Shown here: positions 1-44,146 of the stretch, piece by piece
Layout of the letters: each line of letters starts with the position of its first letter
Numbering within the stretch: the stretch's first letter is position 1
Assembly (NCBI GenBank): GCA_029979185.1
Contig: JAPOIA010000003.1
Span: 1 to 44,146, forward strand
Length of the DNA stretch: 44,146 bases
Source: Alphaproteobacteria bacterium
Lineage (GTDB): Bacteria > Pseudomonadota > Alphaproteobacteria > Rhizobiales > Beijerinckiaceae
Reading direction: 5' to 3'
Notes under the pieces: model-generated
What the model was told of the DNA's origin: nothing
Seen by the model: only the letters and a program-made list of their open reading frames with translations
Database searches by the model: none
Translations under genes and position numbers: made by a program

Positions 1-717
1 CGGTTGGCCTATATCCTGACGGGCGATGCGGAAGCGGACCGCACCAGCAAGATGGGCTTGCTGCGCCTGTCGCGAGCGCTGGCCGCACGCACGGCCCTCG
101 AACCCGGCGATCCGATGGGCGTCAACCCGGCGACCGACGAACTGTCTCTATATCCGCTGCTGTACTGGCCGATCGTGCCGGGCCGTCCGCAGCCGCCGCA
201 AGCGGCGGTCACGCGTCTCAAGGCTTTCATGAAGCAGGGTGGGACGGTCATCTTCGATACGCGCGATGCACAGCGCAACCGGCCTGGCGGTTCGCCGACA
301 CCGGAGACAGCCTGGCTGCGAGTTTTGCTTGTTGGCGTCGATGTTCCGGAACTCGAGCCGTTGCCGCGCGATCACGTTCTGACCAAGACCTTCTATCTCA
401 TTGACAAGATTACCGGGCGCAATTCCATCGGTCGTACCTGGATCGAAGCGCTGCCGCCGCCGGACAAGAATGCGTCCGGACGTCCGGCACGGGCAGGGGA
501 CTCGGTTTCCCCCATCGTTATCACGTCGAACGATCTGGCCGGCGCCTGGGCCTACGACGAGCGGGGCGCGCCGATGTATCCGATGGAATCGGGCGGCGAG
601 CGGGCGCGCGAGTTCGCCCTGCGTAGCGGCGTCAATCTGGTGATGTACACGCTGACCGGTAATTACAAGGCCGATCAGGTGCATGCCCGCGATATTCTCG
701 AACGGCTGGGTCTGTAG
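1..717 (+). CDS. DUF4159-domain protein, C-terminal part (5' end lies before the window)
   Basis: Frame is open from base 1. Motifs LYPLLYWP, GGTVIFDTRD, SNDLAGAWA and GVNLVMYTLTGNYKADQVH are typical of the DUF4159 domain of rhizobial BatA/DUF4159 proteins. Confidence 0.8.
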   Translation, partial: RLAYILTGDAEADRTSKMGLLRLSRALAARTALEPGDPMGVNPATDELSLYPLLYWPIVPGRPQPPQAAVTRLKAFMKQGGTVIFDTRDAQRNRPGGSPTPETAWLRVLLVGVDVPELEPLPRDHVLTKTFYLIDKITGRNSIGRTWIEALPPPDKNASGRPARAGDSVSPIVITSNDLAGAWAYDERGAPMYPMESGGERAREFALRSGVNLVMYTLTGNYKADQVHARDILERLGL

Positions 718-778
718 GCTCGTGCGCCGCGACTTGCGGCAGAACGCCGGCTGATCCCGCCACGATAGTGAAAGACCC

Positions 779-2866
779 ATGACCCAGTTCAAACTATCCC
801 TCGCTCCCCTGCTGCCATGGCCGCTGCTTGTGGCTCTGGCATTGGGTGCTCTCGTCATAGTGGCCCTCGGTCTGTATTCGGGCCGGCGCGGCACATGGCT
901 GCGGGCGCTCGGGCTGGCGCTGATCCTGTTCGCGCTGACCGACCCGTCGCTGGTGCGTGAGGATCGCAAGCCGCTGAAGGACGTGGTGGCGGTCGTGGTC
1001 GATGAAAGCGCAAGCCAGAAGATCGGGCCGCGTGCGGCGCAAACAAGTGCCGCGCGGGCGCAGGTGAAAGCGGCGCTGGATGCGCTGGGCAGCGTGGAGG
1101 CGCGTTTCGTGACCGCGGGCGGCAGTTCCGCCAACAACGATGGCACGCGCCTGTTCAATGCCCTGTCCGGTGCGTTTGCCGATGTGCCGCCCGATCGTAT
1201 CGGCGGCGCTATCTTGATCACGGATGGTATCGTGCACGATATCCCCGGCGCGGCTGCGCAGCTGGGATTCAAGGCGCCGCTGCATGCGCTGATCACCGGT
1301 CGCGAAGGAGAACGCGACCGCCGCATCGAACTGGTCGAGGCGCCGCGCTTCGGACTTGTCGGCAAGGACCAGATGATTTCCGTACGCGTTCATGATACGG
1401 CAAATTCAAATGAGCCAATCGATCTGCTGATCCGCCGCGACGGTGAACAGGTTGGCCGATACAGGGCGCGTGCCGGACAGATCGTCAAGGTGCTGGTGCG
1501 CGTCGAGCATGGCGGGCCGAATGTCGTGGAACTCGACGTTCCCGCCACCAAGGGCGAACTCACCGAGCTCAACAACAAGGCGGTAGTGACAATTGAAGGC
1601 GTCCGCGACAAGCTGAAAGTGCTGCTGGTATCGGGCGCGCCGCATCAGGGCGAGCGCATGTGGCGCAACCTTTTGAAGTCGGACGCCAACGTCAATCTGA
1701 TTCACTTCACGATCCTGCGGCCGCCGGAAAAACGCGACGGAACGCCGATCAACGAACTGTCACTGATCGCCTTTCCGACTGCCGATCTGTTCGGGCGCAA
1801 GATCAAGGACTTCGACCTGATCATCTTCGACCGCTATTCGGACCAGAACATCCTGCCGTCGATCTACTTCGAGAATATCGTGCAATTTGTTCGCAACGGC
1901 GGCGCGCTGATGATGGCTGTCGGCCCTGACTACGCCACGCGCGAGGGCCTGTTCTATTCGCCGCTCGGCGCGATCGCACCCGCACGCCCCACCGGGCGTC
2001 TGATCGAGAGCCCGTTCCGTGCGACCATCACGGAAAATGGTGCGAAGCATCCGGTCACGCGCGGTCTGCCAGGCTCGGAAGCGAGCCCGCCGGACTGGAG
2101 CGAATGGTATCGCCTGGTTGGCGCTACGACGACGCGCGGCGTGCCGGTCATGGCCGGAGCTGCCAATTCGCCGCTGCTTGTTCTCTCCCGCGAAGGCAAG
2201 GGTCGTATCGGCTTGATGTTGAGCGACCAGATATGGCTATGGGCGCGCTCCTATCGCGAGGGTGGTCCGCACCTGGAGCTGTTGCGGCGGGTGGCGCACT
2301 GGCTGATGAAGGAACCGGAGCTCGAGGAAGAAGCCCTTCGGGCCAGCGCGCGCGGAACGGAAATCACGGTAACGCGGCAGAGTCTGAAGCCCGTCGTGCC
2401 GCCGGTGGTACTGACCTCGCCGACCGGCAAGAAGCAGACGCTCACGTTGGCGGCCGGTGATCCGGGATTGAGCCGCGCCTCGATCAAGGTGACGGAACTC
2501 GGCCTCTACAAGTTGAGCGACGGTACGTTGAATGCGCTTGTCAATGTCGGTCCGGAAAACCCGCGGGAGTATCGCGAAGTGGTTTCAACAGTCGATACGC
2601 TGACGCCACTAGCCAAGGCGACAGGTGGTTCCGTCCGTCGCATTGGCCGCTCCAGCGGCGAGGGCATAGACATGCCGAGGCTGGCTGCTCTGCGCAACAG
2701 CCCTGTCTATGGCGGTTCCGATTACATCGGCATCAAGCGCACGGGGGCCAGTGTCGTTACCGGCATTGGCGTTGCACCTTTGGCAATAGGCTTCCTTGGC
2801 CTGCTGGCGCTATTGGGATCGATCATCGGCGGCTGGCTTTGGGAAGGACGCCAGAGGCGGGCATAG
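779..2866 (+). CDS. Conserved membrane protein with vWA-like and class I glutamine-amidotransferase-like domains (usual partner of DUF4159 genes)
   Basis: Two N-terminal TM helices, VVVDESAS and LITDG vWA-like motifs, LLVSGAPH..W..LLKSD..V.LIHFTILRPP, and a C-terminal TM helix. Confidence 0.75.
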   Translation: MTQFKLSLAPLLPWPLLVALALGALVIVALGLYSGRRGTWLRALGLALILFALTDPSLVREDRKPLKDVVAVVVDESASQKIGPRAAQTSAARAQVKAALDALGSVEARFVTAGGSSANNDGTRLFNALSGAFADVPPDRIGGAILITDGIVHDIPGAAAQLGFKAPLHALITGREGERDRRIELVEAPRFGLVGKDQMISVRVHDTANSNEPIDLLIRRDGEQVGRYRARAGQIVKVLVRVEHGGPNVVELDVPATKGELTELNNKAVVTIEGVRDKLKVLLVSGAPHQGERMWRNLLKSDANVNLIHFTILRPPEKRDGTPINELSLIAFPTADLFGRKIKDFDLIIFDRYSDQNILPSIYFENIVQFVRNGGALMMAVGPDYATREGLFYSPLGAIAPARPTGRLIESPFRATITENGAKHPVTRGLPGSEASPPDWSEWYRLVGATTTRGVPVMAGAANSPLLVLSREGKGRIGLMLSDQIWLWARSYREGGPHLELLRRVAHWLMKEPELEEEALRASARGTEITVTRQSLKPVVPPVVLTSPTGKKQTLTLAAGDPGLSRASIKVTELGLYKLSDGTLNALVNVGPENPREYREVVSTVDTLTPLAKATGGSVRRIGRSSGEGIDMPRLAALRNSPVYGGSDYIGIKRTGASVVTGIGVAPLAIGFLGLLALLGSIIGGWLWEGRQRRA

Positions 2867-2931
2867 ATTGCCCGTGTTCGCTCTAACGTGCCGCTGCATT
2901 AAATTTCGGACATGATCGATATGCGCCTTTT

Positions 2932-2960
2932 TTGTGTGCAAGGCGTGTGATAAGTATAAT
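2932..2960 (+). promoter_or_regulatory. Putative sigma70 promoter
   Basis: TTGTGT (2932-2937), 17 nt spacer, perfect TATAAT (2955-2960), within an AT-rich intergenic patch. Confidence 0.55.
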
Positions 2961-3168
2961 GGAAATGGTTGCGAGACAGTTCTGCGTCGTGGACGCAGTT
3001 GATGGTGAAGCCATCCAACAATCACGGCGATCCCGTTCCGGATCAGGCCGGGCATAAAAAACTCTCCAGAGCCGGCGCATTGGCCGGTATAAGATTCCAT
3101 CAACAGTTAATGCTGCGATGCCGGGCTATGAGCGCCCGGAGGAGCTGTATGAAAGACCGAATGCTGCC

Positions 3169-3501
3169 ATGACAGGCGTGCACGAAGTTGCAAGAAGGAC
3201 CGCGGCTGCGAAGGCGCATGCGCGTTCGTTTGTGCTGGTCATTGCGGCATGCGTGTTCGTGCAACTGTTCCCGGTCAAATTCGCTCTCGACAGGAACGGG
3301 ATCGAGGATCCGCTTTACTTCAAGACGCTTCTTGTTCAGCCGGATGTGATGCGCGTGGAGAAGTTCCCCGCACCGCTGCTTGGGGCCGTTGCACCTGCAA
3401 ATGTATTTGCCGAAGAGGCCTTGGAGGCTGGGCAAAACATTCCGCGGCAAGCCTTTGCAATCGCAGCGTCCTATTTGGCAACCGGTCCACCGCTTCTTTA
3501 G
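3169..3501 (+). CDS. Small hypothetical protein with an N-terminal hydrophobic helix and C-terminal TGPP; possible leader/arrest-type peptide
   Basis: ATG at 3169 is in frame with ORF 3118..3501. Hydrophobic stretch SFVLVIAACVFVQLF; the protein ends YLATGPPLL*. Confidence 0.45.
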   Translation: MTGVHEVARRTAAAKAHARSFVLVIAACVFVQLFPVKFALDRNGIEDPLYFKTLLVQPDVMRVEKFPAPLLGAVAPANVFAEEALEAGQNIPRQAFAIAASYLATGPPLL

Positions 3502-3676
3502 CAGGCGTATTTTCCTTTCTATCCAATCAATCCGGTAGCCTGCGCAAATCCTTTGCAGCATTACGCCACTTTGCAACGTAATGCCTGCCATGTGCCGGCT
3601 TTTGCGAATGGTCGCGCACGTCCGGATGCATTCTTCAAATTCGGGACCGAGAGGTTCCCAGCGAAAGTCGATCTCT

Positions 3677-5752
3677 ATGGATCAGGTACACATGCTTTCG
3701 GCAGCAGGGCAGGCGTTTGTCGCGCTCATGGATCCCTGGCGCATGCTGCTGTTGTTTTCGGGCGTCATCATGGGTCTTGTGCTCGGCATTCTTCCGGGTA
3801 TCGGAGGTTTGGCCGGCCTCGCGTTGTTGCTGCCCTTCACTTTCAATATGGACCCCTATGCCGCAATGGCGCTGTTGCTGGGTCTGGGAGCGGCCGGTGC
3901 AACGGGCGATCCCATTCCCGCGATTCTGTTCGGCGTTCCGGGCGGCGCCGGTTCTGCGGCAACCGTTCTCGACGGTCTGCCAATGGCCAAGAAGGGGGAG
4001 GCCGCACGGGCTCTGTCGGCAGCCTATATGTCGTCAATGCTTGGTGGTGTATTTGGCGCTATCGTCATGGCGCTGTGTTTGCCCATCCTGCGACCGATGA
4101 TCCTGTATATCGGCTCGCCGGAACTGCTGGCGTTTGCCGTACTCGGTATTTCCATGGTCTCGGTGCTGGCGGGCAGCGCGCCATTGCGCGGGCTGATTGC
4201 CGCGTGTCTTGGCATCATTCTGGCCATGGTCGGTTCCGACCCGCAGACTGGTACCCTGCGCTGGACGATGGACTCGCTCTACCTGTGGGAAGGGGCGCCA
4301 CTGGTTCCCATCGTGCTAGGCATATTCGCGCTACCGGAACTTGCCGACCTTGCAATCTCGCGTACTACGATTGCACCCGGCTCGAAACAGCTTAGCACCT
4401 CGTGGTCGGGCATGATGCAGGGCGCACGGGACTGTTTCACCCACTGGTGGCTTGTGTTCCGCTGCTCCTCCATCGGTGCGCTGTTGGGTGCAGTTCCGGG
4501 CATCGGCGGATCAATTATTGACTGGGTCGCATATGGTCATGCATTGCGCTCCGAGAAAGGCGCGCAGCAGACTTTCGGGCGGGGCGACGTTCGCGGCGTT
4601 ATCGCCTCCGAAAGTTCCAACAATGCGAAGGAAGGCGGCGCGCTCATTCCGACGGTTGCCTTTGGTGTTCCCGGATCGGCAAGCATGGCGATCCTGCTTG
4701 GTGCATTCATGATCCATGGTCTCGTACCGGGGCCTGAAATGCTGACCAAGAACCTGAACATCACCTATGCGATGATATGGTCGATCGCCATCGCCAATGT
4801 CGTCGGCGCCGGCTTGTGCTATCTGTTCAGCGGCCAGTTCGCGAAGATTGCGACGTTGCGCTACACGCTGATCATGCCTTCGGTGCTTGGTATCATCTAT
4901 ATCGGCGCATTCGAAGGTTCGCGAAACTGGGGCGATCTGTGGACGCTGCTTTTCTTCGGCTTGCTGGGCTGGACGATGAAGCAGCTGAAGTGGCCGCGCC
5001 CGCCGCTGGTTCTGGGCTTTGTACTGGGCGACATCATCGAACGGTACATGTTCATTTCCATCCAGCGATATGGCTACGAGTGGCTGTTCCATCCGCTTGT
5101 GGTCATTCTCTTCGCCATGGCAGCCCTGGGATTGCTGCGGCCGATGCTGCAGGACGTTCGCATTCATGGCGGCCTGAAAAAGATGTTGACCAACTTCGGC
5201 GCGCCCCGTTTCGCCCTGCATCAGCTGTTCTATATCTTCCTGCTGGCAGTGCTCGGATACATGCTCTGGGAAGCAAGGGAATGGCCTGGAGCCGCGAAGA
5301 TCATCCCGGTGATCGTCGGTTCGCTTGCCGTTGGGCTGCTGTTGATCAGCCTGTTCAACGATGCGTGCAGAAGGCCCGAAGCGCAGGCAGATCTTGGCAT
5401 CGAGGCTGCCGCGCAGAAGGAAGTCGAAAAGAAGATACACATGGACGTGGATTCAGGCACCGATCATCTGCCACCTTCGCTGGTGTTCCGGCGGGCGGTG
5501 GGCTTCTTCGGCTGGCTGCTTGCCTTCATGTTCTCCATGTGGGCGATCGGCCTGATCCCGACTGTGCCTCTGTTCGTGATCGCATTGATGCGGCTGGAAG
5601 GGCCCGAGCCTTGGCGGCTGGTCTGGCCGCAGGCGGTCATCCTGCCTGTTTTCATCTGGGCGGTATTCGATCAGCTGCTGACGATCCCCTGGCCGCAAAC
5701 CCTGCTGGGCACGCTGTTCCCGGTTCTGAAAGGGATCATTCCGTCTGTTTGA
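3677..5752 (+). CDS. Tripartite tricarboxylate transporter permease TctA with a fused C-terminal TctB-like domain
   Basis: TctA motifs G.LPGIGG, AILFGVPG, GDVRGVIASESSNNAKEGGALIP..AFGVPGS and LVLGFVLG, followed by about 170 extra residues with 4 TM helices ending FDQLLTIPWP. Start placed at ATG 3677. Confidence 0.88.
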   Translation: MDQVHMLSAAGQAFVALMDPWRMLLLFSGVIMGLVLGILPGIGGLAGLALLLPFTFNMDPYAAMALLLGLGAAGATGDPIPAILFGVPGGAGSAATVLDGLPMAKKGEAARALSAAYMSSMLGGVFGAIVMALCLPILRPMILYIGSPELLAFAVLGISMVSVLAGSAPLRGLIAACLGIILAMVGSDPQTGTLRWTMDSLYLWEGAPLVPIVLGIFALPELADLAISRTTIAPGSKQLSTSWSGMMQGARDCFTHWWLVFRCSSIGALLGAVPGIGGSIIDWVAYGHALRSEKGAQQTFGRGDVRGVIASESSNNAKEGGALIPTVAFGVPGSASMAILLGAFMIHGLVPGPEMLTKNLNITYAMIWSIAIANVVGAGLCYLFSGQFAKIATLRYTLIMPSVLGIIYIGAFEGSRNWGDLWTLLFFGLLGWTMKQLKWPRPPLVLGFVLGDIIERYMFISIQRYGYEWLFHPLVVILFAMAALGLLRPMLQDVRIHGGLKKMLTNFGAPRFALHQLFYIFLLAVLGYMLWEAREWPGAAKIIPVIVGSLAVGLLLISLFNDACRRPEAQADLGIEAAAQKEVEKKIHMDVDSGTDHLPPSLVFRRAVGFFGWLLAFMFSMWAIGLIPTVPLFVIALMRLEGPEPWRLVWPQAVILPVFIWAVFDQLLTIPWPQTLLGTLFPVLKGIIPSV

Positions 5753-5787
5753 GGAAGTGCTTCCGGTTGTGACCGGACGCCTCCCCG

Positions 5788-5826
5788 AAAAGAAATGTCC
5801 GGGTTTGCGCCCGGACATTTTCTTTT
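5788..5826. terminator. Bidirectional rho-independent terminator
   Basis: AAATGTCCGGG-tttgcg-CCCGGACATTT, a perfect 11-bp stem flanked by A- and T-runs, between convergent genes. Confidence 0.85.
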
Positions 5827-5864
5827 GACTTCTATCCAAGGTTTGCAGCCGCTGCTCGTGGCTG

Positions 5865-6422
5865 TCACTCGTCCCTGTATTTGACCGTTTCGATCATCAT
5901 CCGGGTGAGTGCCGGGCCGCGGCCTTCGAAATTGTCGATCCAGATGTCGACAAACTGCGGCTGGCCTGTACCCTTCTTTTTCCAGTGGGCGTAGGCGGTT
6001 GCCTCCCATATGCCTTCCGAGCCGGTATAGCCGGTTTCCCGGCGGATACGGCCAATCTCGTCCAGTTCCAGTTTACCTGGAATATGCACATGGATCATGT
6101 GGCGGATCGCATCGGGATATTCGCAGGCGTTGACGATCAGCCGGTGATCCTCGTAGCGCTGCTGGAAACCGTGGCTGGTTTCGCCAGCCGCGATTTCGGC
6201 CGACTGCAAATGCTTAAAGCCAAGATCTATCGCTTCGCTTTGCAGCGCATCGGGATTTTCCGCCAGTGCCTTGGCATAGGTGATGGCGTCGCGAATATAG
6301 CTGCTGACCTCGTTGGGTTCGTAGATTCCGCGCTGCGGTGCGGCCGGTTGCGAGCCGCGTTTGCTGCCGCCAAAAAGATTGCCAAAAAGGTTGCCCAGCG
6401 GGCTGTTGTTCCTGTTCAACAT
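5865..6422 (-). CDS. Hypothetical protein
   Basis: 185-aa ORF starting 4 nt after the GNAT stop and ending just before the terminator. Protein-like composition, no motif recognised. Confidence 0.65.
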   Translation of the reverse strand: MLNRNNSPLGNLFGNLFGGSKRGSQPAAPQRGIYEPNEVSSYIRDAITYAKALAENPDALQSEAIDLGFKHLQSAEIAAGETSHGFQQRYEDHRLIVNACEYPDAIRHMIHVHIPGKLELDEIGRIRRETGYTGSEGIWEATAYAHWKKKGTGQPQFVDIWIDNFEGRGPALTRMMIETVKYRDE

Positions 6423-6426
6423 CGTG

Positions 6427-6972
6427 TCACCATGCCCTGCCGATTGTGCCGCTCACGTTGTCCAGAGCCCCTTCCACAAGTTCGCAAACCAGCAGCCTCG
6501 CCGGATCGACGGGACCCGGCATGGTCAGGAGGCCGGGTCTTACCTGCTTGAAACCCACCCTGCCGTAAAACGGCGCATCGCCTACCAGGAAAACCAAAGT
6601 GTGGCCTGCTTCGCGCGCAACCCGCAACGAGCGGCGGATCAGGGCCTCGCCAATGCCGCGTGAGCGGAACGAGGGGTCGACCGTCAGCGGGCCCAGCAAC
6701 AGCGCAGGCGCCGCGCCGGCGCGGACCGGCGTCATGATGTTGGAGCCGACCAGAAAGGTTCCGACATGGGCGACAAAAGAGAGTGAGAAATCCGGTGCGA
6801 CGTGTTCTCGCAGCCGGTAGGCGGTTCGGGCGAAACGGCCGGGGCCGAAGGCGCGCTCGTCCAGCCGCAGGATTTGCGGCAGGTCCCCTTCATGCAGAGG
6901 GCGCATTTCCAGCGCTGGCAGGACCGGCGTGGCATTGCCATCGAATGTTGCAGAGGGTGATGGATCGCTCAT
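6427..6972 (-). CDS. GNAT family N-acetyltransferase (YhbS-like)
   Basis: AFGPGRFARTAYRLRE, LLLGPLTVDPSFRSRGIG (acetyl-CoA motif A) and LVGDAPFYGRVGF. Confidence 0.9.
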   Translation of the reverse strand: MSDPSPSATFDGNATPVLPALEMRPLHEGDLPQILRLDERAFGPGRFARTAYRLREHVAPDFSLSFVAHVGTFLVGSNIMTPVRAGAAPALLLGPLTVDPSFRSRGIGEALIRRSLRVAREAGHTLVFLVGDAPFYGRVGFKQVRPGLLTMPGPVDPARLLVCELVEGALDNVSGTIGRAW

Positions 6973-7069
6973 GGACCGCTTCTTTAGAGCCTTTCGCGGC
7001 TACATGGAAGAGGTGAAACGCTTTCAAGCAGTTGTGTGGCGCTTTTCGGGCATTTTAGGGCGGTTCAGC

Positions 7070-7546
7070 TTACCATGTCGGAGGCGAGGGAAGTTCTTCG
7101 ACCACCTCCAGGATGCGATCGCGCGTGGCGCGGGCCGTATCCGGCGGCAGTGCGTCGATGGTGAAGAATTGAACGTCGCGGATTTCCCAATCGGGTTTGC
7201 GGGTTCCGGCTATGCGGAAATCCCGTGCCACGAAGACCGCGATGTGGTCACGCTTTGAATAGCGGTTGTTGAAATAGATGCCAAACAGCTGCGCGGGACC
7301 GTTCAGCTCCACGGAGGTTTCCTCGCGCAACTCGCGCGCAACGGCCTGCTGCAGGGTTTCGCCCGCATCGACACCGCCACCGGGCAGGTGCCAGCCGGGC
7401 AGGTAGGAATGGCGCACCAGCAAAACCCGGTTCTGCCTGTCGAGAACCATCGCCCGCACGCCAAGGGTCATGGGGCGTACAAAGCGCAAGACCAGATGCT
7501 GGCAAACCAGCATCATGTTGATCAGGGGCCGGGGCATTCGCGGCAT
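7070..7546 (-). CDS. NUDIX hydrolase
   Basis: Nudix box GGGVDAGETLQQAVARELREET. Confidence 0.9.
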   Translation of the reverse strand: MPRMPRPLINMMLVCQHLVLRFVRPMTLGVRAMVLDRQNRVLLVRHSYLPGWHLPGGGVDAGETLQQAVARELREETSVELNGPAQLFGIYFNNRYSKRDHIAVFVARDFRIAGTRKPDWEIRDVQFFTIDALPPDTARATRDRILEVVEELPSPPTW

Positions 7547-7666
7547 GAAACTGTATCCATTGTCTGTTCAAGCGGCTGCATTTTTGCGAAATCCGGGAAA
7601 TCTGTGGCTTTCCGCCGCGGTTCGGTATCGCATGCAATCATGTGCTGGCCAAACAGGCATCTCTTC

Positions 7667-7683
7667 TTTAGAAATATTCTAAA
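7667..7683. promoter_or_regulatory. Iron control element (ICE, Irr binding box)
   Basis: TTTAGAA-ata-TTCTAAA palindrome matching the ICE consensus TTTRGAA-N3-TTCYAAA, 37 nt upstream of mbfA, a known Irr target in rhizobia. Confidence 0.9.
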
Positions 7684-7720
7684 TGCTGGCGGCCGTCATC
7701 GGCGCATCTGGAGACAGGCT

Positions 7721-8692
7721 TTGAAGAACTTCTCGGACCTCACCGAACGGGAGATTTTGGCGGTTGCGATTGCCTCTGAAGAGGAGGACAGCCGCATTTA
7801 TCAATCGTTCGCGGACGATCTGGCTGAGCGTTACCCGGCTTCGGCGCAGGTTTTCGTCGAAATGGCCGAGGAGGAGAAACAGCACCGGCATGCCCTGCTG
7901 CAGATGTACGAGGAGCGGTTCGGGCCGAACCTGCCGCCGATCCGCCGCGAGGACGTGAAGGGCTTTCTCAAGCGCCGTCCGGTCTGGCTGTCGAAGAATC
8001 TGCCGCTGGATACCGTCCGCAAGGAAGCGGAAAACATGGAGTTTCAGGCGGCGCGCTTCTATCAGAAAGCGGCCGAGCGGACGACGGATGTTGGCATTCG
8101 CAAGTTGCTGGGCGACCTGGCGGAAATCGAGAAAGACCATCGCCATACGGCAGGCAAGCTGGAAGCGGCGCATCTGACCGAAGAGGCACTGGAGGAAGAG
8201 GACAGGACCCGTCACCGCATGTTTGTGCTGCAATATGTGCAGCCCGGACTTGCCGGCCTGATGGACGGGTCCGTTTCGACGCTGGCGCCGCTGTTTGCTG
8301 CCGCCTTCGCCACCCACAACAACTGGCAGACCTTTCTGGTCGGTATGGCCGCGTCCATTGGCGCGGGCATTTCGATGGGCTTCGCCGAGGCCCTCTCCGA
8401 CGATGGCTCGCTCACCGGGCGCGGTTCGCCATGGCTGCGGGGCATTACCAGCGGGTTGATGACCTGCTTGGGCGGTATCGGGCACACGTTGCCCTATCTG
8501 GTTCCCGATACCTGGGCCAATGCCTTCTGGATTGCCACCGGGATTGCCGCTTTCGTTGTGTTTATCGAATTGTGGATCATCGCCTGGGTGCGGGCGAAAT
8601 ATATGGATACACCCTTCCTGCAGGCGGCCTTCCAGATCGTCGTCGGCGGGGTCATCGTACTGGCGGCGGGTATCCTGATAGGCGGGGCCTGA
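7721..8692 (+). CDS. mbfA: Iron exporter MbfA (rubrerythrin-like domain plus VIT1/CCC1 domain)
   Basis: ExxH di-iron motifs (EEEKQH, EIEKDH), QPGLAGLMDGSVSTLAP and GAGISMGFAEALSDDG. TTG start at 7721 preceded by GGAGA. Confidence 0.93.
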   Translation: MKNFSDLTEREILAVAIASEEEDSRIYQSFADDLAERYPASAQVFVEMAEEEKQHRHALLQMYEERFGPNLPPIRREDVKGFLKRRPVWLSKNLPLDTVRKEAENMEFQAARFYQKAAERTTDVGIRKLLGDLAEIEKDHRHTAGKLEAAHLTEEALEEEDRTRHRMFVLQYVQPGLAGLMDGSVSTLAPLFAAAFATHNNWQTFLVGMAASIGAGISMGFAEALSDDGSLTGRGSPWLRGITSGLMTCLGGIGHTLPYLVPDTWANAFWIATGIAAFVVFIELWIIAWVRAKYMDTPFLQAAFQIVVGGVIVLAAGILIGGA

Positions 8693-8721
8693 CCGTCCCG
8701 CCGTTTCTTCCGCGATCCAGC

Positions 8722-8752
8722 AAAAGCCCTCCGGCGGGGGAAGCGGGAGGGT
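8722..8752 (-). terminator. Putative intrinsic terminator
   Basis: GCCCTCC...GGAGGGT stem followed by a T-run on the minus strand, between convergent genes. Confidence 0.5.
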
Positions 8753-8819
8753 TCTGGAAAACGCCGGATTTCTGGTCCGGCGCGGACTTTCCGTAATTGG
8801 CCCAGTGGGGCCGGATAAT

Positions 8820-9086
8820 TCAGTTGCAGACGCGGATGTAACGGTAGCCGCGGAAGTCGCCCCAGCGGTTGTAGCGCGGGCGCTTCTCGGTCCAGCAGTC
8901 GCTGTAAACCGGAGCGGCGTGCGAGCGGGCGGAATGAGCAAGAATTGCTGTGCCGACAACGGCTGCAGCCAGGCCACCGAAGAAGGCGCCGCGGCGGCCG
9001 AACTTCGCTTCAGCGGGAGCCGCCGACAGGGCGAGCGTTGCAGCGACAGACAGGGCGGCGACGGTAGCGGTAGCAAACTTTTTCAT
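8820..9086 (-). CDS. Small secreted protein (signal peptide, glycine-zipper-like segment, two Cys)
   Basis: GGAGAG ribosome binding site; MKKF...APAEA signal peptide; GGLAAAVVG; C-terminal CW...VC. Confidence 0.8.
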   Translation of the reverse strand: MKKFATATVAALSVAATLALSAAPAEAKFGRRGAFFGGLAAAVVGTAILAHSARSHAAPVYSDCWTEKRPRYNRWGDFRGYRYIRVCN

Positions 9087-9197
9087 CTTCTCTCTCCATA
9101 AGATGGGTGGCTCGGTGGCCCCCGTGTTTCGATGGTTGGAGAGTAACGCCTCTCGTACCGGGACGATGTGCGGGGGCGCACGCGCGAAGCAGATCTC

Positions 9198-11561
9198 CTA
9201 TCCGCCCAGCATGCGATCGAGGAGGCTACGGTCGGCGCGCGGGATCGACCGCTTCCGATTGGCGTTGCCTATAGGCGCCGGGGGCAAAAGATCATTGCCG
9301 CGATTAACGGAGCCGCGAGGCGTGGCGATTGCCTGCCCCGCCGGATTGATCGTCATCGGCTGGCTTCGGTCATTAGAGCGCTTGGCGACGAATTGCGGTT
9401 TCGAACCGATGAGCGCCGGAGGCACGGGCGGCGGACGGTTGTCGGTAGCCGGATCACGCCAGATGCCGGTCGGCAAGCGTTCCCGCTGCTCCTTTGCAAG
9501 CGCCTGCCGCATGAAGTCGCTCCAGATCAGCACTGGCAGATTGCCGCCGGAGGCCTTGCGGGTCGGCTTGGAATCGTCGTTGCCGAGCCATACGCCGGCG
9601 ACGATGCGGCTGGTATAGCCGATGAACCAGGCATCGCGATAATCCTGGGTCGTTCCAGTCTTGCCGGCTGCCTGCCAGCCGGGCAGTTCGGCGCGGCGCG
9701 CGGTGCCGGTCAGCAGGGTTTCCTGCATCATCGAGTTCATCATCGCCACATACTTTGGCGCGATCACCCGGCCCGATGCATTGTAGCGATGGTTGTAGAT
9801 CACCCGGCCGCGTCCCCTGGCACTGGCCCGGCGTACGCGCACGATGACATAGGGTTCGACACCGATACCGCCGTTGGCGAAGACGGAATAGGCGCCGGTC
9901 ATTTCCAGCAGGTTGACTTCCGACGTGCCGAGCGCGAGCGAAGCGTTCTTCTTCAGAGGCGAATGAACACCAAGACGACGCGCGGTGTTCGCGACAGCGG
10001 ACGGTCCGAGTTCCAGCGCCAGCCGGACGGCGACCGTGTTCAATGACAGGGCCAGCGCCCGCGTCAGCGTCACGTTCCCATAGTATTTGCGGTTGGAGTT
10101 CTCAGGCCGCCAGCCGCGGATGTTGACCGGTCCGTCGACCCGGCGGCTATCGGGATTGAGACCGCGCTCCAGAGCGGTCAGATAGACGAACGGCTTGAAG
10201 GCAGACCCGGGCTGGCGCTTGGCGGCAACCGCCCGGTTGAACTGGCTCGATCCATAATCGCGTCCGCCGACAAGCGCGCGGATACTGCCGTTGGGATCCA
10301 TGGCGACAAAGGCGCCCTGCGACACCCGGTATTTCTTGCCGTATTTGTCCAGCGCATGCGCAAGCGCCTTTTCAGCCTGGCTCTGCATGGACGTGCTGAT
10401 GGTTGTTTCCACCACCAGGTCGTGATCGAAGGCGCCGAGAATCTGGTCAAGCCGGTCCATGACGAAATCGGCAGCATAGTTGATCGACCCGGAGCCACCG
10501 TTCCGTTTGGCCTTTGCCGGGCTCGCTAGCGCTACCTTGGCCATGGATTCGGTGATGTGACCTTCCTGCGCCATGGCCGTCAGCACGAGGGCGGCGCGCG
10601 CCTCGGCGGCCTGCGGATTCCGGTTCGGCGCATAACGGACAGGAGCCTTCATCAATCCGGCGAGCATGGCCGCTTCGGCCAGCGACACGTGACTGGCGCT
10701 ATGACCGAAGTACCGCTGCGCCGCCGCCTCGACCCCATAGGCTCCCGAGCCGAAGTAGACCCGGTTGAGATACAACTGGAGGATTTGATCCTTGGAGTAT
10801 TTCTGCTCGAGCCAGACCGACAGTATCGCTTCCTGGATCTTGCGGCTGGCGGTACGTTCCTGGGTCAGGAACAGGTTTTTCGCCAATTGCTGCGTCAGGG
10901 TGGAGCCGCCCTGCAAACCGCCGCCGCGACGGGCGACATTATTCCAGACGGCGCGGGCAATGCCCACCAGATCGATACCCCAGTGGCTGTGGAAGCGGCG
11001 GTCTTCGATGGCGATAAACGCCTTGGGCAAATAGGGCGGCAGATCGCGCAGACGGATGGCCGGGCCGCCCGTATCGCCCCGATTGGCGAGGAGCGAGCCG
11101 TCGGCAGCGAGAATGGCGATGTTCGGCGGACGCCTGGGAACGGCCAACTGGTCGATCGGCGGCAGCTTGCTGGCATGATAGGCCACGATACCGGTGGTTC
11201 CGATCACGCCCCAGATGGACAGTACAAATCCCCAGTAGACCATTCCGCCGATGATCGAGCGGCGGCGCGGCCTGCGGCGGCGCGCAGTGTCCCTGGGCGC
11301 ATCGGATTGCTTGCGGCCCTTCTTTTCGCCTTTCTGGTCGCCCTTGTCCGGTTTCGCACCGCGCGAGGAGCCGCCAAACATGCGTGCGAAGAATCCCGGC
11401 CTGCGCGTTTTGGCCGACTTGCTACCTGTCTTGCTACCCGACTTGCCTTCGGATTTGCGCCTGCCCGCGCCGATCCGGTCGTCGGGATCGACCCGCAGGG
11501 CCCAGGATCTTCCTGGCATGGCGCCCAAATAGGGCTCCTCTTTCCTGCTGTTGCCGGCCAT
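9198..11561 (-). CDS. Class A penicillin-binding protein (PBP1A family, transglycosylase/transpeptidase)
   Basis: EDRRF..H.G, GGSTLTQQLAKN, RKIQE, SAFK (SxxK), SLN (SxN) and KTG motifs; one TM helix after a basic N-terminal tail. Start uncertain (ATG 11561 chosen). Confidence 0.93.
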   Translation of the reverse strand: MAGNSRKEEPYLGAMPGRSWALRVDPDDRIGAGRRKSEGKSGSKTGSKSAKTRRPGFFARMFGGSSRGAKPDKGDQKGEKKGRKQSDAPRDTARRRRPRRRSIIGGMVYWGFVLSIWGVIGTTGIVAYHASKLPPIDQLAVPRRPPNIAILAADGSLLANRGDTGGPAIRLRDLPPYLPKAFIAIEDRRFHSHWGIDLVGIARAVWNNVARRGGGLQGGSTLTQQLAKNLFLTQERTASRKIQEAILSVWLEQKYSKDQILQLYLNRVYFGSGAYGVEAAAQRYFGHSASHVSLAEAAMLAGLMKAPVRYAPNRNPQAAEARAALVLTAMAQEGHITESMAKVALASPAKAKRNGGSGSINYAADFVMDRLDQILGAFDHDLVVETTISTSMQSQAEKALAHALDKYGKKYRVSQGAFVAMDPNGSIRALVGGRDYGSSQFNRAVAAKRQPGSAFKPFVYLTALERGLNPDSRRVDGPVNIRGWRPENSNRKYYGNVTLTRALALSLNTVAVRLALELGPSAVANTARRLGVHSPLKKNASLALGTSEVNLLEMTGAYSVFANGGIGVEPYVIVRVRRASARGRGRVIYNHRYNASGRVIAPKYVAMMNSMMQETLLTGTARRAELPGWQAAGKTGTTQDYRDAWFIGYTSRIVAGVWLGNDDSKPTRKASGGNLPVLIWSDFMRQALAKEQRERLPTGIWRDPATDNRPPPVPPALIGSKPQFVAKRSNDRSQPMTINPAGQAIATPRGSVNRGNDLLPPAPIGNANRKRSIPRADRSLLDRMLGG

Positions 11562-11999
11562 GTTCCTGCTGCTCTCGATAGGTTTGTCGGGCAGACCCCG
11601 GCCGGTCAGCGACAGCAATACCCGGGGACACACGGAAAAACTCCGGTCCGCTGCAGGGCAACGGGCGGAGGGCGAAGAGGATGGCCAGGGCGAACCGGGC
11701 GCATTCCCCGCTTGTAGGTTAAACCGGGCGAATTAAGGGCTGGTAAAGGATTAATTCTTCGTGAGAATGTCATGCCAAAGCTGCGGGCATTGCCATGGGA
11801 ACCGAGCGGTTTCTCCGAATTCTGGGGACATTTTCCGCATTTCCACCCCTATCGGAGGGTAACGCTTGCGCTCTTTGGTGCAAAACGCCAAACATTCCGG
11901 GACCATTTATCCGGAGCCTGCCCGCGCTTATATTGCGCACCCGAATGCAGGCTTCCGCGGTTTCCGGATTTTTCTAGACAAGCATGACGGACTGGAACG

Positions 12000-13118
12000 A
12001 TGAAAGTCACTCTTGAGCGGTCGGCGTTGCTAAAGTCACTCGGGCATGTCCACCGGGTGGTGGAACGCAGGAACACCATCCCGATCCTGTCGAATGTCCT
12101 TTTACGGGCCGCCGACCAGACGCTGAACTTCAAGGCGACCGACCTCGACCTGGAAGTGGTGGATTCGACGGGCGCGGATATTGGCCAGAGCGGCGCAACT
12201 ACCCTGCCGGCACATACGCTGTATGAAATCGTCCGCAAGCTGCCGGACGGCGCGCAGGTTTCGCTGGAACTGGGCAGCAATGCCGGGCAGCTGCTGCTGC
12301 GCTCCGGGCGCTCGCGCTTCACCCTGCAATCCCTGCCGGAAAGCGACTTCCCCGATATCAGCGTCGGCGAATTCGACAATTCTTTCTCGCTTGCGGCGGG
12401 CGATCTGAAGAAGCTGATCGACAAGACGCAGTTCGCCATTTCGACGGAAGAAACGCGCTACTACCTGAACGGCATCTACATGCACACCATCGATGTGGAC
12501 GGCCATACGATGCTGCGTGCAGTCGCGACCGACGGTCACCGGCTGGCGCGGGTGGAGATACCGGCTCCCACCGGTTCGGCCGGCATGCCTGGCGTCATCG
12601 TGCCGCGCAAGGCGGTGGCCGAACTGATCAAGCTGCTGGAAGAAACCACCGACGACATCAAGGTGGAACTGTCGGCAACCAAGGTGCGCTTCACGGTCGG
12701 CAATGTGCTACTCACATCGAAACTGATCGACGGGACGTTCCCCGACTACAACCGTGTCATCCCCGCCAACAACGACAAGCGCCTCGTCGTCGATTGCGAC
12801 CTGTTCACCGCTGCCGTCGACCGCGTGTCGACGATTTCTTCCGAACGCGGCAGGGCCGTAAAACTGTCGCTGGCCGACGGCAAGATGACGCTGACCGTCA
12901 CCAATCCCGATTCAGGCACTGCAACGGAAGAGCTGGAAGTCGACTACGATGCCGCGCCGCTCGAGATCGGCTTCAACGCCCGCTACCTCCTCGACATCAC
13001 CGGCCAGCTCGACAGCGATACCGCACTGTTCAAACTGTCCGATTCCGGATCGCCCACCATCATCCAGGACCGCGACGGCGCGGCAGCCCTGTATGTCCTG
13101 ATGCCCATGCGGGTCTAG
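12000..13118 (+). CDS. dnaN: DNA polymerase III beta sliding clamp
   Basis: RNTIPILSNV, ATDLD, ETRYYLNG, ATDGHRLA, LIDGTFPDY and the C-terminal VLMPMRV. Confidence 0.98.
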   Translation: MKVTLERSALLKSLGHVHRVVERRNTIPILSNVLLRAADQTLNFKATDLDLEVVDSTGADIGQSGATTLPAHTLYEIVRKLPDGAQVSLELGSNAGQLLLRSGRSRFTLQSLPESDFPDISVGEFDNSFSLAAGDLKKLIDKTQFAISTEETRYYLNGIYMHTIDVDGHTMLRAVATDGHRLARVEIPAPTGSAGMPGVIVPRKAVAELIKLLEETTDDIKVELSATKVRFTVGNVLLTSKLIDGTFPDYNRVIPANNDKRLVVDCDLFTAAVDRVSTISSERGRAVKLSLADGKMTLTVTNPDSGTATEELEVDYDAAPLEIGFNARYLLDITGQLDSDTALFKLSDSGSPTIIQDRDGAAALYVLMPMRV

Positions 13119-13166
13119 CGGCTTCCATTTTTCCCTGCCCCTGCAGTTTTGCGACGGAGAACGTTC

Positions 13167-13898
13167 ATGAAAGTCGAAGCGATTTCCTATGCCGTCGACG
13201 GGCTGGATTTCCAGAGCGAGCTGGTATTCGACGAAACGGCAGCTGGCCCGCGGCCGCTGCTCGTCGCCGCGCCGAACTGGGCCGGGGTGACGCCGCGCGC
13301 TGTCGAGATCGGCAAGGAGCTTGCCGCGCAGGGTTATGTGGTGCTGGTTGCCGACATGCACGGGCTTGCCCGCCGTCCGACCGGACAGGAAAATCCCATG
13401 GAGTTCCTCAAGCCGTTGATTGCGGAACCTGCCGTCACCCGCGCCCGTATCAACGCGGCGATGGACGCCCTGACAAGCGGCGCGACGGAACGCGGCATCG
13501 GCAATGCGAACTATCGCGCCGCCATCGGATACTGCTTCGGCGGCGCCAATGTCATCGATCTGGCCCGCTCGGGCGCCGATGTCGCTGCGGTCGTCAGCAT
13601 GCATGGCAATCTGAAAACCGGCCTGGAAGCCACGGCAGGGAGCGTGAAAGCCTCCATCCTCGTCGTGCACGGTGCGCAGGACCCGATTGCCCCGAAAGGC
13701 GACCGCGATGCTTTCGAGGCCGAGATGACGGCGGCTGGAGCGGACTGGACGATGCTGACATTGGGCGGCGTCTACCACAGCTTCACAGACCCGTCTGCCA
13801 ACCGTCCGCCATCGTCGCAGTTTTCATCGAAGGCATCGCGTTACGGCTATGCGCTGGCGCATACGTTCATCGCCGACGCCTTTGCAGGAAAGCGCTAA
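13167..13898 (+). CDS. Dienelactone hydrolase family protein
   Basis: GYCFGG nucleophile motif, HGAQDP, HSFT; GGAGA RBS before ATG 13167. Confidence 0.9.
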   Translation: MKVEAISYAVDGLDFQSELVFDETAAGPRPLLVAAPNWAGVTPRAVEIGKELAAQGYVVLVADMHGLARRPTGQENPMEFLKPLIAEPAVTRARINAAMDALTSGATERGIGNANYRAAIGYCFGGANVIDLARSGADVAAVVSMHGNLKTGLEATAGSVKASILVVHGAQDPIAPKGDRDAFEAEMTAAGADWTMLTLGGVYHSFTDPSANRPPSSQFSSKASRYGYALAHTFIADAFAGKR

Positions 13899-13906
13899 AG
13901 CAAACG

Positions 13907-14863
13907 TCAGACCGGATCGTAACCGCCTTCACCGTTGAGACGGATCGCTCCGGCAATAGCGGGCTGCGCCCATTTGGCTGTTGCGCCGATGCCGCCAAAG
14001 GCGAACAGGTGCGGCACGACCTGGCCGAGTTCGCCGTTGGCATTGGCTGCTGCAAGCTGGCGGATGATCGGGTCGGGCGCGACCGACTTGAAGGCCTGCT
14101 TGACGAGGCCGCTGCGCGTGGCAAGCGATTCCGCCGAGGCCTTGACGCCGCATTTGCGGGCGAAGTTCAACCACGACATCAGGCTGGTGGGGCCGGCAAG
14201 GCCGATATGAACCGGCACATGAATGCCGCGTTCGCGCAGCCAGCCGATCCAGCGAATAGCGGGCGCTGCATCGAAAATGAACTGGGTCACGATATGACTG
14301 TTCAGGCCGCCGCTCTGGATCGCCGCCAGCTTGGTAACTAGCACCGATTCCAGTTCCTCGTCACTCATCGCCGGGTGCCCATCCGGAAATCCGCCGACGC
14401 CAACATCGGCGATGCGATTGCCCTGCAAGACACCACTCTCGATGATGGAAAGCACATCGCGCACCGAACCGGCGGGAGTGACCGTATCACCGCCGATCAA
14501 TAGGACCCTGGTAACGTCCGCCTGCGTGTTGAATGCTGCCAGCAAGGCATCGACATCCTTCATCGACGCAAAGTGGCGGGCCGCCAGATGCGGCACGGGC
14601 ACAAGGCCGGCCGCACGGATCGCGACAGCCGCCGCAATCCCGTCCTCGGGCTTCTGGTTCGGCAGCATGGTGAGATAGACCGTCGTTCCCGGCGTCAGCG
14701 TTTCACGCAGCGCGGCGATGTCCTTGTCCGAAGGCTTCGTTGCCTCGAATGTGCAGGGCCGCATGAAAGCGGCGATCTGTTCGACAGCGGCATTGTCCGC
14801 ATCCGAACTGGCCGGTATTCCTGACTTGTCAGAATTCGACTTGCCGAAATTCAAGATTGCCAT
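13907..14863 (-). CDS. Methylenetetrahydrofolate reductase family protein (MetF-like)
   Basis: N-terminal FE, PVPHLAAR, LLIGGD, GFPDGHP, IVTQFIFD and CGVKAS. ATG 14863 follows GGGAG. Confidence 0.85.
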   Translation of the reverse strand: MAILNFGKSNSDKSGIPASSDADNAAVEQIAAFMRPCTFEATKPSDKDIAALRETLTPGTTVYLTMLPNQKPEDGIAAAVAIRAAGLVPVPHLAARHFASMKDVDALLAAFNTQADVTRVLLIGGDTVTPAGSVRDVLSIIESGVLQGNRIADVGVGGFPDGHPAMSDEELESVLVTKLAAIQSGGLNSHIVTQFIFDAAPAIRWIGWLRERGIHVPVHIGLAGPTSLMSWLNFARKCGVKASAESLATRSGLVKQAFKSVAPDPIIRQLAAANANGELGQVVPHLFAFGGIGATAKWAQPAIAGAIRLNGEGGYDPV

Positions 14864-14879
14864 GGCAGGCTCCCGGTAG

Positions 14880-16379
14880 CTATTCGCGGCGTCTGGAAAT
14901 GACGAACGACTCGTCCCAGAACCACAGACCGCCATTCTTGTGCAGCACGTCCTGGGTCGCTTCGAGATAGCGATTGTCCGACACGACAGGACCAAGGCGG
15001 TTGTCCTCGATCTGCGCGACGTAGACCGCGTCGTTCCAGGCAGCAAACAGCGTCGATGTGCCGATCGCGCCGGCAACTTCGGTCGGCAGCGTATGCATTT
15101 CGTAGCGGAACAGGGACTTGGCGTCGGAGTTGGCGTTGAAGTTGAAATTCCGCGCGGCGTTGCCGAGCTCCGCCTTCACCGCCTTCAGCAGGTCATGGCG
15201 ATTGTTGGTCACAAACGGCTCGTCGTCTGGCCAGATCTTGCGGATGATTTCCATGCCCGGATCGTTGCCATAGGAGTGAATGCCGATAAGACGCCCGCCC
15301 GGGCCGAGCGCCCGCACCAGCGGAGCCAGGACGCGCTTGGCCTTGAAGTCAACGCTGGCCTTGGCCCGGTAGGGCTGGGACGCGATTATCAGATCGAACT
15401 CCGCAGGCGTCTGTCCCTGTTTCGGGATTACGGAATCGAGCAGGAAGCGATGATCTTCACGATAGATCACCAGCACCGCGGGACGATCGTAGACGGAGTT
15501 GCCCGTCTTGCCGGTATGGGCGTTCCAGTTCTTGGCCAGGAACGGTTCAAGCTGGGTGATCTGCTCTTCAAATGCCGACGAAGTATTGCCGGTCAGGCGC
15601 ACCTCTTCCCACACCATGCTCGAAGCTGCCTGTACGTCGCGCACTGTGAGCCAGGGCGCGTTGGCATATTGCAGATTGGTCAGCACCAGAACGGTCGAGG
15701 GATGCTCAAAAAAGCGGTCGGGCATCTTCTGGAGTGTCAGGCGTACGTCTTCGAGGCTGATTTCCTTGCCCGCTACATAGAACGGCATTGTCGGAAAACG
15801 CGCATGCATGGAACGCATGACCCGCGACAGGATAGTGCCGTCGCCGACGCCGGCGTCGAAGACGCGCACGGCAGGCGGCTTGGGATGCAGATTGGTCAAC
15901 TCCTGCGTGACGCGGTTCGCAACCTCCCACTTCTCGCTGCATGTGTTGACGAACATGAGATACTTCTGACGGTTATCGTAGAAGCGAAAATTATGCTCGT
16001 CGTTCGGCTTTGCGTTCGACTGGGCGTTCGCGACAGCTTGTGCTGGCGGCGCAGGCGGGGCTGCTGGTGTTTGCGGTACCATCGGTGGCGCTGCCTTTTC
16101 CTGGAGTTGCGGCTCAACCGCCGCTTGCGATGGAGCTGTCACTGGAGATCGATCGCGCGGAGGAATCGCGGTCATGCCGCCACGCAGTTTCGGGCTGCCC
16201 TTGTAGTTGCGCATGAATGCGCGGATGCGGTCGAGCGTGTCGGTGGTGATGCGGCCGCCGTTGCGCAACCGGCTGACCAGCTTGCCGTCATTGATGGCAG
16301 CCCGGCCAAAGGTCGACTCGGCCAGACCGGCGGACCGGCAAAAATCGCTGATTTCGAGAAGTAGTTCGTTGGTGCTCAT
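14880..16379 (-). CDS. Hypothetical protein: N-terminal Cro-like HTH, Pro/Ala/Gln linker, C-terminal SAM-dependent methyltransferase-like fold
   Basis: N-terminus STFGRAAINDGKLVSRLRNGGRIT..TLDRIRAFM; VFDAGVGDG (motif I-like), GKEIS (acidic motif II-like), FDLIIASQPY and LGPGGRL. Confidence 0.75.
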   Translation of the reverse strand: MSTNELLLEISDFCRSAGLAESTFGRAAINDGKLVSRLRNGGRITTDTLDRIRAFMRNYKGSPKLRGGMTAIPPRDRSPVTAPSQAAVEPQLQEKAAPPMVPQTPAAPPAPPAQAVANAQSNAKPNDEHNFRFYDNRQKYLMFVNTCSEKWEVANRVTQELTNLHPKPPAVRVFDAGVGDGTILSRVMRSMHARFPTMPFYVAGKEISLEDVRLTLQKMPDRFFEHPSTVLVLTNLQYANAPWLTVRDVQAASSMVWEEVRLTGNTSSAFEEQITQLEPFLAKNWNAHTGKTGNSVYDRPAVLVIYREDHRFLLDSVIPKQGQTPAEFDLIIASQPYRAKASVDFKAKRVLAPLVRALGPGGRLIGIHSYGNDPGMEIIRKIWPDDEPFVTNNRHDLLKAVKAELGNAARNFNFNANSDAKSLFRYEMHTLPTEVAGAIGTSTLFAAWNDAVYVAQIEDNRLGPVVSDNRYLEATQDVLHKNGGLWFWDESFVISRRRE

Positions 16380-16533
16380 GGCGCGCCCCGCTCGTTTCGA
16401 TCCCCGCCTCTTTGCAATTCGATGCTTCCGACCCGCATGGTTCGCATATGGAGTGCTTGCCGATTTACCGGTTCGATTGTCCGTGCAGGCCGGACGTCAA
16501 ATTGAGTTCAAAGTTATGGGAAGTCAACCAAAT

Positions 16534-16577
16534 TTCATCCCACATATTTTGTGGGATGAATGTGTATTATATCCCAC
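16534..16577. promoter_or_regulatory. Operator-like palindrome plus a third half-site
   Basis: TTCATCCCACA-tattt-TGTGGGATGAA (16534-16560) and another ATCCCAC at 16571-16577, in an AT-rich divergent promoter region. Confidence 0.6.
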
Positions 16578-16636
16578 TTTTCCAGCTTTGGAAAATAAAT
16601 TTGGGTCCGAATCACGTTTCATGGCACATCGGTCCC

Positions 16637-17815
16637 ATGCCAGCCGCCGCCACCATCGACATGCTACAGAGCTGCTCATTCCCGGCTATCCGCAGGTTGC
16701 GGCTCACGAATTTCCGCAGCTATGGCGCACTTGATTTCAGGACCGGCAGCACACTGATCGCACTGACTGGCGAGAACGGGGCCGGCAAGACCAATTTGAT
16801 CGAGGCATTGTCGCTGCTGTCCCCGGGGCGCGGCCTGCGACGGGCCGAAATGGCAGCCTGCGCACGCGCGCCGGGATCAACCGGCTTTGCCATTTCGGTC
16901 GATCTGGACGGGCCGTATGGCGAGACCCGGCTCGGCACCGGTACCGAAATCGCCTACCCGGGCAGCAATCCGGTTCGCCGCTACAGGCTGAACCAGGCCA
17001 ACGCGGGATCGGCCCGTGCATTCGCCGACCATCTGCGCGTAGTCTGGCTGACACCTTCAATGGATGGCCTGTTTACCGGAGCCGCGGGCGAGCGGCGGCG
17101 ATTCCTCGACAGGCTGGTGCTGGCGGTCGATGCCGATCACGCCAGCCGCACCAATGCGCTTGAACGGGCCCTGCGCAATCGCAACAAGCTGCTGGAAGCA
17201 AGTCCCGGCAACGGGGCCTGGCTGGATGCGGCAGAGCGCGAGATCGCCGAACTGGGCGTTGCGGTTACAGCAGCCCGCAACGAGACCGTTGCGCGGCTGG
17301 CGGCGCTGATTGCAGCAACGAAGGACGAAAATTCCGCCTTTCCCTGGGCGATCGTTGCCCTGGAAGGGGAGATCGACAGGCTGGTGGCGAACTATCCGTC
17401 GCTGGAAGCCGAAGACCGTTACCGGGGCCTTTTGCGGGACAATCGCGGCCGCGATGCAGCGGCAGGCCGGACCCTGCTGGGCCCGCAGGCCAGCGATCTC
17501 GTCGTCTCCCACGGACCGAAGGAGATAGCGGCCTCGCAGGCATCAACAGGCGAACAAAAGGCCCTGCTGACTGGGCTGGTTCTGGCCCACGCCCGGCTCG
17601 TGGCGAGCATGTCCGGAATCATGCCGATCATCCTGCTGGACGAAATAGCGGCACATTTCGACCCGCTGCGGCGCTCGGCTCTTTATGGCGAACTGCAGTC
17701 TCTCCGCGCTCAGGTCTGGATGACCGGGGCCGATCCAGCCCTGTTTGCCGAAATCGCCGGATGCGCCGATATCCTGCAGGTTCGCACGGGGGCCGTATCA
17801 CCGCTCGAAGGGTAA
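16637..17815 (+). CDS. recF: DNA replication/repair protein RecF
   Basis: LTNFRSY, Walker A GENGAGKTN, ERRRFLDR, STGEQK and LLDEIAAH. Start uncertain (16637 or 16661). Confidence 0.96.
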   Translation: MPAAATIDMLQSCSFPAIRRLRLTNFRSYGALDFRTGSTLIALTGENGAGKTNLIEALSLLSPGRGLRRAEMAACARAPGSTGFAISVDLDGPYGETRLGTGTEIAYPGSNPVRRYRLNQANAGSARAFADHLRVVWLTPSMDGLFTGAAGERRRFLDRLVLAVDADHASRTNALERALRNRNKLLEASPGNGAWLDAAEREIAELGVAVTAARNETVARLAALIAATKDENSAFPWAIVALEGEIDRLVANYPSLEAEDRYRGLLRDNRGRDAAAGRTLLGPQASDLVVSHGPKEIAASQASTGEQKALLTGLVLAHARLVASMSGIMPIILLDEIAAHFDPLRRSALYGELQSLRAQVWMTGADPALFAEIAGCADILQVRTGAVSPLEG

Positions 17816-18024
17816 ACCGGAACACCCCGCCAGGCGGGCGCCACCGGCGCCCTGCGCGATTTTGCCAGCTATCGCAAAGTTGCAAGTTTTAATGAATGAA
17901 ATCAGGATGTTGGCTGCTGTCTTCGGAGCCCTGCAACTTTGGACCGCAAGCAGACCTCAATTTAATCGGAAATTCCCTGAAACAGCCCATGTTCGCATGG
18001 GTTTTGCGTGCATTTGGCCCCTGA

Positions 18025-20604
<2,580 letters not shown>

Positions 20605-20606
20605 GG

Positions 20607-21203
20607 CTACAACTTTCGGACAGCGCCGCCTCTTTCGAGTTTTTCATGCGCTTCCCAGGCCGGCTTGTCGGCCTGCATGCGCTCCAGTTCCGCCCGCTGC
20701 GCCAACATGTCCTGAAGCCGCGCAAGCGCCGCTGCCTTGTTGCGATGCTGGGAGCGTTCGGACCGCGCGACCACGGCATAACCCGTGGGCGTGTGAACGG
20801 CGCGCACTGCGCTATCGGTCGTATTCTGGTGCTGACCGCCGGGACCACCTGCGCGCAGGGTTTCAAAGCGAACATCCCCTTCGCGAAGCGCCTGCGGCGC
20901 AGACGTTTCATCGAGTTTGAAAATGCCGACGAACCAGTTCTTGCGCCTGTGGTTTGGGCGCAGCGGACTTTGCGCCACCCATTGCGCGGTGCCGACCCAT
21001 GAAGCCGCAAACCTTTCGGCGCCATCACCAGACAGGATGACGATTACCGAACCGGGGCCATGCTTGTCCGGCTCGGCGCCCGATACGACGTCCATATCCA
21101 AACTGGCTGCAGAAGCCTCCCGCTGCATTTGCTTCAGGGCACGGGCGAGCGCGAGCCGGCATTCCGCCGGCCCGCGTCCACTGGTGATCAGAAGTCTGGT
21201 CAT
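20607..21203 (-). CDS. prfH: Peptide chain release factor H (ribosome rescue)
   Basis: SGRGPAEC, SPLRP.H.RKNWFVG, GPGGQH and ERSQHRNK; lies directly downstream of an RtcB2 gene. Confidence 0.95.
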   Translation of the reverse strand: MTRLLITSGRGPAECRLALARALKQMQREASAASLDMDVVSGAEPDKHGPGSVIVILSGDGAERFAASWVGTAQWVAQSPLRPNHRRKNWFVGIFKLDETSAPQALREGDVRFETLRAGGPGGQHQNTTDSAVRAVHTPTGYAVVARSERSQHRNKAAALARLQDMLAQRAELERMQADKPAWEAHEKLERGGAVRKL

Positions 21204-22365
21204 CGCCCGGACCTCCGCAACTTACTTCGCATGTCGCCGGGCGCTCGCGCGCCTTGAAAGTTACAAGCGGCTTCAGGGTTGCAACCCGCGCCACAAGCCC
21301 ATGCGATTCAAGGTCGCCGATGACCTTGCCGCTGTCCTTGTAGGCCTCCCCTGCTTCCTCTGCCAGTAGCGCCTTGTCCTCGCAAATGACATAGCCGCCG
21401 AAAGGATTGCGCTGCAGACGGGCAAGATCGGACTTGCTGTTTCCAGCTCGCGCCCGCGCAGACGCCCGGTCGTACTTCCGGCCGGATCCATGCGATACTG
21501 TCAGCATGGCATGCGCTCCGCCGGTCCAGCGTACAAGGTGGCTGAGCGTTGCCCGCGAGCCGGCAATCGGAACAAGGCTCGACGACGCACGCGTGACGGT
21601 TGCCGCACCCTTGCGATGCAGGATTGCGCCATCATGCACCTCCAGCAAGTTATGGGGAGCATCGACGATCAATCGCGGTTCCATTCGCAAGGCCTTCGCC
21701 GCTCGCTCGGCAATGATCTGCCGGTTAAGCGTTGCCCATCGCACGGCTGCGTCATGCCTTTGCCGATATTGCACGGCCTGATCACCTGCCGGGTCGAGAC
21801 TGACGAGCCCGTCGCGCAGAACGTCCTCCAGAATCGCATTGCCGAGACCGCGCGATCCGGAATGCACCAACAGGCAGAGACTGTCCTTCTGCAACCCTTG
21901 CGCTTCCAAGGCATTGCTGTCGAAAACATCGCCGACGGCCTGCACTTCACAGAAGTGATTGCCGCCGCCGACCGTGCCGAGGACACCCGCAAAGCCGGCT
22001 TCTGCAAGTCCGGCCTGCGCCAGGCGCGCCTGCGCGTCGCCGTCCCAGCTTTCGCCAAGACCACGCAGCCTTTCGGCGGCCTTGTCGAGGCGCAGCCGCC
22101 GGGCAGGTTCGTCCAGAGCGAAAAGCGCCATGCCGCAGCTGATATCCGAGCCTACCAGCTCGGGACGGATGGTTCTGGACAATATGGCGCAGCCGACCGG
22201 TCCGTATTTCCCCGGATGCAGGTCCGGCATGGCCGCCACGGAAATCGTTTCGGGATGATCGGCAACCTGGTTGAGCTGATCGACGGCAGAACCCTCGATC
22301 CAGGCGTTTTCAGAATAAAAAGTATGAACCGGCGCGCGGCCGGTGCGTTCGGGATTATTGCCCAT
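21025..22365 (-). CDS. rtcB: RNA ligase RtcB family protein (PrfH-linked RtcB2); as sequenced its 3' end runs 179 nt into prfH
   Basis: MPDLHPGKY.P.G, DISCG, GTVGGGNHF, VHSGSRGLG, PHN, HRKGA, SHGSGRK and EAYK. Family-like sequence ends at LKPLVTFK near 21255; the expected stop is near 21200. Confidence 0.9.
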   Translation of the reverse strand: MGNNPERTGRAPVHTFYSENAWIEGSAVDQLNQVADHPETISVAAMPDLHPGKYGPVGCAILSRTIRPELVGSDISCGMALFALDEPARRLRLDKAAERLRGLGESWDGDAQARLAQAGLAEAGFAGVLGTVGGGNHFCEVQAVGDVFDSNALEAQGLQKDSLCLLVHSGSRGLGNAILEDVLRDGLVSLDPAGDQAVQYRQRHDAAVRWATLNRQIIAERAAKALRMEPRLIVDAPHNLLEVHDGAILHRKGAATVTRASSSLVPIAGSRATLSHLVRWTGGAHAMLTVSHGSGRKYDRASARARAGNSKSDLARLQRNPFGGYVICEDKALLAEEAGEAYKDSGKVIGDLESHGLVARVATLKPLVTFKARERPATCEVSCGGPGDDQTSDHQWTRAGGMPARARPCPEANAAGGFCSQFGYGRRIGRRAGQAWPRFGNRHPVW

Positions 22366-22514
22366 GTGGGAATAGTCTTTCGAGATTTCGACCGCGCGCA
22401 TCCACGGCGGCAAGCCATACGGCATTGCTCCGGAAACAGCGTCGATATGTCAGGAGGCCTGCTCCGGCGTGCCGGGAGCAAGCAATATCCTGTCCTTCCG
22501 CAACGCGGATAGGA

Positions 22515-22556
22515 TCAGAATGAACCCCGGGCCGGGGCGCGCAAGGTATGCGTCAT
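22515..22556 (-). CDS. Putative leader peptide (MTHTLRAPARGSF*) upstream of rtcB2-prfH
   Basis: AAGGGGA Shine-Dalgarno (22570-22564) 7 nt before ATG; 13 codons; UGA stop embedded in a hairpin. Confidence 0.5.
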   Translation of the reverse strand: MTHTLRAPARGSF

Positions 22557-22753
22557 GGCGATGTCCCCTTCTCTCGATGACTGAGCGGCCAGCCTGTCGC
22601 AAAACAATATGGCCGCAAAATGTCTGGCTGCGCACGTTGACCTTCCCGATATTGCGCGGGCATCGCCATTGTGCACCGGCCTTATTTCATGGAAGATGGC
22701 AACAGGATGTGACAAATGTAACAGACAGCCGAAGCAGGCTGCCGGGAGGAAAC

Positions 22754-23779
22754 ATGCTGCTGCCTACGACCATGGTTGGTTCCTATGCACAGCCGGACTG
22801 GCTGATCGATCGTACAAAACTGAGCCTGCGGGCGCCGCCGCGCATCCGGGCAAAAGAGTTGTGGCGGATCGACGAGGAATTTCTGGAGCAAGCGCAGGAC
22901 GATGCAACCATGCTGGCCATTCGCGACCAGGAGAGCGCCGGCGTCGATATCCTGACCGACGGAGAAATGCGCCGCGAAAGCTATTCCAACCGTTTCGCGA
23001 CCGCGCTGGAGGGTGTGGATGCGGAAAATCCCGCCATCGTCCCGAGCCGCACCGGAAAGCCGGACATGGTGCCGCGCGTGATCGGTCCGATCCGCCGTAA
23101 ATATCCTGTCGAGGTGCGCGACGTGCAGTTTCTGCGGACCAATACGAACAGGAAAATCAAGATCACCGTACCCGGCCCGTTCACCATGTCGATCCAGGCG
23201 AAGGATTTTCACTACAACGACGAGGTGGCCGTCGCGATGGCCTATGCCGCCGCGGTCAATGAGGAAATCAAGGACCTCTTCGCTGCCGGCGCCGACATTG
23301 TGCAAATCGACGAGCCCTATATGCAGGCCCGCCCCGACCAGGCGCGCGCTTTTGGCGTCGATGCCATCAACCGCGCACTGGAGGGGGTTTCCGGCACTAC
23401 CGGCGTGCATCTTTGCTTCGGATATGCCGCGCTGGTGAAAAACAAGCCGGAAGGCTATTCCTTCCTCGCCGAGCTGGAGAACAGCAAGGCTGACTACGTG
23501 TCCATCGAAACCGCGCAGCCGGTTCTCGATCTGGCGATTCTGGAAAAACTGCCGTCCAAGACAATCGTGGTCGGTGTCATTGATCTCAGTACGAACGAAA
23601 TCTAAACCCCGGAAATAGTTGCCGAGCGTATCAAACGGATTTTCCCGCATGTTCCTGCAGAGCGCGTCATCGTGGCCCCCGACTGCGGCATGAAATACCT
23701 GCCGAGGGACGTGGCCTATGAAAAACTGAAAGCGATGGTGGACGGAACGCGCATGGTTCGCGCGAGCCTCGACAAATGA
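22754..23779 (+). pseudogene. Short cobalamin-independent methionine synthase-like (MetE catalytic domain) gene with an in-frame TAA at 23603-23605
   Basis: PTTMVGSY, TDGEMRRESY, PGPFT, QIDEP and HLC precede the stop. The same frame continues TPEIVAERI...APDCGMKYL...KLKAMV to TGA at 23777-23779. Confidence 0.85.
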
Positions 23780-23828
23780 TCCCGCATAAACCCCAAAAAA
23801 CCGCACGATTATTGCCGGAGTTCTCTCG

Positions 23829-25010
23829 ATGAGTGCAGACAATCTGCCGCTGTCCCATATCAAGGTACTGGACCTGACGCGCGTTCGGGCTGGACCTGCC
23901 TGCGTGCGCCAGTTCGCCGACTGGGGAGCAGACTGCATCAAGATCGAGATGACAGGCGATGCAGGAGACGGATATTCCGATGGCCGCGACAAGGGTGATT
24001 TTCAGAATCTGCACCGCAACAAGCGCAGCATGAAGCTCAATCTGAAAGCACCGGAAGGCAAGAAGATCTTCATGGCGCTGGCGAAGGATGCAGACGTCAT
24101 CGTCGAGAACTACCGGCCGGATGTGAAGAACAGGCTTGGAATAGCCTATGACGATGTTGCGGCGATCAATCCACGCATCATCTATGCCAGCATCTCCGGC
24201 TTCGGCCAGGACGGACCTTACGCCAACCGTCCGGGCGTCGACCAGATTGCACAGGGCATGAGCGGCCTCATGTCCATCACCGGCGCACCGGGCGAAGGGC
24301 CGATGCGGGCGGGTGCAGCCCTCGGTGACATGAGCGCGGGTGTCTTTGCGGCACTCGGCATCATGATGGCCATCATCGAGCGGGAAAAATCCGGCAAGGG
24401 CCAATGGCTGCATACGTCGCTGCTGGAAGCCCTGACGACCATGCTGGATTTTCAGGCCGCTGCCTGGCTGTTCGACGGACATGTGCCGGGACAGGCCGGC
24501 AACAATCATCCGAAATCGATCCCGACCGGCGCCTTCAGGACACAGGATGGCCATATCAATATCGGCGCGGCTGGCGATATCTCCTGGCAGCGGCTAGGCA
24601 AGGCGCTCAAGAAGGACGAGTTCTTCAACAACCCGGCCTATGCCGACGGCGAGGGACGGCTGGCGCATCGCGATACGATCAATGCCGGCCTTGAAGAGAT
24701 ATTCATGACCCAGCCCAGCAAACACTGGGTCGACCTGCTGAACGAGGCGGGTATTCCCTGCGGGCCCATCTACAAGATGGATCAGGTATTCGACGATCCG
24801 CAGATGAAACATCTGGGGCTGGCGGTGGATGTGGAGCATCCGGTTATCGGCAAGCGCCAGATCGTCGGGCAACCAGTCCATATGTCCCGCACGCCGTGGC
24901 AGATGCGTTCGATAACGCCGGAAGCGGGCGAGCATACGCGCGAAATCCTGCAGGACCTTGGATATTCGGAAGCCGACATAGACGCGCTCTATGCCGAAGG
25001 CGTGGTATAG
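23829..25010 (+). CDS. CaiB/BaiF family III CoA-transferase
   Basis: VLDLTRVRAGP, GADCIKIE, RNKRS, ENYRP, ISGFGQDGP, D..AQGMSGLM and GEHT. Confidence 0.92.
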   Translation: MSADNLPLSHIKVLDLTRVRAGPACVRQFADWGADCIKIEMTGDAGDGYSDGRDKGDFQNLHRNKRSMKLNLKAPEGKKIFMALAKDADVIVENYRPDVKNRLGIAYDDVAAINPRIIYASISGFGQDGPYANRPGVDQIAQGMSGLMSITGAPGEGPMRAGAALGDMSAGVFAALGIMMAIIEREKSGKGQWLHTSLLEALTTMLDFQAAAWLFDGHVPGQAGNNHPKSIPTGAFRTQDGHINIGAAGDISWQRLGKALKKDEFFNNPAYADGEGRLAHRDTINAGLEEIFMTQPSKHWVDLLNEAGIPCGPIYKMDQVFDDPQMKHLGLAVDVEHPVIGKRQIVGQPVHMSRTPWQMRSITPEAGEHTREILQDLGYSEADIDALYAEGVV

Positions 25011-25022
25011 GATCAAACATCG

Positions 25023-25802
25023 ATGCAGCTATCAAGCGACAAGATGATCGCCCGAAAGGATGACGGCATCGGCTGGGTGATTTTCAACAATCCGCAAAAG
25101 CACAACGCGCTTACCCACGACATGCGCAAGGCGCTATTGGAAATATTCGACGCCTATGACGCGGACGACGAGGTTCGCGTGATTGTGCTGAAGGGCGCAG
25201 GCGAGAAAGCCTTTGTCTCCGGCGCCGATATTTCGCAATTCGACGAAGGCGACCGGGAAGCGCGCGAGGACGTATCACATCGGGCCTGGGCGCGCTATGG
25301 CCAATCGCCGAAGCCGGTTATCGCGATGATCCATGGCTATTGCCTGGGCGGCGGACTGCTGGTCGCCCTGAATGCCGATCTGCGCATTGCATCGGAAGAT
25401 GCGCAGTTGGGCGTCCCGGCGGCGCGGCTCGGCATTGCCTATCCCTATGACGGCGTGCGCAAGCTGGTCGATTCCGTTGGCCCCATCAAGGCGAAGGAAA
25501 TCCTCTTCACAGGACAGCGCTACAGCGGCGCACAGGCGGCAAGCATGGGCCTTGTAAACGAAGTTGTGCCTCTGGCAGAGCTGGAAAACAGGGTGCGCGC
25601 CATCGCCGATGTGATGCGGAACAACGCCCCGCTCTCCATGCGCGCGTCCAAGACCCTTGTCGATGAAATCTGCAAGTCGCCTGAGGATCGAGACATGGCT
25701 GCCTGCGAGGCAATCGCGCTGATCTGCGCCAACAGCGAGGATCTTGCCGAGGGCAAGCTGGCATTCAAGGAAAAGCGGCGGCCTGTTTTCAAGGGCAGAT
25801 AA
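25023..25802 (+). CDS. Enoyl-CoA hydratase/isomerase (crotonase family)
   Basis: AFVSGADI, KPVIAMIHGYCLGGG, ADLRIAS and AFKEKRRPVFKGR. Confidence 0.92.
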   Translation: MQLSSDKMIARKDDGIGWVIFNNPQKHNALTHDMRKALLEIFDAYDADDEVRVIVLKGAGEKAFVSGADISQFDEGDREAREDVSHRAWARYGQSPKPVIAMIHGYCLGGGLLVALNADLRIASEDAQLGVPAARLGIAYPYDGVRKLVDSVGPIKAKEILFTGQRYSGAQAASMGLVNEVVPLAELENRVRAIADVMRNNAPLSMRASKTLVDEICKSPEDRDMAACEAIALICANSEDLAEGKLAFKEKRRPVFKGR

Positions 25803-25803
25803 A

Positions 25804-26949
25804 TTACGCCTGCATCAGCAGCGCGCTGCCCAACCCGCCGGCGGCTGCGATGGCGGCTAGCCCTTGCGACCCCTTCGGACATGCCTGCAGTTCGTGAAAC
25901 AGGCGCACGGCCAGTATCGCTCCGGACGCTCCGATGGGATGTCCGCGCGACAGGGCACCGCCGCCGCGGTTTAACACATCCGGTGGCAACCGCAATACGT
26001 CGATGAACGCCATCGCCTGTACAGCAAAGGCCTCCATGATTTCGACCGCGAACAATGTCTGCGGGTCGATCCCGGTTTCCCGCAGCAATGTCTGCGCGAC
26101 ACTGATGGGAACAAGACCCGGACGCATTGGATCGCCGCCGCCGGAACGGCCGCGGACAATACGAACCGGCCGGCACTTGCTGACGCATTCTGCAAGAAGC
26201 CCATCGCTTGCCAGCAAAACGGCCGCGGCTGCATCGGCCTCCACCGCAACGGTTGCCGGCGTGAGGCCGGTATCTTCAACACCCGCCAGAAGCGGCAAGC
26301 GCCGGCAGGCGGCAGCTGACAGGTGACGCGAAAAGGCGTCCCGCGACAATCCGGCGATTTCGACAATTTCATTGCAGTTGCGATCCAAAGCGGCCATGGC
26401 CTTGCGATGGCTTTCGACGGCAAACTCTTCCTGCGCCTGACGCGGCGCTTCCCGTTCCGCCGCCAGCGCCGCGGCTGCCTCGATCATGTCCGGATCGGCG
26501 TCCGGCCAGGGCGTGAAGGGCGGCCGCAAATAGGGCGCTGGCGCCTCGCCCGGTTCGCGCGGACGCCGGGCCCGCAACGGCGAACGGCTATAACTTTCAA
26601 CGCCGCCGGCTATCACGAGATCGGCCTGACCTGATGCAATGAGCGAAGCGCCGAAGATGATCGCATCCAGCCCGGCGCAACACTGGCTGTCGAGCGTTAT
26701 TGCAGGAACGTTTCGATCCAGCCTCGCTGCGAGGGCTGCAACGCGCGCCGGATTGCCACCGCCATACAGGGCATTGCCCATCAGCACATGGTCTATCCGC
26801 CCTGCCGCGATATCGGTGTCCTGCAGGAGGGCAGAAATCACCGGAGCGGCGAGATCCGCCACTTCGATCTTGCCGAAGGCGCCGTTACGCGGGGCAACAG
26901 CGGTGCGGCGGGCCGCGAGAACATGAACATTGCGCAGCGAAGCACTCAT
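25804..26949 (-). CDS. Thiolase (acetyl-CoA acyltransferase) family protein
   Basis: GGNPAR, QCCAGL, AGGVES, MEAFA and GHPIGASG; ATGA overlap with the upstream ligase. Confidence 0.9.
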   Translation of the reverse strand: MSASLRNVHVLAARRTAVAPRNGAFGKIEVADLAAPVISALLQDTDIAAGRIDHVLMGNALYGGGNPARVAALAARLDRNVPAITLDSQCCAGLDAIIFGASLIASGQADLVIAGGVESYSRSPLRARRPREPGEAPAPYLRPPFTPWPDADPDMIEAAAALAAEREAPRQAQEEFAVESHRKAMAALDRNCNEIVEIAGLSRDAFSRHLSAAACRRLPLLAGVEDTGLTPATVAVEADAAAAVLLASDGLLAECVSKCRPVRIVRGRSGGGDPMRPGLVPISVAQTLLRETGIDPQTLFAVEIMEAFAVQAMAFIDVLRLPPDVLNRGGGALSRGHPIGASGAILAVRLFHELQACPKGSQGLAAIAAAGGLGSALLMQA

Positions 26950-28430
26950 GCCAGTGGCTCGCACAGGCCATCGGCCAGCCGTTGCTTCAGGGCAATGAGA
27001 TCTGTCTTGCCGGAGCGCGTCTGCGGCCAATCGCGCACGGTGAAATAAAGGCGCGGAACCTTGTACAGCGGCAGGTATTCTCGCGCACAGGCGATCAGCT
27101 GCGAGCGCGTAACGGCAGCGCCCTCCTGCAACTGGAGAACTGCTGCAATACGCGCGCCGCGCTTTGCATCCTCGACCGGAACAACAACGGCCGATGCAAT
27201 ACCGGGATGGTTCAACAGGACAGCCTCGATCTCCTCGGGAAAGAGGTTCTTTCCCGCCGTCACGATCATACGATCCCGGCGTCCGGCAAGAAACAGGAAA
27301 CCCCTGTCATCAAGGCAACCCATGTCGCCGACACTGAGAAAATCACCGGCGCGCCTGATACCGGTCTGTTGCTTTCCGCCGGCATAGCCATCGAAAACCA
27401 TGGGACTGCGCACAAAGACCTCGCCGGTCTGTCCTGCCGGAAGCGATTTGCCTGCCTCGTCCACTATCCGGATGTCGACGCCGGCAAAGGCGCGGCCGAC
27501 GGAACCCGGCGGCGGGCTTTCCTCTTCCCGCGCAACGGAAACGAAGCTGAGTTCGGAAGCGCCATAGAATTCGGCAAAGCCGGCCGACGGAAAATTGCGG
27601 CGCAGAATCTGCCGGTCCTCGCCACGCCATTTGGAACCCGATGAAATAACCCAGCGGAGACTACTGAAGACCTGTTCCTGCGGCACCTGCGCCAGCATCA
27701 TGAGTTGCGCCGGAACGGCATAAAGGAGCGAGGCGGTATGACGTTGCATCGCGGCGACAACCTGTGCCGGACGGAATGACCGGCTGATCACGGCGGTGGC
27801 GCCAATATGCAGGGCGTGGATCGCAGCATACAGGAACAGCGAGTGGGAGAGACTCCCTGGAGCAACGATCACATCATCGGTTGTATGGCCGAATTCGACA
27901 GCCTCGATTGCAAAACTCTCAGTCCATGAACGATGCGAACGGCGATAGCCCTTCGGCTTGCCCGTGGAGCCTGATGTATAGCCGATGTAAAAGGGCGCAT
28001 CGGGACTGACATCGGCCTGAAAATTCTTGTCAGTATTGCTGTAGAGCGCACGCAGGGAATCAAGCGGCCTGCGATCATCGAGCTCAACGCTTTCCGGGAA
28101 CCGCGTATCGCGCCCCGCCGCGACGAAGACGACAGCGCTATCATTGTCGATCAGTGTCTGCCGCACAATCCTGTCCGGCCATGCCGGATCAAACACCTGC
28201 GCCACCCGGCCGGTACGGGCGATTGCCAGAACCAGCACGGGCAGGGCAATGCTGTTCGGCATAACCAGGGCGATGCCGCAACCGGCCGGAACATTGGCCT
28301 CAAGCCAGAAGGAGACTGCATCCACCAGTTGCGCCAGATCGCGCCAGCTCAACGTTTCGCCATTGCATATAATCGCCGGCTTATCCGGGTGGCTGGCAGC
28401 ATGGCCGTGTATGTTTTCGCCGATCAGCAT
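26946..28430 (-). CDS. AMP-dependent acyl-CoA synthetase
   Basis: YTSGSTGKPKG, FYGASE, GDMG, GRRDRMI..GKN.FPEEIE and SGK. Confidence 0.92.
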   Translation of the reverse strand: MLIGENIHGHAASHPDKPAIICNGETLSWRDLAQLVDAVSFWLEANVPAGCGIALVMPNSIALPVLVLAIARTGRVAQVFDPAWPDRIVRQTLIDNDSAVVFVAAGRDTRFPESVELDDRRPLDSLRALYSNTDKNFQADVSPDAPFYIGYTSGSTGKPKGYRRSHRSWTESFAIEAVEFGHTTDDVIVAPGSLSHSLFLYAAIHALHIGATAVISRSFRPAQVVAAMQRHTASLLYAVPAQLMMLAQVPQEQVFSSLRWVISSGSKWRGEDRQILRRNFPSAGFAEFYGASELSFVSVAREEESPPPGSVGRAFAGVDIRIVDEAGKSLPAGQTGEVFVRSPMVFDGYAGGKQQTGIRRAGDFLSVGDMGCLDDRGFLFLAGRRDRMIVTAGKNLFPEEIEAVLLNHPGIASAVVVPVEDAKRGARIAAVLQLQEGAAVTRSQLIACAREYLPLYKVPRLYFTVRDWPQTRSGKTDLIALKQRLADGLCEPLA

Positions 28431-28434
28431 GGCG

Positions 28435-29001
28435 TCAGCCCGCATGGGAGCGATCTGGCATCTGGTCGCGCGGGAGTGCACTGGCAATCGATGCGGCTAT
28501 CACGGCCTTCAGAATATCGCCGGGAACAAAGGCCAGCACGGCATAAGCTGCCGACTGCAATTTCAGTCCTGCAACGAACGCAAGCCAGGGAATGCCTGCC
28601 GCGTATACGATGATAATCCCGCCGACAATCGCAGCTGTCAGCGTTTTGGCAAACATGTTTGCGAGCGGCAGTTTCTGCATGGTCAGGCCGGCGATCCATG
28701 CGCCCGGTATCCAGCCCAGCAGGAAGCCGCCGGTGGGCCCGAAGAATACACCAAGCCCACCGCGCCCGCCGGCCAGCAGCGGCATGCCAAGCGCCACGAT
28801 GAAGACGAACAGCAGGACTGCCAGAACTGCGTTGCGCGGCCCCAGGACAATCCCGGCCAGCATGACACCAAGCGTCTGTGCGGTTACCGGAACCCCCGCC
28901 GCGATCGGTATATCGAACTTCGGCAGCAGGCCGAGCGCAGCAATGAATGCCGCAAACAGGCAGATGCGCACGAAGTCGCGGGTCTGATAATGCGCACTCA
29001 T
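28435..29001 (-). CDS. bioY: Biotin transporter substrate-specific component BioY
   Basis: VPVTAQTLGVMLAG, GPTGGFLLG and FVPGDILKA. Confidence 0.92.
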   Translation of the reverse strand: MSAHYQTRDFVRICLFAAFIAALGLLPKFDIPIAAGVPVTAQTLGVMLAGIVLGPRNAVLAVLLFVFIVALGMPLLAGGRGGLGVFFGPTGGFLLGWIPGAWIAGLTMQKLPLANMFAKTLTAAIVGGIIIVYAAGIPWLAFVAGLKLQSAAYAVLAFVPGDILKAVIAASIASALPRDQMPDRSHAG

Positions 29002-29002
29002 C

Positions 29003-29626
29003 TCAGTTTCTTTTCCGGGGCGGCACGGATCGGGCATCGAAACCGCGGGCATCCAGCGCTTCGGCAACATGGTCGGCCATGCGGAAGGTATCGATCACAA
29101 AGATCTTGATCAGCATTGGCGAAATGCGCCGCGCTGTGCGCGCCTGCCATGCTTCGCGCCGCCGGGTCCACAGATCGAAGAGCACAGGCACAAAGCGGAT
29201 GACGAGCGCTATTGCCAAAGCAAGCCGGCGGCTGTCGAGGCCGATGCGTTCAAGCGGGCGCAGGACGGGCGTAATTGCATCCAGCATCTCCTGGACGGTC
29301 GTCGTCATGGTGACGAGATCAGCGAGAAGAATCATCAACAGCAATCGGCCTGCGGAAACAGCGGCCTGATTGTGTCCTTCCAGATACCATTGCAGCAGAT
29401 AGATGATTGCAAGCAGCGGAAACAGAGGGCGCAGATGCGTCAGGCGCTTCAGAGCTTGCCTTCCAAGAAGCGCATAGGCGCACAGGACGGCAGCAATGGC
29501 GAGGGCGAACATCCACCAGTCAGATTGCGCCAGGAAAAATGTTGCCGCTGCCAGCAGTGCGAGCAGCTTGAAACCCGCAGGCACGGCATGCAGCCAGGTT
29601 CGCGGATAAAGATGGCCGCCTATCAT
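29003..29626 (-). CDS. bioN: ECF transporter transmembrane (T) component BioN
   Basis: HAVPAGFKL, IRFVP, QAR and ALDARG (two XRX motifs); lies between bioM and bioY. Confidence 0.88.
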   Translation of the reverse strand: MIGGHLYPRTWLHAVPAGFKLLALLAAATFFLAQSDWWMFALAIAAVLCAYALLGRQALKRLTHLRPLFPLLAIIYLLQWYLEGHNQAAVSAGRLLLMILLADLVTMTTTVQEMLDAITPVLRPLERIGLDSRRLALAIALVIRFVPVLFDLWTRRREAWQARTARRISPMLIKIFVIDTFRMADHVAEALDARGFDARSVPPRKRN

Positions 29627-30411
29627 GAAACATCCGCCAGTTCTGACTCTCCGAGCACGCTGCGGCGATAGTCCGCGAGAATTCTGCCTGCAGCGCCATC
29701 GGCAACGACCCGGCCTCCATCCAGCCAGATGATCCGTTCGAAGCGCGCGAGCAAATCGAAATCGTGGCTGGCCATGATGACCTGTTGCGGCGCCGACAGG
29801 ATCTGCTTCGATATGGCCTTGCGTGTCGGCAGGTCGAGGCTGGCGAAAGGTTCATCGAGCAGCAATATCTGCGGTTGCATGGCCATGATGGCAAAAATGC
29901 AAAGCCGCTGCTTCTGGCCGTCGGACAGTTCCTGCACCGGCCTGTGCAACCAGTCGCTGCAGCCATTGGCGGCCAGAATGCCGGCTGCCTTTTTTTCGGC
30001 ATTGCGCGCGTCCGTGCCCGCTTCGCGCAGACCGAAGGCGATCTCCTCGCCTGCCGTCGGAAACAGTATCTGGTGCTCGGCATTCTGGAACAGAAAGCCG
30101 ACCAGCCGGGGCAGTTCCCTGCGATGCGCCTTTGTGTCGTAGCCGCAGACCGTGACCGATCCGCCATCGGGCAAGAGCAATCCGTTGATCAGCCGCAACA
30201 GCGAACTCTTCCCCGAGCCGTTGTTGCCTATAATGCCGATGCGCTGCTCCGGCAGGTCCAGCGACAATCCTTCAAATACAGCCGTTCCGCCACGCCGCAG
30301 CGACACATTGTCGAAGCGGACGCGACCGTTCAGCGGTTGGTTTGACGGGTCTTGCAAAGACAATGAGGCAACGCCGTTCAGGTTGGGACGATTTCCCGCA
30401 AGCCATATCAT
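29623..30411 (-). CDS. bioM: ECF transporter ATPase BioM
   Basis: GNNGSGKS, FQN, LSDGQKQR, LLLDEP and SHD. Start codon uncertain. Confidence 0.88.
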   Translation of the reverse strand: MIWLAGNRPNLNGVASLSLQDPSNQPLNGRVRFDNVSLRRGGTAVFEGLSLDLPEQRIGIIGNNGSGKSSLLRLINGLLLPDGGSVTVCGYDTKAHRRELPRLVGFLFQNAEHQILFPTAGEEIAFGLREAGTDARNAEKKAAGILAANGCSDWLHRPVQELSDGQKQRLCIFAIMAMQPQILLLDEPFASLDLPTRKAISKQILSAPQQVIMASHDFDLLARFERIIWLDGGRVVADGAAGRILADYRRSVLGESELADVS

Positions 30412-30482
30412 TTTTCCGATGCTTTTCACAAAGCACCTTTCGGCGCATAAGAAGCCAGACAAAAAGCTGGAGGAAACGAAAC

Positions 30483-31472
30483 ATGACGATGCTGGCGGGA
30501 TGGTACGAACGCGGGGGACCGGCGCTGGAAGTCATCGAGACGGGGCAGATCGCCATCCCAGAACCGGGACCGGGAGAAGTGCTGGTTCGCCTGCATGCGT
30601 CGGGCATCAATCCATCGGACTACAAGAAGCGCGGCAATGCGAAAGCTGCGATGGAATTTCCGCGGATCATTCCACATTCGGATGGGGCAGGCACCATCGC
30701 TGGTCTGGGTGAGGGCGTCAGCGGCTTCAGCATCGGCCAGCGGGTTTGGACCTTCAACGCGCAGTGGGGCCGCGCTCATGGCACAGCGTCCGAATACATT
30801 GCGCTTCCCGCGAGTAAAATCAGTCCGTTGGCGGACAATGCCTCCTTTGTCGAGGGCGCCTGCCACGGCATTCCGGCGATGACTGCCGCCCGCGTGATCT
30901 TTCTGGACGGCCCGGTTTCAGGACAATGGGTTTACGTTCCCGCCGCGACCGGCCGGGTCGGCGCCTATGCGCTGCAATTCGCAAAATGGGGCGGAGCGAG
31001 AGTCATAGCCAGCGCCGGCAACAGCGAGCGGGCAGGGATGGCAAGGTCGATGGGCGCAGACTACGTCATTGATCGCAGCAGCGGCGATGTTGCCTCGAAA
31101 ATTCTCGATATCACAGGTGGTTACGGTGTTGACCGGATCGCCGAAGTGGAATTTGGCGGCAACATGGGCCTGAATGCCCAGATTCTGGCGCAGGACGGGG
31201 TCATTTCCTCCTATGCTTCCGCCCATGTTCCGAATGCGGAAATTACCGTTTCACCGCGCCGGGCACGCAACATGTCGATCCACTTCGTCTTCGTTTACAT
31301 GCTCAATCCCAAGGCGATCGCGGAAACATGCGCGCTCGTCAACAAGGCGCAGGCGGAAGACGCTCTTACCCATCGGATAGCCGGGACCTATCCGCTGCAG
31401 GAACTGGCGCAAGCCCATGCGGCTGCCGAGAAACAGTCCGGCACTGGCCACATGGTCGTGACGATGGATTGA
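30483..31472 (+). CDS. NADPH:quinone reductase (MDR / zeta-crystallin family)
   Basis: GINPSDYK, IPHSDGAG, GTASEY and ATGRVG; GGAGG RBS upstream. Confidence 0.9.
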   Translation: MTMLAGWYERGGPALEVIETGQIAIPEPGPGEVLVRLHASGINPSDYKKRGNAKAAMEFPRIIPHSDGAGTIAGLGEGVSGFSIGQRVWTFNAQWGRAHGTASEYIALPASKISPLADNASFVEGACHGIPAMTAARVIFLDGPVSGQWVYVPAATGRVGAYALQFAKWGGARVIASAGNSERAGMARSMGADYVIDRSSGDVASKILDITGGYGVDRIAEVEFGGNMGLNAQILAQDGVISSYASAHVPNAEITVSPRRARNMSIHFVFVYMLNPKAIAETCALVNKAQAEDALTHRIAGTYPLQELAQAHAAAEKQSGTGHMVVTMD

Positions 31473-31491
31473 TCTGCAGCTCCTGCAAATG

Positions 31492-31520
31492 AAAAGGCCG
31501 GGCAGTACGGCGCCCGGCCT
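31492..31520 (-). terminator. Intrinsic terminator between convergent genes
   Basis: AGGCCGGGC-N8-GCCCGGCCT 9-bp stem with an adjacent A-run (U-tract on the minus strand). Confidence 0.7.
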
Positions 31521-31545
31521 CTCCTGATCGCGGCAGGCCCTGATT

Positions 31546-32250
31546 TCAAAGGCCGAGCTGGCGGCGCGATTTGCGCACCATGTAGTCGAAATTGATCGTG
31601 TGCTGCTCGGGACGCGAAATCTTGTCGTGCAGTTTCATCACATCATCCCGCGGGAATTCTGGAGCAGTTTCGCCCGTCGCTTCAGCCAGCAACTGGATCT
31701 GGCAGGCGTTTTCCAGCATCAGCGTGAGAATCACGCATTCTTCCAGAGTGCGTCCGGCAACGGCGACGCCATGATTCTTGAGGAACGTCGCCTTGTAGGA
31801 TCCCAGCGATTTGGCAACGCCGGCGCCCATTTCCTTTGAACGTATAAGATCGATCGTATCGCGGTAGTCGCCGATGCCGTCGGCAAATACTGCGCCGCCC
31901 TGGCTGAAGGCGCGCAACGGGCGGCCTGTCGCCGACAGGGCCAGCGCATGGGTCGGATGCGCATGAATGACGCTGTTGATGTCCGGACGGACCTTGAAGA
32001 TCTCCGAATGAATGTAAACTTCGCTGTGTCGCGGACCGCCACCAGCGAGCTTTTCGCCCTCAAGATCACAGGTAACGATGTTTTCCATCGTCATTTCGTC
32101 CAGCCCGAAGCTGTGCGGCTTCATGAAGAATTTTCCCGGGTCGTTGGGATCGCGAATGGTCACGTGGCCCCGGGTGAAATCGCCGAGGCCCTGCGCCTCC
32201 AGAACGATACCGGCATCGATCAGTTTTTGTTTGGCTTCATCGGCGGTCAT
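31546..32250 (-). CDS. Class II aldolase/adducin family protein
   Basis: SEVYIHSEI, VIHAH and LKNHG metal-binding motifs; GGAGG RBS. Confidence 0.9.
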   Translation of the reverse strand: MTADEAKQKLIDAGIVLEAQGLGDFTRGHVTIRDPNDPGKFFMKPHSFGLDEMTMENIVTCDLEGEKLAGGGPRHSEVYIHSEIFKVRPDINSVIHAHPTHALALSATGRPLRAFSQGGAVFADGIGDYRDTIDLIRSKEMGAGVAKSLGSYKATFLKNHGVAVAGRTLEECVILTLMLENACQIQLLAEATGETAPEFPRDDVMKLHDKISRPEQHTINFDYMVRKSRRQLGL

Positions 32251-32411
32251 TTGAGCATTCCTCCAATAGTTTGGTTTTGGCAGACGATCTGACTTTTGGC
32301 GCTACCTGCTTACCGGTGCGTCCCCGGCGGGGTGGTGGACGATTTATTGCCACTATGCAAGCGATTTCAGCCGTGGCATTGGCAACACTCCAACAACAGG
32401 GGAGTTGCAGC

Positions 32412-32762
32412 ATGAGTATTCAACGCATCGGACCGGGACCACGCATGAGCAAGGCCGTCGTACATGGCAATACGGTCTACCTGTCAGGCCAGGTCGCAGA
32501 CAAAACCAAGGGCGGCAGCGTGGCCGATCAGACCCGCGAAATTCTCGACATCATAGATGGCCTGCTGGCCCAGGCCGGGACTGACAAGTCAAAAATCCTG
32601 TCCGTGAACATCTGGCTCGCCGATATCGGCGCCTTCGCCGAAATGAACTCGATCTGGGATGCCTGGGTCGACACTGCCAATCCGCCAGCCCGGGCGACCG
32701 TTCAGAGCACGCTCGCGGCACCGGACTACAAGGTCGAGATCGCCTGCATCGTGGCGAAATAG
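32412..32762 (+). CDS. RidA/YjgF/UK114 family protein
   Basis: VYLSGQV, FAEMN..W..W, PARATV and VEI. Confidence 0.92.
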   Translation: MSIQRIGPGPRMSKAVVHGNTVYLSGQVADKTKGGSVADQTREILDIIDGLLAQAGTDKSKILSVNIWLADIGAFAEMNSIWDAWVDTANPPARATVQSTLAAPDYKVEIACIVAK

Positions 32763-32799
32763 GTTCTGCCCGCGACAGAAATCCGGCGTATTGCCGGGT

Positions 32800-33576
32800 T
32801 TAGCTTTCCGTACCGTTAAGCGGATTGGTTGGGTCCCAGCCGAATTCCAGCTTTTCAAAGCGCATGGACAGCGCATCGATCAACAGCAGCTTGCCGGCCA
32901 GGGTTTCGCCAAAGCCGGCAATCTCCCGTATGACCTCCAGCGCCATCAGGGAACCAATGACACCGGTCAGCGCGCCGATGATGCCAGCTTCCGAGCAGGT
33001 CGGGATCGAACCTTCCGGCGGCGCTTCCGGAAATAGGCAGCGATAGGTGGGATAAGGTTCACCATCCGGACCCTTTGCGAAGGGCTTCAGAGTTGTCAGG
33101 GAGCCGTCGAATACGCCTACGGCGCCGGTGACAAGTGGCTTTTTCTCATAAAAGCACGCATCCGAAACGACATATCGCGTTGTGAAATTGTCGGAACCGT
33201 CAGCGATGATGTCGTAACCGCGGATAAGGTCTCGCACATTGTCGCTGGTCACCCGTGTATTGTGCCCATTGAACTGGACATGCGGATTGAGCCGCACGAT
33301 CGCGTCGGCAGCGCTTTCCACCTTAGGGCGGCCGATATCCGGCGTACCGTGAATTACCTGCCGCTGCAGGTTGGACAGGGAAACTTCGTCGTCGTCGGCG
33401 CAGCCGAGCGTGCCAACCCCGGCCGCAGCCAGGTATTGCAATGCAGGGGCTCCCAGTCCTCCGGCTCCGATCACCAGGACACGAGCCGCCTTCAGCTTCT
33501 GCTGGCCGGGCCCGCCCAGCCCATGCAGGACGATATGGCGGGCATAACGTTCGATTTCTTCGGAACTGAGTGACAT
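32800..33576 (-). CDS. moeB: Molybdopterin-synthase adenylyltransferase (MoeB/ThiF family)
   Basis: ERYARHI, GAGGLG, SNLQRQ, DGSDNF and YRCLF..P...C.EAG. Confidence 0.9.
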   Translation of the reverse strand: MSLSSEEIERYARHIVLHGLGGPGQQKLKAARVLVIGAGGLGAPALQYLAAAGVGTLGCADDDEVSLSNLQRQVIHGTPDIGRPKVESAADAIVRLNPHVQFNGHNTRVTSDNVRDLIRGYDIIADGSDNFTTRYVVSDACFYEKKPLVTGAVGVFDGSLTTLKPFAKGPDGEPYPTYRCLFPEAPPEGSIPTCSEAGIIGALTGVIGSLMALEVIREIAGFGETLAGKLLLIDALSMRFEKLEFGWDPTNPLNGTES

Positions 33577-33801
33577 GGAATTACCCTGACGGTGGCCGGC
33601 AATCCGGTCGGGATGAGGGGGGCGTTCTATGGGACGGGAACTTATACGCTGGACAGGCCTGCGGCAAAGCGCAATCCCGCGCCGCCGCAGGAGACCGTTG
33701 GTTTCTTCCGGCCATGCATGTATGTCTGGCGATGCCATGTCCGCAATGGCAAACACCGTGCTGGTCGGGCCATGGTCCGTTCCGGCTTCCGGAGATGACG
33801 G

Positions 33802-34515
33802 TTGTCGCAACGAAGCCTTCTCATAACCCTGTTTCTGACGCTCTATACGGGAACTATTTTCGCCAGCTGGCCGAACATCGACCTTGCTGTCGCCGGATTT
33901 TTCTACGACGGCGGATTTGCACTGGGTCAGAATTCGTTCGCACGGATGGCGCGCCGCTTCTTCTTCTACCTGCCATCCTTCATTCTTGCCGCGATGGCGC
34001 TTGCCTGGATGGCGCGCCGGTTCGACCTGACCGGCAGGGCCGTGATCGCCAACAAGGCCATTGGCTGGCTCGCGAAACGCAGTCCATCCGGACGCGGCCT
34101 GGTTTTTGCCGCCCTCGCCATGGCTTTGGGACCGGGCCTGCTGGTCAATATCGGCCTGAAGGACCATTGGAGCCGGCCGCGGCCGGTGCATGTGCAGGAA
34201 TTCGGCGGCAAGCAGACTTTCCGCCCATGGTGGAAAACGGACGGTGGGTGCCAGAAGAACTGTTCCTTCGTTTCCGGCGAAGTAGCCGGAGCGTTCTGGC
34301 TGGTGGCGCCGGCCAGCCTTGCGCCGCCGCCAGCCCGCACCCCGCTGATCGCGGCAGCCCTTGGCGTGGGACTCGTCACAGCGCTGGGCCGGATAGCGTT
34401 TGGCGGTCACTTCCTGTCAGATGCGATCTTTGCGGCACTGTTCACCCTGTTGATCTGTCAGCTGCTCTATCTTTTGATCATGGGCAGGAGCTCGGGCCGC
34501 GCAGCCGGCAGGTGA
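33802..34515 (+). CDS. PAP2 family membrane phosphatase (LpxF-like)
   Basis: KDHWSRPRP (C1), SFVSGE (C2) and RIAFGGHFLSD (C3); several TM helices. Confidence 0.85.
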   Translation: MSQRSLLITLFLTLYTGTIFASWPNIDLAVAGFFYDGGFALGQNSFARMARRFFFYLPSFILAAMALAWMARRFDLTGRAVIANKAIGWLAKRSPSGRGLVFAALAMALGPGLLVNIGLKDHWSRPRPVHVQEFGGKQTFRPWWKTDGGCQKNCSFVSGEVAGAFWLVAPASLAPPPARTPLIAAALGVGLVTALGRIAFGGHFLSDAIFAALFTLLICQLLYLLIMGRSSGRAAGR

Positions 34516-34545
34516 CTGCGACTTTCAAGTGACTGCGACTTTAAA
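34512..34545 (+). repeat. 17-bp tandem direct repeat (2 copies)
   Basis: GTGACTGCGACTTTCAA followed immediately by GTGACTGCGACTTTAAA. Confidence 0.85.
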
Positions 34546-34630
34546 GAGGGGTTGCGCCTTCGCTTGACGCCTCTATATTGCGCGCGATTTTCGGCCCGGC
34601 GGGCCGTTTCCTCCCAGATGAGAGACTTTC

Positions 34631-35857
34631 ATGGCTTCGCAAGACATCAAACGTGTGGTTCTGGCCTATTCCGGCGGTCTCGATACATCGATCATTCTGA
34701 AATGGCTCGAAACCACCTATGGCTGCGAAGTGGTGACCTTCACCGCCGACCTGGGCCAGGGCGAGGAACTGGAACCGGCGCGCAAGAAGGCCCAGCTGCT
34801 CGGGGTGAAGGACGAGCACATCTTCATTGAAGACGTGCGCGAGGAATTCGTTCGCGACTATGTGTTCCCGATGTTCCGCGCCAATGCCCAGTATGAAGGG
34901 CTTTACCTGCTCGGCACCTCCATAGCGCGGCCGCTGATCGCCAAGAAACAGATCGAAATCGCACGCAAGGTCGGAGCCGATGCGGTCTGCCACGGCGCTA
35001 CGGGCAAGGGCAACGACCAGGTCCGCTTCGAACTTGGCTACTATGCGCTGGAGCCGGACATCAAGATCATCGCTCCATGGCGCGAATGGGAGCTCAAGAG
35101 CCGCGAGCAGCTGATCGCTTTTGCCGAGGCGCACCAGATTCCGATCGCCAAGGACAAGCGCGGCGAAGCCCCGTTCTCCGTCGATGCCAACCTCCTGCAC
35201 TCGTCGTCGGAAGGCAAGGTTCTGGAAGATCCGTGGGTCGAGCCGCCTGAATATGTCCATATGCGCACGATTTCGCCGGAAGACGCGCCGGACAAGGCAA
35301 CTGAAATAACCATCGATTTCGAGAAGGGCGATGCGGTCGCCATCAACGGCGAAAAGATGTCGCCGGCAACGTTGCTGACCAAGCTCAACGAACTCGGCAA
35401 GGCCAATGGCATCGGCCGGCTCGATCTCGTCGAGAACCGCTTCGTCGGCATGAAGTCGCGCGGCGTTTACGAAACGCCCGGCGGCACGATCCTGCTGGCT
35501 GCCCATCGCGGCATGGAGTCCATCACCCTGGATCGCGGCGCCGCCCATCTCAAGGATGAGCTGATGCCGAAATATGCGGAGCTTATTTACAACGGCTTCT
35601 GGTTCGCGCCGGAACGGGAGATGCTGCAAGCACTGATCGACAAGAGCCAGGAACTTGTTACGGGGCGCGTCCGTGTGAAACTGTACAAGGGCAATGCATG
35701 GGTGACCGGGCGCGAGAGCCCCTATTCCCTGTATGACCAGGACCTCGTCACGTTTGAAGAAGGCGCCGTTGCCTATGACCATGTCGATGCGGCCGGCTTC
35801 ATCAAGCTGAACGCCCTGCGACTGCGGACGCTGGAAAAGCGCAACCGCCGTTCGTAA
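34631..35857 (+). CDS. argG: Argininosuccinate synthase
   Basis: [30 protein letters not shown] and [16 protein letters not shown]. Confidence 0.98.
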
Positions 35858-35992
35858 ATCAAGCGCTGGCGACGGCGGGCCGGACAAACTGCAATCATCC
35901 AGCTCGCAAAAGCATGGTTAACCACCGTTAACTTCTTGCTGCGATGTTTCGCGTTACACTCTGAATGATTCGCTCCGCATCTGCGGAAGTGG

Positions 35993-37429
35993 ATGCGTTG
36001 CATTCAGGTGTTGCGGAACCAAACACCGCCCCTGCCGTTCAATGAATCCGTGTTCCCCGTTTCCGCATCCGTATCCGCGGACTCTGCAGAGGATCAGCGA
36101 TTGCAGCGAACCATCTGGACGATCCTGGCTGGCGCCCTTGCTGTCATATCCATCGCCTGGGTCGTGTTTTTCTTTTATGGTCGCCCGACGGTCATCCGCG
36201 TTGCCGTGACACGCGACAGCGTCGACCACCAGATCATTTCCTCGGCAGCGAAGCTCCTTCAGCGCGAACGTTCGAGCATTAGGCTCAAGACAGTTCTGGT
36301 TGCAGATCCCGCAACCAGCGCCAAGGCGCTGGAATCCGGAAATGCCGATCTCGCAGTGACCCGTACGGATCTCGGCCAGCCGCTGAACGGCAAGGCCATG
36401 GTCATCATGCGCAAGAGCGCGGCTGTGATTGTCGCCCCGCAACTTTCGAAAATTTCCACTATTGCCGGACTGAAAGGCAAACGCATCGGTATCGTTTCGG
36501 ACGATGAATTCAGCTACGAAGACCGGCGCCTGCTAGGCACCATTCTCACCCATTACGATATCCCAACCAAGCAAGTAGCTTTCGTACCGCTTGAAATGGC
36601 GCAGATTTCCGCCGCCATCAGTGCCGGGATGATTGATGCTGTTTTCGTGATCGGCGTTGCAACGTCCAGCCCGGTTGCGGAAGTAGTCAGTATCGTCGCA
36701 GGCGCGGGAAAGGGGGAACCGAACCTCCTGTCGATCCAGCAGAGCTACGCCATTGCGCAATCGTCTCCGGCAATAACAGCTGCCAAAATCATGGCAGGCG
36801 CCTTCGGCGGCGCAACGCCCAGACCGGCAAAATCCGTCGAAAGTGTTGCAGTAACCACCCTGCTCATGGCCGATTCAAAGCTGAAGGATACAGTGGTCAG
36901 CACCCTGACCCGATCGTTTTTTGCACTGAAGCCGAAGATCGCCGCATCGATTCCCGATGCCCTGCGGATGGAAGCTCCGTCTACCAGCAAGGATGCGGCA
37001 CTGCCGGTGCATCCAGGCGCAGCCGCATTCCTCGACGGCGAAGACCTGTCGCTGATGATGCGATACGGCGACTTCATCTATCTCGGCGCAATGGTGCTGA
37101 GCATGATCGGATCGGCCATTGCGGCGCTCCTCAGCCGCGCCAATACGTCTGGACGGCGACGTATGGACGGGATTCTCGCCAGACTGATGGCGATGCTGGC
37201 GGAAATACGGATGGCCGACAATCCGGCGATGCTGAAGCTGGCGGAACTGGAAGCCGACGCCATCGTATCCGGGGCCCTGACCGGCAAGGAAGCGCGTGGC
37301 CTGGAGGCGGACATGGTCAGCGCCCTGGGTCTTGCGGTCGGACAGGTGCGCGAGGCAATTCGCGACAGGCAGGCCGAACTTGCCCGAAGTCCCTCCGCCC
37401 AGCATCCCAGCATCCGCATCGTATCCTGA
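35993..37429 (+). CDS. TAXI-family solute-binding protein with N- and C-terminal TM helices
   Basis: TM helix, LESGNADLAV, LKGKRIGI, LPVHPGAAAF, second TM helix and a helical tail. Start uncertain. Confidence 0.8.
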   Translation: MRCIQVLRNQTPPLPFNESVFPVSASVSADSAEDQRLQRTIWTILAGALAVISIAWVVFFFYGRPTVIRVAVTRDSVDHQIISSAAKLLQRERSSIRLKTVLVADPATSAKALESGNADLAVTRTDLGQPLNGKAMVIMRKSAAVIVAPQLSKISTIAGLKGKRIGIVSDDEFSYEDRRLLGTILTHYDIPTKQVAFVPLEMAQISAAISAGMIDAVFVIGVATSSPVAEVVSIVAGAGKGEPNLLSIQQSYAIAQSSPAITAAKIMAGAFGGATPRPAKSVESVAVTTLLMADSKLKDTVVSTLTRSFFALKPKIAASIPDALRMEAPSTSKDAALPVHPGAAAFLDGEDLSLMMRYGDFIYLGAMVLSMIGSAIAALLSRANTSGRRRMDGILARLMAMLAEIRMADNPAMLKLAELEADAIVSGALTGKEARGLEADMVSALGLAVGQVREAIRDRQAELARSPSAQHPSIRIVS

Positions 37430-37633
37430 CGCCCGGAAGCCAACGCCACTATTGACCGTTTTCAAATTGCCGCCAGTGGTGTATGGAGCGCGCAAGCATC
37501 ACTTACATGGCATGGGACGGACAGGCTGCACTGGCGCGGTCGGGCTAAAACCCCGCACGCATCAATGCATTCGGCCCGCTCGTCCTGCCTTACCTTTTTC
37601 GGAGCGCCGTTCGAACCGGCAGAAAGTCCGACC

Positions 37634-39457
37634 ATGAAACTTCGCAATATCGCCATTATCGCCCACGTCGACCATGGCAAGACCACACTCGTCGACCGCC
37701 TTTTGCAGCAATCGGGCGCCTTCCGCGAAAACCAGCGCGTCGCCGAACGCGTCATGGATTCCAACGATCTGGAAAAGGAACGCGGCATCACCATTCTCGC
37801 CAAGGCCACATCGGTGGTCTGGAAGGATGTCCGGATCAACATCGTCGATACGCCCGGCCACGCCGATTTCGGCGGCGAAGTGGAGCGTATCCTGTCGATG
37901 GTCGACGGCGCTATCGTTCTCGTCGACGCCGCCGAAGGCCCGATGCCGCAGACCAAATTCGTGGTCGGCAAGGCGCTGAAAATCGGCCTCAAGCCGATCG
38001 TCTGCATCAACAAGGTCGACAAGCCGGATGCACGCGCCGACGAGGTGATCAACGAGGTGTTCGACCTGTTCGCAGCGCTGGATGCCAGCGACGAGCAGCT
38101 TGATTTTCCTATCATCTACGGTTCGGCAAAACAGGGCTGGATGTCGGACGATCCGGCAAAGCCATTGCAGGACATGGCCACCCTGTTCGACCTGGTGCTG
38201 GCCCATGTGCCGGAACCCACGGTGGAACAAGGGGGCTTCCGCATGCTCGGAACGCTGCTGGAAGCCAATCCCTATCTCGGGCGCATCGTGACCGGACGGG
38301 TGTTTTCCGGTTCGGTAAAGCCCAACCAATCGGTAAAGGTTCTCGACCGCGAGGGAAAAGTCGTCGAGCAGGGCCGGGTTTCGAAAATCCTGGCCTTCCG
38401 GGGCATTGAACGGGCACCTATCGAGGAAGCCGAAGCCGGGGATATCGTCGCGATAGCGGGCCTGGAAAAATTCAACGTTGCCGATACGGTCTGCGCCCTG
38501 GACGTGAGCGAGGCGCTGCAGGCGCAGCCGATCGATCCGCCGACCCTGTCGATGACCTTCCTCGTCAACGATTCGCCGCTGGCCGGGACCGAAGGCGACA
38601 AGGTTACCAGCCGCGTCATTCGCGACCGGTTGTTCAAGGAAGCGGAAGGCAATGTTGCTCTGCGGGTCGATCCGGCCCCCAATTCCGACGCCTATATTGT
38701 CTCGGGCCGCGGCGAGCTGCAGCTCGCCGTGCTTATCGAAACCATGCGCCGGGAAGGCTTCGAGCTCGGCGTTTCGCGCCCACAGGTCGTGTTCCGCAAG
38801 GACGAGACCACCGGCAAGCTGCTGGAACCGGTCGAGGAAGTCGTCATCGACGTCGATGAGGAACATTCCGGCGTTGTCGTGCAGAAGATGTCGGAACGCA
38901 AGGCCGAGATGATCGAAATGCGCCCGTCCGGCGGCGGGCGCCTGCGGCTGGTGTTCCATGCACCGACGCGCGGGCTCATCGGTTATCAGGGCGAACTTCT
39001 GACAGATACGCGCGGTACAGCCATCATGAACCGGTTGTTCCACGAATACGCCGAACACAAGGGCGAGATCGCGGGCCGTCACAACGGCGTGCTGATTTCC
39101 AACGACAAGGGTGAGGCGGTTGCTTATGCCCTGTGGAACCTGGAAGATCGCGGACCAATGATGATCGAGCCGGGCTGGAAAGTGTATCGCGGCATGATCG
39201 TCGGCGAGCATACCCGCGACAACGATCTGGAAGTAAACGTCCTGAAGGGCAAGAAGCTCACCAACATCCGCACCCAGAGCAAGGACGAAGCGGTGCGCCT
39301 GACGCCGCCGATCCGCATGACCCTGGAAAAGGCGCTGGCCTATATCGGCGACGACGAACTGGTCGAAGTGACGCCGAAATCGATCCGCCTGCGCAAGACC
39401 ATCCTCGATCCGAACGATCGCAAGCGGTCGGTGAAGGCGAAGGACGTGGCAGCCTGA
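37634..39457 (+). CDS. typA: Translational GTPase TypA/BipA
   Basis: [39 protein letters not shown] and [11 protein letters not shown]. Confidence 0.98.
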
Positions 39458-39570
39458 CTAGATCAGCGTGCGTTCAAATGGAATCATTTGAACGCGCACA
39501 AGCTGACCGGTTCCAAAGGGTAGAGCATCGTTTTACGAAAAACGAGGGCCACTTTTCGCATGTTACTCGA
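39458..39570. repeat. Two-hairpin palindromic intergenic element (RIME/Bru-RS-like)
   Basis: Starts CTAG. Hairpin GCGTTCAAATG-gaat-CATTTGAACGC enclosed by TCAGC/GCTGA; a second, degenerate arm TAGAGCAT...CGAAAA...TTTTCG. Confidence 0.6.
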
Positions 39571-40452
39571 TCACTTCTGGCATTTCGAGCAATAGAATGT
39601 CGAGCGGCCGGACTGGACCAGCCGCTTGACGATGCCGGTGCATCCGGGGCTGGGGCAGGGCTCGCCCTCGCGGTCGTAAACCCGGAAAGTATGCTGGAAA
39701 TAGCCCAGCGATCCGTCGGTCAGCCGATGATCGCGCAGGCTTGAACCGCCTGCGGCTATCGCCTCCTCCAGAACTTCGCGAATGATCCCGGCCAAAGCCT
39801 CGGCCCGGGGCGTAGGCCTGCCATCCTTGCGAGCAAGGGTTCGCGCCTCACGCTTCGGCGACAGGCCGGCGCGATGCAATGCTTCACATACATATATATT
39901 GCCGAGACCCGCGATGATCGTCTGATCGAGCAGGGCCGCTTTCAACGGCGCCTTCTTACCGGCGAAGGCCTGCGCCAGGACTGCCCCATTCAGCGCATTA
40001 CCCAGCGGCTCAATGCCGATTTTCGCAAAGAGCGGATGAACAGAAAGTTCCGCGCGCGGGACGAGGTCCATGAATCCGAAACGGCGCGGGTCATTATAAA
40101 TGACCGCCCGGCCGTTCGACAGATGGAGGACCACATGGTCATGGGCTTCGATCTTCGAACGCTCATGGTGAAAGGCGCCGGGCGTCTTCTCGTTTCCATC
40201 GTCGATGACGCGAAACGAGCCGCTCATTCCCAGATGCATGATCAGCACGTCGCCATTGTCGAGGTCGGCCAGAAGATATTTGGCGCGCCTGCCCATGGCC
40301 ACGATCGTTCTCCCCGCCAGCCGCCCGGCAAACCGGGGTGGAAAGGGAAAGCGCAAATTCGGGCGGCGCTGCTCAACCGAGACGATGGCGGCGCCGGCCA
40401 TAACCGGTTCCAGACCCCGGCGAACAGTTTCCACTTCAGGCAATTCAGGCAT
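39571..40452 (-). CDS. mutM: Formamidopyrimidine-DNA glycosylase
   Basis: [26 protein letters not shown] and a C-terminal zinc finger. Confidence 0.98.
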
Positions 40453-40540
40453 GGATATTCATCACGATCAAAATTCCGATCCAAACTACATAGCCATCTT
40501 GCATGCTGCGCGCTATTATCCGTTTCTCAGGAGTAGAATT

Positions 40541-41335
40541 ATGGCAGGTTCGCAGCAGATGTCCCCAGAGATCGACAGGAACGGCAGCGACGATACGGCC
40601 GATTTCGGCTTCCGGCGCGTACCGCTGGGCTCGAAGCAGGCGATGGTCGATGACGTGTTCGAAAAAGTCGCCAGCCGCTACGATCTCATGAACGATCTCA
40701 TGTCTGTCGGCGTTCACCGGATGTGGAAGGATATCCTGGCGGCGCGCACCGGCGTTTCGAAGAGCCGACCGTTCCGGCATATCGATGTTGCCGGGGGCAG
40801 TGGCGACGTCGCCTTCCGGATTGCCGATGTCGGCGGGCCGAAGACAGATATCAGTGTTGTCGATATCAATCCGGACATGCTGAATGTCGGACGGCAGCGC
40901 GCCGCAAAGCGCAAGATCGCGGGACGGATCGCCTTCACCGTCGCCAATGCAGAGGAATTGCCCTTCGACGACAATACGTTCGATGCCTATACGATCGCTT
41001 TTGGCATACGCAACGTTCCTCGGCGCGACAAGGCGCTTCGCGAGGCCTACCGGGTTTTGAAACGGGGCGGCAGGTTCCTCTGCCTTGAATTTTCCGAGGT
41101 GAACGTTCCACTGTTCGACGATTTCTACCGGGCCTATTCCTTCACCGTCATTCCGGCAGTCGGCAAGGTGGTGACCGGCGACGGCCAGCCATATCGCTAT
41201 CTGGTGGAATCCATCGCCAAATTCCCGGATGCGGAAAGTTTCCGAGACGAGGTCTCAGCGGCTGGCTTCCGGCGGTCAGGATTTACGCGCCTCAGCGGCG
41301 GAATTGTCGCCATCCACTCGGGCTGGAAACTGTAG
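40541..41335 (+). CDS. ubiE: Ubiquinone/menaquinone C-methyltransferase
   Basis: [34 protein letters not shown] and YLVESI; AGGAG RBS. Confidence 0.96.
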
Positions 41336-41346
41336 GACCTGATCGG

Positions 41347-42891
41347 GTGTTCAAAACCTTCGGACATATTGTCAGGCTCGCGCGCGCCGGCTGGGTACTC
41401 GCAAGGGAGGGCGTGTTTGCGGGCGTCGATCCTGCGGCGTTGCCGCCTGTGGCGAAACTGCCGCTGGCCCTGGCCAATCTCATCGCCCGCAAGCACAGGG
41501 GTGGGGAGCAACCGGATATCTCGCGCGCCATCGGCAAGCTGGGACCCTCCTATGTGAAACTGGGTCAATTTCTCGCCACAAGACCAGATGTCGTCGGCGT
41601 GGCGGCGGCGCGCGGGCTGGAGAGTCTGCAGGATCGGATGCAGCCATTCGATCGCGGACTTGCGGTCAAAACCGTCGAGGCGGCTTTCGGCAAAAAGATC
41701 GATGAACTGTTTATCGGATTCGGACCGCCTATTGCTGCGGCGTCCATCGCTCAGGTTCACAAGGCCCGCGTTTCCACGCCGGATGGTGAGCGGCAAGTTG
41801 CGGTCAAGGTATTGCGTCCCGGCATAGAAAGACGATTCTGGCGCGATATCCGGGACATGTATTTCGCCGCCCGCTTTGCAGAGTCCCGGTCTGCCGAAGC
41901 GCGACGTCTGCATCTGGTGGAGGTCGTCAAAACGCTCGAGCGCTCGGTAACGATGGAGATGGATTTTCGTCTGGAGGCTGCAGCCGCATCGGAATTTGCC
42001 GAGAATGTTGCCGATGATCCGGACTTCCGGATCCCGGACGTGGATTGGGACCGGACCGCACGCGAAGTCCTCACCACCAGCTGGATCGACGGAATACCGC
42101 TCTCGGACGTGAAAGCCATCCGGGCAGCCGGTCACAATCTTGAAGAACTGGGCGCCAATATCATTCAATCCTTCCTGCGGCACGCCTTGCGGGACGGGCT
42201 GTTTCATGCCGACATGCACCAGGGCAACCTGTTCGTGGACAAGGACGGCATACTGGTCGCAGTGGATTTCGGTATCATGGGCCGACTCGGCCTTCGCGAG
42301 AGGCGGTTTCTGGCCGAAATTCTGTACGGCTTCATAACGCGCAATTACCGGCGGGTCGCGGAAGTGCATTTCGAGGCCGGATATGTACCCCGCATCCACC
42401 AGATCGATGATTTCGCCCAGGCAGTTCGGGCCATTGGCGAGCCGATCCATTCGCGAACCGCCGACCAGATTTCAATGGCGAGCCTGCTGACGCTGTTATT
42501 TGAGATAACCGCGCTTTTCGACATGGAAACGCGTACCGAACTGGTGATGCTGCAAAAAACCATGGTTGTTGTCGAAGGGGTTGGCCGTTCGCTTGATCCG
42601 AAGCTGAATGTCTGGGCGGCATCCGAGCCGGTCGTCGGCGACTGGATCCGCGACAAGCTTGGTCCACGGGGTATAGTTGAGGATACGGGACGGGGACTGG
42701 CGGTCATCGGTAATCTTGCACGGCAAATGCCGGACCTGCTTGAGCGGGCGCAATTGATCGCCGATGATTTCCAGGCGCAGGTGCGCAGACCGGCGCCAGC
42801 CGCGCCGCCGGTCGCCGGTGCCTCGCGCTGGACGACAGCGGCGCTCTGGATCATCGCGGGATTGCTGGCGATCCTCGTGTTTGGACGATAG
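41347..42891 (+). CDS. ubiB: Ubiquinone biosynthesis kinase-like protein UbiB
   Basis: GPSYVKLGQ, AAASIAQVH, VAVKV, FHADMHQGN and DFGIMG. Confidence 0.96.
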   Translation: MFKTFGHIVRLARAGWVLAREGVFAGVDPAALPPVAKLPLALANLIARKHRGGEQPDISRAIGKLGPSYVKLGQFLATRPDVVGVAAARGLESLQDRMQPFDRGLAVKTVEAAFGKKIDELFIGFGPPIAAASIAQVHKARVSTPDGERQVAVKVLRPGIERRFWRDIRDMYFAARFAESRSAEARRLHLVEVVKTLERSVTMEMDFRLEAAAASEFAENVADDPDFRIPDVDWDRTAREVLTTSWIDGIPLSDVKAIRAAGHNLEELGANIIQSFLRHALRDGLFHADMHQGNLFVDKDGILVAVDFGIMGRLGLRERRFLAEILYGFITRNYRRVAEVHFEAGYVPRIHQIDDFAQAVRAIGEPIHSRTADQISMASLLTLLFEITALFDMETRTELVMLQKTMVVVEGVGRSLDPKLNVWAASEPVVGDWIRDKLGPRGIVEDTGRGLAVIGNLARQMPDLLERAQLIADDFQAQVRRPAPAAPPVAGASRWTTAALWIIAGLLAILVFGR

Positions 42892-42932
42892 CTGGAGGGA
42901 TGCGGCACATCCGCCGAAGTCTGGAATCAGAA

Positions 42933-44146
42933 ATGGCAAGCAAACCAGAAAAGCCAAAAACCAGAATTCATGCCGGCAAGACAGTGTTGCTGGTGATCAG
43001 TGGCGGCATCGCTGCATACAAGGCGCTTGAACTGATTCGCCTTTTGCGGCGATCGGGCATTGCCGTCACCGGCGTTCTCACCGGGGCTGCGCAACAATTC
43101 GTTAAGCCGCTGTCGGTAGCAGGCCTGTCCGGCTCGAAAGTTTACGCGGACCTCTTTTCCCTGACCGATGAAGCGGAGATGGGACATATCGAACTGTCCC
43201 GCAGCGCCTACCTTGTAGCAGTTGTTCCGGCCAGCGCCGATCTGCTGGCGAAGATGGCTCATGGTCTGGCTGACGATCTCGCTTCCACGTTACTGTTGGC
43301 TACCGACAAGAAAATTCTCGCTGCCCCGGCCATGAACCTGCGCATGTGGCTGCACCCCGCAACCCGGCGTAATGTGCAGCAGCTTGAGAAGGATGGCGTG
43401 CATATCATCGGCCCGGACAACGGCGAGATGGCCTGCGGCGAATTCGGCCCCGGTCGCATGGCCGAACCGGCGCAGATCCACGCGAGAATTCTGTCATTGC
43501 TGGAGACCGAAACACAGATTCCACTGCCAGATGGGTTGACCGGATCGGAACCCCGACCCTTGGCGGGTACCCATGTTCTCATCACGTCCGGTCCTACCCA
43601 TGAGCCGATCGATCCGGTTCGCTACATTGCGAACCGCTCCTCCGGCAGGCAGGGCCATGCCATCGCCGCGGCGGCGGCGAAGGCCGGAGCCCGCGTCACG
43701 CTCGTTTCAGGACCGGTATCGATACCCTATCCAAAGGGCGTTGAAGTGGTCGAGACAGAAACGGCCCGGGACATGTTGAGCGCAGTCGAAGCGGCGCTGC
43801 CGGCGGATATATTCGTCGCGGCGGCCGCGGTCGCAGATTGGCGGGTCGCTGATACGCAAAACGGCAAGATCAAGAAGGCGGCAGGGACTGTACCCGCGCT
43901 GGATCTCGTCGAGAATCCGGATATCCTGCATATCATTGCCAACCGTAAATCGAAGCGCCCGGAGACTGTGGTGGGCTTCGCTGCGGAAACATCCGACTTG
44001 CTCAAGAACGCGAAAACAAAGCTGCAACGCAAGGGATGCGATCTGATCGTCGCCAATGACGTCAGCCCGCAGGCCGGCGTCATGGGCGGGGCAAAGAACA
44101 CCGTGCATCTGGTTTCGAAAAAGGGCGTGGAATCCTGGCCCACCCT
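42933..44146 (+). CDS. coaBC: Bifunctional phosphopantothenoylcysteine decarboxylase/ligase CoaBC (3' end lies beyond the window)
   Basis: Absent from the ORF track because no stop occurs in the window. Manual translation from ATG 42933 gives GGIAAYK, MGHIELSR, PAMN, ACGEFGPGRM, GPTHEPIDPVRYIANRSSG, AAAVADW, GFAAET and ANDV. Confidence 0.96.
   Translation, partial: MASKPEKPKTRIHAGKTVLLVISGGIAAYKALELIRLLRRSGIAVTGVLTGAAQQFVKPLSVAGLSGSKVYADLFSLTDEAEMGHIELSRSAYLVAVVPASADLLAKMAHGLADDLASTLLLATDKKILAAPAMNLRMWLHPATRRNVQQLEKDGVHIIGPDNGEMACGEFGPGRMAEPAQIHARILSLLETETQIPLPDGLTGSEPRPLAGTHVLITSGPTHEPIDPVRYIANRSSGRQGHAIAAAAAKAGARVTLVSGPVSIPYPKGVEVVETETARDMLSAVEAALPADIFVAAAAVADWRVADTQNGKIKKAAGTVPALDLVENPDILHIIANRKSKRPETVVGFAAETSDLLKNAKTKLQRKGCDLIVANDVSPQAGVMGGAKNTVHLVSKKGVESWPT

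What the first reader, a model, noticed from the sequence alone, without database searches (positions are those of the whole stretch)
22366..22570. Unannotated leader ORF with a hairpin-embedded UGA upstream of rtcB2-prfH: candidate sensor of damaged or error-prone ribosomes
Seen (minus strand): a strong SD (AAGGGGA) and a 13-codon ORF MTHTLRAPARGSF ending UUC-UGA, 149 nt before the rtcB2 ATG. The stop lies in the base of a hairpin, CUG-a-UCCU-a-UCCGC-guu-GCGGA-AGGA-CAG (22518-22490). A second hairpin follows (UGCU-c-CCGG-cacg-CCGG-AGCA, 22480-22460). The CAGGA at the 3' foot of hairpin 1 can instead pair with UCCUG (22455-22451), giving two mutually exclusive folds. Past the UGA the frame stays open across the whole leader and over the rtcB2 start (out of frame, to 22152), and rtcB2 has only a weak SD. 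Established: PrfH rescues, and RtcB2 religates, ribosomes nicked in the 16S decoding centre (colicin E3-type damage). Inference: stalling or readthrough at this UGA remodels the leader and switches on the repair operon, a translation-fidelity attenuator that I do not know to be described.
Basis: partly seen in the sequence, partly recalled or inferred. Interest (0 to 1): 0.8.

Follow-up and report, generated by a model that had tools for sequence, protein, structure and literature searches.

The report
Stall-sensing leader of ribosome-repair operon
A 13-codon mini-gene sits in front of this bacterium's ribosome-repair genes and is conserved across related bacteria; it likely switches those genes on when ribosomes stall at its start, much like a leader already known in Pseudomonas, and its UGA stop codon is not conserved.

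Summary
The uORF, SD and hairpins are there. Such a uORF precedes rtcB2 in 103 of 106 and 86 of 97 homologous leaders, against about 13% in controls. The UGA-readthrough idea fails: among 162 alphaproteobacterial leaders the stop is UAA 98, UGA 52, UAG 12, and Phe-UGA occurs only here. The mechanism is not undescribed: P. aeruginosa PA5471.1, a 13-codon leader of armZ (RtcB-like)-prfH, is a published stalling attenuator; E. coli has a counterpart. This scan noted the same kind of leader on other DNA several times. What is added: the alphaproteobacterial leaders share a CCC-n-GGG core in any reading frame and a stop-embedded hairpin. The Hyphomicrobiales-type group has a covarying long-range helix joining the uORF's RBS to the rtcB2 RBS (23 of 50 at p<=0.05; 6 bp here). 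A modelled ribosome at the uORF start opens the rtcB2 RBS in 34 of 50; the effect in this window depends on parameters. Two metatranscriptomes hold contigs of the leader (weak hint). Verdict: new variant of a known kind; induction untested.

The parts
22572..22577 (-). 5' strand of the long-range RBS-to-RBS helix (P0), directly upstream of the uORF SD
   Evidence: 6 bp with 22385-22380; in the MFE; 1 of 100 shuffles as good in 21x21-nt windows; wider windows pick another helix, p 0.057
22564..22570 (-). strong Shine-Dalgarno of the uORF
22515..22556 (-). 13-codon uORF MTHTLRAPARGSF plus UGA; positional counterpart of PA5471.1
   Evidence: top hit in the 3-Mb genome of an HMM built from 86 other alpha leaders, E 0.07
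22524..22538 (-). conserved core hairpin inside the uORF (CCC-n-GGG)
   Evidence: motif in 49 of 54 dereplicated alpha uORFs vs codon-shuffle mean 5.5, max 14 of 1000 rounds; fold
22490..22518 (-). hairpin 1, stop codon in its base; apex shared with other Hyphomicrobiales-type leaders
   Evidence: apex motif in 8 of the 103 leaders; a two-base variant in both RNA runs shifts the bulge and keeps -13.6 kcal/mol
22460..22480 (-). hairpin 2
22451..22455 (-). UCCUG, alternative partner of the foot of hairpin 1; pairs when a ribosome is modelled at the stop
   Evidence: no conserved equivalent shown
22380..22385 (-). 3' strand of P0, at -20 to -15 of rtcB2, abutting its weak SD
21025..22365 (-). rtcB2 RNA ligase gene (446 aa)
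   Evidence: TIGR03073 above cut-off; 41.7% identical over 369 aa to the ArmZ-like protein of L126
20607..21203 (-). prfH release-factor homolog (198 aa)
   Evidence: TIGR03072 above cut-off

Best explanation
This leader carries a conserved short uORF that likely acts as a sequence-independent sensor of stalled ribosomes and would switch on rtcB2-prfH when a ribosome dwells at the uORF start or first codons. Shown: uORF, strong SD, core hairpin and stop-embedded hairpin are conserved, while peptide, reading frame of the core and stop codon are not. Shown by comparison: in the Hyphomicrobiales-type group the uORF's RBS flank and the strand just before the rtcB2 SD are complementary, with different sequences in different lineages. 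Inferred: when ribosomes pass through the uORF and leave, this helix re-forms and keeps the weak rtcB2 RBS closed, and the untranslated message would end early (Rho-type polarity, untested). A ribosome that initiates but cannot elongate (antibiotic, uncharged tRNA, nicked decoding centre) would hold the helix open and allow rtcB2-prfH translation.
For: uORF in 103 of 106 and 86 of 97 leaders vs about 13% in two controls. prfH follows in 78 of 80 loci. The core CCC lies in all three frames (29/10/8 of 47), so RNA, not peptide, is conserved. P0 helix: 23 of 50 leaders at shuffle p<=0.05, own partner in the best tenth in 22 of 50; earlier set 17 of 21 self better than cross. Constrained folding: a footprint at the uORF start lowers the cost of opening the rtcB2 RBS by more than 1 kcal/mol in 34 of 50 (5 opposite; mean -2.4), a footprint at codon 4 or at the stop does not, and the shuffled-flank control gives -0.08. 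In beta/gamma leaders early footprints open the RBS relative to the stop footprint in 8 of 9. Precedent: PA5471.1 is induced by ribosome-targeting drugs and by stalling at codons 3-4 (PMC12057347, PMC13041342); E. coli ykfJ is induced by 4-azaleucine (PMC3516279). Contigs of the leader occur in RNA runs of two studies, ending 24 nt apart on one side and 9 nt apart on the other (weak hint, strand unknown).
Against: In this window P0 is only 6 bp, and the modelled switch depends on parameters: 7.2 to 5.5 kcal/mol, but 8.4 to 8.3. Across all 54 dereplicated alpha leaders the start-versus-stop comparison is not consistent (17 more open, 20 less). RNAalifold finds no consensus structure for the 23-sequence Hyphomicrobiales-type alignment and does not predict P0 in the Bradyrhizobium-like alignment. 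27 of 50 leaders have no significant P0. The group was chosen by hand after looking at the sequences, and relatives are not independent. No ribosome profiling, induction or strand-specific RNA data exist here. Equilibrium folding ignores co-transcriptional order.
Confidence: 0.55

Rival explanations
1. Transcription attenuator gated at the 3' end of the uORF: a ribosome reaching the stop melts hairpin 1, lets CAGGA pair with UCCUG and favours termination; any upstream stall prevents this. P0 is incidental in this genome.
For: The alternative fold appears when a footprint is placed at the stop. The stop-embedded hairpin is general (45 of 54). PA5471.1 is proposed to work by transcription attenuation. 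RNA contigs end just past hairpin 2 (22454, 22430).
Against: No terminator-like site lies between the uORF and the rtcB2 start. The uORF-body:spacer helix that is enriched in beta/gamma leaders (-17.3 vs -12.6 shuffled) is not enriched in Hyphomicrobiales-type leaders (-12.5 vs -13.8). No conserved equivalent of CAGGA:UCCUG was shown.
Confidence: 0.25
2. One reading: readthrough or slow termination at UUC-UGA reports error-prone ribosomes.
For: The UGA sits in a hairpin base and the frame stays open past the rtcB2 start. UGA is common in the metagenome set (38 of 86).
Against: UAA in 98 of 162, Phe-stop in 1 of 162, readthrough frames mixed, open frame near chance (69 vs 57). UGA is the genome's commonest stop.
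Confidence: 0.05
3. The uORF is non-regulatory here: a constitutive loading or reinitiation aid, or a decaying leader on an operon that only this lineage of the genus carries.
For: No PrfH-level match in 36 congeners. The spacer is longer than usual (149 nt against mostly 65-115). No modelled switch.
Against: SD, length, core and hairpins are intact. A strain variant keeps hairpin 1. rtcB2 and prfH are intact in two DNA runs (no indels).
Confidence: 0.1
4. The nascent peptide (RAP/RRP-like stretch) is a programmed arrest motif that sets the response.
For: RAP, RRP or RPV recur in Hyphomicrobiales-type uORFs. The likeness to RAPP-type arrest motifs is recalled, not tested.
Against: The same nucleotides occur in other frames (L040, L189). 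Rhodobacterales and gamma peptides are unrelated.
Confidence: 0.05

Closest known systems
PA5471.1 leader peptide of armZ (PA5471, RtcB-like)-PA5470 (prfH), Pseudomonas aeruginosa (Morita et al. 2009; original not held, seen through passages of PMC12057347, PMC13041342, PMC3516279, PMC3884212)
   Same: 13-codon uORF with a strong SD in front of the same gene pair. L126/L127 carry a leader matching the published description (13 codons, Gln3, Phe4, 254 nt ATG to ATG) and it has the CC[CT]-n-[AG]GG core. The RtcB2 proteins are 41.7% identical.
   Different: Sequence homology between alpha and gamma leaders is not detectable by HMM (no hit at E<0.05). Gamma and Rhodobacterales-type leaders pair the SD with the core; Hyphomicrobiales-type leaders instead pair the uORF RBS flank with the rtcB2 RBS flank. 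There is no intrinsic terminator in this leader. A MexZ link was not tested.
toiL uORF of E. coli topAI-yjhQ (PMC12121999; abstract and section list seen)
   Same: uORF stalling by several antibiotic classes, including at the start codon, unmasks a downstream RBS; without it Rho terminates. This is the output logic inferred here.
   Different: Different operon (toxin-antitoxin); no homology tested or claimed.
RtcB2-PrfH ribosome rescue and repair pair (PMC9304027 abstract and passages; PMC9223846 passages; PMC13166195 and 10.1101/2025.01.09.632186 listing and term search)
   Same: The regulated genes belong to these families.
   Different: The words leader, upstream, attenuat and PA5471 do not occur in the main text of these four papers.

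Membership tests
PA5471.1/armZ leader attenuator | short (~13-codon) SD-led uORF upstream of rtcB2(armZ)-prfH | tested here: met
PA5471.1/armZ leader attenuator | sequence homology of the leader RNA | tested here: inconclusive
   shared CC[CT]-n-[AG]GG core at the same place, but cross-group nhmmer gives no hit at E<0.05
PA5471.1/armZ leader attenuator | uORF-to-spacer (anti-terminator-type) helix competing with a downstream terminator hairpin | tested here: not met
   enriched in beta/gamma leaders, not in Hyphomicrobiales-type leaders; no terminator-like site in the window's spacer. L126 also lacks a run of five U in its spacer.
PA5471.1/armZ leader attenuator | uORF is translated, and stalling on it induces the operon | not testable with these tools
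   no ribosome profiling or reporter data; only constrained folding
PA5471.1/armZ leader attenuator | RtcB-like product acts as MexZ anti-repressor | not tested
   no search for mexZ/mexXY was made
Programmed stop-codon readthrough or frameshift sensor (prfB-like; features recalled) | conserved stop codon, last codon and downstream frame | tested here: not met
Rfam families | match at gathering score | tested here: not met
   window: best E 0.52, below gathering; 8 homologous loci: 0 matches
RtcB2-PrfH operon | TIGR03073 gene followed by TIGR03072 gene | tested here: met

The most novel reading that the evidence does not exclude
The leader is a direct gauge of decoding-centre damage: a nicked ribosome can still initiate on the strong uORF SD but cannot decode codon 2, parks there, breaks a covarying RBS-to-RBS helix and licenses rtcB2-prfH translation; PrfH then clears the parked ribosome, closing a negative feedback loop. 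PA5471.1 would then be one case of an ancestral, phylum-wide ribosome-repair sensor later co-opted for MexXY control.
Probability: 0.2. Interest if true: 0.65.

Novelty: new variant of a known kind. Interest (0 to 1): 0.38.

Why it matters
The rescue and repair chemistry of PrfH and RtcB2 is established, but the four papers on it that I searched do not mention its leader. A 2025 review calls leader-peptide regulation of ArmZ apparently unique to MexXY (PMC12057347). A conserved uORF across alpha-, beta- and gamma-type leaders suggests it is the general on-switch of the repair operon, and the RBS-to-RBS helix gives a concrete, mutable target for testing it in Alphaproteobacteria. The principle (stalling on a uORF induces a ribosome-stress operon) is known, and this scan has reported it on other DNA, so surprise is moderate to low.

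Tried and rejected
UGA readthrough or +1 frameshift: rejected. Alternative rtcB2 start at 22425: homologs start at MG and codon 2 ends in C in 63 of 63, so 22365 was kept. Pairing of the uORF core with the rtcB2 start (GCCC:GGGC): predicted by RNAalifold in A4 but nearly invariant, with no compensatory change; not relied on. A spacer element complementary to the rtcB2 start: enriched in beta/gamma (9 of 9 better than shuffle mean), not in alpha groups; the window's example has p 0.33. SD:core helix: supported in Rhodobacterales-type leaders (30 of 33 better than shuffle mean; one column pair AU16/GC14) and beta/gamma (8 of 9), not in the window's group (7 of 21; window p 0.33). Long-segment duplex tests were noisy. 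RNAalifold on A2 gave no pairs. Cross-group HMMs gave nothing significant. Lack of RNA cover over rtcB2, prfH and the metE-like gene in X19/X20 is not used as evidence: these are contigs, low depth, found with this stretch, and may hold DNA. A promoter could not be placed (one weak match, at the rtcB2 start). Relatives search with PrfH: only 2 of 60 other genomes had a PrfH-level hit. Morita 2009 was not held. No mention of ykfJ/prfH in the main text of 10.1101/2021.07.02.450978 (supplements closed, and may list the E. coli uORF), none in the supplements of PMC7815308, none of armZ in PMC8297930, none of rtcB/prfH in PMC13285730. PMC1586002 has no 'leader' or 'uORF'. Rows dropped: one search skipped L121 (window itself), L122 (same as L096), L003, L118 and three loci with no start found (L076, L087, L124); L076 and L087 had no uORF. 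One search dropped 10 loci with too little flank. The 50-leader set left out L036 and L196 (uncertain start), L090 (Rhodobacterales-type), and L041, L048 and L231. uORF starts of L038, L039, L042, L043 and the rtcB2 start of L082 were set by hand.

Full report
Observation. Hairpins 1 and 2 and the alternative fold form as described, although the whole leader is no more stable than its shuffles (z -0.74). The downstream genes are rtcB2 and prfH by curated cut-offs. No Rfam family matches the window or 8 homologous loci. DNA holders are estuary and seawater metagenomes.

Conservation of the uORF. I took 80 named genome loci, loci from phylum, genus and order searches, the E. coli K-12 ykfJ region and 80 metagenome loci. 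With fixed criteria (ATG, 11-19 codons, SD duplex <= -3 kcal/mol, stop 55-220 nt before rtcB2), 103 of 106 leaders had a uORF, against 287 of 2120 shuffles and 316 of 2341 control regions in this genome. The second batch gave 86 of 97; eight of its 11 misses belong to a second RtcB2 clade with another leader layout. prfH follows in 78 of 80 loci. These sets contain near-duplicates and relatives, so the counts are not independent events. An HMM of 86 other alpha leaders ranks the window's leader first in the 3-Mb genome (E 0.07); smaller group models do worse (E 3.6, or no hit).

What is and is not conserved. Length is 12-16 codons in most. The stop is UAA 98, UGA 52, UAG 12 of 162; Phe is the last codon only in the window; the readthrough frame is mixed and open about as often as chance. 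UGA is the commonest stop of long ORFs in this genome. This removes the basis for a UGA-readthrough sensor. The peptide is not conserved across groups, and the core CCC falls in all three frames. Conserved instead: a CC[CT]-n3-7-[AG]GG core in the middle of the uORF (49 of 54 vs shuffle mean 5.5), and a hairpin that spans the stop (45 of 54).

Known precedent. P. aeruginosa PA5471.1 is a 13-residue leader about 250 bp upstream of armZ (RtcB-like), which is co-transcribed with PA5470/prfH; ribosome-targeting drugs and stalling at its first codons induce the operon, by a proposed transcription attenuation (passages of PMC12057347, PMC3516279, PMC3884212; passages and sections 10-11 of PMC13041342). 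The original paper was not held. Loci L126/L127 carry a leader that fits this description, and E. coli K-12 has a 15-codon counterpart before ykfJ. Paper searches and term searches in the RtcB2-PrfH papers and in PMC1586002 and PMC13159725 showed no description of this leader outside P. aeruginosa; most subscription journals and bioRxiv supplements are not covered. Earlier reports of this scan reached the same PA5471.1 reading on other DNA; none was found for this sequence. My reading was recorded before that look-up.

RNA wiring differs by group (groups set by hand from titles and leader look). In beta/gamma leaders the uORF's SD pairs with the core, the uORF body pairs with the spacer, and the spacer pairs with the rtcB2 start; an early ribosome footprint opens the rtcB2 RBS relative to one at the stop in 8 of 9. 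Rhodobacterales-type leaders keep the SD:core helix, with one compensatory column pair. In the window's Hyphomicrobiales-type group these helices are not enriched. Instead the flank and SD of the uORF pair with the strand just before the rtcB2 SD: 23 of 50 at p<=0.05, up to 15 bp, with different sequences in different lineages. A footprint at the uORF start opens the rtcB2 RBS in 34 of 50; footprints at codon 4 or the stop do not, and shuffling the flank removes the effect. In the window the helix is 6 bp (p 0.01 in narrow windows; not the best helix in wider ones), and the modelled opening is 1.7 kcal/mol but absent. RNAalifold does not recover the helix from the MAFFT alignments. So the group-level signal is fair and the window-level signal is weak.

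Expression. Two seawater metatranscriptomes of different studies each give one contig on the leader (22430-22659 and 22454-22650, 4 differences each). Over 19.9 kb it is the only contig at 95% or more identity in X19 and one of 4 in X20. Contigs show no strand or true ends and may include DNA, so this is a weak hint of a stable leader RNA. Both carry a two-base variant that moves the bulge of hairpin 1 and keeps its energy.

Mechanism. Shown: the anatomy and its conservation. From established knowledge: PrfH and RtcB2 rescue and repair ribosomes cut in the decoding centre (PMC9304027, abstract), and uORF stalling can unmask a downstream RBS, with Rho termination otherwise (toiL, PMC12121999, abstract). 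Inferred: ribosomes that dwell at the uORF start hold the long-range helix open and allow rtcB2-prfH expression (0.55). The main rival is transcription attenuation gated at hairpin 1 (0.25); the two could act together.

Verdict. It works like PA5471.1 and sits in the same place, but one defining feature (uORF-to-spacer helix against a terminator) was tested and not met, and sequence homology is inconclusive. I file it as a new variant of a known kind. Interest 0.38.

Noticed in passing
window 22754-23780 (+): The divergent MetE-like methionine synthase gene has an in-frame TAA at about 23603; DNA runs X1 and X4 read G at 23603 in all contigs covering it, so the stop is probably an assembly error or rare allele.
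   Followed up: yes
window 21025-21203 (-): rtcB2 runs 179 nt into prfH out of frame (446 aa against 373-397 in six homologs); no indel in two DNA runs.
   Followed up: partly
L223, L225, L226, L227, L228, L229: A second RtcB2 clade in the same order has a different leader: a strong-SD uORF of 34-43 codons that starts close to the rtcB2 start in another frame and appears to overlap it (6 of 9 loci L221-L229).
   Followed up: partly
window 22363-22357 (-) and homologs: The rtcB2 start is conserved at nucleotide level: codon 2 ends in C in 63 of 63 leaders and is GGC in 62. This suggests an RNA-level constraint whose partner is clear only in beta/gamma leaders (L115 shows a matching change).
   Followed up: partly
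window 22344-22328 (-): Terminator-like hairpin plus U-run about 20 nt inside rtcB2; the U-run coincides with conserved Phe-Tyr codons; could stop untranslated transcripts.
   Followed up: no
window 20607-22365: The operon sits tail to tail with gyrB and has no PrfH-level match in 36 congeners and no TIGR03073 match in 12-14 other genomes of the family, which suggests patchy gain or loss.
   Followed up: partly
L125:2700-2991: E. coli K-12 keeps an unannotated 15-codon uORF with a 10-bp SD:core helix in front of the ykfJ pseudogene.
   Followed up: yes
L076, L087, L120, L219: rtcB2 loci without a uORF by the criteria used.
   Followed up: no
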